Part shown: in pieces, positions 1 through 8,756 of the stretch | Position numbering within the stretch: position 1 is the first letter of the stretch | Layout of the letters: every line of letters starts with the position of its first letter | From: Escherichia coli | GTDB taxonomy: Bacteria > Pseudomonadota > Gammaproteobacteria > Enterobacterales > Enterobacteriaceae | Reading direction: 5' to 3' (one strand) | NCBI RefSeq assembly: GCF_003334385.1 | Contig: NZ_QOWN01000071.1 | Length of the DNA: 8,756 nucleotides | Notes under the pieces: generated by a model | What the model was told of the DNA's origin: nothing | Seen by the model: the letters and a program-made list of their open reading frames with translations, nothing else | Databases searched by the model: none | Position numbers and translations under genes: made by a program

Positions 1-99
1 AACGCGAGGCATCGTCTTAACGAGGCACCGAGGCGTCGCATTCTTCAGATGGTTCAACCCTTAAGTTAGCGCTTATGAGATTTTTCCCCGCCAGCGTCA

Positions 100-876
100 T
101 CATTTCCGGATTTTCGCCAGTGCATCCGCCATGCTGCGGATTTCATCCCGTGCCTCCAGAACAACCTCCCGCAGAATATCCCGGTCAAACCAGCGACGGG
201 ACGGTTCATCCGGTATACGCAGCACATCACAGACCAGACCACTGGCCAGGATATGCTCAATACAATCGCTGACCAGGTACATTTCCACCGACGAAAAACG
301 TGCTCCCCGGTTCACGATGGCATCGAGCACCACGGGCAGATTTTCGTCATCTTCATCAAGCCAGCAGGGGTAATCGCTTTCCTTCACAACCAGACGAAAG
401 CGGCGCGTCTGGCGGGTCAGCAACGTCTGACCGGTGGTGGTCAACGCCGCACGGATACGCCGCGCATCTTCTGCCACCCGGCAACTGACACTGCATACTG
501 CATCGCGCACCGCATCAAAAACCGCCCTGATTTCTTCCTCCGTCAGCCATTCACCGGCATACGGGAAAGACACCTGCGTTCCGTCTGCCGGAAGTACCGG
601 CAGCGACTGCCACTGACTGCCGGACAGTACAACTTCCGCCCCGGTTCCGGTCAGTTTCTGAATGGCGGAGGCCAGGTGCGGCGGCAGCACGCCATCGTGG
701 CGGTTAACGAGTAACGTCGCCAGCCGGGGCGCATCCAGCAGAACATAAATGCTGATCCAGCCCGGATACTTCGGGTTACGCTGGTCAACATCCGTCTCTT
801 CCGGCCAGCCCTGCGCCAGCAGCAGGTTGCGGGCGTGACGACAAATCAGTGCGTTCAGCGTTGTGTTTTCGTTCAT
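100..876 (-). CDS. Hypothetical protein (258 aa), last gene of the methyltransferase-led operon
   Basis: Long ORF on the minus strand. The reverse complement of 877-895 gives ttcaGGGAGAacgattaat immediately before the ATG, a Shine-Dalgarno-like GGGAGA. It follows the three upstream minus-strand genes with short gaps. I do not recognise a family; function unknown. Confidence 0.7.
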
Positions 877-921
877 GATTAATCGTTCTCCCTGAATCGC
901 CGCCCGGAGGCGGCGATAACA

Positions 922-1356
922 TCAGTCGTTTTCGTGTCTGTTGTTTTTCAGCAGGGTGCGGGCCTGATTAATCACCGCCTGACGGCGGGTGACGCATTCC
1001 GGGACGGCGAGGCCATAATCCCGGGCGGCCCATTCACGTTTCCACAATGCCTGTTCAGCGGTCTGAATCAGGGACGTCAGCAGTTCAGCAGGGACGGTCA
1101 CCTGGCGGTTTTCTCTCACGTTATTGATGATCTCCATCGCCACGCCGGAAGAAATACCGGATTCAGTCCGCTGGTCTTCCGGGATGTCCTCCAGGCGCGC
1201 CAGGACGGTTCTGATTTCATGATCGGACAGAGAAATATCCATTCCGTCAGCGAGGGCCTGAATCTCTTCCGGGGACCAGATAACCAGCATCAGCGGCGTG
1301 TCTCCCGGATACTTTGCTGCCAGCGCCCGGCATAGCGTTTCGCATGTTCCGTACAT
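922..1356 (-). CDS. Hypothetical protein (144 aa), third gene of the methyltransferase-led operon
   Basis: ORF with a strong RBS: the reverse complement upstream of the ATG reads gattgAGAAGGAGAcgaga-ATG. It sits 13 bp downstream of the preceding minus-strand gene. No family recognised from the sequence alone. Confidence 0.7.
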   Translation of the reverse strand: MYGTCETLCRALAAKYPGDTPLMLVIWSPEEIQALADGMDISLSDHEIRTVLARLEDIPEDQRTESGISSGVAMEIINNVRENRQVTVPAELLTSLIQTAEQALWKREWAARDYGLAVPECVTRRQAVINQARTLLKNNRHEND

Positions 1357-1369
1357 TCTCGTCTCCTTC

Positions 1370-1591
1370 TCAATCTTTGAAGCAGGAATCCAGTTCCAGA
1401 ATTTCGGTATACGCCTCCATGAACAGGCGATTGGCGCGATACAGCGTCTGGCGTGTCAGGCGTTCAACAAGCACATCGGAATCAAAGCGACAGCGATGCT
1501 CCATATCGTTCAGCCTGGCCCGAAGGTCACACATGGTGTTGGCCACCTCCGCCACGTCGGCGCGAAGTTTTTCGTGTCCGGCATAGTTCAT
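1370..1591 (-). CDS. Hypothetical small protein (73 aa), translationally coupled to the methyltransferase gene
   Basis: Its ATG directly abuts the methyltransferase stop (minus strand reads ...TAA-ATG). GGAGG lies 8 nt upstream of the ATG, inside the methyltransferase 3' end. Small size makes the call less certain. Confidence 0.6.
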   Translation of the reverse strand: MNYAGHEKLRADVAEVANTMCDLRARLNDMEHRCRFDSDVLVERLTRQTLYRANRLFMEAYTEILELDSCFKD

Positions 1592-2275
1592 TTACGCAGC
1601 CTCCGGTTCAAACCAGTTATCATTCGCGGCCCCCTGCTGCATGGCCCGTTGCACGGCGGCCAGTCGTTGCTGTCCGGCACGGTGATACTGTTCAAGCAGC
1701 TCGATACCGATATACCGGCGTCCGGACTGAAGGGCGGCCACGCAGGTTGAGCCGCTGCCTGCAAACGGGTCCAGCACAATCGCGTTCGGATGTGTGAAGC
1801 TCTCAATCAGCGGTTGCAGGCTGGTAACGGGCTTTTCCGTCGGGTGATGACGATTGCCTGAATATTTCCAGCCCAGCACATCCGGCAGAGGGTTACGGGG
1901 CCGGGCCGGACTGCCCTTTGCCAGGATGTAAGCGCATTCGTGGCGGTACGCGACATACGCAGATTTGGATGTGTAGTTTTTGGTGAACACGAGGTGCCCT
2001 GCCACGCTGAATCCGGCGCGTTTCCAGGCCGCCATAAAGCGGTCAATACGGTGCCAGCCGTAGAAGCTGACCATCAGCGCGTCTTTTTTGAGTACGCGGT
2101 ACATTTCATTACAGGCCGGTTGCAGCCATTCATCGGTTTTATCGCCAGCGATGGTGCGCCCGAAACGGTCACGAAAACCGACGAGGTACGGCGGGTCAGT
2201 CAGTATGAAATCAATGGCGTTATCAGGAATACGGGCCATAACATCGATGCAGTTACCGAGGACAAAACGGGACAT
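1592..2275 (-). CDS. Orphan DNA methyltransferase, N6-adenine/N4-cytosine beta-class (227 aa)
   Basis: The translation contains DPPY near the N-terminus (ILTDPPYLVGF) followed later by an FxGxG AdoMet-binding motif (VLDPFAGSGST) and HPTEKP. This motif order is typical of beta-class amino-methyltransferases. RBS AGGAG lies upstream of the ATG (reverse complement of 2276-2290 is agaAGGAGcgttgtt). No restriction endonuclease partner is adjacent. Confidence 0.85.
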   Translation of the reverse strand: MSRFVLGNCIDVMARIPDNAIDFILTDPPYLVGFRDRFGRTIAGDKTDEWLQPACNEMYRVLKKDALMVSFYGWHRIDRFMAAWKRAGFSVAGHLVFTKNYTSKSAYVAYRHECAYILAKGSPARPRNPLPDVLGWKYSGNRHHPTEKPVTSLQPLIESFTHPNAIVLDPFAGSGSTCVAALQSGRRYIGIELLEQYHRAGQQRLAAVQRAMQQGAANDNWFEPEAA

Positions 2276-2620
2276 AACAACGCTCCTTCTCTTACAGAGG
2301 ACACCAGGAGGGCACCCCTGTGGTGCCCGTTCCCCGCTGCCTGTGGGCTGTTCACCGCGTCCGGTAACGGGTCAGGCCGACCGTGGAATACCGCAGCAGC
2401 CGTCGTCTTTCTGACGGCAAGGCTATGCCGCGAAAGCGGCTTGAAGGGCGTTCATCAGAAAAGGGCTCCTGGCTGGCGTACACTGGCACCGACGCCAGCC
2501 AGGAGCGGTAAAAGCGCCCGTCCCGTGCCTGATCGGACGCGGGACACTGACCACAGGCAGCGTTCCTGCCGCGCCGCGTCAGCCGGCGCAGTAAAAAGAG
2601 GAGCCCGGCGACATCCTTTG
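2276..2620 (-). promoter_or_regulatory. GC-rich, hairpin-dense non-coding leader upstream of the methyltransferase operon (possible promoter or single-strand promoter-like element)
   Basis: No credible ORF with an RBS. Inverted repeats read directly: perfect 15-bp stem gctcctggctggcgt (2465-2479) with acgccagccaggagc (2492-2506) and a 12-nt loop; GGGCACC (2310-2316) with GGTGCCC (2322-2328); GCCGTC (2399-2404) with GACGGC (2413-2418); gtcccg (2520-2525) with cgggac (2540-2545). The region lies between the parR terminator and the methyltransferase start. Confidence 0.45.
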
Positions 2621-2654
2621 TCGGAAAAGAAAAAAGGACGCAACAGCGTCCTTT
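2621..2654 (-). terminator. Rho-independent terminator downstream of the parR-like gene
   Basis: Stem AGGACGC (2635-2641) and GCGTCCT (2646-2652) with loop AACA. On the minus strand the hairpin is followed by a U-run (plus-strand A-run ggaaaagaaaaaa at 2621-2634). It sits 16 bp after the parR-like stop. Confidence 0.65.
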
Positions 2655-2669
2655 AACAGAGTTCAGTTC

Positions 2670-3098
2670 TTATTCATCATCCGGAAACAAGTTCTTAATG
2701 TTGTTTCTTGTTTCCAGGAGATTCTGATCGACTGGAGCAGATATTTCTTGCGTAGCAGAATCAACCGCAGGCAGGATCGTTTTTGCATTATTACCGGCAG
2801 ACTGCAGAAATGCCTCCAGCAAACGAACAACTTCACCATTTTCCTGTTGTGGTAGCGTACTACTGATAATTCGTTGAATATCCCGCATAGACGTGCTGTC
2901 TGTCAGGAATTCAGCTATCAGAAACGGCAATCGTTCATCCTGTTTCATCAATGCAGCACCACACAACATCATGGCCCGCATTGCCCGACCACGTTCTTTC
3001 TGAGGCAATTTTTCAAGAAACCTGTCAGCCACCCGATCAGCTGCATTTCGTTCCGGATAAATATAAAAAGAGCACTTACGATTATCAGCCATACTCAT
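2670..3098 (-). CDS. parR: ParR/StbB-like centromere-binding partition protein (142 aa)
   Basis: Small gene immediately downstream of the parM-like gene and overlapping it by 4 nt (ATGA). By recollection it resembles plasmid R1 ParR in its central part (...LPQKERGRAMRAMMLCGAALMKQDERLPFLIAEFLT...). An alternative start two codons in (3092) has better SD spacing. Confidence 0.65.
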   Translation of the reverse strand: MSMADNRKCSFYIYPERNAADRVADRFLEKLPQKERGRAMRAMMLCGAALMKQDERLPFLIAEFLTDSTSMRDIQRIISSTLPQQENGEVVRLLEAFLQSAGNNAKTILPAVDSATQEISAPVDQNLLETRNNIKNLFPDDE

Positions 3099-4075
3099 CC
3101 CTTCATTGCCATCATTCCCAACACCAGATCGAACTGAGGATTGTCACTGACAAAGAAACGGTTATCACCCACTCCTGTCGCTTTTTTTACTGCCCCAGCC
3201 ACAAGGCTGGCACCACCGCCAACAACCATAACATGAGTAAAACCAGCAAAGCGTCCTACTGAATCCGCCACACGATGCTGCAGTTTTTTTTCCCGGTCAC
3301 GTAATACTGTCAGGATCTGCTCACGCTGTTCTGCATTCGGGATATAACGAGTCAGGAATTCATTGTCATCCCGGCCCTGGATTAGACGATCTGCAAAATA
3401 AGAACTGGTTCGTGTACTCACATTCACATCCATCGCATGCTTAACTGCTTCAGTAATGATGGAAACGCCTGTCTTGGGGTCACAATAAGTTTTTGTGAAA
3501 CCGGACATTTTGCTGCGGACATGTGCAATATCAAGGGTCGTTCCACCGATATCAACGATCAACAGCGACTCCAGATCATTCAGATCTTTCAGCACGTCAA
3601 AACCGGCAGGCACGGACTCAGGCAAGACACTGACTTTACGAATGGTAAAGTTTTCACGCCCCTGAACTGTTACAGCTCGTCTGACATTATTTTTCTTACG
3701 TTCGATATTAGCCAGATTTGGCTGATCGTTCTCATCCAGATACTCACCTAAAGGTAAAGTCACAACAATATCAACAGGTTGCGGAGCAATACCTGACTGC
3801 ATCAACGCATGATGAATAGCAACCACATTAACGTCGCTGTACTGATAACGCGTTTCTGTGGTGCGCACTGCATCCGGACTCAATTGATCAAAGCTGTATT
3901 TCTCTCCATCAATCTCATAGTTTGCGGAAGCGGGTATAGTGGCATCAGTCAGTCCCTGCAGCGTCATAGACCATTCCGGTTTAAAACTATTCGGGCTAAT
4001 TAACGTTTTCACTGCACCGTCTTCAACCCAAGCCAGTTTGATGTTGGTAGAACCGTCATCTACAAAGATACGCAT
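3095..4075 (-). CDS. parM: ParM/StbA-like actin-family plasmid segregation ATPase
   Basis: The N-terminus MRIFVDDGSTNIKL, the phosphate-2-like LIVDIGGTTLDIAHV, and HVMVVGGGASLV match recalled ParM/StbA (R1/R100) motifs. I place the start at the ATG at 4075-4073, preceded by GTGAGGTTCTGG. The ORF track extends to a GTG at 4087 that overlaps that SD. Confidence 0.85.
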   Translation of the reverse strand: MRIFVDDGSTNIKLAWVEDGAVKTLISPNSFKPEWSMTLQGLTDATIPASANYEIDGEKYSFDQLSPDAVRTTETRYQYSDVNVVAIHHALMQSGIAPQPVDIVVTLPLGEYLDENDQPNLANIERKKNNVRRAVTVQGRENFTIRKVSVLPESVPAGFDVLKDLNDLESLLIVDIGGTTLDIAHVRSKMSGFTKTYCDPKTGVSIITEAVKHAMDVNVSTRTSSYFADRLIQGRDDNEFLTRYIPNAEQREQILTVLRDREKKLQHRVADSVGRFAGFTHVMVVGGGASLVAGAVKKATGVGDNRFFVSDNPQFDLVLGMMAMKG

Positions 4076-4087
4076 CCAGAACCTCAC

Positions 4088-4300
4088 AGAATAAAATGGA
4101 TTTTTTTAGAAAAATATGGTGTCGAAAAAGATTATCACCTAGAAACACGCATCAGTAAAGACCTGATATCGGCCACAAACAGAAAGATAAAGAAAAATAA
4201 AGACAAAAACCGACTCAAATAGCACACCAGGGAACAAACAAGAACAATAAAAGACAAATGCAGTTAAAATTCAGAAAAAAACTGAACAGGTGAACGGAGA
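4088..4300 (-). promoter_or_regulatory. AT-rich upstream region of the parMR-like operon (putative promoter and parC-like centromere)
   Basis: About 210 bp of A-rich non-coding sequence directly upstream of parM, where parC sits in known parMRC loci. Loose recurrences of aaagac/aaagat motifs are visible, but I could not delineate clear iterons by eye. Confidence 0.3.
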
Positions 4301-4664
4301 AGGGGGCTCATCCAGCACATGCTGTATTTGGGTTCAGTTTGGAATTCGGAAAATAAACCACGTTAAGACTATTTTTTAGCCAAATGGCTTTCAGGAATCG
4401 CCAGAATGGCGGGACAACAGTGGTTTTGGTGTCCGAAATCGTACAATTCTGTACATCTACGCAAGGAAATGTACGGAAGTAAGCCAAATGGTTATCGGAC
4501 GGTAGGAACATTTCGTACAGCCTTTACGTTCAGTGAGTGAGCTGGTCTGGATGTAACCACTCGTTCAACTCAATTCTCTTAGCGTGGGAAAATTTCCTTT
4601 CTCCAAGCGGCTCCCAAACCGTAATTCCCGGCAAGCCCGGTAAGCTGGGCAGCAAGCTAGGCAC

Positions 4665-4964
4665 TCAAAGAATGAACCGGGGATTCTGACGCTGACCTAC
4701 AACCGCCAGGATATTGACACGACGGGCCTTATCATTCACTTCATAAAGTACATGCTGCCCAAGTAAGCTAATACGACGAACCCCTTCGCCATAGCGTTCA
4801 TCAGTTTCATACAGCCGAGGGTAATCAGCCAGGCGATCGGTTGCAGTGATCAGACGCTCTGTCACGTTCCTTGCATCCCAAAGAGATGCATTCTCAGCCA
4901 GATATTCAAACAGCGCAGTTATATCTTCAATTGCACCTGGTCGCCATTCTATTTCATAACTCAT
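4665..4964 (-). CDS. RelE/ParE-superfamily toxin of a type II toxin-antitoxin module (99 aa)
   Basis: About 100-aa protein whose start overlaps the upstream small gene by 11 nt. The sequence pattern (YEIEWRPGAIEDI..., ...RRVNILAVVGQRQN) is consistent with RelE/ParE-fold toxins as I recall them. Confidence 0.7.
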   Translation of the reverse strand: MSYEIEWRPGAIEDITALFEYLAENASLWDARNVTERLITATDRLADYPRLYETDERYGEGVRRISLLGQHVLYEVNDKARRVNILAVVGQRQNPRFIL

Positions 4965-5217
4965 TGCGCAGTTCCTGATAACGTCCCTGTAGTTGCTGGC
5001 GCAGTTGCGCGGAACTCATTCCCGGCCGCTTATCGGCGCGAGCAGCGGCAACTTTCGCTCGTATCTGTTCGTCGTATTCTGCCCGTGCCAGTTCTTCATT
5101 AGCAAGGCGTTGCAATAGTGCAGACTTGTCTGTACTGCCTTCTGGAAAAATACGAGGCAGGCTTTCGGCCAGCTCGCGCAGGAAATTGGCGTTTTCGTAA
5201 TGTGTGGTGCTATTCAT
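4954..5217 (-). CDS. Putative antitoxin of the RelE/ParE-type module (87 aa from the second ATG)
   Basis: Small ORF upstream of and overlapping the toxin gene (antitoxin-first order). I prefer the second ATG at 5217 because the minus strand reads ATGAAGGGGGAGTCAACT-ATG, which places a GGGGGAG SD about 7 nt before it. The ORF track starts at 5235. Antitoxin family uncertain. Confidence 0.6.
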   Translation of the reverse strand: MNSTTHYENANFLRELAESLPRIFPEGSTDKSALLQRLANEELARAEYDEQIRAKVAAARADKRPGMSSAQLRQQLQGRYQELRNEL

Positions 5218-5291
5218 AGTTGACTCCCCCTTCATTTAATAAAGAGCAATTACAGGTTTTTTGATGTCGTACGCATGGGTATAACGAGTCA

Positions 5292-5305
5292 GAATATCGA
5301 TATTC
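5292..5305. promoter_or_regulatory. Perfect 14-bp palindrome GAATATCGATATTC upstream of the toxin-antitoxin operon (candidate operator)
   Basis: Read directly; self-complementary. It lies about 75-88 bp upstream of the preferred antitoxin ATG. Type II antitoxins commonly autoregulate through palindromic operators. Confidence 0.3.
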
Positions 5306-5619
5306 ACTCCGATGATATTGTTTCACAGGCAGGCGATAACCGGAAAATAATGCTCATTTACCTGGCAATCTGCGTGTTGTCAGGTTTTATACAGAGTATA
5401 TAACCTTTCAGACACAGCCACCAACATATGCCGCGTCAGCGGCATGGAAGGCGGTACTCTGTGGTTACATGCGGCACAAGTGTAAAACCGCCGAAGCCCG
5501 GCGTAAGCCGGTACTGATTGACAGGTTTCACCTTACCCACCCCCGGCCCTGCCAGACAGTGGGGGCTTAAAGGGGTAGTGTGACATCCTGACAGCAACTG
5601 AAAGCAAAATGTAAACACA

Positions 5620-5812
5620 ATATTAATTTTTGTAAAAAAGCAATAACTATACAAACATAACTAACTGATATTACTATTAAATATTTAACAGGCGTACAAA
5701 TTTAGTTCAAATTATCATTGCAAAATATAGTTAATTACAGCAAGTAACTAGTGTTGGCCAACATACTATTCAGATGTCATAAGCATTAATTTCCCTTAAA
5801 AAAGGAGTCCTT
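5620..5812 (+). promoter_or_regulatory. AT-rich promoter and leader region of the microcin B17 operon
   Basis: Strongly AT-rich tract directly upstream of mcbA. Candidate -10-like hexamers are TATAGT (5726-5731) and TCATAA (5777-5782), the latter with TTGGCC (5754-5759) 17 bp upstream. mcbA RBS AGGAG is at 5803-5807, 5 nt before the ATG. Exact promoter not mapped. Confidence 0.4.
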
Positions 5813-6010
5813 ATGGAATTAAAAGCGAGTGAATTTGGTGTAGTTTTGTCCGTTGATGCTCTTAAATTATCACGCCAGTCTCCATTAGGTGTTGGCATTG
5901 GTGGTGGTGGCGGCGGTAGCTGCGGTGGTCAAGGTGGCGGTTGTGGTGGTTGCAGCAACGGTTGTAGTGGTGGAAACGGTGGCAGCGGCGGAAGTGGTTC
6001 ACATATCTGA
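5813..6010 (+). CDS. mcbA: Microcin B17 precursor peptide McbA, variant with a shortened poly-Gly linker (65 aa)
   Basis: The translation MELKASEFGVVLSVDALKLSRQSPLG-VGIGGGGGG-SCGGQGGGCGGCSNGCSGGNGGSGGSGSHI matches the microcin B17 leader and core as I recall them, including the Gly-Ser-Cys and Gly-Cys-Ser heterocyclisation sites. Only 6 Gly codons (5900-5917) follow VGI. Confidence 0.95.
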   Translation: MELKASEFGVVLSVDALKLSRQSPLGVGIGGGGGGSCGGQGGGCGGCSNGCSGGNGGSGGSGSHI

Positions 6011-6027
6011 TACGTTGAATTAACCGT

Positions 6028-6050
6028 TCAGGGAGCATGGTGCTCCCTGA
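6028..6050 (+). promoter_or_regulatory. Perfect stem-loop between mcbA and mcbB (10-bp stem, 3-nt loop)
   Basis: tCAGGGAGCA (6028-6037), loop TGG, TGCTCCCTGa (6041-6050), verified base by base. It starts 18 nt after the mcbA stop and encloses the first in-frame ATG of the mcbB ORF (6037). It is not followed by a U-tract. Confidence 0.5.
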
Positions 6051-6924
6051 TATTAAAAAAGGAAAAGATATGATCAATATTCTGCCATTTGAGATAATTT
6101 CCAGAAATACAAAGACCCTGCTTATTACCTACATTTCTTCAGTAGACATTACACATGAGGGAATGAAAAAAGTACTCGAAAGCCTACGATCCAAACAGGG
6201 TATTATTTCTGAATACCTCCTTGATAAACTACTGGACGAATCGCTTATTGATAAAGACAAGGGCAAAGAGTTTCTTATTACCACAGGCGTGATAAATAAA
6301 ACGAAAACATCACCTCTCTGGGTAAACTCAGTCATAATAAGCGATGTTCCACATCTTTTCAGTAATGCCCGGGAACAATGGAAATCTGATGGTGTTTTTG
6401 TTTCTCATATCATTGATATAAAAGATAATAATATTAATGTGAGCGATTCAACACTAATCTGGTTACATCTCGAAAACTATCATTCAGACATTGTAAAAAG
6501 AATCTATTCAAAATTTGAAAGTAACCCTGGTGTTGCCTTCATCCAAAGCTACTACCTAAAGGAGTCATTCAGGATAGATGGAGTATATTCACCTGATCTT
6601 GGTACTCCCTGCCATTTTTGTCATATAGAGAGATGGCTGAGCAGGGAAGAAAAAAGCTTCAGACGTAACGAAATGTCCTGGGCAAATTTACTTCAGTTAC
6701 TGAAAAAATACTAAATGACACTACCAGCATTGGCTTTAGGCGAGTCAGAAAGAGGATTCAGCTATCATTTAATAAAACGGCGACTTCAGGAGTTGACAGG
6801 TACTTCACTGGTTAAAAGTCATGTCGATAGCTTTATGTCATCTGTTAGCGCTGATTTAATCACCTGTATTTTATGTAAAGAGCCGGTAATTCACTGGCAG
6901 GCTTGCAGCTGTCTGGAGAGATAA
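6037..6924 (+). pseudogene. mcbB: mcbB (microcin B17 synthetase zinc-binding scaffold subunit) interrupted by an in-frame TAA at 6712-6714
   Basis: The 225-aa ORF 6037-6714 and the 69-aa ORF 6715-6924 are in the same frame, separated only by TAA. Together they give 225+1+69 = 295 codons, which is the McbB length I recall. CHFCH lies in the N-terminal part and CILC...CSC in the C-terminal part. An RBS-supported alternative start is the ATG at 6070 (AGGA at 6060-6063). Confidence 0.8.
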
Positions 6925-6925
6925 C

Positions 6926-7744
6926 ATGTCAAAACACGAACTCTCTTTAGTGGAAGTAACGCATTACACAGATCCTGAAGTTCTGGCCATTGTTAAAGAT
7001 TTTCATGTCAGAGGTAACTTTGCTTCCCTCCCCGAATTTGCTGAACGAACTTTCGTGTCCGCGGTACCTCTTGCCCATCTGGAGAAATTTGAAAATAAAG
7101 AAGTTCTCTTCAGGCCAGGTTTCAGCTCCGTAATAAACATATCCTCATCACATAATTTTAGTCGTGAAAGGCTCCCATCAGGAATAAACTTTTGCGACAA
7201 AAATAAACTTTCCATTCGTACTATTGAAAAGTTATTAGTCAATGCATTCAGCTCACCTGATCCTAGCTCTGTAAGAAGACCTTATCCTTCTGGGGGGGCA
7301 TTGTGCCCGATTGAAGTTTTTTTATGCAGATTATCTGAAAATACAGAAAACTGGCAGTCAGGAACTAATGTTTATCACTACCTGCCGCTAAGTCAGGCAC
7401 TGGAACCTGTTGCTACATGTAATACTCAGTCACTCTACCGAAGCCTGTCCGGTGGGGATTCGGAACGTCTTGGTAAACCCCATTTTGCTCTCGTCTATTG
7501 CATTATTTTTGAAAAAGCTTTGTTCAAATATCGCTACAGAGGATACCGGATGGCCTTAATGGAAACAGGTTCGATGTATCAGAACGCAGTATTGGTTGCA
7601 GATCAAATAGGACTGAAAAACCGGGTATGGGCGGGATATACCGATTCATACGTAGCAAAAACAATGAATCTGGATCAGAGGACTGTAGCGCCACTGATCG
7701 TTCAGTTTTTTGGAGATGTAAACGATGATAAATGTCTACAGTAA
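6926..7744 (+). CDS. mcbC: McbC, FMN-dependent dehydrogenase of microcin B17 synthetase (272 aa)
   Basis: 272-aa ORF, matching the McbC length I recall. It starts 1 nt after the mcbB stop, with GGAGAG 7 nt upstream, and contains a nitroreductase-like RPYPSGGALCPIE region. The gene order follows the known mcb operon. Confidence 0.93.
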   Translation: MSKHELSLVEVTHYTDPEVLAIVKDFHVRGNFASLPEFAERTFVSAVPLAHLEKFENKEVLFRPGFSSVINISSSHNFSRERLPSGINFCDKNKLSIRTIEKLLVNAFSSPDPSSVRRPYPSGGALCPIEVFLCRLSENTENWQSGTNVYHYLPLSQALEPVATCNTQSLYRSLSGGDSERLGKPHFALVYCIIFEKALFKYRYRGYRMALMETGSMYQNAVLVADQIGLKNRVWAGYTDSYVAKTMNLDQRTVAPLIVQFFGDVNDDKCLQ

Positions 7745-8618
7745 CCTTATGTCCGCATGGCCGGCCACAATGGCCATGAGTCCAAAACTGAACAGAAATA
7801 TGCCAACGTTTTCTCAGATATGGGACTATGAGCGTATTACACCAGCCAGCGCGGCCGGTGAAACTCTGAAGTCAATTCAGGGGGCAATAGGTGAATATTT
7901 TGAACGCCGTCATTTTTTTAATGAGATAGTCACCGGTGGTCAGAAAACATTATATGAGATGATGCCTCCATCTGCTGCAAAGGCTTTTACCGAAGCATTT
8001 TTTCAGATCTCATCACTGACCCGCGATGAAATCATAACCCATAAATTTAAAACGGTCAGAGCCTTTAATCTGTTTAGCCTTGAACAACAAGAAATACCTG
8101 CAGTCATAATTGCACTCGACAATATAACCGCTGCAGATGATCTGAAATTTTATCCTGACAGAGATACATGCGGATGTAGCTTTCATGGTAGTTTGAACGA
8201 TGCCATAGAAGGTTCCTTGTGTGAATTTATGGAGAGACAGTCCCTCCTTCTTTACTGGTTACAGGGAAAAGCCAATACTGAAATATCCAGTGAAATAGTA
8301 ACAGGCATAAATCATATTGATGAGATTTTACTGGCTCTCAGGTCAGAAGGAGATATCAGGATTTTCGATATCACCCTGCCCGGAGCTCCTGGACACGCAG
8401 TACTAACCCTGTATGGCACAAAAAACAAAATCAGTCGAATAAAATACAGTACCGGATTATCCTATGCTAATAGTCTGAAAAAAGCACTTTGTAAATCCGT
8501 AGTGGAATTGTGGCAATCGTATATATGCCTGCACAACTTTCTTATTGGCGGTTATACTGATGATGACATTATTGATAGTTACCAGCGTCACTTTATGTCA
8601 TGCAACAAGTACGGGTAA
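7725..8618 (+). pseudogene. mcbD: mcbD (YcaO-type cyclodehydratase of microcin B17 synthetase) truncated by an IS1-family insertion
   Basis: The ORF starts MINVYSNLMSAW... and overlaps the mcbC end by 20 nt. It runs 296 mcbD codons and then ends in G-stop, where the codons are supplied by the IS1 terminal repeat (GG-TAA-TG). McbD is about 396 aa by recollection, so roughly the C-terminal 100 residues are missing. Confidence 0.88.
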
Positions 8619-8636
8619 TGACTCCAACTTACTGAT
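8614..8636. repeat. IS1 terminal inverted repeat (23 bp)
   Basis: GGTAATGACTCCAACTTACTGAT matches the IS1 terminal inverted repeat consensus. It directly abuts mcbD coding sequence. Confidence 0.75.
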
Positions 8637-8756
8637 AGTGTTTTATGTTCAGATAATGCCCGATGACCTTGTCATGCAACTCCACCGATTTTGAGAACGA
8701 CAGTAACTTCCGTCCCAGCCTTGCCAGATGTTGTCTCAGATTCAGATTATGTCGCT
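8629..8756 (-). CDS. insB: IS1 transposase InsB, C-terminal fragment (5' end outside the window)
   Basis: The minus-strand translation ...[41 protein letters not shown]-stop matches the IS1 InsB C-terminus from memory. The stop TAA is the complement of 8629-8631. Confidence 0.75.

Follow-up and report, generated by a model that had tools for sequence, protein, structure and literature searches.

The 8,756-nt stretch of Escherichia coli DNA analyzed here (contig NZ_QOWN01000071.1, hereafter the window) very probably carries the M.EcoGIX operon, located at the distal end of the leading region in an F-like conjugative plasmid, which also encodes microcin B17; this assessment takes in the mechanism and the view of the companion genes that are developed below. 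The operon consists of four closely spaced genes, all on the minus strand, which run from an orphan DNA methylase through YubE and YubF/DUF1380 to YubG/YchA (Table 1). The cassette is already known, being among the commonest and best-catalogued blocks of F- and I-type plasmids.

Table 1. Features of the methylase operon and its upstream edge (positions are those of the window)
Feature	Coordinates	Strand	Description	Source
M.EcoGIX-type methylase gene	1592..2275	-	227 aa	ORF list
YubE (YfcA of R64, Hp9 of pESBL)	1370..1591	-	73 aa	ORF list
YubF/YcgB/YfcB (Hp10 of pESBL)	922..1356	-	144 aa, DUF1380 family	ORF list
YubG/YchA/YfdA (Hp11 of pESBL)	100..876	-	258 aa, without Pfam family	ORF list
Stem-loop between the DUF1380 and YubG genes	896..917	-	GC-rich, 9-bp stem, without T-run	sequence
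Imperfect hairpin, predicted class 3 ssDNA promoter homologue	2282..2604	+	~320 nt, transferred (template) strand	
Intrinsic terminator past parR/stbB	2633..2654	-	module's upstream edge	terminator scan

A first-pass annotation, made from the DNA letters alone, had described the methylase and three further genes as an operon on the basis of their layout, a TAA-ATG junction, and Shine-Dalgarno sites. All of these hold, and we add the strand, which that annotation did not give. The TAA stop of the methylase gene is followed immediately by the ATG of the 73-aa gene (TAAATG), and a Shine-Dalgarno sequence precedes each of the four starts: AAGGAG 8 nt 5' of the methylase ATG, GGAGG 9 nt 5' of that of the 73-aa gene, AAGGAG 7 nt 5' of that of the 144-aa gene, and GGGAG ∼12 nt 5' of that of the 258-aa gene. 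The upstream neighbors of the operon are parR and parM (2670-4087). Between these and the operon lies a terminator with a 9-bp stem followed by a T-run, and homology to the IncI1 plasmid pESBL starts just downstream of it, at ∼2630. In 8 other loci, a stem-loop occupies the position of the one between the DUF1380 and YubG genes, and its stem sequence differs. When compared with 12-13 orthologous loci, all four genes are under purifying selection (dN/dS < 1), with dN/dS values of ∼0.1 for the methylase, 0.09-0.30 (mostly 0.12-0.23) for YubE, 0.26-0.64 for the DUF1380 gene, and 0.19-0.49 for YubG. The low dN/dS values, taken together with the wide occurrence of the block in plasmids, indicate that the four open reading frames are real genes rather than chance ones.

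By sequence, the methylase is an orphan beta-class N6-adenine DNA methylase and an orthologue of M.EcoGIX, which is known as YfbB in R64 and YfeA in F. It is identical to M.EcoGIX of pESBL at 224 of 227 residues (99%); YfbB and YfeA are 94% and 91% identical to M.EcoGIX, respectively (PMC4288162). It matches NCBIfam NF010253 (PRK13699) with 490 bits against a cutoff of 244, as well as the Pfam N6_N4_Mtase family (PF01555, 1.7e-39). In its translation, motif IV (TDPPY, residues 26-30) lies ahead of motif I (DPFAGSGS, residues 169-176), as in beta-class enzymes, and Fomenkov et al. assigned the M.EcoGIX family to the beta class (PMC7736820). No restriction endonuclease was found beside the methylase with PADLOC, Pfam, and NCBIfam, its neighbors being parR/parM and the three small proteins. 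The earlier designation of this enzyme as an orphan beta-class methylase is therefore upheld by the absence of an adjacent restriction enzyme, the motif order, and the NF010253 score. A Type II restriction-modification system was also considered and was rejected, as there is no nuclease-like neighbor and the methylase is the only protein of the operon that PADLOC matches. The first-pass annotation had further held that orphan methylases in leading regions are anti-restriction factors, and for the 99%-identical M.EcoGIX, protection of the incoming plasmid from restriction has been demonstrated experimentally (PMC4288162, PMC7736820). This orthologue acts in the recipient, is specific for single strands, and forms m6A at SAY sites in a manner that depends on oriT orientation (PMC7736820); when it is knocked out, transfer into restricting recipients drops by as much as 1000-fold (PMC4288162).

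The region immediately upstream of the methylase gene, from 2282 to 2604, contains the inverted repeats I1, I2, and I4 and is ∼95% identical to the corresponding region of pESBL. Folded as DNA, it reaches -114.4 kcal/mol (z = -9.2). An alignment of 10 loci yields 86 pairs with 98.6% of cells paired, and compensatory changes occur at 14 pairs, versus 0-2 in slid controls. The template strand is the better folder in 10 of the 10 loci, with G-T pairs favoring it. A consensus scan for sigma-70 -35 and -10 hexamers within the hairpin found none, and reading by eye did no better. In pESBL, the transcription start in the class 3 ssDNA promoter was mapped by 5' RACE, and from this promoter the M.EcoGIX operon is induced in transconjugants for both pESBL and F (PMC12672017). 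We conclude from the shared sequence and fold that the hairpin is the homologue of the class 3 ssDNA promoter driving the M.EcoGIX operon, and it would presumably act as a promoter here as well. The idea that the four genes form one early-induced operon thus holds for pESBL and F (PMC12672017).

The three companion genes had been described in the first-pass annotation as not recognizable, which is nearly correct: each belongs to a named family, and for none is there a functional match. The 144-aa protein is a member of Pfam DUF1380 (PF07128, 1.1e-53), with residues 1-136 covering positions 1-137 of the 137-position model. The 73-aa protein matches phrog_4830 (1e-36), and proteins 99-100% identical to it carry the precomputed assignment to a recent Pfam family, PF27407 "YubE". 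The 258-aa protein shows full-length YubG/YchA homology (phrog_8919, 3.6e-139), is labeled "YubG family protein" by PGAP, and gave no match in a Pfam search; its predicted structure is a confident model without a known structural relative, and its best matches in AFDB50 are YchA, NgrC, and yubG, with TM up to 0.97. Searched against Pfam, NCBIfam, PHROGs, and PADLOC, the three companions returned family names with no function, and against PADLOC no match. Sequence searches of the PDB, with the companions singly and with profiles of YubG and DUF1380, gave nothing meaningful, the best match being a de novo designed helix (4e-4). None of the companions matches the known anti-restriction families (ArdA PF07275, ArdB/KlcA PF03230, and other DNA mimics), and their net charges of -3, -7, and -8 are only mildly acidic, unlike those of DNA-mimic anti-restriction proteins. 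DNA-binding, nucleotide-binding, and enzyme signatures were looked for in the models and profiles, and none was seen. Hence HMM and structure searches of the companions lead to uncharacterized families only. We found no functional literature on yfcA, yfcB, yfdA, yubE, yubF, yubG, ycgB, ychA, or DUF1380. The DUF1380 and YubG proteins had no match by tblastn in 50,697 phage records, so the PHROG memberships do not reflect a phage distribution. In a TnSeq study, all three genes were dispensable for maintenance of pESBL and for its transfer into a K-12 recipient (PMC4288162).

At least 4,996 PLSDB plasmids contain the block at ≥90% identity, and the operon occurs in ∼58% of complete E. coli genomes. 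Among 4383 methylase-carrying E. coli records, 4172 (95%) contain the whole operon. Of 21 species-representative loci, 20 keep the order methylase-YubE-DUF1380-YubG as far as their contigs reach, the exception being L035, in which the methylase is frameshifted and YubG is undetectable; the same order is also kept in metagenome homologues down to 36-41% identity. YubE directly follows the methylase gene (the frameshifted one in L035 included) in every examined locus that extends upstream, with its start abutting or overlapping the methylase stop in all loci, and in none of the examined loci was it seen apart from that gene. As to whether the companions always travel with the methylase, the conserved order says that they do within this block, but relatives of two of them are also found without it. 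YubG-like genes with 24-29% identity stand alone beside ArdA or ArdB, without a methylase, and DUF1380 paralogues follow KlcA and are also present elsewhere in leading regions; YfeC, from the KlcA/ArdB-YfeC operon, is one such paralogue, 31% identical to the 144-aa protein. At similar dS, dN is 3-4 times as high in the companions as in the methylase. Alleles are also shuffled: the methylase of pESBL is 99% identical to that of the window and its YubE is 77% identical, whereas in the R64-type plasmid pN11 the methylase is 94% and YubE 100% identical.

Because the window does not include oriT, its position in the leading region and the strand that is transferred are taken from synteny. The counterparts of the block in pESBL and a related F-type mcb plasmid are flanked by parMR or DUF1281 on one side and by klcA-ssb-psiB on the other, and all genes there point toward oriT, which suggests that the plus strand of the window would be the one entering the recipient in conjugation. 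The hairpin would then serve as a promoter that works only on single-stranded DNA, an activity demonstrated for the 95%-identical sequence of pESBL, and would give a brief burst of transcription of the four genes. The methylase would introduce m6A at SAY sites in the single strand as it comes in, and the duplex made later would be partly protected from the restriction enzymes of the recipient, both of which were shown for the 99%-identical orthologue. YubE, YubF/DUF1380, and YubG, presumably co-transcribed in this burst, are small proteins that are mildly acidic, evolve fast, and show no signature of an enzyme or of DNA binding. They could plausibly be separate early-establishment factors whose targets are host proteins, bound either to block a defense or to modulate a host process, a reading that we hold tentatively.

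An improbable alternative is that the operon encodes one enzyme system, in which the companions are subunits or cofactors of the methylase, for example, for ssDNA loading or for coupling to DNA polymerase I. The invariant gene order, the YubE junction, and the 95% of methylase-carrying E. coli records with the whole operon would all be expected of such a system. In the hands of Fomenkov et al., moreover, the methylase became inactive when purified, and they suspected that some factor was missing (PMC7736820); the published M.EcoGIX knockout, a gentamicin-cassette replacement, may have been polar on all three companions. However, M.EcoGIX and M.BceJIII, each cloned alone, methylate actively in vivo (PMC7736820), YubE and methylase alleles recombine freely, and the faster evolution of the companions does not fit well with a role as subunits. 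Because YubG-like and DUF1380 genes occur without a methylase and the genes after M.BceJIII are unrelated, the companions are probably not obligatory subunits but rather independent early-establishment proteins. YubE is the one companion that could be a partner of the methylase, since it always abuts the methylase gene. A further proposal, which we regard as very unlikely, is that at least one companion offsets a liability of the methylase itself, either Type IV (Mrr) attack on m6A DNA or a defect in replication or copy number. The constant pairing of YubE with the methylase gene agrees with this proposal, as does the efficient transfer of pESBL into an MG1655-derived recipient, which we take to be Mrr-positive from its K-12 MG1655 parentage. 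Plasmids carrying only M.EcoGIX, in contrast, are restricted 10 to 10,000-fold by EcoKMrr and have a depressed copy number (PMC7736820). Then again, methylation that is transient, partial, and limited to one strand may fail to trigger Mrr, plasmids with M.BceJIII do without these genes, and relatives of YubG and DUF1380 are found where there is no methylase.

A role for the companions in host physiology or in the processing of plasmid DNA (transcription, SOS, replication, or single- to double-strand conversion), rather than in immunity, seems somewhat unlikely yet carries more weight than the two preceding proposals. K-12 carries EcoKI, Mrr, and McrBC, and transfer into this defense-carrying host requires none of the three genes. 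HerB/YfjB, SSB, PsiB, and a DNA polymerase III theta homologue are leading-region proteins that are not anti-defense, and HerB/YfjB was found to act by reprogramming host transcription instead of blocking a defense (PMC13370423), which makes location alone weak evidence for an anti-defense function. On the other side, the models and profiles of the companions lack any signature for binding DNA or nucleotides or for catalysis, and an arms race would explain their rapid divergence, the existence of several paralogues, and the shuffling of their alleles better than a housekeeping interaction would. An anti-defense role for the companions is plausible and has already been proposed in general terms. 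The first-pass annotation presented them as candidates for new anti-defense functions; this claim to novelty falls away, since the block is well catalogued and the idea that unknown leading-region families are anti-defense genes was published in 2024 (PMC11541004), and no anti-defense activity could be computed for any of the three. That at least one of YubE, YubF/DUF1380, and YubG inhibits a host immune or DNA-surveillance factor through an undescribed fold and mechanism is, in our estimate, a doubtful but tangible prospect. One possible form of such inhibition would be directed at modification-dependent, Mrr-type restriction, which, if true, would make a promiscuous methylase safe to use.

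Whatever the companions do, the operon is among the first things that thousands of resistance and virulence plasmids express in a new host, and the three companions are among the eleven largest leading-region gene families; the methylase, YubE, YubF, and YubG occupy ranks 8, 11, 7, and 10 among leading-region-enriched families (Samuel et al. 2024). With the operon being so common, an inhibitor activity of a companion, if true, would shape the spread of plasmids across Enterobacterales. The present work files the locus correctly and describes its companions as real, conserved, and fast-evolving genes that are probably not obligatory parts of the methylase.

The closest described system is the M.EcoGIX operon of pESBL, in which M.EcoGIX, Hp9, Hp10, and Hp11/YchA follow one another with the same order and spacing as in the window and with protein identities to it of 99% for the methylase, 77% for YubE (another allele), 97% for DUF1380, and 92% for YubG. 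Ahead of the module, pESBL has DUF1281 and a small ORF, and the window has parM/parR; the backbone of the window, F-like and with the microcin B17 operon, also differs from that of pESBL. In pESBL and related F-type plasmids, KlcA/ArdB comes after the operon, and the gene order is the same in pESBL, the R64-type pN11, and the F-type mcb plasmid. The yfbB-yfcA-yfcB-yfdA operon of the R64/ColIb type and the yfeA-yubE-yubF-yubG operon of F match the window in all four families and in their order, and both lie in the leading region upstream of ArdB/KlcA, ssb, the ParB-like HerB, and psiB; they differ from the window in allelic and mosaic variation only. M.BceJIII of Burkholderia cenocepacia (pBCJ2315) is a more distant case, a 60% identical methylase with the same published single-strand SAY activity. 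Its gene likewise lies upstream of a ParB-like gene, on a conjugative MPF_F/MOBF plasmid, and the ORFs downstream of it (168, 55, and 62 aa) have no similarity to YubE, DUF1380, or YubG by BLASTP or with the YubG and DUF1380 profiles. The KlcA/ArdB-YfeC operon, which has a class 2 ssDNA promoter, and ArdA are known anti-restriction genes that share with the M.EcoGIX operon the leading region, the orientation, and the early induction.

The window is a fragment of an F-like conjugative plasmid, whose features are collected in the table. G+C content is 56-59% in the methylase operon and hairpin (100-2660) versus ~35-50% in the par, toxin-antitoxin, and mcb regions (2700-8756). No PLSDB plasmid matches the whole window in a single piece, and the best covers 75% of it in 4 pieces; the succession of parMR and the methylase operon with no intervening DUF1281 is therefore read as a mosaic variant. 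Related plasmids carry counterparts of the genes at 4665-5235, with the annotations RelE/ParE toxin and plasmid stabilization protein.

Features of the window (operon genes from the ORF list)
Feature	Position	Strand	Remark
YubG, 258 aa	100-876	-	
DUF1380 protein, 144 aa	922-1356	-	
YubE, 73 aa	1370-1591	-	
Methylase, 227 aa	1592-2275	-	
Hairpin, ~320 nt	2282-2604		between parR and methylase gene
Intrinsic terminator	2633-2654		between parR and methylase gene; terminator scan
parM/parR	2670-4087		
RelE/ParE-type toxin-antitoxin pair	4665-5235	-	
RelE/ParE-type toxin, 99 aa	4665-4964	-	overlaps antitoxin-like ORF
Antitoxin-like ORF, 93 aa	4954-5235	-	
Microcin B17 operon	5813-8756		mcbA onward
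mcbA	5813-6010		Gly/Ser/Cys-rich precursor
mcbB	6037-6714 and 6715-6924		two ORFs (split)
mcbC	6926-7744		
mcbD, start of gene	7725-8618		

By its matches to PF01555 (1.7e-39) and NF010253 (490 bits, cutoff 244), the 227-aa protein is a DNA methylase, and its motif order, TDPPY and then DPFAGSGS, is that of the beta class, as the first-pass annotation had proposed. Its other structural observations were also borne out: the methylase stop and the start of the 73-aa gene read TAAATG, a Shine-Dalgarno site precedes each of the four genes on inspection, and the ORF list and PADLOC gave no restriction enzyme nearby, which leaves the methylase an orphan. All four ORFs are real genes: comparison with 12-13 orthologous loci gave dN/dS values of ~0.1 (methylase), 0.09-0.30, mostly 0.12-0.23 (73-aa gene), 0.26-0.64 (144-aa gene), and 0.19-0.49 (258-aa gene). 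The methylase shares 224 of 227 residues with M.EcoGIX of pESBL, an IncI1 plasmid of E. coli O104:H4. M.EcoGIX methylates SAY adenines exclusively in single strands and is inactive on the plasmid inside the donor; without it, transfer into restricting recipients drops by up to 1000-fold, and inversion of oriT abolishes its protection (PMC4288162, PMC7736820). As a liability, Mrr restricts plasmids that express only the methylase by a factor of 10 to 10,000 (PMC7736820). The published knockout replaced M.EcoGIX with a gentamicin cassette (PMC4288162), which, by our reasoning and not that of its authors, may be polar on the three downstream genes.

Single-stranded DNA folding of the hairpin gives -114 kcal/mol (z = -9.2) for the plus strand and z = -6.6 for the minus strand. 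The region is ~95% identical to the sequence upstream of M.EcoGIX in pESBL, with the homology beginning exactly at the module edge. The pESBL hairpin is a "class 3" single-stranded-DNA promoter with a start site located by 5' RACE, and transconjugants strongly induce its operon within 15 minutes, as they do that of F (PMC12672017). Across ten loci, down to ~75% identity, the hairpin comprises 86 pairs with 98.6% of cells paired, and 14 pairs carry changes on both sides versus 0-2 with slid partners. In all ten loci the template strand, which would enter the recipient, gives the more stable fold; its average advantage over the coding strand is 5 kcal/mol and comes from G-T pairs. This bias would be expected if the structure acts in the transferred DNA rather than in mRNA. 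As oriT is absent from the window, we infer a leading-region position from pESBL and a related F-type mcb plasmid, where the genes after the block are klcA, a DUF1380 paralogue, ssb, the ParB-like HerB, and psiB, all directed toward oriT. A second group of methylase operons (comparison loci L021, L022, L024-L026, and L030; also L014), with methylases 83-86% identical, has in the 400 nt upstream a sequence unrelated to the class 3 hairpin that nonetheless folds into an extended hairpin with the outer stem CGCCGTGCCG...CGGCACGGCG (-72 to -83 kcal/mol per 400 nt) and may be a further ssDNA-promoter type.

The three companion genes travel mostly with the methylase. Among 21 species-representative loci found through DUF1380, 20 keep the order methylase-YubE-DUF1380-YubG as far as their contigs reach, and so do metagenome YubG homologues (36-41% identity), often with KlcA/ArdB next. 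In the exception, L035 from Enterobacter soli, YubE and DUF1380 are intact, KlcA comes immediately after them, and YubG is undetectable; in the ORF upstream of YubE (5192-5728), the methylase frame survives only for the C-terminal third of the protein (SLRPLIESLTRPGAIVLDPFAGSGS onward), so this gene is frameshifted or mis-assembled. Co-conservation is nevertheless incomplete: a divergent YubG clade (24-29% identity) stands alone beside ArdB or ArdA, with the methylase, YubE, and DUF1380 all absent; DUF1380 has several paralogues at other leading-region positions, one being YfeC after KlcA (31% identity); and on the Burkholderia plasmid pBCJ2315 a 60% identical methylase, presumably M.BceJIII, precedes small ORFs unrelated to the companions. 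In divergent-plasmid leading regions (L005 7127-7384, L009 6456-6713, L013 6509-6763), a DNA polymerase III theta homologue (HolE-like, PF06440) is encoded downstream, a few genes past the ArdA/ArdB genes that come after YubG.

The companions gave no informative match to function in Pfam, NCBIfam, PADLOC, or PDB sequences. They are mildly acidic (net charge -3, -7, and -8), their amino acids change at 3-4 times the methylase rate at similar dS, and their alleles are reshuffled relative to the methylase. YubG is a small family (182 representatives among 1.84 billion clusters), the located members all being Enterobacterales. TnSeq showed that none of the three is needed for maintenance or for transfer into K-12 (PMC4288162). 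On balance they are best read as separate early-establishment proteins acting through binding of other proteins, and not as obligatory methylase parts; YubE is a possible exception, since it was never seen apart from the methylase gene. They may act against defence systems, compensate for liabilities that the methylase brings, or tune host physiology in the manner of HerB (PMC13370423). The first-pass proposal of a new anti-defence cassette is reasonable, but it repeats a published general proposal (PMC11541004) and gains no specific support here.

A GC-rich stem-loop (896-917), ATCGCCGCC-TCCG-GGCGGCGAT, without a T-run, lies between the stop codon of the DUF1380 gene and the start of YubG. 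The equivalent position in 8 other loci also holds a stem-loop, with differing stem sequences, which suggests that the structure is conserved; a role as a signal for transcript processing, stability, or attenuation is possible. A 32-nt spacer of a type I-F CRISPR array on the chromosome of E. coli STEC299 (marmot, China) matches 32/32 to 1172-1203 in the DUF1380 gene (L039 702-733). A GC dinucleotide lies 5' of the protospacer in the array's transcribed orientation; the usual type I-F PAM is CC.

The first-pass description of the locus was accurate, but the operon is already known and extremely common, and nothing in the locus itself is new. The block occurs at ≥90% identity in at least 4,996 PLSDB plasmids. 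The methylase is found in 3,287 of 5,426 complete E. coli genomes and ≥80% of the four-gene block in 3,159; by record, 4,172 of the 4,383 carrying the methylase have the block (≥80%). Among leading-region-enriched gene families, DUF1380 ranks 7, the methylase 8, YchA 10, and YfcA 11 (Samuel et al. 2024). Identity and mode of expression appear settled as far as sequence allows, and the remaining interest is the function of three very abundant protein families. Currently named YubE (PF27407), DUF1380, and YubG, these correspond to YfcA, YfcB, and YfdA of R64 and to Hp9, Hp10, and Hp11/YchA of pESBL, which are 77%, 97%, and 92% identical to the window proteins.

Follow-up and report, generated by a model that had tools for sequence, protein, structure and literature searches.

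A probable copy of the class 3 single-stranded DNA promoter upstream of a methylase operon on an IncF-type plasmid of Escherichia coli

The window, as the whole analysed stretch of 8,756 nucleotides from Escherichia coli is called here, is a piece of an IncF-type plasmid. On its minus strand lie a parM/parR operon and an operon headed by a DNA methylase gene of the M.EcoGIX family, with a spacer between them that is the GC-richest part of the window (GC 0.65 versus about 0.45-0.58 in the flanks). The preliminary description had called 2276-2620 GC-rich and non-coding, and the GC content of 0.65 and the lack of a conserved open reading frame (ORF) were in agreement with this. The genes and main features of the locus were the following (window coordinates, strand, feature).

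100-1591, minus strand: remaining genes of the methylase operon, in the same order as in F and pESBL
100-876, minus strand: 258-aa gene of the methylase operon
922-1356, minus strand: DUF1380 gene of the methylase operon
1370-1591, minus strand: YubE-like gene, 73 aa, of the methylase operon
1592-2275, minus strand: M.EcoGIX-family DNA methyltransferase, 227 aa (NCBIfam PRK13699, 490 bits)
2282-2287, plus strand, as template of the minus-strand gene: Shine-Dalgarno template of the methylase
2276-2632, plus strand: probable class 3 single-stranded DNA (ssDNA) promoter (ssp3) homologue at its full extent, from homology to pESBL and F and from the fold
2295-2621, plus strand: portable core module, since a duplicate in CP088657.1 spans exactly these positions
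2633-2654, minus strand: intrinsic terminator of the parM/parR operon, outside the element; homology to pESBL stops at 2632
2670-3098, minus strand: parR/stbB, between parM and the terminator
3095-4087, minus strand: parM, the neighbour on the far side of the spacer

Positions 2276-2632 were 95.2% identical in nucleotides, over 357 nt, to positions 54429-54781 of pESBL-EA11 (NC_018659), and 92.4% identical to positions 53813-54166 of F; both of these matching segments abut the methylase start. A first query gave 89.6% identity to the F segment upstream of the methylase, and in a blastn search of the F leading region nothing matched but the stretch that immediately precedes the methylase. Among the reference ssDNA promoters compared, the window element matched only the one upstream of M.EcoGIX. 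The element occurred at 90-97% identity in 5000 or more plasmids from Escherichia, Klebsiella, Salmonella and Shigella, and the window methylase was 98.7% identical in amino acids to that of pESBL-EA11.

The pESBL element has been described before. In Wen et al. (NAR 2025, PMC12672017), transcription of pESBL-EA11 in fresh transconjugants revealed six induced operons, a large hairpin was predicted upstream of each, and all six start sites were mapped by 5'RACE, which 'matched the predictions'; the hairpin upstream of M.EcoGIX was named the class 3 ssDNA promoter, and classes 2 and 3 were reported as conserved in F. The F copy is the ssp3 of a 2026 preprint (Fraikin et al., bioRxiv 10.64898/2026.01.09.698686), in which ssp3 could take the place of ssp2 and served as a portable promoter, as strong as ssp2 but lacking roadblock activity. 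M.EcoGIX itself, a methylase directed at ssDNA, is silent in donors, and the protection it gave to pESBL was lost when oriT was inverted (Fomenkov et al., PMC7736820). On pESBL its gene is not expressed in donors, and in fresh transconjugants its induction reaches up to hundreds-fold (PMC12672017, PMC7736820).

Because the 95.2% match to pESBL ends at the start codon and the methylases are 98.7% identical, we regard window positions 2276-2632 as a copy, or orthologue, of the class 3 ssDNA promoter that occurs in the leading regions of IncF and IncI1 plasmids, with a probability of about 0.9. Every testable feature of class 3/ssp3 was found in the window element, namely the homology, the position next to the methylase, the role of the folding strand as template and transferred strand, and the large stem-loop, with the transfer strand of the window plasmid resting on synteny, as oriT lies beyond the window. 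The element shares with the pESBL and F copies its place at the methylase start, the operon downstream, the strand logic and a GC-rich large stem-loop. It differs from them in a 3-nt insertion at 2394-2396, in its upstream neighbour (parMR in the window, DUF1281 for the pESBL and F copies), and in the stem of hairpin H10, which is a perfect 15 bp in the window copy and mismatched in other class 3 copies. The preliminary description had read the region as a structured, leading-region single-strand promoter for early methyltransferase expression, and the homologous pESBL element has been shown to be one. The identity of the element as a single-strand promoter is thus already published, and the window case is a rediscovery.

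Folded as ssDNA, the plus strand of 2276-2662 reached -114.4 kcal/mol, compared with -74.2 ± 4.6 kcal/mol for dinucleotide shuffles (z = -8.8; 0 of 100 shuffles equally good). The same fold of the minus strand gave z = -8.0. The perfect 15-bp inverted repeat reported earlier at 2465-2479 with 2492-2506 was recovered; among 300 shuffles of 2276-2620, the longest perfect stem was 6-7 bp in most cases and 13 bp at most. A long-range inverted repeat (2335-2363 with 2534-2562; 29 nt, 83% complementary) had been missed by the preliminary description, and in the predicted fold it closes the whole element into a single large branched hairpin.

Homologues of the methylase at 76-85% amino-acid identity, together with their upstream DNA, were collected from Edwardsiella, Pectobacterium, Serratia, Atlantibacter, Klebsiella-type and metagenomic contigs. 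Of the 12 homologue loci, 9 had a recognisable class 3 element, with one 89% identical to the window and eight at 72-80%. An alignment of 20 transferred-strand sequences (72-97% identity, six genera) gave a consensus of 90 pairs with 97.2% of cells paired. Compensatory changes were seen in 22 pairs, against 12.2 ± 1.8 in column shuffles (0 of 500) and 1-4 when partners were slid by 1-3 columns, and they were concentrated in H1, P1, P2, H8 and H10. In single sequences the pair probability was 0.66-0.93 for H1, P1, P2 and H10, and 0.41 for H8. The preliminary description had treated stems without covariation as evidence against its reading, and these stems do covary.

Parts of the consensus structure are given below, all on the plus strand. 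Fractions refer to pairs with compensatory changes unless columns are named.

2307-2316 with 2322-2333, plus strand: hairpin H1, between the main stem and the Shine-Dalgarno template; 4/10 pairs, mean pair probability 0.75 (20 sequences)
2335-2346 (5', template arm) with 2551-2562 (3', non-template arm), plus strand: outer stem P1; 6/12 pairs, pair probability 0.93
2347-2354, plus strand: template side of the internal loop; C2348, T2349, G2350 and T2351 invariant
2355-2365 with 2532-2542, plus strand: stem P2, a proposed promoter spacer duplex; 4/11 pairs, pair probability 0.93
2367-2392, plus strand: near-invariant block AACGGGTCAGGCCGACCGTGGAATACC, the 5' strands of H5, H6 and H7; 23/26 columns invariant
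2399-2418, plus strand: hairpin H8, apex of the long stem; 2/5 pairs
2421-2450, plus strand: near-invariant block holding the 3' strands of H7 and H6 and CTTGAAGGGCG; 24/30 columns invariant
2465-2506, plus strand: hairpin H10, with conserved core 2471-2479 with 2492-2500; pair probability 0.66
2522-2526, plus strand: 3' strand of H5 (CCCGT), paired with 2367-2371; all five pairs invariant and uninformative for covariation
2543-2548, plus strand: proposed -10-like GACACT on the non-template arm, in the internal loop between P2 and P1; pattern [G/C]A[C/G/T]ACT
2597-2619, plus strand: 3'-flank hairpin H13 (AGAGGA with TCCTTT); one covarying pair, within motif GAGGAGCnnnGCGACAT

Two of the stems named in the preliminary description, at 2310-2328 and 2399-2418, were present within H1 and H8 respectively, and both carry compensatory changes in homologues. 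The third, at 2520-2545, exists as a palindrome, but its bases covary with their distant partner in P2. As a selected pairing this local palindrome was rejected, with 0 compensatory changes compared with four in the competing long-range P2. In the consensus structure T2349 lies opposite T2548, and the H10 loop begins with the invariant pattern T-A-n-A-n-T (TACACT, 2479-2484). The covarying pair in H13 is A-T in 12 sequences and T-A in 6; the motif GAGGAGCnnnGCGACAT around it was matched in 20 of the 25 fetched loci, once in each except for one locus with two matches.

Invariant columns made up 88% of 2367-2392 and 80% of 2421-2450, versus 17-56% elsewhere. Within the inner helices H5-H7 only two pairs covaried, pair 104-166 (C-G to T.G to T-A) and pair 117-150 (C-G to T-A), and the mean pair probability in single-sequence DNA folding was only about 0.2. 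For these two reasons the inner fold is less certain than the outer stems. When the consensus was projected onto single sequences, its energy lay well above each minimum free energy, and the modelled consensus is best read as a conserved skeleton rather than the full fold.

By blastn (word size 7) the window element showed no similarity to Frpo1 or Frpo2 beyond chance-level matches, the best being a 13-nt word with E of about 0.15-0.35, whereas Frpo1 and Frpo2 matched each other at 88.8%. Frpo1, Frpo2 and ssi1-3 are mutually about 89-92% identical. The earlier assignment to the 'Frpo/ssi type' does not hold at the sequence level, and the element belongs to a separate class; it acts like Frpo yet stands outside the Frpo family. 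With the class 1 elements (Frpo1 and Frpo2 of F, ssi1-3 of ColIb-P9) it has in common a leading-region hairpin on the transferred strand, built in imitation of a duplex promoter, and zygotic induction. It is branched, whereas class 1 elements form a single long hairpin; it lacks the AT-rich apical hairpin of Frpo1/2; and it precedes a methylase operon in place of the ssb-psiB or ygeA operons. The class 1 ssDNA promoters are reportedly the subject of work by Masai and Arai in 1997, Bates in 1999, Nasim in 2004 and Couturier in 2023.

Class 2 elements (ssp2 or 'Frpo3', upstream of klcA/ardB and of ardA) resemble the window element in being GC-rich long hairpins of the leading region. The 3'-flank motif GAGGAGCnnnGCGACAT (27-29 nt) is common to both, hairpin H1 also occurs in Erwinia class 2 copies, and class 2 likewise has a -10-like hexamer at an internal loop. 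No similarity in the core was found when the window element was compared with the hairpins 5' of klcA and ardA. The two classes also differ in that ssp2 acts as a replication roadblock and ssp3 does not (10.64898/2026.01.09.698686).

The main role of the element could be that of an ssi signal, its transcript or its structure priming complementary-strand synthesis, with expression secondary. Class 1 (Frpo) elements do both, according to Masai and Arai 1997 as cited in later papers, early conversion downstream of ssp1 is rifampicin-sensitive (Fraikin et al., 10.64898/2026.01.09.698686), and the conserved T-A-n-A-n-T of the H10 loop has no assigned role. We nevertheless consider a primarily priming function improbable, given that nothing reported on ssp3 hints at it (it was used simply as a promoter, equal in strength to ssp2 and devoid of roadblock activity) and that homologues do not conserve the CTG of the H10 loop; priming would in any case be an extra role, not one that excludes a single-strand promoter.

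By gene orientation the plus strand is the methylase template. In F, in pESBL and in the closest relatives of the window the methylase is oriented as klcA, ssb and psiB are, all towards oriT. The F nic-site sequence, to which TraI binds on the nicked strand, is found on the minus strand of NC_002483. This strand is the F methylase template, and its 3' direction leads into the leading region. We infer that the plus strand of the window is the transferred strand as well as the methylase template; for the window plasmid, the window holding no oriT, this follows from synteny with F. A transferred strand that served as non-template had been named beforehand as an outcome contrary to the proposal; the strand that folds is the template, and by F synteny and the nic site it is probably the one transferred.

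The energies were also asymmetric between the strands. In each of the 20 homologues the plus strand folded more stably than the complementary strand, the mean difference being 5 kcal/mol, and the consensus energy was -63.0 kcal/mol for the template strand versus -43.5 kcal/mol for the complement. Among the consensus pairs there were 113 G.T cells versus 8 A.C cells, an excess that is partly built in, as the consensus was predicted on the plus strand, and that was also present within the well-supported helices.

These data bear on whether the conserved structure acts in RNA, as a structured 5' leader with a role in stability, translation control or riboswitch-like regulation. Compensatory Watson-Crick changes are strand-symmetric, cannot separate the strands, and would equally keep complementary RNA helices; folding is strong on the minus strand too (z = -8.0), and H1, which is probably in the transcript, could act there. 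Against this, the mRNA-sense strand was the less stable in all 20 homologues, its consensus energy was 19.5 kcal/mol worse, and the wobble pairs fell on the template strand (113 G.T, 8 A.C). No Rfam family matched, the only covariance match being sub-threshold at 14.9 bits against a gathering score of 138. A start within the stem, as 5'RACE in the pESBL study implies, would leave most of the element untranscribed. A leader acting in RNA appears very unlikely to us. Because of the plus-strand stability and the G.T asymmetry, the strand asymmetry in these fold predictions favours folded transferred DNA over a structured mRNA leader.

The region could also be an ordinary duplex promoter or operator region in which the hairpins are incidental, or are terminators or insulators. 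It does lie between two operons, and a genuine terminator abuts the element. A standard sigma-70 scan, however, gave no credible box pair, and in looser scans of both strands no -35/-10 pair with at least 7 of 12 matches plus A2 and T6 was found on the sense strand, and no linear sigma-70 box pair was found on the 3' arm of the folded strand. A conventional sigma-70 promoter, named in the preliminary description as the simpler source of expression, has no consensus on either strand. In addition, the long-range stems covary, and the pESBL gene goes from silence in donors to an induction of up to hundreds-fold in new transconjugants. An ordinary duplex region is accordingly a highly improbable reading, and the absence of a sense-strand box pair fits a gene that is silent from duplex DNA.

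The poorest case is that for a protein of roughly 100 aa, annotated as a 'hypothetical protein' in RefSeq records (e.g. WP_001310011.1) and called as a CDS in the methylase direction in most of the fetched plasmid records, one of them lacking it: we give it almost no credence, since the ORF is not intact in the window (the longest minus-strand ORFs, which begin with GTG or TTG, have 43-62 aa), indels of 1 and 2 nt separate the homologues, 7 of the 9 divergent class 3 loci have no called gene there, the upstream gene called in two loci ends about 370 nt before the methylase start and at most overlaps the far end, and conservation follows helices, not codons. Being broken, indel-ridden and absent from most divergent contigs, this annotation is best treated as a spurious ORF.

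If the window element is a class 3 single-strand promoter, it would work as follows. Conjugation would bring the window plus strand into the recipient as ssDNA, and before complementary-strand synthesis this strand would fold into the large branched hairpin with P1 and P2 as its backbone. The 3' arm would then stand in as non-template strand to the 5' arm, from which the methylase template runs on without a break. Host RNA polymerase would start in the stem and transcribe leftwards through H1 and the Shine-Dalgarno sequence into the methylase operon. The resulting burst of anti-restriction methylase would end once complementary-strand synthesis had turned the hairpin into ordinary duplex.

The template has to run unbroken into the gene, and the surrogate non-template strand must thus lie 3' of its partner; by this continuity the 3' arm of P2/P1 is the only candidate for the non-template strand. 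When the class 1 arrangement of boxes was sought there, the 3' arm held no linear pair at 7/12 matches, and a loop -10-like element with a composite -35 could be drawn by inference. Class 2, in contrast, has a linear -35/-10 on its 3' arm (TTGTCT-15-TACGGT), and the class 2-like elements fetched had a clearer -10 (TACGGT or TACAGT) at the internal loop on that arm.

In class 3 the putative -10 would be GACACT at 2543-2548, in the conserved internal loop. Positions A2544, A2546, C2547 and T2548 were invariant, and A2544 and T2548 were unpaired in the consensus. The -11 and -7 positions matter most for sigma-70, and A2544 and T2548 would correspond to these. The duplex form at the -10 site reads TGAACA/AACAGC, so that T-7 is then present in the hairpin only, as a T.T mismatch with 2349. 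The candidate -35 is a composite, TTGA-CC, formed from 2441-2444 and 2522-2523 if H6 stacks on H5 along an uninterrupted template strand. It matches TTGACA at 5 of 6 positions, and GACACT matches TATAAT at 3 of 6; as hexamers the proposed boxes fit weakly. On the template strand 15 nt would separate the boxes, and the non-template strand would have 14 nt there and a bulge of 5 nt. Transcription is predicted to start opposite about 2340, giving a leader of about 65 nt that contains H1. 

The composite -35 relies on H5-H7, helices with a pair probability of about 0.2. A promoter built from a hairpin-only T-7 and a -35 whose two distant segments meet by coaxial stacking at a branch point, and erased on duplex formation, would be more than a hairpin version of a duplex promoter; it is a tentative proposal that we think will more probably prove wrong than right. 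If true, sigma-70 polymerase would be reading folded DNA in a structurally novel manner.

Other placements of the boxes were rejected. TTGAAG (2441) with TACACT (2479) would have a 32-nt spacing that is variable in homologues, and that orientation leaves the polymerase without a downstream template strand. If the -10 lay in the 12-nt H10 loop, non-template -10 and template +1 would have to be the same nucleotides. GTGCC[T/C] (2525-2530) as a -35 would leave a spacer of only 11-12 nt.

The element was found in varied company. The gene upstream of it varied (parMR, DUF1281, umuDC, parA/parG or hsdM) while its methylase companion was constant. On the IncF plasmid CP088657.1 the class 3 element occurs twice, before the methylase and before a DUF1281 gene, and the latter copy was 93.9% identical over 2295-2621. 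Erwinia contigs and one Salmonella contig had a class 2-like hairpin before the methylase instead. A scan of viral contigs gave no relatives of the methylase. The promoter classes are thus observed to be swapped and duplicated like cassettes. The comparative structure, the strand asymmetry, the occurrence in other Enterobacterales genera, the box model and this cassette behaviour may be additions to the published papers. The comparative structure, which separates parts conserved in sequence from parts conserved in pairing, may, like the strand-asymmetry test and the swapping and duplication of classes, help to dissect how RNA polymerase recognises class 3 elements, and may help annotation pipelines that now label the element as a hypothetical protein.

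In the first minutes after a plasmid enters by conjugation, single-strand promoters decide which of its genes are expressed; during this time the incoming DNA is still open to destruction by restriction, CRISPR and SOS responses. The class 3 element drives an ssDNA-specific methylase of broad specificity (M.EcoGIX type) that shields resistance plasmids from restriction in the recipient.

Class 3 of the single-stranded DNA promoters, to which the element at 2276-2632 of the window belongs, was found twice on one IncF plasmid (CP088657.1; locus L006), at 14464-14816 and at 15787-16110. The first of these copies is upstream of the methylase gene, and the second, which is upstream of a DUF1281 gene, is 93.9% identical over window positions 2295-2621. 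Their occurrence delimits a portable module. The two copies in L006 also account for the entry "2 places per record" in the element searches.

Within the 3' flank of the element, one motif was followed across the fetched loci:

2598-2614: GAGGAGCnnnGCGACAT

This motif was matched in 20 of the 25 loci, once per locus and twice in L006. It was also found in the class 2-like element of Erwinia amylovora (L017), and the ssp2 region of plasmid F contains a similar stretch. Possible partners of its AGGAG are a TCCTT close by or the Shine-Dalgarno template of the methylase (2282-2287). The loop of H10, the hairpin at 2465-2506, begins with an invariant T-A-n-A-n-T at 2479-2484, which is TACACT here and TAAACT or TAAAAT in other genera. 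TACACT has the look of a -10 hexamer, but the geometry rules it out as the -10 of the methylase promoter.

A 13-nt exact match to Frpo2 of F was observed at 2342-2354 (TGTGGGCTGTTCA on the + strand; E ~0.15). In Frpo2 this sequence is located on the opposite hairpin arm as compared to the window element, and the match is probably due to chance for this reason. A "hypothetical protein" of ~100 aa (e.g. WP_001310011.1) is called by annotation pipelines across the promoter (2276-2662 in the window) in the RefSeq homologue records, amounting to thousands of plasmids. The ORF is without conservation and is likely to be spurious.

Elsewhere in the window, the 4100-4300 stretch upstream of parM is strongly AT-rich and A-skewed, and is probably the parC centromere/promoter. 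A two-gene pair on the minus strand (4665-5235) encodes products of 93 and 99 aa, the former with a weak match to RelB-antitoxin. A further very AT-rich stretch (GC 0.25) occupies 5600-5800. A microcin B17-type operon was found at 5813-6010 and 6926-8618, with mcbB between them:

mcbA-like precursor, 65 aa, Gly/Ser/Cys-rich, with a run of only six Gly
6037-6924: mcbB, McbB family (microcin B17 synthetase)
mcbC, 272 aa, next in the operon
mcbD-like YcaO ORF, only 297 aa, ending at 8618

A premature in-frame stop at 6712-6714 (LLKKY-stop-MTLP, versus LLKKYQMTLP in a related plasmid) means that mcbB appears split into one ORF of 225 aa and another of 69 aa. Related plasmids are homologous only as far as 8616, approximately the end of the mcbD-like ORF.

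In two Erwinia loci (L017 and L021) and one Salmonella locus (L014), the methylase homologue has a class 2-like hairpin ~330 nt upstream of it rather than a class 3 element. Such hairpins carry TTGTCT-15-TACGGT or TTGCAT-15-TACAGT on the 3' arm, and they resemble those upstream of klcA/ardA in pESBL, as well as ssp2 of F. The operons appear to exchange promoter classes with one another.

Follow-up and report, generated by a model that had tools for sequence, protein, structure and literature searches.

The stretch from 4282 to 2633 of the window (the whole 8,756-nucleotide piece of Escherichia coli DNA analysed here) is, judged from its sequence, a type II (ParMRC) partition cassette, intact and carried on the minus strand. 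The components that would place it in this class, a ParM-family ATPase, a ribbon-helix-helix (RHH) adaptor encoded downstream of it and a putative centromere of direct repeats upstream, were all found. In the full account, which we consider probable, this intact cassette has its parC in the ~195 bp 5′ of parM, as two arms around one sigma-70 promoter. The locus is ordinary and mildly informative, not an aberrant ParMR system, because the centromere repeats that had seemed to be missing are present as an array of degenerate units spaced by 10 bp, where R1 has 11 bp. Promoter, parM, parR and terminator follow one another on the minus strand (4159-4131, 4075-3095, 3098-2670 and 2654-2633, respectively), with an ATGA stop/start overlap between the two genes, one promoter and one terminator. 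The features are the following:

4283 to 4330, no strand: left boundary of the par cassette; likeness to other par loci ends at ~4282-4288
4171 to 4282, minus strand: putative upstream arm of parC, 11 degenerate direct repeats of ~10 bp (sense-strand consensus kTwTTTkTCT)
4131 to 4159, minus strand: par operon promoter (sigma-70), -35 TTTACT (4159-4154), 17-nt spacer, -10 GATAAT (4136-4131)
4088 to 4132, minus strand: putative downstream arm of parC or operator; three iteron-like units within the 5′ leader
4082 to 4085, minus strand: Shine-Dalgarno GAGG, 6 nt 5′ of the parM ATG, read from the sequence
3095 to 4075, minus strand: parM, actin-like segregation ATPase, 326 aa, identified from PDB, Pfam and identity to R1 ParM
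2670 to 3098, minus strand: parR, RHH centromere-binding adaptor, 142 aa (PF10784, 2JD3)
2633 to 2654, minus strand: intrinsic terminator-like hairpin and T-run directly 3′ of parR, 9-bp stem with 5 G-C pairs, tail TTTCTTTTCC; end of the cassette

An earlier sequence-only reading had rightly seen a ParM-like and a ParR-like gene within 2670-4300, which are parM (4075-3095) and parR (3098 or 3092 to 2670) on the minus strand, and had held that the ATPase has no more than the conserved motifs in common with R1 ParM. The latter cannot be maintained. Indeed, the two proteins are 53.8% identical over 318 aligned residues, at full length; the R1 ParM structure 1mwk is matched end to end (residues 1-322, E = 1.3e-103), and both Pfam ParM domains are present (PF06406 at 1.2e-78, PF21523 at 1.5e-68). 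The phosphate-binding motifs of the window protein (DDGSTNIK, PES and DIGGTTLD) line up with their R1 counterparts. The start codon is the ATG at 4075, which aligns with residue 1 of R1 ParM and fits the 981-nt CDS annotated in relatives, and TGTGAGGTTC is found at the same distance from the parM ATG in the IncM locus (L009). The GTG at 4087 of the open reading frame listing is an upstream extension of the parM frame.

The adaptor, previously described as only loosely ParR-like, also turns out to be a regular member of its family. It matches the full PF10784 (Plasmid_stab_B) model over residues 7-78 (E = 2.6e-31) and the pB171 ParR/StbB structure 2JD3 (E = 1.4e-8), and is 33.6% identical to R1 ParR and 77.9% identical to IncM ParR. 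Of its first 85 residues, a stretch that contains the DNA-binding domain, 79 are identical in the IncL/M protein. Its ATG at 3098 overlaps the parM stop codon; the PGAP start in relatives lies 6 nt later, at 3092, and gives a protein of 140 aa. ParM is presumed to be bound by the C-terminal tail of the protein (...LLETRNNIKNLFPDDE): a T-x-x-N motif is kept in all five aligned clades, and a tail E-T-[RK]-x-N-x-x-x-[LM]-[FI] can be aligned across the five, R1 among them (sequence alignment only). NCBIfam holds no specific model matching either protein.

Near-identical loci occur on at least 1,191 enterobacterial plasmids of PLSDB, across IncF, IncI1 and IncK. About 500 haplotypes of the upstream region were seen. 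The locus is therefore not an orphan and belongs to a very common ParMRC clade of enterobacterial resistance and virulence plasmids. The closest distinct clade is that of IncL/M, with 87.7% (ParM) and 77.9% (ParR) identity to the window proteins; its ‘parA-parB’ system (pCTX-M3 for IncM, pOXA-48 for IncL) in fact encodes ParM and ParR, and its centromere-like site, named parS, lies upstream. This sister system is functionally characterised: deletion of parA or parB in pOXA-48 leads to rapid plasmid loss (PMC12365149), and in pCTX-M3, where the centromere-like site lies 5′ of the first gene, the system is needed for stable inheritance (PMC8125031). Thus, of the proposal of a diverged ParMR-type partition locus, the type stands and the divergence was overstated; high identity to a characterised locus exists in part (88% for ParM and 78% for ParR, in round figures). 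The window shares with IncL/M the protein identity, the promoter position, the Shine-Dalgarno sequence and a 10-bp unit, (G/T)TATTTTTCT, whose copies flank the promoter on either side and are confined to the sense strand, but not the resD - parM - parR - nuc context. There, a hairpin and the resD recombinase gene precede the operon and nuc (phospholipase D family) follows parR, whereas the window cassette lacks all three, with no resD or nuc among the ORFs and the cassette flanks, and ends in a terminator.

Where is the centromere? Ten clean 11-bp iterons, as expected from R1, are indeed lacking upstream of parM, as the sequence-only reading had noted: in the ~210 bp 5′ of the gene a phase test gives z ~0 at period 11, and five units on each side of the promoter, the R1/R100 arrangement, are not seen. 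The A-richness noted there is likewise real on the plus strand, and corresponds to T-richness on the parM sense strand. The conclusion that no iterons could be identified does not hold, as the region carries a phased 10-bp array. Its 11 units (two of 11 bp and nine of 10 bp) stop 11 bp before the -35 box and all lie on the sense strand:

4282, minus strand: array unit GTTTTTTTCTG
4271, minus strand: array unit AATTTTAACTG
4260, minus strand: array unit CATTTGTCTT
4250, minus strand: array unit TTATTGTTCT
4240, minus strand: array unit TGTTTGTTCC
4230, minus strand: array unit CTGGTGTGCT
4220, minus strand: array unit ATTTGAGTCG
4210, minus strand: array unit GTTTTTGTCT
4200, minus strand: array unit TTATTTTTCT
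4190, minus strand: array unit TTATCTTTCT
4180, minus strand: array unit GTTTGTGGCC

Units 2, 6, 7 and 11 fit the consensus poorly.

The array is recognised by its phasing. The lag-10 autocorrelation of the upstream region reaches z = 3.6-3.8 and the period-10 phase information z = 3.2-3.4 (P ~0.001), comparable to the 11-bp signal that the same phase test finds in the upstream half of an R1-type parC used as control (z = 3.55). With at most one mismatch allowed, TATTTTTCT has 10 sites in the window, where 2.9 are expected; five of these sites lie within 4108-4281 (array and leader), all on the minus strand, and no second cluster of this type of unit is found elsewhere in the window. Generic repeat finders are not sufficient alone to define the array: TRF returned a single hit in the window (4181-4207, unit of 10 bp, 2.7 copies), and a general repeat search gave short, chance-like two-copy families only. 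The TRF period is nevertheless 10 in the window, in IncM and in the L014 variant; for the R1 type TRF reports a period of 11 and scores it similarly. A repeat analysis could thus detect an array missed by eye, though a degenerate and not a clear one. The motif derived by a single-sequence EM run (3.4 bits of information) was not used to define the unit because it was weak and had out-of-register matches. Two further signals were not relied on: the periodicity of variable alignment columns, which was marginal (P ~0.06), and a tally of ‘invariant phased C’ positions, which was partly circular because the positions had been picked for invariance.

That the 10-bp signal is an accident arising from the composition of T-rich intergenic DNA, the centromere lying elsewhere (beyond the window, say, or 3′ of parR) or having been lost in a rearrangement beside the IS66 remnant, seems to us very improbable. 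The low information of the motif and the IS remnant adjoining the left end of the cassette would agree with it. So would the k-mer test, in which the best k-mer of the upstream region is not significantly over-represented relative to dinucleotide shuffles (P = 0.09-0.13); we judge this last test underpowered rather than negative because the validated R1 parC fails it too (P = 0.08-0.37). Against an accident, the phasing at P ~0.001 recurs in the sister clade, where the upstream DNA is otherwise poorly alignable (66.7% identity, shared mainly in TATTTTTCT, the -35 box, the Shine-Dalgarno sequence and one AAATCCATTTT block) and where the unit is significantly enriched upstream (0/200 shuffles reach it). 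The IncL/M upstream units, ~5-6, are fewer and cleaner than the ~11 of the window. Little room exists for a centromere 3′ of parR, with just ~15 nt between its stop codon and the terminator and F-type backbone from 2621, where homology to the backbone of the R1-type plasmid L001 stops. On the other side, the sequence beyond the left boundary is found in other plasmids at the end of IS66-family elements, and the conserved module starts at one identical point (~4282) whichever of four different flanks precedes it; this constancy indicates that the upstream array is complete. We infer that the array represents the putative ParR-binding repeats of the centromere.

The second arm would lie on the other side of the promoter, which is the sole promoter-like site of the upstream region. 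Its -10 hexamer is unchanged in the eight sequence variants of the locus, five of which carry single-position changes in the -35 (L005-L008, TTTACC; L008, TATACC), and an IncL/M counterpart, GTCTTTACA...TAATAAT, stands at the same position. The leader contains three iteron-like units:

4132-4123, minus strand, overlapping the -10 box: leader unit ATCTTTTTCG
4117-4108, minus strand: leader unit ATATTTTTCT
4097-4088, minus strand: leader unit ATTTTATTCT

The period-10 signal is weaker here (z = 2.0, P = 0.026). Downstream of the IncL/M promoter, GTATTTTTCC and GTTTTTTTCT are also present.

The two arms evolve very differently. A 28-nt leader block (4117-4090) is invariant in 8/8 variants, whereas no part of the locus is less conserved than the array: 37% of the array columns are variable and its substitution is 3-7 times faster than that of four-fold degenerate sites of the adjacent genes, with its length kept. 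The eight upstream variants diverge by up to 25% with almost no indels (0-3 gap columns), and all retain the register and the 10-bp phasing (z = 2.2-3.9). Substitution without indels would be expected from a coding constraint, and the array does overlap an open frame (4257-4135) for a small hydrophobic peptide of 40 aa; most variants are free of indels. This frame is effectively refuted as a gene, and we give the idea practically no credence: five of the eight variants have lost the start codon (TTT or TTA), the frame is shifted in L003, codon changes are 11-15 nonsynonymous against 2-4 synonymous, and the variable columns (9, 16 and 15 at codon positions 1, 2 and 3) show no third-position bias. 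The frame is expected from the composition of the strand, in which few A residues mean few stop codons.

ParR itself is at least 98% identical despite the array drift, and the T-tract-plus-C punctuation is preserved together with the 10-bp register. That the array is under an unusual evolutionary regime, in which ParR reads DNA shape and phasing instead of the bases, or in which the array diversifies, is a speculation that we rate as rather improbable; in-register gene conversion between units, or selection, could be the route of such a diversification. If it occurs, such a diversification would lessen centromere cross-talk (partition incompatibility) among co-resident IncF, IncI and IncK plasmids sharing ParM and ParR. 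In any case, a fast-evolving array that keeps its register raises the small question of how much sequence ParR reads. The faster array drift beside an invariant leader fits the leader as primary ParR site equally well.

The true centromere or operator could then be the short invariant block at 4117-4088 (two or three units), perhaps with a few promoter-proximal units, and the array a curved, UP-element-like or H-NS-binding DNA modulating the promoter or easing wrapping. We regard this as possible though unlikely. A leader block without change beside 37% variable array columns speaks for it, and an array outpacing four-fold degenerate sites suggests weak sequence constraint. Furthermore, A/T tracts phased at 10 bp are a generic signature of curved DNA. 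pB171 offers a precedent: the sites reported for its ParR are no more than two direct repeats of 10 bp (PMC9426499, citing Ringgaard 2007). Yet every variant retains the array length, register and phasing, and the best array units are identical to leader units (TTATTTTTCT at 4200 versus ATATTTTTCT at 4117). The array unit is also tandemly repeated 5′ of the IncL/M promoter, and known ParR segrosomes require many adjoining sites (ten iterons in R1, a continuous array in pSK41; PMC5016525).

Our preferred reading, a parC made of both arms, suggests a mechanism by homology with R1, pB171 and pSK41. RHH dimers of ParR would bind the repeats cooperatively, one per ~10-bp unit and thus one per helical turn, wrapping the DNA as a ring or solenoid segrosome. 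The wrapped DNA may occlude the promoter or loop it out, which would make the operon autoregulated. The C-terminal tails of ParR (ETRNNIKNLF) would capture the ends of ATP-ParM filaments, whose insertional polymerisation would drive sister plasmids to opposite cell poles. The sequence itself shows which genes are present, how the operon is laid out, where promoter, terminator and cassette ends lie, and that the 10-bp phased repeat is conserved in the variants and the sister clade; we infer ParR binding to the units, the number of units that matter and the autoregulation.

As far as its sequence tells, the parC of this locus is an R1-like, promoter-sandwiching centromere with another period, strand polarity and distribution. 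Gene order, protein families and degenerate direct repeats flanking the operon promoter are as in R1/R100 parMRC (parA locus, stbAB). R1 parC has ten 11-bp iterons, five plus five, with an A/C-rich sense strand (AAACAAAACCC), whereas the window has units of ~10 bp, ~11 plus 3, a T-rich sense strand and TCT punctuation instead of CCC. The earlier suggestion that the centromere architecture may differ is therefore borne out in its details, though not in kind. A homology of the units to reverse-complemented R1 iterons was considered and dropped, the likeness in A/T tracts and phased G/C being too low in complexity for such a claim.

Another relative is par1 of pB171 (EPEC), whose ParR is homologous but belongs to another clade, with only weak sequence similarity (2JD3, E = 1.4e-8). 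Its centromere region is reportedly shared with a divergent type I locus, par2 (Ebersbach and Gerdes 2001). The window locus has no such par2-like partner. The pB171 repeats are described as 10-bp direct repeats (PMC9426499), as in the window, and its ParR forms a helical RHH scaffold (PMC5016525). The closest architectural analogue of the uninterrupted 11-unit arm is ParR/parC of pSK41 from Staphylococcus aureus, with a continuous array of 10-bp half-repeats, one RHH dimer per helical turn and a superhelical segrosome (PMC5016525). pSK41 differs in its unrelated sequences, Gram-positive host, well conserved 20-mers and a promoter that does not split the array.

Three other systems were set aside. 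Shigella pINV StbAB represents a different clade because its identity to R1 ParM is 42.5% (PMC6519299) versus 53.8% here. The stbAB of pEntH10407 is of the R100 type (99% identical; PMC2762410) and therefore not of the window clade, and the pESBL IncI1 system is of type Ib (PMC7602700) and not relevant to this locus.

The main value of this analysis is one of clean-up: the locus is a member of a common ParMRC clade with a centromere of the usual logic. A limited literature search found no parC map for this clade (unit, register, two arms, invariant operator-like block). The candidate map given here would also apply to pOXA-48 and pCTX-M3, in which the partition genes are essential for stability. 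Predicting partition-mediated incompatibility, or designing anti-plasmid strategies, calls for a map of this kind.

The context of the cassette is an IS66-type remnant upstream and, beyond the terminator, the F-type backbone. The R1/R100 cassette occupies the same site in its F-like backbone, beside a 227-aa DNA methylase and a GC-rich spacer, and the window cassette is inverted relative to the backbone shared with the R1 type.

The genes at 2670-4300 form a genuine ParMRC cassette, ordinary in kind and belonging to a widespread clade. Its putative centromere, which the sequence-only reading had left unresolved, can be resolved computationally into an array of degenerate repeats phased at 10 bp and a leader block that is conserved. 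The earlier observation was partly right and the gist of its interpretation holds, although the locus stands out less than had been suggested. Near-identical loci are present in at least 1,191 PLSDB plasmids, with IncF, IncI1 and IncK replicons.

The view that ParM has nothing but the conserved motifs in common with R1 ParM has to be abandoned, because the alignment of ORF 4075-3095 is near full length (R1 residues 1 to 322, E = 1.3e-103), with 53.8% identity and both Pfam ParM domains. The nucleotide-binding motifs DDGSTNIK, PES and DxGGTTLD are all present in this alignment. ORF 3098-2670, which overlaps the parM stop codon as ATGA, encodes a full-length PF10784 ParR/StbB protein (E = 2.6e-31), 33.6% identical to R1 ParR and with detectable homology to pB171 ParR, whose structure is solved (2JD3, E = 1.4e-8). 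Its C-terminal tail, LLETRNNIKNLF, can be aligned with those of four other ParR clades, among them that of R1, EETKKNAMKLIN, which is reportedly the ParM-binding peptide. The non-coding elements of the cassette are as follows:

4282-4171, minus (sense) strand: putative parC upstream array, eleven units in register, of the form kTwTTTkTCT
4159-4131, minus strand: sigma-70-like promoter (TTTACT, 17 nt, GATAAT), the sole one in 4282-4076
4132, minus strand: leader unit 1, downstream of the -10 box, ATCTTTTTCG
4117, minus strand: leader unit 2, ATATTTTTCT
4097, minus strand: leader unit 3, ATTTTATTCT
4085-4082, minus strand: Shine-Dalgarno sequence, GAGG
2654-2633, minus strand: hairpin terminator after parR

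Ten clean 11-bp iterons are absent, as had been noticed by eye; the period-11 signal is nil. Upstream of parM, the lag-10 autocorrelation reaches z = 3.6-3.8, and the phase-specific information at period 10 (4165-4260) reaches z = 3.2-3.4 (P about 0.001). The positive control for the phase test, the validated upstream half of the R1-type parC, gave z = 3.55 at period 11, and the signal found here therefore equals that of the textbook case. TRF reported period 10 in the window, in IncM and twice in the L014 plasmid variant; on the R1 type it reported period 11 with only 67% matches and a score similar to those of the period-10 cases. The best array copies are TTATTTTTCT, GTTTTTGTCT, TTATCTTTCT and GTTTTTTTCT, and the motif carries little information (3.4 bits). 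Allowing at most one mismatch, TATTTTTCT occurs 10 times in the whole window against 2.9 expected, half of these (5/10) clustering at 4108-4281 on the minus strand. The unit count within the upstream region was not significant against dinucleotide shuffles, a test by which R1 parC was also missed, and the periodicity of the variable alignment columns was only marginal. The arrays of the eight variants diverge by as much as 25%, yet period-10 phasing is kept in 8/8 (z = 2.2-3.9). We infer that ParR would bind the putative parC repeats.

The closest distinct clade, that of pOXA-48 (IncL) and pCTX-M3 (IncM), has ParM 87.7% and ParR 77.9% identical to those of the window, and 79 of the 85 N-terminal ParR residues, DNA-binding domain included, are the same. 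The upstream regions align poorly (66.7% identity, many gaps) and have in common mostly the unit TATTTTTCT, the -35 box, the Shine-Dalgarno sequence and one AAATCCATTTT block. In IncL/M, tandem copies of the unit read ATATTTTTCT GTATTTTTCT, and the enrichment of the unit is significant (0/200 shuffles). In both clades the units lie on the sense strand only and flank the promoter on both sides, the IncL/M promoter being at the equivalent position. The parM/parR-type genes of these plasmids are named parA and parB; deletion of either leads to rapid loss of pOXA-48 (PMC12365149), and according to a review of pCTX-M3, the first gene is preceded by a centromere-like parS (PMC8125031). The literature searched contains no published description of the centromere repeat architecture of this clade. 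The StbAB system of Shigella pINV, 42.5% identical to R1 ParM, belongs to another clade (PMC6519299), as does the R100-type stbAB of pEntH10407 (PMC2762410). In two plasmids with ParR of more distant clades, E. coli B7A pEB1 (L012) and K. pneumoniae pIncFII_3846 (L011), ParR is 41-45% identical and the upstream repeats are quite different, pEB1 carrying ATGTTTTTATATTGCATTTATG-like units upstream of parM and, some 400 bp upstream, a strong signal at period 11 (z = 7.3). This is consistent with centromere repeats that are particular to each ParR clade.

As in R1, where promoter-flanking repeats serve both centromere function and autorepression (PMC5016525), degenerate direct repeats lie on both sides of the promoter. 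The differences from R1 are a period of about 10 bp (11 in R1), a distribution of about 11 + 3 units (5 + 5 in R1) and a sense strand that is T-rich whereas that of R1 is A/C-rich. In architecture the uninterrupted 113-bp arm is nearer to pSK41, whose 10-bp half-repeats form a continuous array (PMC5016525), and the 10-bp period matches that of pB171 (PMC9426499, PMC5016525). By analogy with the pSK41 and pB171 structures, eleven 10-bp units might correspond roughly to the span of one turn of a ParR helix of about 12 dimers.

The array (4171-4282) differs by 7-25% among variants (L002-L008, L014 and L015) that share at least 98% identity in ParM and ParR, against only 1.8-5.6% at the four-fold degenerate sites of full parM and parR (Fisher P from 0.026 to 1.7e-8), and with almost no indels. 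The same comparison of the IncM/IncL pair gave no array acceleration. The cause could be mosaicism through recombination, a relaxed constraint on sequence with selection on phasing only, in-register gene conversion or diversifying selection; a hidden small ORF was rejected, as it does not explain the pattern. The leader block at 4117-4090 (28 nt, minus strand), ATATTTTTCTAAAAAAATCCATTTTATT, is invariant in 8/8 upstream variants, and it is chiefly this contrast with the variable array that favours the rival view, in which the leader, rather than the upstream array, is the primary ParR site. In IncL/M a related block, TCTAAATAAATCCATTTTCTTTCT, sits outside the leader, some 200 bp ahead of the ATG. 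The invariant block, which we place with the phased array in the putative centromere, may act as an operator, as a translational element or in some other way. The -10 hexamer is also unchanged in 8/8 variants, and the -35 box differs at single positions in five (L005-L008 among them).

Backbone similarity to the R1-type plasmid L001 (92% identity) reaches window 2621 and stops in L001 at position 1326, about 10 bp short of the first R1 iteron. The GC-rich spacer 2276-2621, beside the 227-aa methylase, is 92-93% identical to the DNA directly preceding parC in L001; in the window it adjoins the parR terminator (junction 2621/2622), not parC. Both types of par cassette therefore occupy one and the same backbone site but face opposite ways. 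The sibling plasmid pEcoUTI1d carries an R1-type parMRC next to the same mcb operon, which fits the swapping of par modules as cassettes. At the other edge, similarity among the eight upstream variants starts at about 4282, outside which there are four different flanks. The first 48 nt or so of the window flank (4283-4330) match IS66-family element ends in other plasmids and are probably a rearrangement scar fixing the left edge of the cassette here; only the STEC299 plasmid pSTEC299_1 shares the exact junction. The boundaries at 2621 and about 4282 thus limit the cis-acting region to 4282-4076. Between the array and the toxin-antitoxin module, 4283-4664 is non-coding.

The 8.7-kb window is a piece of an F-like enterobacterial plasmid, with these modules:

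1592-2275: DNA methyltransferase, 227 aa (NF010253, E = 7e-148), leading-region-type backbone, left part
middle of the window, minus strand: par cassette, GC about 46%
4665-5235, minus strand: RelE/ParE-type toxin-antitoxin pair (PF05016 at 9e-13, and annotations)
5813-8616: microcin B17 operon (mcb)
8616-8756, right edge: IS1-family end, 100% identical to IS1F copies in E. coli genomes

GC content steps down from 56-59% (1-2650) through about 46% (par cassette) to 35-43% (mcb operon), which fits a mosaic of modules of different origins. The 99-aa product of the toxin-antitoxin module is a ParE-family toxin (PF05016, 9e-13) and its 93-aa upstream partner weakly matches RelB antitoxin; with 2,410 PLSDB records, this module is widespread on plasmids of enterobacteria. 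On the plus strand, the microcin B17 synthetase gene mcbB has an in-frame TAA at 6712-6714, where pEcoUTI1d has CAA; McbB is thereby divided into two ORFs of 225 and 69 aa, each matching TIGR04424, and barring a sequencing error there, the microcin operon is probably inactive. The window lacks mcbE, mcbF and mcbG, the genes for immunity and export, and mcbD (YcaO/SagD-like) is truncated at about 8616 by the IS1-family end. At least 126 plasmids cover 80% or more of the query, and among the matches listed (n=8) mcb similarity stops at the same point.

Follow-up and report, generated by a model that had tools for sequence, protein, structure and literature searches.

[quoted passage not shown] A 2026 TIME survey of Enterobacteriaceae by Gomi and Yano covered four of them, IS101 (209 bp), IMU (288 bp), MITESen1 (256 bp), and TIME244 (244 bp), each present in no more than 2.3% of Enterobacteriaceae genomes (PMC13367494). 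Two of the four, IS101 and TIME244, set a precedent for TIMEs that carry a res site. IS101 of plasmid pSC101 consists of 38-bp repeats and a functional res, has no gene, is mobilized by Tn1000 (gamma-delta), and needs both transposase and resolvase in trans (PMC13367494; PMC4133298). TIME244 is plasmid-borne, and its interior aligns to the res of an autonomous subgroup, putatively of the Tn21 type (PMC13367494). In IMU and MITESen1, no res is recognizable (PMC13367494). TIME1–4 are 262-bp elements of Pseudomonas (PMC4133298).

Here, we analyzed an 8,756-nt stretch of Escherichia coli DNA, referred to below as the window, and conclude that its positions 4330–4615 are very probably a nonautonomous Tn3-family TIME, in which two 38-bp repeats surround a three-subsite res and which contains no gene. 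The window comes from an IncF-like plasmid. Its minus strand carries leading-region genes, among them one for a DNA methylase at 1592–2275, and BLAST aligned window 82–2632 to the ~53.8- to 56.4-kb region of the F plasmid with 92% identity. Over 77–8668, the window is matched at 99.9% identity by a metagenome contig (L122). The features considered below are as follows; the names ParM and toxin were taken from the annotation of homologous plasmids.

2670–3098, minus strand: parR
3095–4087, minus strand: parM
4300–4329: parC-side flank, outside the unit
4330–4615, plus strand: complete miniature element, 286 bp (IRL, left spacer, res, right spacer, IRR), with boundaries from BLAST
4330–4367, plus strand: IRL, 38 bp, GGGTTCAGTTTGGAATTCGGAAAATAAACCACGTTAAG, tip GGGT where the family has GGGG
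4368–4429, plus strand: left subterminal spacer, 62 bp, conserved in close copies, with the small palindrome CGCCAGAATGGCG inside
4430–4455, plus strand: putative res site I, 26 bp, TGTCCGAAAT-CGTACA-ATTCTGTACA, where crossover presumably occurs
4456–4469, plus strand: spacer between sites I and II, 14 bp
4470–4501, plus strand: putative res site II, 32 bp, TGTACGGAAG...TATCGGACG
4510–4534, plus strand: putative res site III region, ATTTCGTACA-GCC-TTTACGTTCAG, half-site limits approximate
4535–4577, plus strand: right subterminal spacer, conserved among close copies
4578–4615, minus strand: IRR, 38 bp, reading GGGAGCCGCTTGGAGAAAGGAAATTTTCCCACGCTAAG on that strand, tip GGGA where the family has GGGG
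4616–4664: 3′ flank of the toxin gene, outside the unit
4665–4964: RelE/ParE toxin gene, beyond the element
4954–5235: antitoxin gene of the RelE/ParE pair
5813–6010, plus strand: mcbA, glycine-rich, the first of the microcin B17 genes

A bounded unit with Tn3-type terminal repeats

The original prediction, made from the sequence alone, had singled out 4300–4664 as noncoding DNA that is not AT-rich like a typical promoter and that carries a cluster of GTAC-containing motifs. Its description of the span was accurate. The largest open reading frame (ORF) there encodes 67 amino acids (minus strand, 4308–4511), with three more of 44 to 50 amino acids in the ORF list; the G+C content is 47.1% versus 47.6% for the whole window; and the motifs are located where they had been placed (CGTACA at 4440 and 4514, TGTACA at 4450, and TGTACG at 4470). 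Taken alone, the clustering of GTAC is marginal, as four or more occurrences within 80 bp were found in 21 of 300 dinucleotide-preserving shuffles of the window (7%). The BLAST search that had been suggested as a check revealed not a unique spacer but a sharply bounded repeated unit: in thousands of plasmid records, matches start at 4329/4330 and end at 4610–4619. There is thus a real unit inside the predicted span, which was drawn slightly too wide; what had been missed above all is the nature of this unit, a mobile element with defined boundaries and terminal inverted repeats of the Tn3 type.

The IRL is identical to the family IRL consensus at 35 of 38 positions and to the variant found in pSTEC299_1 (L002) at 37 of 38; among named repeats, the IRL of IMU matches it at 31 of 38 positions and the Tn21 repeat at 28 of 38. 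The IRR is identical to the family IRR consensus at 34 of 38 positions, and the IRR of MITESen1 matches the repeats of the element at 29 of 38. When the whole window was scanned with a panel of Tn3-family repeats, exactly two matches were obtained. They lie in inverted orientation at a distance of 286 bp and match family variants at 37 and 34 of 38 positions, while 30 shuffles of the window gave no more than 25/38. The same scan detected no third Tn3-type repeat beyond the toxin-antitoxin pair, and no transposase or resolvase gene is present in the ORF list of the window. Intact sister copies start with GGGGTCCGCTTGG and end with CCAAGCGGACCCC. The element thus has the Tn3-related 38-bp repeats of a TIME, a length within the 50 to 500 bp that define the class, and no transposase gene; the repeats of TIMEs are ~38 bp long with a GGGG tip and an inner ...ACG(Y)TAAG, and both ends of the window copy carry a mutation in the fourth base of the tip.

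By its structure, the element is a TIME that would work like IS101 or TIME244, and it differs from every named TIME with which it was compared. IS101 is built on the same plan, but its repeats match those of the element at only 15 to 20 of 38 positions, and its interior shows no similarity (local alignment scores of 61 to 74, the shuffle level). Moreover, IS101 belongs to the Tn3/gamma-delta subgroup, whereas the partners of the element have a TnpA that is ~29% identical to that of gamma-delta. The repeats of TIME244 are closer (27 to 28 of 38 positions identical to the IRL), but the interior and the type of res are different (score of 101 to 108, about the shuffle maximum). TIME244 is present in 0.94% of Enterobacteriaceae genomes (PMC13367494), whereas for the element, 531 of the 5426 complete E. 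coli genomes searched contain a match with ≥80% coverage. IMU and MITESen1 are similar in size and share the outer motif GGGGTCAGTTTGGA, but their similarity to the element is limited to the repeats, and the element has a clear res where none is recognizable in them. Identity with any of these four was rejected, since the published sequences share repeats only and differ in the interior. TIME1–4 are set apart by their description. [quoted passage not shown] The element seems not to have been named.

A literature search for the repeat sequence returned a single match, in a table of primers. The published colicin V reverse primer CCGTTTTCCAAGCGGACCCC (PMC12456677) is the consensus right terminal repeat and corresponds to window 4578–4597; the forward primer was present in none of the loci that we fetched. 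Judging from this match, the assay apparently primes in a mobile element beside the colicin V gene. The outcome of this polymerase chain reaction may therefore depend on the mobile element instead of the colicin gene.

The putative res site and autonomous relatives

Tn3-type res sites are located in the intergenic region between tnpA and tnpR. A scan of one genome per species for the exact pattern of the repeat tip yielded 81 loci, nearly all from Enterobacterales, plus Shewanella and Vibrio. At several of these loci, a full-length Tn3-family transposase gene (NF033527, 1213 bits) ends beside the repeat, and a serine recombinase gene is transcribed divergently from tnpA. A full tnpA adjoins a repeat identical to the IRR consensus at 32 to 37 of 38 positions in five loci (L012, L034, L067, L080, and L084), and the consensus matches the terminal repeats of the autonomous transposons in L012 and L084 at 37 of 38. 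The encoded proteins are distant from those of gamma-delta (~29% identity for TnpA and ~35% for TnpR). The autonomous transposons with GGGGTCCGCTTGGAAAACGG... repeats, found in Pantoea (L012), Vibrio (L084), E. coli plasmid pMRSN346647_113.1 (L092), and Klebsiella pneumoniae plasmid pQDE2-D (L093), carry tnpA (994 amino acids), tnpR (197 amino acids), and cargo genes, none of which is present in the window element.

No gap is needed to align window 4430–4534 with the DNA between tnpA and tnpR in these transposons (five miniature copies and seven transposon res were aligned), and subsite sizes and spacing are the same throughout: 26 bp, 14 bp, 32 bp, ~9 bp, and a third site. Ungapped identity to transposon res is 59 to 65 of 106 positions, and the best offset in 500 shuffles reached no more than 48. 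The transposon counterpart of site I reads TGACCGAAAC-CGGTCG-GTTTCGTACA, and the left half of site I matches at 9 of 10 positions the CGTCCGAAAT half-site of gamma-delta res site I, as read from plasmid F. Site II corresponds to TGTCCGAAAG...TTTCGGACA, which has the same 32-bp length and conserved inverted half-sites. The counterpart of site III is AATTCGGACA-TCC-ATTTCGTACGG, which in the autonomous transposons precedes the start codon of tnpR by ~10 bp. The 14-bp spacer between sites I and II is constant in length and variable in sequence in all the miniature copies and transposon res aligned. For the left spacer of the element (4368–4429), inspection by eye revealed no similarity to the transposon regions compared.

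Since the alignment is free of gaps and site I resembles a gamma-delta half-site, the GTAC hexamers can be read as resolvase half-sites of the form TGT(A/C)CG. Hence, of the three guesses that had been made about the region, a cluster of protein-binding sites appears essentially right, the motifs being the putative conserved half-sites of a serine-resolvase res; the other two, a decayed gene and a small RNA (sRNA), did not hold (see below). It is conservation across homologs, not motif count, that makes the GTAC cluster significant. In 28 distinct close copies, only 3 of 40 half-site positions are variable, compared to 16 of 36 positions in the res spacers (Fisher’s exact test, P = 0.0004; the 27-nt word used for fetching copies was left out of the count). 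Likewise, in the five diverse miniature copies and seven transposon res, 35 of 60 half-site columns are invariant versus 5 of 43 others; the half-site limits were drawn after the transposon alignment had been viewed, so these tests of conservation are not fully independent. The res half-sites thus appear to be selectively maintained in the miniature family.

Selection on half-sites is also what one would see if the res had been domesticated, i.e., kept on plasmids for multimer resolution or module exchange by a co-resident resolvase and serving in the window as a stability site beside a partition locus. The location next to parMRC is compatible with such a role, the prevalence of the element on plasmids is very high, the res of the window copy is intact while its tips have decayed, and resolvase homologs ~88% identical to the L012 enzyme are encoded by at least 1400 plasmids. 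Yet, there is no resolvase gene in the window, and copies occur in highly varied contexts (colicin, autotransporter protease, NDM, and qnrD loci) with no constant link to partition genes. Moreover, the same conservation is equally expected of a transposon that needs its cointegrates resolved. We therefore consider domestication unlikely, though it is the strongest of the alternatives to a nonautonomous TIME.

The res of the element is only 56 to 61% identical to that of the autonomous transposons; its direct progenitor was therefore not found among those compared. Two further observations concern the relatives themselves. In pQDE2-D (L093 1841–2845), IS4321 is located ~3.1 kb upstream of the tnpR of the related transposon, beyond an unannotated tnpA stretch and roughly where the tnpA-proximal transposon end is expected; the repeat scan detected no family repeat in this locus. 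IS4321 and IS5075 target the terminal repeats of Tn21-subgroup transposons. In Photorhabdus cinerea DSM 19724 (L014–L025), the same terminal repeat is found ~105 bp from the ends of many draft contigs, the pattern left when a transposon present in many copies interrupts an assembly.

Distribution of copies and target duplications

BLAST against the 72,556 plasmids of PLSDB returned matches in 2184 records (megablast) or 4489 records (blastn), often with two or three matches per record. Among 5426 complete E. coli genomes, 1376 (about a quarter) contain a match, and about a tenth contain one at the coverage of at least 80% given above; 1777 of the E. coli match places are on plasmids versus 34 on chromosomes. 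Under the E. coli matches listed, the annotation shows a hypothetical protein at most and often no feature, and none is marked as a mobile element. The 286-bp unit with the same internal junctions was found in 25 or more flank contexts in several genera. It is located between the colicin E2 operon and a truncated colicin E3 operon in 8-kb plasmids, beside autotransporter protease genes, downstream of groEL in an IncX3 NDM region, upstream of qnrD in a 4.3-kb plasmid, and in IncF backbones. The element sits at junctions of accessory modules. While it is ordinary in kind, the family is of interest for its abundance, its lack of annotation, and a res apparently under selection. Annotating it would improve the reconstruction of plasmid rearrangements and draw attention to a likely hotspot of recombination.

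An A+T-rich target duplication of 5 bp, sometimes 6 bp, is expected of TIMEs; among 25 distinct complete copies, two are flanked by a perfect 5-bp duplication (TAACA in L006 and TAAAT in L041). The 5 bp abutting 145 distinct tips are 83% A+T, compared to 50% in the next 15 bp, which fits the A+T-rich target preference known for Tn3-family elements (PMC4133298). For the family, we infer a mechanism of mobilization in trans. A Tn3-family transposase from an autonomous relative would bind the repeats and make replicative cointegrates at A+T-rich targets, thereby creating 5-bp duplications. A cognate serine resolvase, also supplied in trans, would then bind the TGT(A/C)CG half-sites and recombine at site I, so that the cointegrates are resolved. 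As a side effect, copies located on different replicons could exchange flanks.

The duplications and the distribution also bear on whether a full-length Tn3-family transposon may have lost its interior in place, leaving a remnant in the window that never was a mobile miniature element. TIMEs are thought to originate by loss of the interior (PMC13367494), and the window copy has no target duplication, both of which would agree with such an origin. The recurrence of one 286-bp unit with identical junctions in so many contexts and genera, together with the 5-bp duplications at two copies, makes a remnant formed in situ very improbable; it points to one deletion event whose product then spread.

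Most copies of the TIME lack a duplication, and many have one flank in common with another copy while the other flank differs; thus, L006 and L143 share the left flank, and L110 and L131 share the right one. Sharing of one flank without duplication would be the expected product of recombination between copies or of intramolecular transposition. Tentatively, and with a good deal less confidence than in the assignment to TIMEs, we suggest that the element may be the unnamed commonest Tn3-derived MITE on E. coli plasmids and may act mainly as a portable crossover site. In such a scheme, resolvase from co-resident transposons would recombine copies on different replicons and shuffle modules such as toxin-antitoxin pairs, colicin/microcin operons, and autotransporter genes. 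If true, this role would explain the loss of duplications in ~90% of copies.

Several individual loci deserve mention. In plasmid pO111_4 (NC_013367.1; L001 1287–2036), the element marks the exact point at which a complete colicin E2 operon meets a colicin E3 gene that is truncated N-terminally and accompanied by its immunity and lysis genes. This arrangement suggests that the element mediated the fusion of two colicin plasmids. Lau and Condie (1989) reportedly described a “degenerate transposon-like structure” in ColE9-J, which may be a copy of the present element. In R100-like IncFII plasmids, a mini-structure of ~140 bp is found downstream of pemK (NZ_CP023895.1; L007 5994–6133). Its left 105 bp are 86% identical to the left end of the element, its right end is a repeat of the gamma-delta/IS101 type (...CGTACGTTTTCATCCAGTTGCCCCTCAAACCCC), and the structure apparently combines two different Tn3-family ends in one hybrid. 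Partial matches ending at 4441–4444, which were considered as evidence of resolvase crossover, are unusable because the gamma-delta-type repeat abuts there in R100-like plasmids. In NZ_CP034048.1 (L009 6190–6260), a left-truncated copy is followed, outside its right repeat, by a duplicated tip (TCAAGCGGACCCC) and by a repeat resembling that of MITESen1; Tn3-family ends have accumulated at this place.

The window copy and its surroundings

The copy in the window is worn. The canonical GGGG is lost at both tips, and the flanking pentamers, TATTT and AAACC, form no target duplication; judged by its flanks and tips alone, this copy shows no sign of transposition. The outer domain of Tn3 repeats is needed for cleavage, and since the tips are mutated, the window copy is probably immobile. 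Its res subsites are intact, and to judge from them, it could still serve as a resolvase substrate in the cell.

The window copy also looks chimeric. Its left ~100 bp and left flank match pSTEC299_1 (4 mismatches in 4330–4457 and 15 in 4458–4615), while its right ~190 bp, right flank, and toxin-antitoxin pair match L100, a contig from a metagenome (8 mismatches up to position 4421, 4 beyond it). From the sites that tell the two sources apart, the switch falls between 4396 and 4457. This interval includes the putative site I and is compatible with resolvase crossover, which it does not prove. A four-gamete analysis of 28 copies did not localize recombination to site I: exchange has occurred all along the element, and ordinary homologous recombination therefore explains the mosaicism equally well. 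The window copy probably marks where the parMRC/leading-region backbone was joined by recombination, long ago, to the toxin-antitoxin/microcin B17 module. As a result, some 360 bp of “unexplained” sequence can be annotated as a probably dead mobile-element relic where two plasmid modules joined.

The element and the RelE/ParE pair form a 1.2-kb block, window 4339–5552 being 93% identical to L100 1429–2648. In L100, this block abuts an unrelated Tn3-family tnpA-res-tnpR. That transposon was considered as the autonomous partner of the element and dismissed, since its res is different and its resolvase is closer to the gamma-delta enzyme (49% identity) than to the L012 type (only 36%). Toxin-antitoxin pairs beside res sites are reported as a known feature of Tn3-family transposons (PMC7157771).

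As to the two guesses that failed, a decayed protein-coding gene or an sRNA gene has still less to commend it than a remnant formed in situ, and we regard it as highly improbable. The 67–amino acid ORF is present, and a hypothetical protein is annotated there in a few RefSeq records, but the ORF runs into the nonhomologous flank and is broken by stop codons in close copies (93 to 95% identical) and distant ones alike. The plus strand, taken as single-stranded DNA, folds somewhat better than shuffles (z = −2.3), but this signal is the pairing of the two terminal repeats. No promoter- or terminator-like site lies inside the unit, and there is no Rfam match in the region; the single match in an Rfam scan of the whole window is at chance level and lies elsewhere.

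Least probable of all is another kind of plasmid cis-site, either a cer-like Xer site or a leading-region single-strand promoter/priming signal (Frpo/ssi), since, for all the ~290-bp size, the adjoining leading-region genes, the occurrence in ColE2/E3-type plasmids, and the long-range pairing of the ends, no XerC/XerD core, with its two binding arms around a center of 6 to 8 bp, was found even with three mismatches allowed, BLAST gave no match to F 48–68 kb (the leading region with Frpo1 and Frpo2; PMC9849209), and the fold z score is only −2.3 versus −9.2 for the structured element at 2276–2669.

Two other noncoding segments of the window have recognizable features. Short direct repeats are present in the A-rich segment at 4088–4300, upstream of parM (AAAGACAAA, found twice, as well as AAAATAAAGACAAAAACCGA and AAAATTCAGAAAAAAACTGA). 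This upstream region also holds the sole promoter-like site found (4159–4131, minus strand), and the segment is presumably the parC centromere and promoter. The segment at 2276–2669 (plus strand), upstream of the leading-region methylase gene, is predicted to form a hairpin of −114 kcal/mol as single-stranded DNA (z = −9.2) and is homologous to ~53.8–54.2 kb of the F plasmid. The plus strand here is the template for the minus-strand genes, and the segment looks like a leading-region single-strand promoter/priming element of the Frpo/ssi kind.

Follow-up and report, generated by a model that had tools for sequence, protein, structure and literature searches.

The window, by which we mean the whole stretch of 8,756 nt under analysis, is part of an IncF-type plasmid (Table 1). 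Leading-region genes, parR/parM and a toxin-antitoxin (TA) module of the RelE/ParE family are followed by a GC-rich non-coding segment, an AT-rich tract and the microcin B17 (mcb) genes. The match of the TA module to RelB antitoxins was weak (NCBIfam), and the module forms a cargo unit attached to the GC-rich segment on its left. The mcb operon in the window has a nonsense codon in mcbB and IS1 in mcbD, and it is decaying in this lineage. The 47-kb contig OAWU01000198.1 is 99.9% identical and ends in IS1.

Table 1. Features of the window and of the comparison plasmid L001 (L001 in coordinates of its own record)
Feature	Position	Strand	Remark
Leading-region genes	left part of window	-	
DNA methyltransferase	1592-2275	-	among the leading-region genes
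parR/parM	2670-4087		right of the leading region
RelE/ParE-family toxin	4665-4964	-	RefSeq annotation of homologous loci
Antitoxin paired with RelE/ParE toxin	4954-5235	-	RefSeq annotation of homologous loci
Left extension	5388-5427		palindrome TATAC-aga-GTATA (5388-5400); common to TA-linked G-site copies
Putative G-site core	5428-5557	+	homologous to the IncFII/IncI replicon block at its outer end
Outer hairpin ATGCCGC-GTCA-GCGGCAT	5428-5445	+	outer limit of the conserved block
Long-range stem GGCGG/CCGCC	5451-5455 / 5489-5493	+	encloses the variable loop
Stem-loop I CCGGC-GTAA-GCCGG	5498-5511	+	
CTG, predicted primase start	5514-5516	+	primer would start opposite T5515 and run leftwards
Breakpoint, replicon-type / mcb module	5558-5559		
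E. coli-type mcb-specific upstream region	5559-5717	+	AT-rich from 5600
Predicted mcbA gearbox promoter	5718-5746	+	-35 TTGCAA (5718-5723); -10 CAGCAAGTA (5738-5746)
mcbA ribosome-binding site AGGAG	5803-5807		
mcbA, microcin B17 precursor, 65 aa	5813-6010	+	NCBIfam NF041037, E 4e-36
mcbB, mcbC, truncated mcbD	after mcbA		window ends inside mcbD
L001 homologous copy	4040-4169		89% identity to the window segment
L001 CTG	4126-4128		some 400 bp past the end of oriR, as placed from the DnaA box
L001 inverted Ter-like sites	4330-4346 and 4469-4485		
L001 DnaA box	4705-4713		

The GC content fell from 0.57 at 5401-5600 to 0.245 at 5601-5800. The step at 5600 was 0.34, the maximum of the window and the 99.96th percentile in a two-sided scan (170/213 nt), which bears out the sharp fall reported in the preliminary description of this DNA. 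By element, GC was 0.61 for 5428-5557 (130 bp) and 0.26 for the AT-rich 213 bp from 5600. The sequence left of 5600 had been called GC-balanced to GC-rich; this holds only for 5428-5599 and for the distant leading region (1-2650, GC 0.58, GC3 about 0.64) but not for 5201-5427, with GC 0.395 at 5201-5400 and 0.375 at 5388-5427. The mcb genes had GC of 0.41 and GC3 of 0.30-0.39, near the GC3 of parM/parR (0.39-0.43) and of the toxin gene (0.37), so the different codon usage ascribed to mcb is a contrast with the leading region and not with the adjacent genes. AT-richness is normal in a gearbox-type promoter region. The step at 5600 is a local contrast of two small elements, not the edge between a backbone and an island.

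The segment 5428-5557 showed 85-89% identity to the outer part of a conserved replicon block in at least 5000 plasmids, with sharp ends. Together with its left extension (5388-5557) it had matches of about 85% in at least 5000 IncF/IncI plasmids, with homology that broke off abruptly at 5557. A covariance model of 18 plasmid copies gave 156 bits at 5428-5557. A scan of GTDB genomes with a 28-nt pattern returned only 10 loci, mainly mis-binned plasmid contigs. The conserved order in the IncFII/IncI block is repA, oriR, a Ter pair and then this segment. The ordinary IncFII plasmid L001 has repA, the DnaA box, the Ter pair, the segment, a CPBP/tir-like gene and pemIK in this order. In a published annotation of an R100-like replicon, ori lies between repA1 and repA4, tir and pemIK follow downstream, and the repA4 region, which contains the ter sites, is required for stable maintenance (PMC4398462). 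The strand relative to oriR was read in L001, L008 and L009; for the window itself, oriR falls outside. The CTG strand in all three was antisense to repA, with the stem-loop on the side of the CTG away from oriR. It means that the CTG strand in the canonical copies is the template for synthesis heading away from repA.

At the G site of the plasmids R1 and R100, some 400 bp downstream of oriR, leading-strand synthesis is begun by DnaG primase alone. We take 5428-5557 to be a copy of this G site, a putative primase-dependent single-strand priming signal; the link to R1 and R100 is made by position and by structural signature. A primase-dependent start of the leading strand in the repA4 region was reportedly described for R1 and R100/NR1 by Masai & Arai in 1989, Bernander et al. 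in 1992 and Jiang et al. in 1993.

Of the two hairpins named in the preliminary description, the ATGCCGC hairpin was found at exactly 5428-5445, and the CCGGC hairpin was also present but at 5498-5511, one base off the earlier 5499-5512. Shuffling of the 213-nt region gives a perfect 7-bp hairpin in about 7% of cases, which makes the hairpins by themselves weak evidence; we take them as real because they were conserved in about 150 independent copies. The + strand had a DNA-fold z-score of -3.2 and the - strand one of -2.4. The long-range stem was nearly invariant while its loop was the most variable portion of the element, and the stem of stem-loop I was invariant save one G-T wobble. RNAalifold with 18 copies gave no compensatory change in any of 26 predicted pairs, and because the copies were so alike (85-92%) there was no usable covariation signal. 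The only structural hints were wobble-preserving changes and, in one lineage, an outer hairpin shortened by 1 bp with compensation.

The oric of the phages G4, alpha3 and phiK are the prototype priming signals used by primase only. The apex of stem-loop I in the window, GGCGTAAGCCG, matched GGCGAAAGCCG of G4 and GGCGTTAGCCG of alpha3/phiK. The templates read GGACGGC-GAAA-GCCGCCGTCC-CTACTG in G4 and GGAAGGC-GTTA-GCCGCCTTCC-CTCCTG in alpha3 and phiK, and the window counterpart is CCCGGC-GTAA-GCCGG-TACTG. The pattern GGCGNNAGCCG-N0-12-CTG had one match in the window, GGCGTAAGCCGGTACTG at 5500-5516 on the + strand, with 0.01 expected; this pattern was picked post hoc with the plasmid sequence already seen, so the match is suggestive only. 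Each of the three phage genomes had a single match, at oric, and in the GenBank record of G4 the pattern coincides with the primer (3970-3997) and the complementary-strand origin (3998). Among 22 loci there was one match per copy with intact stem-loop I and CTG, and no other match. The pattern missed the copies of L002 and L024, in which CTG is changed to CGG, and one copy of L015 (L015a) with a change in the stem. The covariance model located the stem-loop I sites of G4, alpha3 and phiK, but not significantly, with E values of only 2.3-8.9. BLAST of 5380-5600 against 50,697 phage records gave chance matches of 19-24 nt only, none of them to G4.

The join between the replicon-type segment and the mcb module lies at 5558/5559. 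Ori-linked copies read CCAGACCA/TACCCGC at the breakpoint (CCAGACCA/TACCCGCTTTCAGCC, running into the Ter/oriR side), and mcb-linked copies read CCAGACCA/GTGGGGGC (all of them CCAGACCA/GTGGGGGCTTAAAGG, running into the mcb upstream region); the window is without one C at the breakpoint. A query spanning the breakpoint was covered at 80% or more by 106 PLSDB plasmids. Since 105 of 138 mcb records covered at least 80% of 5558-6100, these roughly 106 junction plasmids are essentially all E. coli-type mcb plasmids. They include IncF-type and IncI-gamma/K1 replicons. Their left neighbours vary, from an acyltransferase, CPBP-pemIK and an 885-nt hypothetical gene (L024) to RelE/ParE in the window. 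L002, with yacAB as left neighbour, has about 290 bp between its G-site copy and the mcb upstream region and so does not share the junction. Upstream of a Klebsiella-type mcb cluster the sequence is unrelated, with a recombinase gene and no G site, and BLAST homology to this cluster begins only at 5716, at the -35 box.

An identical join in about 106 IncF/IncI mcb plasmids means that the join is old. The fusion of G site and mcb is an old event which travels with the E. coli-type module, and the recent recombination lies within the GC-rich segment or to the left of it. The boundary at about 5600 had been proposed as the insertion junction of mcb; it is displaced by the common breakpoint at 5558/5559, and the same flank is contiguous with mcb on two replicon types, which the preliminary description had itself given as a refutation of local insertion, so that no local insertion took place here. 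What survives of the proposed acquired AT-rich island is a portable, AT-richer module with different left neighbours on IncFII-type and IncI-gamma/K1 plasmids. The idea of a junction remnant is right in that the segment sits between backbone-type and mcb-type sequence, but the breakpoint is at its right end and is old.

A transposon- or integrase-borne island was considered and rejected. No inverted-repeat partner or transposon ends were found at the mcb left end in L009, the transposon-like feature downstream of mcbG in L009 was only an unrelated miniature Tn3-type inverted-repeat pair, and no integrase was annotated next to mcb in the E. coli-type plasmids examined. The island of L009 is flanked by direct G-site repeats.

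Such direct G-site copies flanked mcb in L004/L008, L006, L009 and the metagenome contigs L091 and L121. In typical mcb plasmids the pair consists of an ori-linked copy next to oriR and an mcb-linked copy next to the promoter. The copies of L008/L004 were at 1585-1709 and at about 9.7 kb of the record, and the repeats of L009 (62-95 nt) were 7.6 kb apart. A 21-bp deletion has removed the 3' arm of the long stem from most mcb-linked copies (L004, L005, L006, L009, L019), and the mcb-linked copy of L024 has CTG changed to CGG. Such decay points to a dispensable second copy. The window copy is without the 21-bp deletion.

The two sides of the window copy have different relatives. The left side (5388-5427) matched the TA-linked copies of L003, L006 and L009 at 38 of 39 positions, against at most 28 of 39 for mcb-linked copies. 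The right side (5498-5557) was identical to mcb-linked copies (60/60), with 55-56 of 60 for TA-linked ori copies. The window copy is, as judged from these matches, a mosaic with its left from TA-linked and its right from mcb-linked copies. In the simplest reading, a crossover in an identical core of 39 nt would have joined a TA-G-site unit to a G-site-mcb unit.

The region right of the breakpoint, 5559-5812, is the mcbA upstream region with a predicted gearbox promoter. Its mcb-specific part (5559-5717) was conserved in all E. coli-type mcb loci. Repeats of the TGTAAA type were present at 5610-5617 and 5630-5637, partly kept even in the Klebsiella-type region; these motifs may be activator sites. 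Gearbox promoters (mcbAp, bolAp1, ftsQp) are expressed in inverse relation to growth rate, in stationary phase. The gearbox consensus is CTGCAA / CGGCAAGTA, and mcbAp is named as a member, one of its founding examples (PMC5650638). The window -10 agrees with the consensus at 8 of 9 positions, and its relatives at 9 of 9. All 10 other mcb loci checked, from nine independent plasmids or contigs, have CGGCAAGTA, and CAGCAAGTA was found in the window and L143 only, by a G-to-A change at 5739. The gearbox motifs were conserved across all mcb loci, including those of Klebsiella type.

We consider that the locus is a duplicated G-site copy (5428-5557) beside the mcbA gearbox promoter region (5559-5812), with a probability of about 0.8. 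Both elements appear to be of known kinds, placed side by side by plasmid recombination. The window copy would have arisen by duplication and by fusion, at 5558/5559, with the left end of mcb, and would later have been remade by homologous recombination. When the + strand is single-stranded and coated by SSB, the hairpins would let DnaG start a primer at the CTG without DnaB; the primer from T5515 would copy stem-loop I and grow leftwards. The + strand in canonical plasmids would be the leading-strand template for forks leaving oriR, and the G site, some 400 bp past oriR, would prime the leading strand in unidirectional replication. Leading-region genes are expressed from the single strand that enters the recipient (PMC7690428), and these genes lie on the - strand here, so we infer that the + strand is transferred. 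The window copy could then start the complementary strand in the recipient, towards the TA, par and leading-region genes. It could also re-prime the leading strand after crossing the mcb operon, which is transcribed head-on. Any such priming roles of the window copy are probably redundant. The main role demonstrated for it, by comparison of the sequences, appears to be that of portable homology bracketing the mcb island.

A possible alternative, to which we give somewhat less than even odds, is that the GC-rich segment is an inert scar which was duplicated when mcb was captured, its conservation coming from recent descent and gene conversion. The 21-bp deletion in most mcb-linked copies and the CGG of L024 would be expected of a scar, the RNAalifold result fits with it as well, and the mcb operon of the same lineage is itself decaying. 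But the window copy retains both hairpins, the long stem and the CTG, and it has the strand and orientation in which a priming signal could act. Far less probable is the view of the preliminary description, a local insertion of the AT-rich mcb island at about 5600, beside an uncharacterised regulatory or small-RNA element at 5420-5600. It draws on the largest GC step of the window and on the richness in hairpins, but the breakpoint at 5558/5559 is common to 106 plasmids of two replicon types, and the segment is part of the replicon block in thousands of plasmids without mcb. A regulatory RNA also finds no backing in the searches: Rfam 15 had no family match in 5236-5812 at E <= 1, the sole match in the whole window at this threshold was at chance level and outside the segment, and a scan of 5100-6100 for promoter and terminator consensus gave nothing above chance and no terminator. 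The only promoter-like match was a weak one (9/12) on the - strand at 5636-5608, in the AT-rich tract and directed into the segment, within chance expectation. The segment is a homologue of the distal part of the IncFII/IncI replicon and not the uncharacterised element that had been supposed. That it codes for protein, as a repA4 remnant or as an ORF, is hardly credible. RefSeq annotates RepA4 pseudogene fragments near homologous copies, but the fragment in L020 overlaps only the last ~30 bp of the segment. The earlier statement that there is no credible ORF was upheld, as the only frame is one of 72 aa on the - strand (5436-5654) without an NCBIfam family; it starts with TTG in mcb-specific sequence and is chimeric across the junction.

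The exactness of the outer boundary raises another alternative, that the outer hairpin is a site-specific cargo-joining site with dedicated recombination at one exact nucleotide, which we regard as unlikely. We surveyed the left junctions of 149 copies from plasmids, genomes and metagenomes, of which 144 were usable. In 123 of the 144 copies the similarity started exactly at the outer hairpin's first base, and 19 further copies started at the equivalent base of the compensated, 1-bp-shorter hairpin. The left flanks fell into 20 sequence clusters, while the ori-side breakpoints were scattered. All this would suit a joining site, but no recombinase, repeat or second site was associated with the cassettes, and no G-site remnant was found where the TA module ends on the left; the best local alignment there was equalled in 41 of 300 shuffles. 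There were also nested junctions lying 7-60 nt outwards, and they fit repeated illegitimate recombination trimmed to a functional boundary. The exact boundary may come from such trimmed illegitimate recombination or from site-specific joining. As a doubtful speculation, the outer hairpin might dock IncF/IncI cargo (TA, mcb and others), with duplicate G sites serving as recombination handles and as extra starts of the complementary strand after conjugation. If this were true, whole islands could loop out by way of duplicate G sites and go on to enter other replicons.

On the preferred reading, a duplicated G-site copy beside the mcbA promoter region, an "uncharacterised element" is replaced by two well-understood ones. 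It also gives a view of how the microcin B17 island is built: direct repeats of a putative priming signal bracket it, and homologous recombination would move it between replicons. For annotation, a short non-coding element in at least 5000 plasmids has been left blank or mislabelled as a RepA4 fragment or hypothetical protein. The exact boundary shared beside many unrelated neighbours bears on how cargo is assembled next to IncF/IncI replicons.

Compared with the G site of R1 and R100/NR1, the segment has 85-89% identity to what IncFII plasmids carry at that position, the same hairpins and CTG and, in canonical copies, the same strand relative to repA. It differs in that the window copy is away from oriR, with the ori-proximal side replaced by the mcb promoter region at 5558/5559, and in that it appears to be a second, hybrid copy. 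The oric of G4, alpha3 and phiK shares with it a GC-rich stem-loop with the apex GGCG-NNA-GCCG, a CTG within 12 nt, the template strand and further hairpins 5' of stem-loop I. However, there is no overall sequence similarity, stem I has 5 bp in the window and 8-10 bp in the phages, and the upstream hairpins are laid out unlike stem-loops II and III of G4.

Frpo/ssi signals of conjugative plasmids are hairpins on the transferred strand which initiate complementary-strand synthesis (PMC7690428). The predicted G site resembles them as a hairpin-forming signal that would start the complementary strand, but Frpo serves RNA polymerase as a single-stranded promoter, whereas the G-site type is recognised by DnaG directly. 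The Pmcb gearbox promoter and its predicted counterpart in the window agree in the -35 TTGCAA, the CGGCAAGTA-type -10 and the conserved position upstream of mcbA. The window promoter departs from it with CAGCAAGTA as -10, and it stands before an operon with a nonsense codon in mcbB and IS1 in mcbD.

The mcb operon of the window carries three lesions, of which two are clearly inactivating. mcbD is disrupted by an IS1 end (window positions 8617-8756), leaving a truncated McbD of 297 aa; the last position homologous to intact mcb plasmids is 8616, and beyond it the final 140 bp of the window match IS1 copies with the annotation InsB at 100% identity. In mcbB there is an in-frame TAA at 6712-6714, which divides the product into two pieces of 225 and 69 aa, and eight intact loci (seven of them independent) have CAA at this place. 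The third lesion is a G-to-A change at position 5739 in the -10 box of the gearbox promoter of mcbA, the microcin B17 precursor gene, where the window reads CAGCAAGTA and the ten other mcb loci checked all read CGGCAAGTA. Metagenome locus L143 does not belong to these ten and has the same promoter change as the window.

L143 (4510-13097 of its coordinates, on the 47-kb contig OAWU01000198.1) matches window positions 77-8668 with 99.92% identity. The junction and the mcbB stop codon are also common to both, and the L143 contig terminates in the IS1. Its mcbB has an extra 4-nt deletion beyond the lesions shared with the window. L143 is the window's own decaying lineage, sampled in a metagenome.

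McbA (5813-6010) is 65 aa long with a six-glycine linker, while the NCBIfam profile has a length of 69 positions; the length of the glycine run differs among relatives. We also observed a perfect 10-bp hairpin, CAGGGAGCAC-cat-GTGCTCCCTG, at 6028-6050, which covers the mcbA-mcbB spacer and the first mcbB codons, with the mcbB start codon located inside the loop CAT.

The conserved block of the G site (the GC-rich putative priming signal) has its outer edge at window position 5428. In nearly all of about 149 G-site copies from the compared loci L001-L144 this edge falls at the identical nucleotide, although the 100 nt adjoining it form 20 sequence clusters. Unlike the outer edge, the breakpoints on the side toward oriR are scattered. 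The copies linked to mcb in other plasmids are decaying: five carry a 21-bp deletion taking out CAGGAGTAAAACCGCCGAAGC, one of these (L009) having lost the outer hairpin too, and two others have CTG changed to CGG (see table).

On the left of the G-site core in the window lies a 40-60-nt extension containing the palindrome TATAC-aga-GTATA (5388-5400). Other plasmids have a related palindrome at the same place, upstream of whatever leftward gene comes next. Positions 5236-5387, which separate the antitoxin gene from the G site, correspond to a stretch that RefSeq annotates in homologous loci as a helix-turn-helix/XRE pseudogene fragment.

Coordinates of mcb-linked G-site copies with lesions and of elements in the non-coding stretch 2290-2660
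Sequence	Position	Feature
L004	6891-6999	mcb-linked copy with 21-bp deletion
L005	6761-6869	mcb-linked copy with 21-bp deletion
L006	6891-6999	mcb-linked copy with 21-bp deletion
L009	9436-9530	mcb-linked copy with 21-bp deletion, without outer hairpin
L019		mcb-linked copy with 21-bp deletion
L024	~3040	mcb-linked copy with CGG for CTG
L002	~6125	mcb-linked copy with CGG for CTG
Window	2466-2505	14-bp stem
Window	2633-2654	parMR terminator

Another non-coding, GC-rich stretch dense in hairpins was seen at 2290-2660; read on the minus strand, it lies upstream of the methylase operon in the leading region. Within it, ATGCCGCgaaaGCGGCTT at 2425-2442 resembles the outer hairpin of the G site (covariance model 9.8 bits, E 0.11). 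Possibly the stretch serves the leading region as a single-strand promoter or initiation signal.

The species-representative collection lists the contigs with the G site in L010-L019 under genomes of Lachnospiraceae, Clostridiales, Collinsella, Sporosarcina and Streptomyces; these contigs are almost certainly enterobacterial plasmid contigs, mis-binned or contaminating.

In L009, two 38-bp inverted repeats of Tn3-family type (GGGGTTTGAAGCCCAATGGAGCGGAAACGTACGCTAAG) are present at 15132-15387, directly downstream of mcbG and with a spacing of only 180 bp; this pair looks like a miniature transposon remnant within the mcb island. In the Klebsiella-type mcb cluster, a small gene of the serine-recombinase family (L023, 2795-3346) adjoins mcbA upstream, in place of the G site.

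Follow-up and report, generated by a model that had tools for sequence, protein, structure and literature searches.

Microcin B17, an eight-azole gyrase poison, derives from the precursor peptide McbA. The reference McbA of pMccB17 (ON989342/M24253) is 69 amino acids (aa) long (PMC10912980) and contains ten glycines, G30-G39 (PMC6722960). McbBCD clamps the leader where McbB1 and McbB2 form an interface and installs the rings in N- to C-terminal order, with the core moving back and forth between the active sites of McbD and McbC, about 40 Å apart (PMC6395948). According to PMC5810440, the N-terminal leader is cut off by TldD/E. The polyglycine stretch is the spacer from the leader to the first cyclisable Gly-Ser-Cys, and its function is length-dependent in vitro (PMC6722960).

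The literature on the required length of this spacer points in opposite ways. Sinha Roy, Belshaw & Walsh (1998), as recounted in PMC6722960, varied the linker in vitro in the truncated 46-residue substrate McbA1-46. The relative velocity was 2x with 11 Gly, 20% with 9 Gly and 10% with 7 Gly, a substrate that received one ring only, whereas 5 Gly was near background and 3 Gly gave no processing. In vivo, in contrast, the polyglycine appears dispensable. According to the account of Metelev et al. (2013) given in PMC6722960, chimeras of the Escherichia coli and Pseudomonas syringae precursors without polyglycine were processed normally, and deletion of G28-G37 retained 85% of the antibacterial activity. 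Collin & Maxwell (2019) recapitulate the linker kinetics and point out that the E. coli synthase processes constructs without polyglycine. The N-terminal stretch is moreover not needed for gyrase poisoning (PMC3622597).

That the Gly linker differs in length among E. coli McbA precursors was reported by Cox et al. (2015; PMC4603692), whose Table S2 contains alleles with 6, 7, 8, 9, 10, 11 and 12 glycines. The same authors described the 'faecalisin' group of TOMM precursors, whose members likewise differ only in how long a Gly repeat linker is, although that precursor family and its organisms are unrelated to McbA.

The mcbA allele of the window

We studied a stretch of 8,756 nucleotides (nt) of E. 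coli DNA, hereafter the window, which carries mcbA and part of the mcb operon. The open reading frame (ORF) at 5813-6010 on the plus strand runs from ATG to TGA and is translated as MELKASEFGVVLSVDALKLSRQSPLGVGIGGGGGGSCGGQGGGCGGCSNGCSGGNGGSGGSGSHI, a McbA of 65 aa. It is divided as follows:

5813-6010 (+): mcbA with its stop codon, encoding the 65-aa allele of the microcin B17 precursor; from translation, with 100% nucleotide identity to the gene in plasmids pEcoUTI1d, EC03 p3 and pRHB23-C05_3
5813-5890 (+): leader peptide, codons 1-26, MELKASEFGVVLSVDALKLSRQSPLG; same as the reference by translation and alignment
5891-5899 (+): codons for V27-G28-I29, by codon count from 5813
5900-5917 (+): Gly6 linker, codons 30-35, read as GGT GGT GGT GGC GGC GGT, against (GGT)3(GGC)6GGT (Gly10) in the reference
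5918-6007 (+): heterocyclisable core, SCGGQGGGCGGCSNGCSGGNGGSGGSGSHI; same as the reference by translation and alignment

The identity of the gene is clear from three kinds of evidence. Firstly, residues 1-26 equal residues 1-26 of the 69-aa reference; we take the McbA leader to be 26 residues long. Secondly, the core from S36 onwards equals S40-I69 of the reference, including the cyclisable motifs GSCG, GCG, GCS, GCS and GS and the C-terminal SHI. Thirdly, mcbA lies immediately 5' of mcbB in the order mcbA-mcbB-mcbC-mcbD, a gene order shared with pMccB17. The counterparts in pEcoUTI1d, EC03 p3 and pRHB23-C05_3 are annotated as 'microcin B17 family TOMM' (WP_021545189.1).

The window and pMccB17 precursors thus agree in their leaders, in the V-G-I with which the core begins, in all heterocyclisation sites and in the C-terminal SHI. 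The window has four GGC codons fewer, so that its tract is Gly6 where pMccB17 has Gly10, and its mature peptide is predicted to have 39 residues, against 43. The sequence-only reading had described a 65-aa McbA with six glycines at 5900-5917 before Ser-Cys, and translation and codon reading agree with it exactly, as AGC TGC follows the sixth Gly codon directly. Its description of a 69-aa reference with Gly10 was also accurate: besides the published descriptions, 69-aa alleles of 210 nt with the tract (GGT)3(GGC)6GGT occur in public plasmid loci L004 and L013. Alignment to the reference gene and counting of the Gly codons gave 6 versus 10. The allele comparison further bore out the proposed 12-bp in-frame contraction and confined it to the GGC run of the GGT/GGC tract, where (GGC)2 replaces (GGC)6 and the remainder of the gene is identical.

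Owing to its shortness after the contraction, the 18-nt Gly tract was not reported by Tandem Repeats Finder at a score of at least 30. Chance is an irrelevant null for this tract, since it belongs to a well-known gene.

Linker-length alleles in public plasmids

We set mcbA from twelve public plasmid loci against the window. Outside the Gly tract, the E. coli McbA alleles at these loci encode identical proteins except for one E2K allele. The usual structure of the tract is (GGT)3(GGC)nGGT, and the alleles are distributed as follows:

n=2, Gly6: window, pEcoUTI1d, EC03 p3 and pRHB23-C05_3
n=3, Gly7: public plasmid locus L012
n=4, Gly8: public plasmid locus L011
n=5, Gly9: public plasmid locus L003
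n=6, Gly10: public plasmid locus L004
n=8, Gly12: public plasmid locus L007
Gly11 with a GGA interruption: public plasmid locus L006
Gly6, second codon pattern GGT GGT GGC GGC GGC GGT: pPRO_A-1462-6M-A_1 (L010)
Gly7, other codon pattern GGT GGC GGC GGC GGT GGC GGT: public plasmid locus L002

Copy number therefore varies among close relatives, from (GGC)2 to (GGC)8 on near-identical flanks, as in a contingency locus. The other hallmark of such loci, on/off switching by frameshift or promoter spacing, was not seen among the tract alleles compared, since each unit adds or removes 3 nt of coding sequence and every tract allele observed keeps the frame.

The identical 198-nt gene was found in pEcoUTI1d (L001; bladder biopsy isolate, Mexico), EC03 p3 (L014; human gut, Spain) and pRHB23-C05_3 (L015; sheep faeces, UK). 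In addition, a 401-nt mcbA region of CP057527 (sheep faeces, UK) matched at the same length with 99.5% identity, and the Gly6 allele with the second codon pattern came from Tanzania. At the protein level, both WP_021545189.1 in RefSeq and row T8B6T6 of Table S2 of Cox et al. (2015; PMC4603692), E. coli HVH 216, are identical to McbA of the window, the latter string for string. Hence, the Gly6 allele is neither an artefact nor new; it is an ordinary allele that has already been published. Its discovery value is small, since the variation and the exact 65-aa sequence have been public since 2015 and the role of the spacer has been studied since 1998.

In the plasmid database PLSDB, mcbA was present on 131 plasmids, of which three were 100% matches at the length found in the window. 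A further 23 matched at 95-99% identity, 80 at 90-95% and 25 at 80-90%. Among the matches listed, these bands corresponded to 201-207 nt, to 210-216 nt and mostly to the Klebsiella type, respectively. Complete RefSeq E. coli genomes contained mcbA in 107 of 5,426 cases, every time on a plasmid. Judged from match lengths, the 106 full-length matches in these genomes span Gly6 to Gly12, with three Gly6, two Gly7, one Gly8, eight Gly9, five Gly11 and two Gly12 alleles. The Gly10 length accounts for roughly 83-85 of the 106, or about 80% of the mcbA-positive records, a count inferred from identity bands with length checked in the matches listed. The survey of sequenced plasmids that the sequence-only reading had called for thus revealed tract-length polymorphism in both collections.

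Shorter linkers exist as well. An exact-sequence look-up of the Gly4 to Gly13 forms returned only two of them: the 64-aa Gly5 form, on 155 contigs that have NCBI accessions, and the 63-aa Gly4 form, on 5 contigs. Forms of 65 to 72 aa were listed as absent. We did not use these negatives, as the look-up also missed the 69-aa reference, which is in RefSeq (WP_001535752.1). The misses of forms with at least six glycines are almost certainly false negatives of the index for long Gly runs; a word-indexed protein search missed most long-Gly alleles as well. Public records together contain a series from Gly4 to Gly12, in line with the natural length-polymorphic allele that the sequence-only reading had put forward as its alternative.

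The damaged mcb operon and the origin of the short linker

Between 5498 and 8613 the window is 99.4% identical to pEcoUTI1d, with zero differences within mcbA. The genes downstream of mcbA are nevertheless in a different state in the two operons. In the window we found:

6037-6924 (+): mcbB with an in-frame TAA at 6712-6714 (Q226*, CAA to TAA, C>T at 6712), by comparison with pEcoUTI1d
6926-7744 (+): mcbC, SagB/ThcOx-type dehydrogenase, full-length ORF of 272 aa, by ORF and comparison with pEcoUTI1d
7725-8613 (+): mcbD, YcaO cyclodehydratase, 5' part, about 296 of 396 codons; the match to the intact mcbD of pEcoUTI1d ends at 8613
8614-8756 (no strand assigned): terminal part of an IS1 inserted in mcbD, reading GGTAATGACTCCAACTTACTGATAG from 8614 and continuing past the window end; by identity to the annotated IS1 in L013

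The nonsense codon splits the 295 codons of mcbB into ORFs at 6037-6714 and 6715-6924 (225 and 69 codons) and so inactivates the scaffold of the synthetase. Full-length McbD is 396 aa (PMC10912980). Over 144 nt, the IS1 end shares 97.2% identity with the end of the IS1 annotated in locus L013; the window ends within IS1, and mcbEFG lie outside it. With mcbB interrupted and mcbD cut by IS1, microcin B17 cannot come from this locus. For annotation this means that the mcb operon is a remnant and that listing its host among microcin B17 producers is not warranted. In this respect the window differs from pMccB17, where mcbB and mcbD are not inactivated, and from the public 65-aa copies in pEcoUTI1d, EC03 p3 and pRHB23-C05_3, whose operons are annotated as intact. 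Compared with pEcoUTI1d, mcbC shows three nucleotide changes, all of them nonsynonymous (G114S, Y127C, A145S), which is consistent with relaxed selection after operon inactivation, albeit in a very small sample.

The mcbD::IS1 junction of the window had no match in PLSDB or complete E. coli genomes; in the best match containing IS1 (L013), the element is placed between mcbA and mcbB rather than in mcbD. Damage to mcb genes is recurrent in public plasmids. An IS3 lies just 3' of the Gly8 mcbA (L011:764-804), mcbB beside the Gly12 mcbA is annotated at 417 nt only (L007:576-816), the IS1 between mcbA and mcbB occupies L013:3074-3771, and mcbA itself carries a 1-nt frameshift at L005:301-511.

We consider it very probable that mcbA of the window is a natural in-frame length allele, formed by gain or loss of GGC units in the spacer tract (GGT)3(GGC)nGGT. 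Changes in GGC copy number on near-identical flanks are the pattern expected of replication slippage, and we infer slippage as the simplest route by which gain or loss of GGC would have produced the Gly6 to Gly12 alleles. The Gly6 allele circulates on F-type plasmids whose mcb operons are otherwise intact, as judged from annotation alone: mcbB to mcbG are each annotated at full length beside it in pEcoUTI1d, EC03 p3 and pRHB23-C05_3, and beside Gly6 with the second codon pattern in pPRO_A-1462-6M-A_1. This circulation implies that Gly6 is at least tolerated.

Alternatively, the contraction could be a by-product of pseudogenisation, with the tract drifting under relaxed selection in a dead operon. 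Such an origin would fit Q226* in mcbB, the IS1 in mcbD and the exclusively nonsynonymous changes in mcbC, and other off-modal alleles, Gly8 with its IS3 (L011) and Gly12 with the 417-nt mcbB (L007), also sit beside damaged operons. However, the identical nucleotide allele is accompanied by full-length annotated mcbB-G in three plasmids, Gly6 also occurs in pPRO_A-1462-6M-A_1, and Gly7, Gly9 and Gly11 alleles adjoin a full-length annotated mcbB. We therefore largely reject decay as the cause and regard it as improbable. Because the identical allele sits in operons annotated as intact, the contraction is most likely older than the decay of the operon. Since the operon of the window has decayed, the Gly6 allele is under no selection there.

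A second alternative is that linker length is selected for its effect on the yield of the microcin or on the product itself, whose site A might carry fewer rings and whose uptake or solubility might change, which would make the tract a tuning knob. The in vitro processing rate depends strongly on linker length, at least in the kinetics recounted in PMC6722960, where the 7-Gly substrate receives a single ring; uptake is influenced by N-terminal residues; and several lengths persist in nature, Gly6 having arisen with two codon patterns. Yet Gly10 is dominant, with the off-modal lengths infrequent and spread to either side of it, a distribution that resembles mutation-selection balance around an optimum. 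Moreover, an association with host, niche or immunity genes is not in evidence, 2-8 GGC units make a short run for a switch of high rate, and in-frame changes bring no on/off switching. We find adaptive tuning very doubtful.

A sequencing or assembly artefact in the repetitive, GC-rich tract can be dismissed as having a negligible chance despite the possible error behind the 1-nt mcbA frameshift in record L005, because the same 198-nt gene recurs in several complete assemblies that are independent of one another and differ in country and host, and the same sequence in a draft genome from the 2013 era that Cox et al. list, while a difference of exactly 12 nt in frame is not a typical homopolymer error.

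Homology to pEcoUTI1d starts only at 5498, and the layout of 1-5497 is unlike that of typical mcb plasmids, in that the parM-stbB-acyltransferase module is replaced. This upstream region contains:

1592-2275 (-): DNA methylase
2670-4087 (-): ParM-type partition pair
4665-5235 (-): yacA/yacB-like RelE/ParE toxin-antitoxin pair

PLSDB and the complete E. coli genomes contained no record of a ParM/yacAB-type module joined to mcbA, and none of their plasmids or genomes covered at least 80% of the window.

Predicted effect of the linker and variation elsewhere in McbA

The sequence-only reading had suggested that the length of the linker may affect processing. This point is established, with a steep drop in velocity below 9 Gly in vitro (Sinha Roy et al. 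1998, as recounted in PMC6722960). With n=2 instead of n=6, the spacer from the McbB-clamped leader to the first Gly-Ser-Cys is shortened. The closest experimental counterparts are the McbA1-46 variants of that account, in which the same spacer was likewise shortened; the six glycines of the window fall between two of the tested lengths, 7 and 5 Gly, but the variants were truncated substrates assayed in vitro, whereas the allele of the window is full length. In the P. syringae McbA and the chimeras of Metelev et al. (2013), in the description of PMC6722960, a short spacer or none at all precedes the first bis-heterocycle, and they are processed nonetheless, also by the E. coli synthase. They differ from the present allele in having other N-terminal residues and in not being GGC-copy-number alleles, and the P. 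syringae synthetase is divergent (35-55% identity).

The published in vitro kinetics would predict slow or partial formation of the first oxazole-thiazole pair for Gly6, while the published constructs without polyglycine suggest a microcin that is shorter yet still active. By analogy with these systems, a Gly6 precursor with an intact synthetase would probably still give an active product, of 39 residues and 228.1 Da lighter (four Gly), and its first oxazole-thiazole pair might be slower to form or incomplete. That a short-linker McbA such as Gly6 would yield a distinct product, with the first oxazole-thiazole pair absent or half-formed and with altered uptake or potency, seems unlikely. If true, the variation in GGC copy number would not be neutral noise but would act in nature as a dial for microcin structure. 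In practical terms, the disagreement between in vitro and in vivo literature on the linker length needed bears on natural short-linker precursors with 4, 5 or 6 Gly.

Diverged mcbA genes with 83-86% nucleotide identity are found on Klebsiella and Enterobacter plasmids (L008:301-504; L009:301-510). Their McbA has V27I, and Cys41 is replaced by Ser (GSSGG), so that the first site would give two oxazoles instead of an oxazole-thiazole pair. The tract varies here too, with Gly8 and Gly10 encoded by interleaved GGT and GGC codons.

Public in-frame deletions in McbA remove heterocyclisation sites as well as the linker (proteins P0010, P0013, P0020, P0025 and P0029). Among them, a 62-aa form that lacks the first Ser-Cys occurs on 22 contigs and one of 54 aa on 11 contigs; another, of 56 aa, is named from Salmonella. 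The entire GGN-rich core of McbA appears to be deletion-prone.

Follow-up and report, generated by a model that had tools for sequence, protein, structure and literature searches.

A very probably non-functional, decaying remnant of the microcin B17 operon ending at an IS1 element in an Escherichia coli plasmid lineage

The DNA analyzed here (the window) is a stretch of 8,756 nt that makes up the entire NCBI contig QOWN01000071.1 (GCA_003334385.1) of Escherichia coli. With high confidence, its positions 5813 to 8756 represent a non-functional, decaying remnant of a plasmid-borne microcin B17 operon (mcbA, mcbB*, mcbC, and mcbD′), from which the 3′ end of mcbD and mcbEFG appear to have been removed via IS1. 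Microcin B17 is a thiazole/oxazole-modified microcin; in its operon, mcbE and mcbF serve export, and mcbG serves gyrase protection.

The locus shares the gene order mcbA-B-C-D with the mcbABCDEFG operon found on pMccB17 and on IncFII plasmids related to it and shows 99.3 to 99.7% nucleotide identity to intact operons over positions 5751 to 8613. All four of its genes match the expected NCBIfam models, and its McbA is identical to the "microcin B17 family TOMM" protein WP_021545189.1. It differs from a pMccB17-type operon in carrying Q226* in mcbB and Y127C in McbC, in lacking McbD residues 297 to 396, and in that mcbEFG are missing downstream in sister contigs. The flanks differ as well, with a ParE-type toxin-antitoxin (TA) module and a different parMR upstream and IS1 and an IncI-type backbone downstream. 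The features of the region are as follows.

5498..5812, plus strand: mcb upstream (promoter) region, where homology with intact mcb plasmids starts; 97.5% identity to positions 5798 to 6201 of the intact plasmid L001.
5813..6010, plus strand: mcbA, microcin B17 precursor, 65 aa, frame intact; NCBIfam NF041037 at 123.3 bits (cutoff, 70).
5900..5917, plus strand: polyglycine linker of McbA, six Gly codons (GGT GGT GGT GGC GGC GGT) where ten are canonical.
6037..6714, plus strand: mcbB 5′ fragment, 225 aa (214 aa with the RefSeq start codon, position 6070), ending at a premature TAA (6712 to 6714).
6715..6924, plus strand: mcbB 3′ fragment, a 69-aa open reading frame (ORF) from the native Met227 codon directly after the stop; TIGR04424 positions 222 to 286 of 286.
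6926..7744, plus strand: mcbC, FMN dehydrogenase, full length (272 aa), with Y127C (codon 7304 to 7306), G114S, and A145S.
7725..8613, plus strand: mcbD′, YcaO cyclodehydratase, codons 1 to 296 of 396; the frame enters IS1 and stops at 8616 to 8618.
8614..8756, minus strand (transposase): terminal 143 bp of IS1, with the contig end inside the element; 97% identity to the annotated IS1 of the plasmids L002 and L003.

A preliminary description of this DNA had listed a contracted linker in mcbA, a nonsense codon in mcbB, and an IS1 truncation of mcbD, and all three features are present as it stated. The stop codon in mcbB arises from a CAA-to-TAA change at position 6712 (Q226*), and codon 226 is CAA in every intact operon compared (4 operons in one comparison and 12 in another). 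Both ORFs match one single McbB profile, TIGR04424, of which the 5′ fragment covers positions 1 to 215 of 286. Thus, instead of the full-length 295-aa McbB scaffold with its four-cysteine zinc site, the window encodes a protein that is split by the TAA at 6712. The zinc ligands of McbB are Cys192, Cys195, Cys290, and Cys292 (PMC6395948); as checked by cysteine position, the 5′ fragment retains the first two and is devoid of Cys290 and Cys292. The 3′ fragment carries in addition N265S, a substitution also seen in intact McbB on 76 contigs.

McbC was described earlier as looking intact, which holds only for the reading frame: the protein scores 91.4 bits on TIGR03605 (cutoff, 78.4), and Lys201-Tyr202 is present. 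Nevertheless, Y127C falls in the invariant motif R-x-Y-P-S-G-G-A-L-Y-P, at a tyrosine that is invariant in 108 of 108 homologues, down to ~31% identity, whereas positions 114 and 145 are variable among these homologues. Furthermore, operons that are intact can also have G114S and A145S, and Y127C is confined to the decayed lineage. From Y127C we infer an effect on activity, and mcbC is probably not functionally intact.

Homology to mcbD ends after position 8613, that is, after codon 296 plus one base of 396, and the terminal repeat of IS1 starts at 8614 (GGTAATGACTCCAACTTA...), the element being recognized as IS1 by this terminal inverted repeat and by sequence identity. A full-length McbD (396 aa, with the C-terminal proline motif) is therefore absent; the truncated product is 297 aa long, is found in exactly this form on 95 contigs, and matches TIGR03604 over positions 11 to 234 of 377 with 47.5 bits, against a cutoff of 219. 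With the last 100 residues, the protein also loses its C-terminal prolines, which reach into the active site of the YcaO enzyme, and removal of Pro396 alone cripples processing by McbD (PMC6395948).

In the sister locus L009, the IS1 copy is present at its full 768 bp, with the DDE_Tnp_IS1 ORFs on the minus strand. A simple IS1 insertion is expected to generate a target-site duplication of roughly 9 bp. The L009 element is flanked by ...ACAAGTACG (ending AAGTACG) on the left and by GGGAAAAGG... on the right, with no target duplication. Its two sides in sister contigs belong to different plasmid backbones, and the right flank matches IncI-gamma/K and I1 backbone at 97% identity from the very edge of IS1 onward. 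The missing duplication, together with the different backbones on each side, indicated that IS1 marks a deletion or recombination junction rather than a simple insertion.

The intact operons examined all have mcbEFG immediately downstream of mcbD. The window itself ends 143 bp into IS1, and the loss of the mcbD 3′ end and of mcbEFG, which is not seen in the source assembly, is one that we infer from sister contigs carrying this allele. The five sister loci that continue past IS1 (L007 to L011) show IncI-type backbone beyond the element. The eight sister loci L007 to L014 were searched by tblastn for at most 10 kb to either side of mcbD′, within the limits of each contig, and neither the McbD C terminus nor McbE, McbF, or McbG was found. 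It seems that the operon lost its immunity genes together with its terminal part.

These data bear on the earlier suggestion that the plasmid could confer immunity without production. In this scenario, the strain would be an immune non-producer (a "cheater"), in which the production genes are dead and a functional mcbEFG set resides elsewhere on the plasmid or on the chromosome, giving resistance to microcin B17 at no cost of production. Such a state exists in relatives, since the complete plasmids L002 and L003 keep annotated full-length mcbE, mcbF, and mcbG downstream, and, if it applied here, the host would be a natural immune non-producer whose dead genes record the order of the change from producer to cheater. 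However, the mcbEFG stretch that should directly follow mcbD is missing, IS1 adjoins unrelated IncI-type backbone, and the eight sister loci gave no McbE, McbF, or McbG signal within the 10 kb searched on each side. A second mcbEFG copy elsewhere would then be needed, and none was seen. A look-up of the canonical McbG listed 13,483 blocks, of which ten places were shown; the 210-kb sister contig is not among these ten, an outcome that speaks neither for nor against mcbG on that contig. Immunity without production is unsupported at this locus, and we regard an immune non-producer as improbable.

The preferred reading, a dead and decaying remnant, is further illuminated by the sister lineage. 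Loci L007 to L014 show 99.7 to 99.9% identity to positions 77 to 8756 of the window, and 7 of the 8 carry two further changes, a 4-bp deletion at 6634 to 6637 that shifts the mcbB frame and G53D in McbA (position 5970); the remaining locus, L008, lacks both and instead has a 9-bp duplication in mcbC. The 214-aa McbB is found on 15 contigs and the further-frameshifted 188-aa form on 59. The further lesions in the sister contigs indicate that decay is continuing, and in this respect the proposal that the production genes are dead and decaying is borne out, given the nonsense codon, the lost McbD terminus, and these extra lesions. Changes in the decayed lineage comprise 3 disruptive or missense versus 2 synonymous ones, compared to 5 versus 10 in intact operons, counts that are too small to demonstrate relaxed selection in statistical terms. 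McbB N265S and McbC A145S, in some cases joined by G114S, are already present in the closest intact relatives (L015 and L021 to L024), so that these three substitutions are ordinary polymorphisms. The damage specific to the lineage consists only of Q226*, Y127C, and the IS1 junction.

Q226* cuts mcbB and removes two of the four structural zinc-site cysteines, and Y127C alters the invariant McbC motif. We propose that IS1, either by mediating a deletion or through recombination between two of its copies, took away the mcbD 3′ end along with mcbE, mcbF, and mcbG. The remnant would afterwards have gathered more lesions under relaxed selection, and it probably persists by hitch-hiking beside the partition genes parMR and a ParE-type toxin-antitoxin module that is still intact. 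The predicted phenotype is that no microcin B17 would be made and that the locus would be expected to provide no plasmid-encoded immunity.

Residual function of the operon was considered as well. Ribosomes could terminate and reinitiate at the TAA-ATG (6712 to 6717) and yield a two-piece McbB, and the remaining proteins could partly modify McbA or serve another role; the native Met227 ATG directly after the stop, the complete 69-aa ORF that follows, and the intact frames of mcbA and mcbC in the window are all compatible with this. Yet no Shine-Dalgarno sequence precedes the ATG, McbC bears Y127C at an invariant site, and McbD, the cyclodehydratase that makes every heterocycle, is without its 100 C-terminal residues, when losing Pro396 alone is already severely damaging (PMC6395948). 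Moreover, most lineage members are further frameshifted in mcbB and mutated in mcbA, which is the opposite of conservation. Residual function is thus very unlikely.

Least probable of all is that errors of sequencing or assembly in a short-read draft produced the lesions, with the true operon intact: although the window, as a draft contig, is short and breaks off within a repeat, the Gly tract consists of a simple repeat, and some short metagenome or Logan contigs of the region are clearly mosaic, this idea is already effectively refuted, because the stop codon, Y127C, the 6-Gly tract, and the IS1 junction recur in every sister assembly compared, including four isolate assemblies (L009, L010, L013, and L032), in one of which the contig concerned is 210 kb long, and the linker alleles all differ by whole codons. 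Exact matches to the products of the window were obtained on 101 contigs for McbC and on 95 for McbD′, and the presence of both exact proteins on ~100 public contigs likewise shows that the lesions are not artefacts. In addition, the 2.9-kb mcb stretch is 100% identical to the window in three further assemblies (L028, L031, and L032). The truncated allele was absent from complete E. coli genomes and PLSDB plasmids, where the best match (99.6%) came from an intact operon, and a literature search on the truncated allele found no report of it.

The linker of McbA must be withdrawn from the list of lesions. The precursor has the expected 26-aa leader and a Gly/Ser/Cys-rich core, matches NF041037 over profile positions 1 to 69, and its gene shows zero base differences from mcbA of L001 and L006; the identical 65-aa McbA thus occurs in complete plasmids with intact mcbABCDEFG. 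Linker lengths, which were taken from match lengths and alignments, are 6 Gly in L001 and L006 (both intact), 7 in L005, L018, and L020, 9 in L015 and L021, and 10 in the 69-aa McbA of L004, the last being also the number in McbA of pMccB17 (PMC10912980, Table 1). Alleles with 6, 7, 9, and 10 Gly recur across different operon backgrounds. McbA devoid of the polyglycine stretch was processed by the E. coli synthetase with 85% of activity kept (PMC6722960). On the other hand, on McbA1-46 in vitro, a 7-Gly linker supported ~10% of the wild-type rate and a 5-Gly linker gave values close to background (PMC6722960), from which it follows that the 6-Gly precursor may be a poorer substrate, even if not a dead one. 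The 6-Gly linker is best read as a natural length variant of a slippage-prone GGY tract, one that was already there and lies outside the decay. As an instance of natural polyglycine-length variation in McbA it holds nothing new, the allele merely sitting in a dead operon; the length ranges from 6 to 10 Gly among intact operons and should not be taken as damage. An exact look-up of McbA with 6, 7, 8, 9, or 10 Gly found none of them indexed in a 15-billion-protein collection.

Inactivation of the production genes by insertion sequences is recurrent. Other complete E. coli plasmids with disrupted mcb operons include NZ_OZ369165 and OZ369361 (IS1 between mcbA and mcbB), CP088751 (IS1 in mcbB), NZ_CP120551 (IS3 family), and NZ_CP183136 and CP183140 (IS903B); at least 6 such records were counted across two collections, versus 101 records with full coverage among complete E. 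coli genomes. The two examined in detail, L002 (IS1 between mcbA and mcbB) and L003 (IS1 inside mcbB), are simple interruptions, in which the whole operon, including mcbEFG, is kept on both sides of the element. In contrast, the IS1 of the window marks a deletion/recombination junction, and point lesions have accumulated too.

Thus, the locus is a remnant of an already known operon that has undergone ordinary gene decay, and it raises no new question. The plasmid lineage with this dead allele is widespread in E. coli and provides a natural, if small, record of lesions that followed one another once function had been lost. A gene-presence screen would call this contig microcin B17 positive, since mcbA, mcbB, mcbC, and mcbD all match their models; nonetheless, the locus is predicted to be toxin-null and, here at least, to be without immunity genes, and ~100 public contigs share the dead allele. 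NCBIfam matches of the neighbouring genes (fimbrial usher, ParA, and TA) did not narrow the plasmid type further.

Five short metagenome/Logan contigs (L017, L019, L030, L034, and L035) have some of the lesions but not others and mix decayed with canonical alleles. Four of them, with L017 as the exception, end right at the IS1 junction, and two have a 4-bp deletion in conflict with the stop codon (four-gamete test); all five were set aside as probable chimeras of mixed samples and not used as intermediates in the order of lesions. L001 has, past its ParE-type TA module, a second copy of a short repeat, and the first ~55 bp (5498 to 5552) of the mcb upstream region match this copy as well.

The window carries a degraded form of the known mcb operon; the locus is what is left of a known bacteriocin operon after ordinary pseudogenisation. 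Over positions 5751-8613, identity to intact microcin B17 operons of IncF plasmids is 99.3-99.7%, and all four encoded proteins match the NCBIfam models expected for them:

5813-8756: mcbA, mcbB, mcbC and the 5' three quarters of mcbD, then the end of an IS1
5900-5917: glycine linker of mcbA, six Gly codons
McbA: NF041037, 123 bits
McbB: TIGR04424 in two pieces, model positions 1-215 and 222-286
McbC: TIGR03605, 91 bits
McbD: SagD/YcaO model, positions 11-234 of 377 only

The window spans the whole of contig QOWN01000071.1 (8,756 bp, assembly GCA_003334385.1), and L027, taken from that record, agrees with window positions 2070-8756 at every base. The window ends within the IS1 because the short-read assembly broke at this repeat. 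All three features named as lesions in the preliminary description (a contracted McbA linker, a nonsense codon in mcbB and an IS1 truncation of mcbD) are present in the sequence. Window position 6712, in mcbB, is T (TAA), where all intact operons compared have C (CAA, Gln226). Beyond 8613, at codon 296 of 396, homology to mcbD gives way to IS1 (from 8614), into which the frame continues as far as a stop at 8616-8618. Artefacts were ruled out, since the exact 272-aa McbC, the 297-aa truncated McbD and the 214-aa McbB fragment occur on 101, 95 and 15 contigs, respectively, and eight longer sister loci of the same allele (L007 to L014), one of them from a 210-kb contig (assembly GCA_900447915.1), are 99.7-99.9% identical to window positions 77-8756. 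The observation was thus confirmed, and its interpretation proved partly right.

Two of the three features are disabling. The structural zinc of McbB is held by Cys192, Cys195, Cys290 and Cys292 (PMC6395948), and the stop at codon 226 disables the protein because it parts the first pair of ligands from the second. The YcaO cyclodehydratase McbD yields an only partly modified product when its last residue, Pro396, is missing (PMC6395948); since 100 residues are lost in the window, this truncation is disabling as well.

The linker contraction, in contrast, could not be upheld as a lesion. Canonical McbA (69 aa) has ten linker glycines (PMC10912980), and the McbA of the window is identical to that of two intact operons, on the complete plasmids NZ_CP049848 (L001) and NZ_JBXRYY010000004 (L006). 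Intact operons carry six (L001, L006), seven (L005, L018, L020), nine (L015, L021) or ten (L004) glycines, and equal lengths recur on differing backgrounds, as defined by McbB residue 265 and McbC residues 114 and 145; therefore, the GGY tract changes length repeatedly. Judged from match lengths, complete E. coli genomes hold at least three six-Gly operons, one seven-Gly, six nine-Gly and 55 ten-Gly operons. The review PMC6722960 gives findings for both sides: the E. coli synthetase still processes McbA lacking the polyglycine, with 85% of activity kept, but McbA1-46 with seven glycines was processed in vitro at about 10% of the wild-type rate and that with five at near background. A six-Gly McbA may be a weaker substrate. 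Nevertheless, the six-Gly allele is a standing polymorphism and no evidence of decay, and linker length should not be used as a marker of damage.

mcbC had been described as looking intact, which holds only for its reading frame. Compared with canonical McbC, the protein carries G114S, Y127C and A145S. Positions 114 and 145 vary among homologues, whereas Tyr127, lying in an R-x-Y-P-S-G-G-A-L-Y-P motif after the FMN-phosphate-binding arginine, is shared by all 108 homologues compared, some of them as distant as about 31% identity. On this conservation, Y127C would be expected to abolish activity. The other substitutions are ordinary variation: McbB N265S occurs in full-length protein on 76 contigs, McbC A145S alone on 61 and G114S with A145S on 5, and all are found in intact seven-gene operons (drawn from L015 and L021 to L024). 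Specific to the decayed lineage are only Q226*, Y127C, synonymous changes at 6744 and 8318, the IS1 junction and, on this background, the six-Gly tract.

In the sister contigs the IS1 is complete (768 bp), with ...ACAAGTACG as its left flank, GGGAAAAGG... as its right flank and no target-site duplication. DNA that matches IncI-gamma/K and IncI1 backbone at 97% identity begins exactly at the far edge of the IS1 and carries a 102-aa gene, parA, the resD integrase and a colicin Ia immunity gene. A tblastn search of the eight sister loci with McbD, McbE, McbF and McbG returned McbD residues 1-296 alone, plus a spurious run into IS1. With no duplication, a foreign flank and no McbEFG match, the IS1 therefore marks a deletion or recombination junction. 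The 3' end of mcbD and mcbEFG would have been removed there, either by an adjacent deletion mediated by the IS1 or by recombination between two copies of it.

The suggestion that the plasmid might confer immunity without production, should the immunity genes persist elsewhere, finds no support at this locus. Better candidates for an immune non-producer are two IS1-interrupted plasmids, examined in detail, in which mcbC to mcbG are still annotated as full length and mcbEFG remain:

L002 (NZ_OZ369165), 6371-7068: IS1 interruption
L003 (CP088751), 997-1694: IS1 interruption

Complete plasmids repeatedly show mcb disrupted by insertion sequences, with IS1 between mcbA and mcbB in OZ369165 and OZ369361 and within mcbB in CP088751, an IS3-family element in CP120551 and IS903B in CP183136 and CP183140. 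The operon occurs in 110 of 5,426 complete E. coli genomes (about 2%), and the dead allele in 195 collection blocks versus 13,483 for canonical McbG. Our search of the literature turned up no account of this remnant. In practice, calling microcin B17 from the presence of its genes can give false positives.

Decay has continued in most members of the lineage. Seven of the eight sister loci (all but L008) carry a 4-bp deletion at 6634-6637 that frameshifts mcbB, its 188-aa product occurring on 59 contigs, and a G>A change at 5970 that replaces a core glycine of McbA with Asp (G53D); both are absent from the window. L008, L026 and L033 have 9 bp duplicated in frame within mcbC, at 7495. The window represents a rarer, less decayed sub-lineage. 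Relaxed selection on production, as proposed earlier, predicts such a pattern; disruptive or missense versus synonymous changes number 3 to 2 in the lineage and 5 to 10 among intact operons, counts too small for a test. N265S and A145S, then G114S, preceded inactivation; the six-Gly tract, Q226*, Y127C and the IS1 junction are grouped as a core set, followed by either the 4-bp deletion with G53D or the 9-bp duplication.

Five short metagenome/Logan contigs (L017, L019, L030, L034 and L035) mix decayed-lineage and canonical alleles; four of them stop exactly at the IS1 junction, the exception being L017. They are probably chimeric and were set aside as intermediates; they are either chimeras from samples holding both operons or natural recombinants of dead and intact ones.

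About 5 kb past the IS1, in L009 16124-16909, a colicin Ia-type immunity gene (115 aa) is intact, but the neighboring colicin gene, compared with that of pA117-CTX-M-8 (L025, IncI-gamma/K), is reduced to about 200 bp at its 3' end. The plasmid lineage therefore combines an orphan immunity (colicin) with orphan production remnants (microcin B17).

The remnant probably owes its persistence to the adjoining parMR partition genes and intact ParE-type toxin-antitoxin (TA) pair. parM/parR (window 2670-4087, minus strand) are of another type and in opposite orientation compared with those of canonical mcb plasmids (L001 3414-4729), with no nucleotide match to the latter or to parMR of L025; several backbones thus make up the plasmid as a mosaic. 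An element of about 55 bp, CCGGCGTAAGCCGGTACTGATTGACAGGTTTCACCTTACCCACCCCCGGCCCTGCCAGAC, lies just upstream of mcbA (window 5498-5552; L001 5798-5852). In canonical plasmids a second, directly oriented copy (L001 13358-13412) lies past the TA module downstream of mcbG, so the mcb-TA island is bracketed by the repeat; in the window, unlike these plasmids, the module lies upstream of mcbA, an arrangement that a circular permutation of the island through recombination at the repeat could have produced. At 16 sites, clustered in the toxin and antitoxin genes (4803-5104), L007 departs from both the window and every other sister locus, and elsewhere it is nearly identical; the cluster looks like a recombination patch.

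Window positions 1-76 are absent from all sister loci, whose alignment starts at base 77. Matches to this segment at 95-100% identity come from 899 plasmid records, R478 and many E. coli and Salmonella plasmids among them, and most often no feature is annotated there. The segment is probably one end of a repeated mobile element, in which case the assembly broke at a repeat at either end of the contig. Finally, a 5-bp insertion (CAGAC) after position 229, absent from the window, L008, L009, L010 and L014, is present in L007, L012 and L013, where it joins a 258-aa reading frame (100-876, minus strand) to its upstream neighbor, giving a 327-aa product.

Follow-up and report, generated by a model that had tools for sequence, protein, structure and literature searches.

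Two linked questions are raised by an inverted repeat that follows the microcin B17 precursor gene mcbA in the window analyzed here, an 8,756-nucleotide stretch of Escherichia coli DNA: at which ATG does the next gene, mcbB, begin, and what is the repeat for? The microcin B17 (mcb) production region, part of an IncF-type plasmid, spans 5498-8613; its identity is 99.4% to E. coli plasmid pEcoUTI1d (L001) and 99.0% to a canonical mcb plasmid (L002), and the matching plasmids annotate mcbA as "microcin B17 family TOMM." The mcb operon in the window is defective. The Gly run encoded by mcbA has 6 residues instead of 10, with a 12-nt deletion (four Gly codons) relative to L002; mcbB carries a CAA-to-TAA nonsense change at 6712-6714 relative to both L001 and L002, in a frame that runs to 6924; and IS1 interrupts mcbD from 8613. 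The hairpin is identical to that of intact operons, and therefore these defects leave its analysis unaffected. The features on which the argument depends are as follows.

5813-6010, plus strand: mcbA, microcin B17 precursor, 65 aa, with stop codon TGA at 6008-6010, taken from the open reading frame list.
6011-6027, plus strand: spacer of 17 nt between the mcbA stop and the hairpin, A/U-rich and single-stranded in the predicted fold.
6028-6050, plus strand: sense-strand RNA hairpin of 10 bp, -16.8 kcal/mol, supported by folding, repeat search, conservation and covariation.
6037-6039, plus strand: upstream in-frame ATG, the McbB start in GenBank ON989342 and PDB 6GOS (295 aa), most likely not the native start.
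6051-6058, plus strand: A/U-rich single-stranded linker TATTAAAA between the hairpin and the Shine-Dalgarno (SD) sequence; not a U-run, and a candidate endonuclease entry site.
6059-6064, plus strand: mcbB SD sequence AAGGAA with the core AGGA at 6060-6063; anti-SD duplex of -5.6 kcal/mol, spacing of 5-6 nt.
6070-6924, plus strand: mcbB from its conserved start, 284 codons, as given by PGAP and by homologue N termini.
6926-7744: mcbC.
7725: start of mcbD.

An inverted-repeat search recovered two 10-nt arms, 100% complementary and 3 nt apart, at 6028-6037 (TCAGGGAGCA) and 6041-6050 (TGCTCCCTGA), enclosing the loop TGG at 6038-6040. This is the perfect 10-bp stem with a 3-nt loop that an earlier note on this DNA had described, and its position was also as described: 17 nt separate the mcbA TGA from the stem, which begins at the 18th base after the stop. 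The hairpin thus lies on the sense strand after the mcbA stop (6010) and before the mcbB SD sequence (6059-6064). Six of the ten stem base pairs are G-C. The GGGAG motif and the ATG that the same note had seen within the structure are at 6031-6035 and 6037-6039, respectively; the A of this ATG forms the last stem base before the loop, and its TG lies in the loop. RNA folding, the check that had been proposed for stability, gave a minimum free energy (MFE) of -18.4 kcal/mol for 6011-6085, compared with -11.05 ± 2.48 kcal/mol in dinucleotide shuffles (z = -2.96), a value equaled by 1 of 200 shuffles. Folded alone, the intergenic segment gave z = -3.96 and fell within the lowest 2% of same-length windows of mcbBCD coding sequence. 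We modeled five transcript contexts, ranging from the mcbA message alone to RNA reaching far into mcbB, and in these the eight inner pairs had probabilities of about 1.0 and the two end pairs probabilities of 0.66 to 0.87. No other perfect stem-loop with a true loop in the window is as long as the mcbA-mcbB hairpin, which is present there as a single copy. By our own arithmetic, which assumes uniform base composition, chance would provide 8756 x 6 x 4^-10, or about 0.05, perfect 10-bp stems with loops of 3-8 nt per window.

If the hairpin matters to the operon, it should be retained in related loci, and the earlier note had named the lack of the inverted repeat in other mcb loci as grounds for abandoning the idea. 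We compared plasmid loci of Klebsiella, Edwardsiella and Enterobacter (about 82% DNA identity) and Rahnella (68%), loci from the species genomes of Kosakonia, Tenebrionibacter, Erwinia persicina and Mixta, and twelve further loci on contigs encoding McbB homologues of 82% to 43% identity, which were the source of most of the diversity. Two plasmid phazolicin clusters, from Rhizobium and Mesorhizobium (21-24% McbB identity), served as outgroups. A scan of genome contigs returned 6 loci, 2 of which look like E. coli sequence in Lachnospiraceae and Terrisporobacter assemblies (100% identity). Lengths of 93-104 aa for some mcbA homologues are artefacts of open reading frame extension upstream to TTG or GTG starts.

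A hairpin was found between the precursor stop and the mcbB SD sequence in all 20 other McbB-type loci that include the spacer, and it showed covariation. Across 18 loci, its energy ranged from -12 to -22 kcal/mol, it began 10-27 nt after the precursor stop and it ended 17-25 nt before the mcbB ATG; in each of the 18, the spacer fold ranked in the lowest 0-6.7% of same-length windows of that locus's own mcbBCD coding sequence. Loci L019 and L021 also bear the hairpin, as do the Rhizobium and Mesorhizobium phazolicin clusters, and the Enterobacter spacer (L005) is the same as that of Klebsiella. In the Salmonella locus L017, the spacer has grown to a length of 298 nt, of which 27 nt separate the precursor stop from the hairpin and about 240 nt separate the hairpin from mcbB. 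That it has remained beside mcbA in this locus ties the hairpin to the mcbA 3' end and not to the mcbB ribosome-binding site (RBS). Of 106 E. coli records, at least 102 match the 71-nt spacer region at 99% identity or above; the spacer is therefore invariant in the species and provides no within-lineage test. A search of Rfam 15 returned no family at the gathering score, the only hit being a subthreshold match to isrP (19.2 bits against a cut-off of 45, E = 0.35).

The arms of the stem differ between lineages in the following way (5' arm / 3' arm).

E. coli: TCAGGGAGCA / TGCTCCCTGA
Klebsiella: one A-U pair changed to G·U relative to E. coli
Erwinia and L021: the pair that is G·U in Klebsiella is now G-C, completing the compensatory change
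Pantoea-like loci: CAGGGGGCC / GGCTCCCTG
Rahnella and L023: GGCTAAGGACG / CGTCCTTAGCC
L024: CGAACTAAGGGG / CCCCTTAGTTCG
Mixta: GGGGGCGG / CCGCCCCC
L018: GCCAGGGC / GCCCTGGC
L020: CAGGGGCA / TGCCCTTG
L022, full stem: GUCAGGGCGC / GCUCCCUGAC, with one internal C·U mismatch; automated hairpin extraction caught only the inner 3 bp here, and the full stem was read from the sequence

Covariation was counted over ten pairs in the 12 spacers that could be aligned. Standard pairs occupied 96.7% of cells, compared with 44-51% when the partner column was slid by 1-3 positions, and in two pairs both partners had changed (A-U/G-U/G-C and A-U/C-G/U-A). A covariation score of 0.203 was obtained, versus 0.092 in shuffles, and none of 500 shuffles reached it. 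In the more distant loci, the arm sequences are unrelated and pairing is retained, so that among related operons it is structure, not sequence, that is conserved. In stems with G·U pairs, the sense strand folds with an advantage of 4-6 kcal/mol over the antisense strand, and this asymmetry indicates that the selected object is the sense-strand RNA and not a DNA palindrome. The hairpin is maintained by selection in all of the McbB-type azole-peptide operons examined. These comparative data show that there is selection on the hairpin, not what its purpose is, and a role in translation would give the same pattern.

The ATG within the hairpin raises the question of where mcbB begins, since two starts are in circulation. 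A 295-residue McbB, beginning MVLPDIKKGKDM, is found in PDB entries 6GOS, 6GRG, 6GRH and 6GRI and in the 2024 pMccB17 reference sequence, whereas RefSeq/PGAP gives a 284-aa protein from the ATG at 6070 (WP_016235969.1); the downstream start is thus already in RefSeq use. The earlier note had suggested that the start may be 6070, on the grounds that this ATG has the better-spaced SD sequence and lies outside the hairpin. The sequence agrees, with AGGA at 6060-6063, the ATG at 6070-6072 and a cost of 4.3 kcal/mol for opening the RBS, compared with 20.3 kcal/mol at 6037. SD spacing is 5-6 nt (AAGGA) at 6070, versus 0-1 nt (GGGAG) at 6037, and a GGA or GGAG motif occurs at the equivalent offset before the mcbB ATG in every locus. 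All 14 McbB homologues compared (82-43% identity) begin at a Met aligned with 6070, with M1, P6 and E8 invariant; full-length homologues have 283-296 residues, mostly 284-286. The N-terminal extension of the 295-aa form is accordingly not conserved, and its start is neither accessible nor provided with a workable SD sequence.

Comparison of the spacers suggests how the longer form arose. In the 19 other mcb-like loci checked, a set that did not include the two phazolicin loci, there was no in-frame start codon in or upstream of the hairpin. Loop ATGs in other loci are out of frame, and many lineages have no hairpin ATG at all. Only the E. coli type, with a spacer of 59 nt versus 58 nt in its nearest relatives, has the hairpin ATG in frame; the 58-nt spacers, among them those of Klebsiella, Salmonella and Erwinia, put it out of frame. 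It is thus a single extra nucleotide of spacer in the E. coli lineage that brings the ATG at 6037 into frame and yields the 11-residue extension, which is most likely an annotation artefact, the ATG being in all likelihood a lineage-specific coincidence taken up by early annotation. Homologue N termini, reading frame, accessibility and PGAP all agree in supporting the start at 6070 and the intercistronic hairpin proposed in the earlier note. On this comparative evidence, the native mcbB start is most likely the ATG at 6070, and the hairpin would then lie wholly between cistrons. We also considered that the 295-aa start might be real, in which case the hairpin would repress translation by burying both this ATG and its GGGAG and so hold McbB at a low level. 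In favor of this, E. coli has two in-frame start codons here, the ATG at 6037 and a GTG at 6040, GGGAG does lie upstream, and the start is the one listed in ON989342 and 6GOS; set against this are the 0-1-nt spacing and the 20.3-kcal/mol opening cost, the ATG that is absent or out of frame in 19 of 19 other mcb-like loci checked, the downstream Met at which every homologue begins, and the PGAP call at 6070. We regard a genuine 295-aa start as highly improbable. The 295 residues of the PDB entries are those of the deposited sequence, and the text searched in Ghilarov 2019 gives no first ordered residue for McbB. The constructs and numbering of the literature (PDB 6GOS, 6GRG, 6GRH and 6GRI and the 2024 pMccB17 reference) are based on 295 aa, of which the first 11 residues are very probably not natural, and together with the 284 aa of RefSeq this leaves two numbering schemes that are 11 apart.

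A stable hairpin immediately downstream of a gene could be a transcription terminator, and we therefore examined the sequence that follows the stem, TATTAAAAAAGG. The earlier note had stated that no U-run is present, which is borne out: the 8-nt tail UAUUAAAA contains 3 U, and a terminator scan of 5200-8756 returned 0 sites. With a U-run defined as at least 5 U in 8 nt, none of the 18 loci has one, the tails holding 1-4 U. Of the two parts of a canonical intrinsic terminator, the mcb element therefore has the GC-rich stem-loop and lacks the U-run. Tails begin with UAUU in E. coli and with UUUU or UUUA in Pantoea-like loci; that of L024 is ACAAAAAU, with only 1 U, and that of Rahnella is CACAUAUG. 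Across loci, the hairpin is the conserved part, and the tail is not conserved. A canonical Rho-independent terminator does occur elsewhere in the window, at 2633-2654 on the minus strand after an stbB-like gene, with the stem AAAGGACGC-TGTT-GCGTCCTTT followed by the U-run TTTCTTTTCC, which indicates that this replicon does employ U-runs where it requires termination. The two elements share a GC-rich stem, a short loop and a location just after a stop codon. The mcb hairpin differs in its missing U-run and in its setting within an operon, where the genes beyond it need to be transcribed. The mcb hairpin is not a canonical intrinsic terminator, and the lack of a conserved U-run favors a stabilizing or processing role over classical termination.

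From these observations, the likeliest role of the hairpin is to set or protect the mcbA mRNA 3' end, or else to attenuate transcription weakly. The operon would be transcribed from a promoter upstream of mcbA, and the hairpin would form once RNA polymerase had passed. Folding of a hairpin beyond a ribosome needs 10-15 nt (PMC4824070), and the stop-to-stem distance of 17 nt is at or above this value, so that the hairpin should be free to fold beside a ribosome terminating at the mcbA stop. Once formed, it would set and shield the 3' end of a short mcbA message. By the likelier route, 3'-to-5' exonucleases would be halted at the hairpin after an endonuclease cut in the A/U-rich linker at 6051-6058; low-efficiency termination at the imperfect UAUU tail is the other route and may contribute, the lack of a conserved U-run making exonuclease blocking after a cut the likelier of the two. 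The outcome would be an mcbA mRNA more plentiful and longer lived than that of mcbBCD, and such an excess would fit a pathway in which the substrate is required stoichiometrically and the enzymes catalytically. The element has the form expected of a 3'-exonuclease barrier, namely, a stable hairpin 3' of the more highly expressed cistron, for which a U-run is unnecessary, and the mcbA-mcbB spacer is the only sizeable one in mcbABC, the mcbB-mcbC gap being 1 nt. In Pseudomonas mcb-like clusters, transcription across the mcbA-mcbB junction has been detected by RT-qPCR (PMC12858515), and any block at the junction must therefore be partial. Taken as a whole, this explanation, a selected sense-strand intercistronic hairpin that protects the mcbA 3' end and precedes an mcbB start at 6070, is in our judgment probable, and we hold it with limited confidence.

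Several other roles could produce a conserved hairpin at this site. The hairpin could be a weak intrinsic terminator or attenuator, with partial termination at the UAUU or UUUU tail and the short mcbA RNA as the primary product. A GC-rich stem, a short loop, tails that start UAUU in E. coli and UUUU or UUUA in Pantoea-like loci, a stop-to-hairpin distance sufficient for folding behind the ribosome (PMC4824070) and the true terminator found between mccA and mccB (PMC4231749) all speak for such a role, but it is hard to reconcile with tails that never reach 5 U in 8 nt, as in L024 and Rahnella, with a scan that detected no terminator-like site, with the presence of a canonical U-run terminator at 2633-2654 on the minus strand of the same window, and with conservation of the hairpin and not of the tail. 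We consider attenuation as the main role possible, with a fairly low probability. Nor did the modeled transcripts suggest that a terminator might be masked, as in mcc, by pairing of the G-rich mcbA RNA with the C-rich 3' arm: we rejected this arrangement on the pair probabilities, which were about 1.0 for the inner pairs and 0.66-0.87 for the ends in all five contexts. No competing structure is predicted, and thus an mcc-like masked terminator is not indicated.

The near-constant distance of 17-25 nt between the 3' end of the hairpin and the mcbB ATG, which corresponds to the edge of a ribosome footprint, together with an SD sequence that is never overlapped, would suit a translational insulator that blocks sliding or re-initiation from the mcbA stop, fixes the 5' edge of the mcbB RBS, and makes McbB synthesis lower than, and independent of, that from the heavily translated mcbA; mcbB and mcbC are tightly coupled (1 nt), whereas mcbA and mcbB are not. 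Such a function is compatible with roles at the RNA level and could act alongside them, but in L017 the hairpin stays by mcbA with mcbB across a 298-nt spacer, and we think it unlikely that insulation is the explanation. The same locus, in which the hairpin is close behind mcbA (27 nt) and far from mcbB (about 240 nt) and is hence associated with mcbA, argues against a 5'-end protector that would shield the mcbBCD mRNA from 5'-end-dependent RNase E after a cut in the 17-nt spacer. Hairpins at 5' ends are known stabilizers, which counts in favor of this role, as does the A/U-rich, single-stranded nature of 6011-6027; nevertheless, we judge it very unlikely. Stems of 8-15 bp are too short to be RNase III substrates, and on this ground we rejected RNase III cleavage of the hairpin. 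A function at the DNA level, as a protein operator, a cruciform or an insertion hot spot, could be suggested by IS1, which in at least one plasmid (L025) has inserted precisely at the loop. Plasmids NZ_OZ369165.1 and CP088751.1 have IS1 at this place and would be expected to lack cotranscription of mcbBCD with mcbA. However, an operator would conserve sequence, whereas here the arms have been replaced between lineages with pairing kept and the G·U pairs are strand specific, and a chance repeat, expected at about 0.05 per window, would hardly recur in 20 other loci. We see almost no prospect that the repeat is a DNA palindrome or a product of chance. A broader reading, which we put forward as doubtful, is that the hairpin is a regulatory module without a U-run, common to all McbB-type linear azole peptide operons, that works neither by classical termination nor by simple exonuclease blocking. 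It might act, for example, through ribosome-assisted termination or processing, as in mcc, or as a barrier to re-initiation after the precursor open reading frame, and would set the precursor-to-synthetase ratio for microcin B17, its enterobacterial congeners and phazolicin.

Protection of the mcbA 3' end, the role that we favor, has parallels in characterized operons, and the hairpin belongs to a known kind, the intercistronic hairpins that part a RiPP precursor gene from its enzymes; it is placed in this way here and in 20 other loci. In the microcin C operon, a hairpin between mccA and mccB, together with message stabilization, yields short and long transcripts at a ratio of about 20:1 (Zukher et al. 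2014, PMC4231749), and a deletion within the intergenic region dramatically lowers production (PMC4231749). Both systems are plasmid-borne enterobacterial microcin operons with one upstream promoter and a hairpin between the precursor gene and the first modifying-enzyme gene, and in both the arrangement persists in distant operons although the sequence does not. The purpose of the mcc hairpin, and by analogy perhaps that of the mcb hairpin, is to supply more precursor message than enzyme message. In mcc, intrinsic termination at the hairpin has been demonstrated by experiment, and the terminator is masked by upstream RNA until a ribosome binds, whereas the mcb hairpin is known from sequence, has no U-run and has no predicted competing structure; the precursor open reading frames also differ, with 65-69 codons in mcb and 7 in mcc. 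Intercistronic stem-loops that shield upstream mRNA from 3' exonucleases include the malE-malF REP and the hairpins of the Rhodobacter puf operon. Like these, the mcb element is a stable hairpin without a U-run, located within an operon right after the cistron needed in the larger amount; REP elements are dispersed repeats, whereas the mcb hairpin is single copy in the window and coevolves with its operon. Inverted repeats also follow lantibiotic structural genes, as at nisA-nisB, epiA and spaS. There, too, a hairpin with limited read-through lies between a RiPP precursor gene and the biosynthetic genes, but the lantibiotic repeats are Gram positive, often have a U-run after them and belong to a different RiPP class.

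The original mcb sequence was reportedly described by Genilloud and colleagues in 1989, who are said also to have mapped the mcb transcripts. The literature searched, which did not extend to that 1989 sequence paper, where dyad symmetry may be noted, makes no mention of a hairpin, stem-loop, terminator or start-codon issue between mcbA and mcbB. Relative to this searched literature, the covariation of the hairpin across the McbB-type family, including the phazolicin clusters, and the comparative evidence for the 295-aa McbB as an artefact both appear to be new.

The mcbA-mcbB hairpin adds another case, documented by covariation, of RiPP operons that part the expression of substrate and enzyme by an intercistronic hairpin. 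If the doubtful reading of a family-wide module without a U-run were true, the strength of the hairpin would tune antibiotic yield. For refactoring or heterologous expression of mcb-like or phazolicin-like clusters, the implication is that the precursor-enzyme spacer holds a selected RNA structure, and, by analogy with the mcc deletion (PMC4231749), changing or deleting the spacer hairpin may shift the ratio of substrate to enzyme and, with it, the yield.

Upstream of the mcb region, positions 1-5497 of the window differ from the backbone of pMccB17-type plasmids, save for a 243-nt patch at 2379-2621. The features recognized in this segment were as follows.

896-917, minus strand: another intercistronic hairpin, also lacking a U-run, ATCGCCGCC-TCCG-GGCGGCGAT
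1592-2275, minus strand: DNA methyltransferase (NF010253, E = 7e-148)
2633-2654, minus strand: canonical intrinsic terminator, AAAGGACGC-TGTT-GCGTCCTTT, then TTTCTTTTCC; just 3' of the ORF at 2670-3098
3095-4087, minus strand: ParM/StbA-like ORF
4665-5235, minus strand: weak RelB-like antitoxin and partner ORF

Given this dissimilarity of the backbone upstream of 5498, the mcb module of the window lies in a plasmid context other than the pMccB17 type. The terminator at 2633-2654 is of the canonical form, in contrast to the mcb hairpin, which lacks a U-run. The hairpin at 896-917 lies 4 nt past the stop codon of the ORF at 922-1356 and immediately precedes the GGGAG and ATG of the ORF at 100-876; its arrangement matches that at mcbA-mcbB, but the plasmid genes are unrelated ones.

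Within the module, a C>T change at 6712-6714 converts CAA (Gln), codon 215 of the 284-aa mcbB frame, to TAA, splitting the gene into two ORFs of 214 and 69 aa. Both plasmid pEcoUTI1d (L001) and the canonical mcb plasmid (L002) carry CAA at this position. The TAA either makes a pseudogene of this copy of mcbB or reflects a sequencing error. At the other end of the module, homology to mcbD stops at 8613, and the remaining sequence (8613-8756) matches, at 97%, the IS1 end found in an E. coli plasmid described below (L025). Taken together, the end of homology and the IS1 match beyond it show that mcbD is broken by IS1 after approximately 296 codons.

The annotated start of mcbD was also considered. 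PGAP gives E. coli McbD as 379 aa, with a start equivalent to 7776, at which no Shine-Dalgarno sequence was found; in the literature and in homologous loci, McbD is 395 to 397 aa long and its gene overlaps mcbC. The ATG at 7725 has GGAG 8 nt upstream, and the longer form, starting at 7725, looks to be the right one. This discrepancy (7725 versus 7776) is the reverse of the case of mcbB.

In mcbA (5813-6010), GGCGGCGGCGGC is missing at 5909, a 12-nt deletion that leaves 6 rather than 10 Gly in the poly-Gly linker. The resulting 65-aa McbA is identical to WP_021545189.1 of pEcoUTI1d, and McbA homologues have 6 to 13 Gly. Matches to plasmids differ in length (701, 704, 709/710, 713, and 716 nt), which suggests that the run of Gly codons varies in-frame in length from isolate to isolate.

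Some plasmids carry an insertion in or near the mcbA-mcbB hairpin. In a number of E. coli plasmids, among them NZ_OZ369165.1 (L025; 1725-2510) and CP088751.1, IS1 lies exactly within the hairpin loop and GCATGGTG is duplicated, with one copy on each side of the element. In NZ_AP027791.1 (L026), IS2 lies 8 nt past the hairpin and mcbB-C are deleted. These IS-carrying plasmids represent natural hairpin-split variants. Contigs L007 and L012, assigned to a Lachnospiraceae MAG and to Terrisporobacter mayombei, match E. coli mcbB at 100% identity; contamination or mis-binning of plasmid fragments is the probable explanation.

A divergent cluster from Salmonella (L017, GCA_016563025.1, 1014-1501) encodes a McbB that is 61% identical and a 62-aa precursor whose C-terminal tail differs; the spacer before mcbB is 298 nt, and a 15-bp hairpin still adjoins the precursor gene. 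In the phazolicin-type clusters of Rhizobium sp. Pop5 (L027, 1444-1500) and Mesorhizobium loti (L028, 1386-1500), a GC-rich hairpin lies directly 3' of the precursor stop codon. The phazolicin-type hairpins carry the pattern outside the Enterobacterales.

Follow-up and report, generated by a model that had tools for sequence, protein, structure and literature searches.

The microcin B17 operon of Escherichia coli includes the gene mcbB. In the window analysed here, the 8756 nt that make up the whole of contig QOWN01000071.1 of assembly GCA_003334385.1, the mcbB reading frame is broken by a TAA codon. This raises three questions: whether the stop is real, which codon it replaced and whether anything functional is left of the gene on either side of it. 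We find that the TAA at 6712-6714 is very probably a genuine and vertically inherited nonsense mutation in mcbB, carried by a plasmid lineage whose mcb genes are a non-functional remnant. Contigs compared with the window are designated L001, L003 and so on in what follows.

The interrupted mcbB frame and its ancestral codon

The mcbB pseudogene lies at 6037..6924 on the plus strand and has 295 codons including the internal stop; McbB in PDB entry 6GOS is a single chain of 295 amino acids. The TAA at 6712-6714 is in frame and divides the gene into pieces of 225 and 69 codons (6037..6714 and 6715..6924, both on the plus strand), the second of which is opened by an ATG at 6715 (Met227) directly 3′ of the stop. 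That these two open reading frames share a frame and are split only by the TAA, as the original prediction stated, was confirmed in the sequence, and so was the naming of the gene: the read-through translation is the McbB sequence, nearly identical to the 6GOS chain and differing from reference McbB only by Q226* and N265S. The predicted summed length of 295 needs a small correction, since 225 and 69 make 294, and 295 is reached on adding the mutated codon.

In a profile search, the two pieces cover consecutive stretches of the model TIGR04424 (metallo_McbB, cut-off 65 bits) and jointly cover the whole of it. The N-terminal piece reaches 209.6 bits, over positions 1-215 of the 286 in the profile, and the C-terminal piece 64.2 bits, over positions 222-286, which on its own is just below the cut-off. 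PF27891 is found among the precomputed annotations of both pieces. The uninterrupted frame of about 295 codons that McbB would need is absent, with TAA at codon 226 where 6GOS has Gln226, so that by its sequence the locus is to be classed as a pseudogene of the McbB family and not as a functional member. The RefSeq protein WP_250112343.1 (214 aa) and the calls of the 69-aa ORF are fragments of a pseudogene and do not represent separate proteins.

The ancestral codon was identified by alignment to reference mcbB, as the original prediction had proposed. In NZ_CP049848.1 and NZ_CP032262.1, plasmids in which McbB is annotated as one gene, position 6712 is C and the codon hence CAA (Gln226), and Gln226 is also present in the solved McbB chain, one polypeptide of 295 amino acids (PDB 6GOS, 6GRG, 6GRH, 6GRI). 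Among the contigs compared, L001 and L003 have C here, and so does the nearest intact haplotype, L032-L039, which has the full mcbA-G operon. Two contigs of this haplotype (L035 and L039) have the mcbB of the window apart from 6712 and the synonymous site 6744. The other McbB difference from the reference, S265, is found in intact McbB on about 70 contigs with complete mcbA-G operons. We also used a 51-nt probe around 6712, in which 6712 is the sole site that differs from the references; the T-containing 51-mer of the window was found in none of 104 PLSDB plasmid hits and none of 100 plasmid hits from complete E. coli genomes. Since every intact reference examined has CAA, the stop arose through one C>T transition, at 6712 (CAA>TAA, Gln226>stop), the one-base origin that had been predicted. 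Orthologues have a sense codon at this place and one base accounts for the stop, as is required of a nonsense pseudogene. The case that would have spoken for two genes, a reference McbB that ends here and is followed by a separate gene, was not found: the plasmid and complete-genome records checked have a single McbB gene annotated across the site with no separate downstream gene, and 6GOS is one chain. Among the 2655 single-base changes possible in mcbB, 138 (5.2%) create a stop, and once selection is relaxed, a single nonsense mutation among so few substitutions is nothing remarkable.

The consequence for the protein can be read against the McbB4C2D2 crystal structure, in which McbB consists of an N-terminal RRE domain and an E1-like domain 2, with an adaptor helix that ends at about Leu222 (PMC6395948). 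[quoted passage not shown] The stop at codon 226 falls just past the adaptor helix, and the last 70 residues (226-295), which include two of the four zinc ligands, are lost. By the domain limits of that structure (PMC6395948), the N-terminal piece retains the RRE domain, most of domain 2, the adaptor helix, Cys192 and Cys195. The cysteines of McbB lie at 192 and 195 (CHFC), 277 and 280 (CILC) and 290 and 292 (CSC), the last four of these in the C-terminal piece. All four ligand codons are thus present in the DNA but not on one polypeptide, and the stop parts the two halves of the zinc site, as had been predicted. Of the motifs then assigned to that site, CHFC and CSC do belong to it, and CILC does not, Cys277 and Cys280 not being ligands (PMC6395948). 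With Cys290 and Cys292 lost, the zinc tether of the C-terminal part to domain 2 would be gone, and the 225-aa product is expected to be misfolded or inactive, with loss of function. McbB is the leader-binding scaffold subunit of the microcin B17 synthetase.

The 69-aa ORF would be a leftover and not a gene. No Shine-Dalgarno-like sequence was seen in the 20 nt upstream of 6715 (AGTTACTGAAAAAATACTAA), which agrees with the original prediction; its further statement that independent translation looks unlikely is slightly too strong, since the adjoining TAA and ATG could allow reinitiation, and a low level of the C-terminal piece may be produced in this way, though in this operon the point has no bearing. 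Between 5600 and 7100 there were five promoter-like sites against 4.7 expected, a number not above chance, and no terminator.

Spread of the allele

Because the window is a short draft contig, the T at 6712 could be a sequencing or assembly error that hides an intact gene, and artefactual splits of mcbB do exist in public data. In the examples that we met, one nucleotide is deleted from the A6 run at 6698-6703, near 6703, in four indel-rich contigs (L022, L023, L025, L029). Against such an error in the window, the change is a substitution and not a homopolymer indel, and all contigs of the lineage that were examined, which stem from independent isolates and metagenomes, have the identical T. 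The independent assemblies effectively refute a sequencing error, and we give that reading hardly any weight.

The spread of the allele was followed through its products and through the DNA. The exact 214-aa N-terminal piece, which starts from Met12 (WP_250112343.1), is found on 15 contigs, and the exact 69-aa C-terminal piece on 33. T at 6712 is retained in the DNA of L004-L014 and L018-L020, contigs of the same backbone that were fetched through truncated McbD or truncated McbB; three of them (L014, L018, L019) match the window with 100% identity throughout the region. The contigs with the allele represent one plasmid lineage, in which all those examined have the T, and they cover at least five isolate assemblies and at least eight gut metagenome assemblies. 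The other isolates with T at 6712 are GCA_900447915.1, GCA_002245075.1, GCA_040919985.1 and GCA_002190145.1. The lineage is in no complete genome and no PLSDB record. The allele has thus been seen independently, and together with the other signs of decay described below this is what marks a nonsense pseudogene. Exact look-up did not find the 225-aa product from Met1 or the 65-aa McbA, a failure that is due to the start choice of gene callers and to the content of the collection, not to absence of the allele.

Two groups of contigs that might be taken for further witnesses were set aside. The Logan contigs L017, L021 and L026-L030 were considered as independent TAA haplotypes and rejected, since their T at 6712 stands in a mosaic that mixes alleles of the lineage with those of the reference. 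All of them stop exactly at the junction of mcbD and IS1 (8613), whereas the Logan contig of pure lineage, L020, continues 30 nt into IS1. The mosaic contigs fit mixed samples with collapsed SNP bubbles and are not counted as independent haplotypes; if they were real haplotypes, the distribution of the allele would be wider or recombinant and would extend beyond one lineage.

The other group consists of the four contigs named above with a 215-aa and a 69-aa ORF. These splits were rejected as instances of the same lesion, since codon 226 is CAA in them and they are therefore unrelated to the TAA. In each, the 1-nt deletion in the A6 run yields a 215-aa ORF that overlaps the same 69-aa ORF through ATGA. 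The deletions are probably sequencing artefacts, as the contigs carry other homopolymer indels, and the A6 run is a recurrent source of false calls of a split McbB.

Decay of the operon and its plasmid setting

The microcin B17 precursor gene mcbA (5813..6010, plus strand) encodes 65 amino acids and matches NF041037 (microcin_B17) with 123 bits. Its poly-Gly linker is four Gly shorter than that of the 69-aa reference, which corresponds to a 12-nt in-frame gap relative to L003 in the GGC repeats near 5908. The 65-aa form is also annotated in the intact operon L001 and is therefore not a lesion in itself; natural variants of McbA with a shortened poly-Gly stretch have been reported (PMC6722960). 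McbA calls of 65, 66, 68, 69 and 70 aa in the fetched contigs show that the length of the GGC repeat is polymorphic.

The gene mcbC (6926..7744, plus strand) encodes a SagB-type dehydrogenase of 272 aa, and this exact protein is found on 101 contigs. Compared with the common allele it has G114S, Y127C and A145S (window positions 7265, 7305 and 7358). G114S and Y127C are specific to the lineage cut by IS1, while A145S also occurs in the intact haplotypes L033, L035 and L039. In the mcb region as a whole, six sites set the window apart from the common reference as well as from the nearest intact haplotype: one is intergenic, one is the nonsense mutation, two are the mcbC missense changes G114S and Y127C, and two are synonymous. 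Such a spectrum, small as the numbers are, is compatible with relaxed constraint.

Sub-branches of the lineage have acquired further changes. One (L004, L006-L011) has a 4-bp TGGC deletion at 6634-6637 that shifts the mcbB frame near residue 200, as well as G53D in McbA (window 5970); the 188-aa product of this mcbB is found on 59 contigs. Another (L005, L013, L020) has a 9-bp tandem duplication (TATTGCATT) in mcbC, after window position 7495.

The YcaO cyclodehydratase gene mcbD (7725..8613, plus strand) is cut after codon 296 of 396, and homology with intact operons ends at 8613. Full-length McbD is 396 aa in L032-L039; in the window IS1 begins after codon 296, and the resulting McbD product of 297 aa, whose end is derived from IS1, is found on 95 contigs. 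The segment from 8614 to 8756 is the end of an IS1F-like IS1 (GGTAATGACTCC...). Its terminal sequence and its identity to annotated IS1 copies place it in the IS1 family; it is 100% identical to copies of the IS1F family, and the window ends inside it.

The sister contig L006 has a complete 768-bp IS1 at 10890-11657, followed by non-mcb DNA, with no target duplication. No mcbD 3′ end and no mcbEFG, as judged against L001, were found within 10 kb after IS1 in the sister contigs L004-L008, and the window itself, which stops inside the element, shows no mcbE, mcbF or mcbG downstream of mcbD. That in the longer sister contigs a complete IS1 leads into unrelated DNA, while the mcbD 3′ end and mcbEFG are absent over 10 kb, indicates a deletion or rearrangement rather than a simple insertion. 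The export and immunity genes appear to have been lost from the lineage; a displaced segment from the mcbD 3′ end through mcbEFG may lie elsewhere in the genome, and mcbD would be broken even so. These matters had escaped the original prediction, namely the mcbD cut by IS1 from 8614, the disappearance of mcbEFG in sister contigs and the inheritance of the allele within a decaying lineage.

The backbone is that of an IncF-type E. coli plasmid. Positions 1-5557 of the window have 93-95% identity to the best PLSDB plasmids, in an arrangement unlike that of the common mcb plasmids. The genes upstream of the operon are all on the minus strand and comprise a 258-aa ORF, DUF1380, YubE and an N6/N4 DNA methylase (1592-2275), stbB and stbA/parM (2670-4087), and a ParE-type toxin-antitoxin pair (4665-5235). 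The 258-aa ORF (100-876) was considered as a truncated form of a 327-aa gene (L004, 2173-3156), and this was rejected, the 327-aa form being frameshifted with a junk C-terminus and the form in the window normal. Positions 1-76 of the window are the terminal 76 nt of IS421 (IS4-like), which occurs in more than one copy in 2144 of the 5426 complete E. coli genomes; this end is missing here in L004-L006 and present in L014. With the IS421 end at the left and IS1 at the right, the contig is bounded by IS repeats on both sides.

A set of small genes flanks the mcb region in several contigs, comprising 85-aa and 196-aa ORFs, DUF6404 and an ORF of 111-115 aa resembling colicin E1 and microcin immunity proteins (weak PF03526 hit). 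The set lies about 4-6 kb beyond IS1 in L004-L008 and upstream of mcbA in L033, L035, L038 and L039, and colicin fragments are found near it. That it stands on differing sides of the operon suggests repeated rearrangement of one bacteriocin-plasmid family.

Alternative readings and known systems

The preferred reading is that the codon change in mcbB is one of several lesions in an operon in which an IS1-associated rearrangement has broken off mcbD after codon 296, with the rest of mcbD and the export and immunity genes mcbEFG missing; from this we infer relaxed selection on the operon. One might instead suppose that the split gene still works, by reinitiation from UAA to AUG and reassembly of the 225-aa and 69-aa chains around zinc into a working scaffold. 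Termination-reinitiation at adjacent stop and start codons without a Shine-Dalgarno sequence is established in bacteria, stop and start are directly adjacent here, the break falls just after the adaptor helix (its end is near Leu222) and the zinc site could bridge both chains. Such a two-chain McbB would nevertheless have no pathway to serve, given that McbD is truncated by IS1 and that mcbEFG are absent within 10 kb past IS1 in sister contigs. Moreover, most of the lineage has the 4-bp frameshift that wrecks the N-terminal piece from about residue 200 (59 contigs, against 15 with the exact piece), and this added damage speaks against the split form being maintained by selection; nor was any intact operon with the split found in PLSDB, in the plasmids of complete genomes or among the fetched contigs. 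We consider a two-chain McbB very improbable. The same low standing goes to the broader idea that the split is tolerated, whether because both fragments reassemble via zinc or because the 225-aa piece can by itself still bind the McbA leader, using its RRE domain, with partial activity in sequestering or scaffolding McbA. Less credible again, to the point of being negligible, is that the stop is read through to full-length McbB, whether with an ochre suppressor tRNA, which the original prediction had brought up, or through programmed readthrough; this is a formal possibility for which we found no support. Of the three stop codons, E. coli terminates most efficiently at UAA, the window has neither a tRNA nor a suppressor gene, known RNA families and recoding elements are likewise absent from it (Rfam, gathering threshold), and the operon is broken elsewhere anyway.

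The inherited nonsense mutation leaves room for a refinement, which we hold only tentatively and with some doubt, concerning the order of events. The TAA may have come first and produced an immune non-producer (‘cheater’), with IS1 later taking out a remainder that had become useless; conversely, IS1 may have come first, the TAA being a later neutral change. The refinement is favoured by intact haplotypes whose mcbB departs from that of the window at no more than 6712 and one synonymous site, and by two contigs that break exactly at the polymorphic site, L016 ending at 6711 and L024 starting at 6713 and continuing into intact mcbD-G; these breaks hint that both alleles were present together in those samples. 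On the other side, every unambiguous contig with T at 6712 is also cut by IS1, and the exact ends of the mosaic Logan contigs at the junction fit mixed samples, not a haplotype with the TAA only.

On the nonsense reading, strains of this lineage should be scored as non-producers of microcin B17 despite having mcbA, an mcbB fragment and mcbC, and they are probably without the immunity genes too. This is relevant to annotation and to bacteriocin typing from draft genomes and metagenomes, where typing goes by presence or absence of mcb genes.

The closest known protein is McbB of the E. coli synthetase McbBCD (6GOS, 6GRG, 6GRH, 6GRI), to which the window is nearly identical over 295 codons, with the gene in the same position between mcbA and mcbC. 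The window likewise encodes all four zinc-ligand cysteines; it differs by TAA instead of CAA at codon 226 and by N265S, and a single chain of 295 amino acids is impossible. Intact mcbABCDEFG operons of IncF plasmids (NZ_CP049848.1 pEcoUTI1d, NZ_CP032262.1 and L032-L039) have 99.2-99.7% DNA identity to the window from mcbA to mcbD codon 296. Unlike them, the window carries the mcbB nonsense mutation, has two McbC substitutions specific to its lineage and runs into IS1 where the mcbD 3′ end should follow; its upstream backbone differs too, with the ParE-type toxin-antitoxin pair and stbAB on the opposite strand. The event is of an already-known kind, the commonplace decay of a pseudogene within a bacteriocin operon that is dead. 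Pseudogenisation of bacteriocin operons by point mutation and IS elements in enterobacterial plasmids follows the same multi-lesion pattern, here with sub-branches adding more, and nothing in the present case is unusual beside it.

Follow-up and report, generated by a model that had tools for sequence, protein, structure and literature searches.

A probable relic of the microcin B17 operon joined to an IS1F element in Escherichia coli

Introduction

The closest described system is the mcbABCDEFG operon of F-type plasmids (pMccB17), which encodes microcin B17, a TOMM/LAP product, and for which structures of McbBCD are available (PDB 6GOS, 6GRG, 6GRH and 6GRI). On intact plasmids the genes mcbE, mcbF and mcbG come after mcbD, with an IncFII replicon beyond them. 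The length of the linker in the McbA precursor is known to influence processing. McbB contains a structural zinc site (Cys192, Cys195, Cys290 and Cys292), and residues 393-396 are among the most conserved parts of the cyclodehydratase McbD, with the C-terminal Pro396 placed in the active site (PMC6395948). Deletion of Pro396 alone stalls processing at the tetra-azole product (PMC6395948).

The second known entity relevant here is IS1F, a divergent IS1 isoform that lies beside the fec (ferric citrate) locus in E. coli chromosomes. IS1 elements classically truncate genes, delete adjacent DNA and fuse replicons. We analysed a stretch of 8,756 bp, hereafter the window, that constitutes the entire NCBI contig QOWN01000071.1 (GCA_003334385.1). 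It carries mcbA, mcbB, mcbC and mcbD in the same order as the F-type operons, and shares 99.4% DNA identity with the intact operon of CP057527 over window positions 5498-8613. It differs from intact F-type mcb plasmids in that IS1 and, as read in near-identical contigs, an IncI1-type backbone replace mcbEFG and the FII replicon. It differs from the intact operon itself by the loss of McbD residues 297-396, a nonsense codon in mcbB (Q226*) and three substitutions in McbC (G114S, Y127C and A145S).

Results and Discussion

The junction between mcbD and IS1

The boundary can be read directly: mcbD proceeds as ...AAC AAG TAC G, and GGTAATGACTCCAACTTACTGAT begins at position 8614. Identity of mcbD to the CP057527 operon stops at 8613 (alignment over window 5600-8616), and the native codon 297 is GAG. 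The resulting ORF (7725-8618, plus strand) is 297 aa long and comprises native McbD residues 1-296 plus one glycine, followed by a stop. Only the first G of the added glycine codon (GGG, 8613-8615) is native, and the TAA stop (8616-8618, plus strand) lies wholly within the IS1 inverted repeat. A first-pass annotation, made from the letters of the window, was thus correct in its coordinates, in its count of 296 intact codons, in its reading of G-TAA and in assigning the stop to the repeat. When all three frames into the repeat were read, the mcbD frame alone was found to meet an immediate stop, so that the abrupt termination is a one-in-three accident.

The truncated product retains a Pfam YcaO match, and over residues 1-296 it matches the crystallised protein exactly (6GOS chain D). 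Full-length McbD has 396 aa (CP057527 and 6GOS chain D; also 6GRG, 6GRH and 6GRI), and the site of the junction is uninterrupted in 122 of 122 PLSDB records containing mcbD. Together these rule out a naturally short McbD ending near residue 296, an outcome that the annotation had named as one that would undermine its reading. The loss amounts to 100 of 396 residues (25%), in line with its estimate that about a quarter of the YcaO cyclodehydratase had been removed.

Occurrence of the truncated gene

An exact-protein look-up recovered the 297-aa product from 195 blocks of the public collection, on 95 contigs. The sources are NCBI isolate assemblies, ENA gut metagenomes and Logan, and the NCBI copies are named Escherichia coli. 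The 195 blocks compare with about 19,500 for an McbE allele of intact operons, a frequency of roughly 1%. The mcbD-IS1 junction is present in none of 72,556 PLSDB plasmids and none of 5,426 complete RefSeq E. coli genomes; thus, there is no closed reference for it. Literature searches for mcbD with IS1, for the specific junction and for the assembly accessions found nothing. An 'empty site' plasmid with the same left-hand context was not identified, the best candidate covering at most 68% of window 2600-5560.

Sequence beyond the contig end

The contig breaks inside IS1 and provides nothing past 8756. Over window 77-8756, eight sibling loci match at 99.7-99.9% identity; IS1 is read through in five of them (L002, L003/L024, L004, L005 and L006). 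L002, L003 and L006 are short-read metagenome scaffolds, and L004 is a 210-kb contig (UFYM01000001.1, GCA_900447915.1). Reading of the sibling contigs extended roughly 10 kb from the junction in each direction, and the far flank of the window's own IS1 is predicted from siblings with 99.9% identity.

In the siblings the far IS1 end (...ATCAGTAAGTTGGCAGCATTACC) leads into GGGAAAAGGAATGAAATGG... instead of mcbD. The flank past IS1 is of IncI1 type, reads GGGAAAAGGAATG... and contains a 102-aa ORF, ParA, a ResD-type integrase and a colicin-Ia-immunity region. It shares 97% identity with I-complex plasmids, IncI-gamma/K1 among them, and over the initial 243 bp it matches ColIb-P9 (NC_002122) and R64 (NC_005014) at 100%. 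The nine bases flanking IS1 in the siblings are ACAAGTACG on the left and GGGAAAAGG on the right, and no 8-9-bp target-site duplication was found around the element in the siblings that span it. The missing duplication speaks against a simple insertion, not against the identity of the element as IS1. Lacking in the 10 kb past IS1 in the siblings are mcbE, mcbF, mcbG and an IncFII replicon; mcbEFG are also absent from the window. The locus lacks at least 2,332 bp, corresponding to codon 297 of mcbD through the end of mcbG.

These contigs revise the first-pass annotation, which had proposed that IS1 was inserted into mcbD and that the remainder of mcbD and mcbEFG lay beyond the element. Of what it expected past 8756, the other end of IS1 was found in the siblings, but neither the duplication nor a resumption of mcbD at codon 297; the far IS1 end adjoins the IncI1-type backbone instead. 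Because the far flank is foreign and there is no target duplication, the IS1 site is best read from these sequences as a rearrangement breakpoint, produced by a deletion or a replicon fusion, rather than as a simple insertion.

IS1 ends were observed at both partners of this junction in other contexts. In pDLI.5a (CP103973; about 5060-5300 of locus L035), a plasmid that bears aat/capU, a separate IS1 end is positioned 20 bp away from the same IncI1-type flank, upstream of the module comprising the 102-aa ORF, ParA and the integrase. This flank seems to be a recurrent IS1 boundary. In a chromosome-sized contig of 5.29 Mb (GCA_901421095.1; locus L046, 1-520), the junction of an IS1 end (...GCAGCATTACC) falls within mcbB, at the equivalent of position 7232 in the CP057527 locus (L001), and mcbC, mcbD, mcbE, mcbF and mcbG are intact past that junction. 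The two loci are alike in pointing to recurrent IS1 activity at the junction partners and, as their breakpoints differ, both events are independent of the mcbD junction.

The IS1F element

Positions 8614-8756 (minus strand) are the right, insB-proximal end of an IS1F-type element, of which 143 of 768 bp are present before the contig stops. They are identical at 143 of 143 positions (E 4e-59) to elements annotated in RefSeq as 'IS1-like element IS1F family transposase', and the description of the downstream sequence as IS1-like is borne out. The 23-bp terminal inverted repeat (IRR, 8614-8636) fits the repeat type of about 23 bp known for IS1, GGT(G/A)ATG...CCAACTTACTGAT. With up to five mismatches allowed, no other motif in the window resembles an IS1 end, and a second IS1 end, as in a composite transposon, was not identified there. 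The last 41 codons and the stop of insB occupy 8629-8756 on the minus strand; the InsB C-terminus reported by the annotation is seen in the translation of 8629-8754. Pfam PF03400 (DDE_Tnp_IS1) matches the corresponding IS1 ORFs of the sibling contigs.

The complete element in L002-L006 is 768 bp long (e.g., L004 10890-11657). Its insB contains an internal stop (TGG to TAG, a tryptophan codon), so that InsB reads ...FEVVV*MTDGWPLY; the stop falls at the window equivalent of 8839-8841, just past the contig end. The IS1 copy spanned by the siblings is a pseudogene. With this stop in insB the resident copy is unable to make its own transposase and could not have moved by itself.

The sibling element corresponds to the fec-linked IS1F found next to fecI in E. 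coli chromosomes (loci L022 and L023; the copy in CP031215), the insB stop included, at 768 of 768 positions save one 18-bp indel. The indel is a duplication near the IRR that is found in the chromosomal copy only (L022 1501-2286) and not in the plasmid copy. The fec-linked element is annotated 'programmed frameshift; internal stop'. Because the plasmid and fec-linked copies share the insB stop, a transposase-defective IS1F exists in at least two genomic places. The likeness thus extends over the 768 bp in the siblings and, at 100%, over the 143 bp of the window; the difference is one of setting, as the fec-linked copy is chromosomal whereas the copy described here is plasmid-borne, lies between mcbD and an I-complex backbone, and lacks a target duplication.

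The remaining mcb operon

The precursor gene mcbA (5813-6010, plus strand) is intact. It encodes a leader and a Gly/Ser/Cys-rich core in a 65-aa allele with a six-glycine linker, identical to that of the intact CP057527 operon. The poly-Gly linker (window approximately 5900-5917) has 6 Gly in 65 aa, versus 10 Gly in the classic protein of 69 aa. McbA alleles of 65, 66, 68 and 69 aa occur in intact operons elsewhere; thus, the GGC repeat of mcbA appears to vary by slippage.

Alignment to intact McbB identifies mcbB (6037-6924, plus strand) as a pseudogene. A CAG to TAG change at 6712-6714 (Q226*) splits the 295-aa gene into ORFs of 225 and 69 aa, and the substitution N264S is also present. The nonsense codon precedes Cys290 and Cys292, so that two of the four zinc ligands of McbB are lost. 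Q226* is common to every junction-bearing contig. Thus, IS1, which the first-pass annotation took to be the inactivating lesion, is not the only one and may not be the first, as the mcbB stop lies upstream in the same window.

The gene for the FMN dehydrogenase, mcbC (6926-7744, plus strand), is full length. Relative to the crystallised protein it carries G114S, Y127C and A145S (window 7265, 7305 and 7358), changes that also differ from the alleles of intact plasmids. The catalytic pair Lys201-Tyr202 is kept.

Because 100 C-terminal residues of McbD are lost, among them 393-396 with Pro396, normal synthesis should be abolished. This agrees with the prediction of the annotation that heterocycle (thiazole and oxazole) installation would be lost, given the roles assigned to the tail residues (PMC6395948). 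Missing from the set expected of a functional microcin B17 (TOMM/LAP) locus are a full-length McbB, a full-length McbD with the 393-396 tail, and downstream mcbEFG. From the structure-function data of PMC6395948, we conclude that what remains of the mcb cluster is predicted to be a non-functional relic.

Further lesions are found in the siblings. Most have a 4-bp deletion in mcbB (window 6634-6637; L004 8913/8914) that causes a frameshift, and most encode McbA with G53D (L004 8250; window 5970). The L003/L024 lineage instead has a 9-bp in-frame insertion in mcbC (L003 9763-9771; after window 7495). Since the siblings carry lesions that are absent from the window, the window is among the less decayed versions. 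The continuing decay of mcbA, mcbB and mcbC indicates that the biosynthetic part is not under selection.

Two Logan contigs, L029 and L033, have Q226* together with wild-type mcbC, a mcbA with 9 or 10 Gly codons and a left context like that of CP057527, and their last base corresponds to window 8613. That they end at the junction base suggests a graph fork, with intact and truncated alleles together in the samples. The contigs were set aside as a means of dating Q226* before IS1, as a contig end exactly at the fork suggests an allele mixture and a bubble-popped consensus.

Origin of the junction

We consider it likely that the locus arose through an IS1-linked adjacent deletion, or through the fusion of F-type and I-complex plasmids with deletion, and that a non-functional relic now hitch-hikes on a mosaic plasmid. 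IS1 would then mark the breakpoint of an IS1-mediated rearrangement. One option is an adjacent deletion by intramolecular transposition; the other is that an F-type MccB17 plasmid fused with an I-complex plasmid and a deletion followed. By either route mcbD codons 297-396 and mcbEFG would have been lost (at least 2.3 kb), and the defective IS1F would have been left at the seam between mcbD codon 296 and the I-complex backbone. As in known IS1 adjacent deletions and replicon fusions, one IS1 is kept at the breakpoint with no target duplication across it, unrelated sequence lies at one end, and a contiguous block of neighbouring genes is gone. The locus differs from those cases in that the resident copy is transposase-defective and the event is reconstructed from sequence. 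Possible routes to the junction are trans-complementation, an event predating the insB stop, and homologous recombination between copies of IS1F; as the resident copy is transposase-defective, the last is equally plausible. The cell would make neither microcin B17 nor immunity from this locus, and hitch-hiking on a mosaic plasmid circulating among E. coli probably explains why the relic persists.

Other explanations account less well for these observations. Short-read assemblers are at their least dependable in repeats, and the contig terminates in one, so a chimeric join of a mcbD contig to a repeated IS1 had to be considered, as the first-pass annotation had advised. This is scarcely credible, as the identical junction and 297-aa product are shared by the 95 contigs from independent sources (isolate assemblies, metagenomes and Logan unitigs), and the junction is also on the 210-kb contig and on contigs from different assemblers. 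A simple insertion would have left an 8-9-bp duplication, with mcbD from codon 297 onward and mcbEFG intact just past the contig end, and IS1 should be followed by ACAAGTACGAGTCGTTTACGG. IS1 commonly makes simple insertions, and the window alone is compatible with one since the contig breaks inside the element. However, five siblings that match the 8.7 kb of the window at 99.7-99.9% have the IncI1-type backbone after the element and no duplication, the junction is in no PLSDB record and no complete RefSeq E. coli genome, and the reciprocal junction went unseen in a low-power scan, all of which makes a simple insertion very improbable.

Alternatively, the junction could be one of a pair generated by an IS1 cointegrate or inversion, with IS1, the 3' part of mcbD and mcbEFG located elsewhere on the plasmid, and immunity and export perhaps kept. 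IS1 forms cointegrates, the element here joins segments typical of two plasmid backbones, and the 210-kb sibling contig is big enough for a fusion plasmid. Half-operons do occur, as in the IS1 junction of L046 with the 3' part of mcbB and mcbCDEFG. Nonetheless, we regard this arrangement as unlikely. The short-read scaffolds L002, L003 and L006 pass through IS1, which suggests a single copy and makes a second identical one there unlikely. All ten distinct contexts listed for the common McbE allele (43 contigs, from the 24 blocks with the longest contigs) follow an uninterrupted mcbD junction site. The decay of mcbA, mcbB and mcbC also argues against it, the biosynthetic part not being under selection. 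The reciprocal junction (an IS1 end, 0-9 nt, then mcbD from codon 297 onward) was found zero times in JGI metagenome contigs, a weak count against this arrangement that is nearly uninformative given that the positive control, a scan for the observed junction, returned only one contig. An exact-protein look-up for McbG on the 210-kb contig was discarded as evidence, the allele being rare (649 blocks, versus about 19,000 for McbE and McbF).

Two more unusual readings, that a non-autonomous IS1F was mobilised in trans or that the relic is retained through a residual role of mcbA or of the N-terminal fragment of McbD, appear quite improbable. If the former were true, an insB-nonsense IS1F matching the fec-linked copy would have relocated to a plasmid and made a new junction with the help, in trans, of other isoforms of IS1, although the IS1 transposase is generally regarded as chiefly cis-acting. 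Homologous recombination between copies of IS1F, together with neutral hitch-hiking, is far more probable than either.

Implications for annotation

A genome-mining tool whose scoring relies on mcbA, mcbC or a YcaO match would label this locus a microcin B17/TOMM cluster. The locus has lost the immunity genes and is predicted to be unable to make the toxin, which counsels caution in bacteriocin and RiPP mining. Database entries name the 297-aa product 'hypothetical protein', with partial or shorter-start forms of the gene entered as 'YcaO-like family protein'; a pseudogene flag is warranted. On a small scale the locus illustrates how a bacteriocin operon decays step by step once an IS element has created a breakpoint, and how IS1 can form the seam joining F-type to I-complex plasmid segments. 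The mcb operon and IS1F are both textbook entities and the process is ordinary pseudogene decay; current understanding is unchallenged by it.

Other features of the window

Six substitutions relative to CP057527 cluster at window 5640-5674, in the promoter region about 140-170 bp upstream of mcbA, and look like a small recombination patch. The 3' end of a ParE/YacB-type toxin gene (window 4653-4765) includes 113 bp with 93% identity to positions 12605-12717 of the CP057527 locus, a segment that lies downstream of mcbG in intact MccB17 plasmids. The match is possibly a trace of an older arrangement.

At the start of the window, the first 76-77 bases fail to align with most siblings. Positions 1-77 equal L026 47-123, a repeat with several copies in plasmid leading regions (near ygcA, ygdA and pndC). 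An initial assignment of window 1-76 to the end of an IS66-family element was rejected, as the sequence is this multi-copy leading-region repeat. Position 77 of the window joins L026 2293, and 2,169 bp are skipped, including the antirestriction gene ardA. This join may mark a contig-graph boundary (k=77), or copies of the repeat may have recombined.
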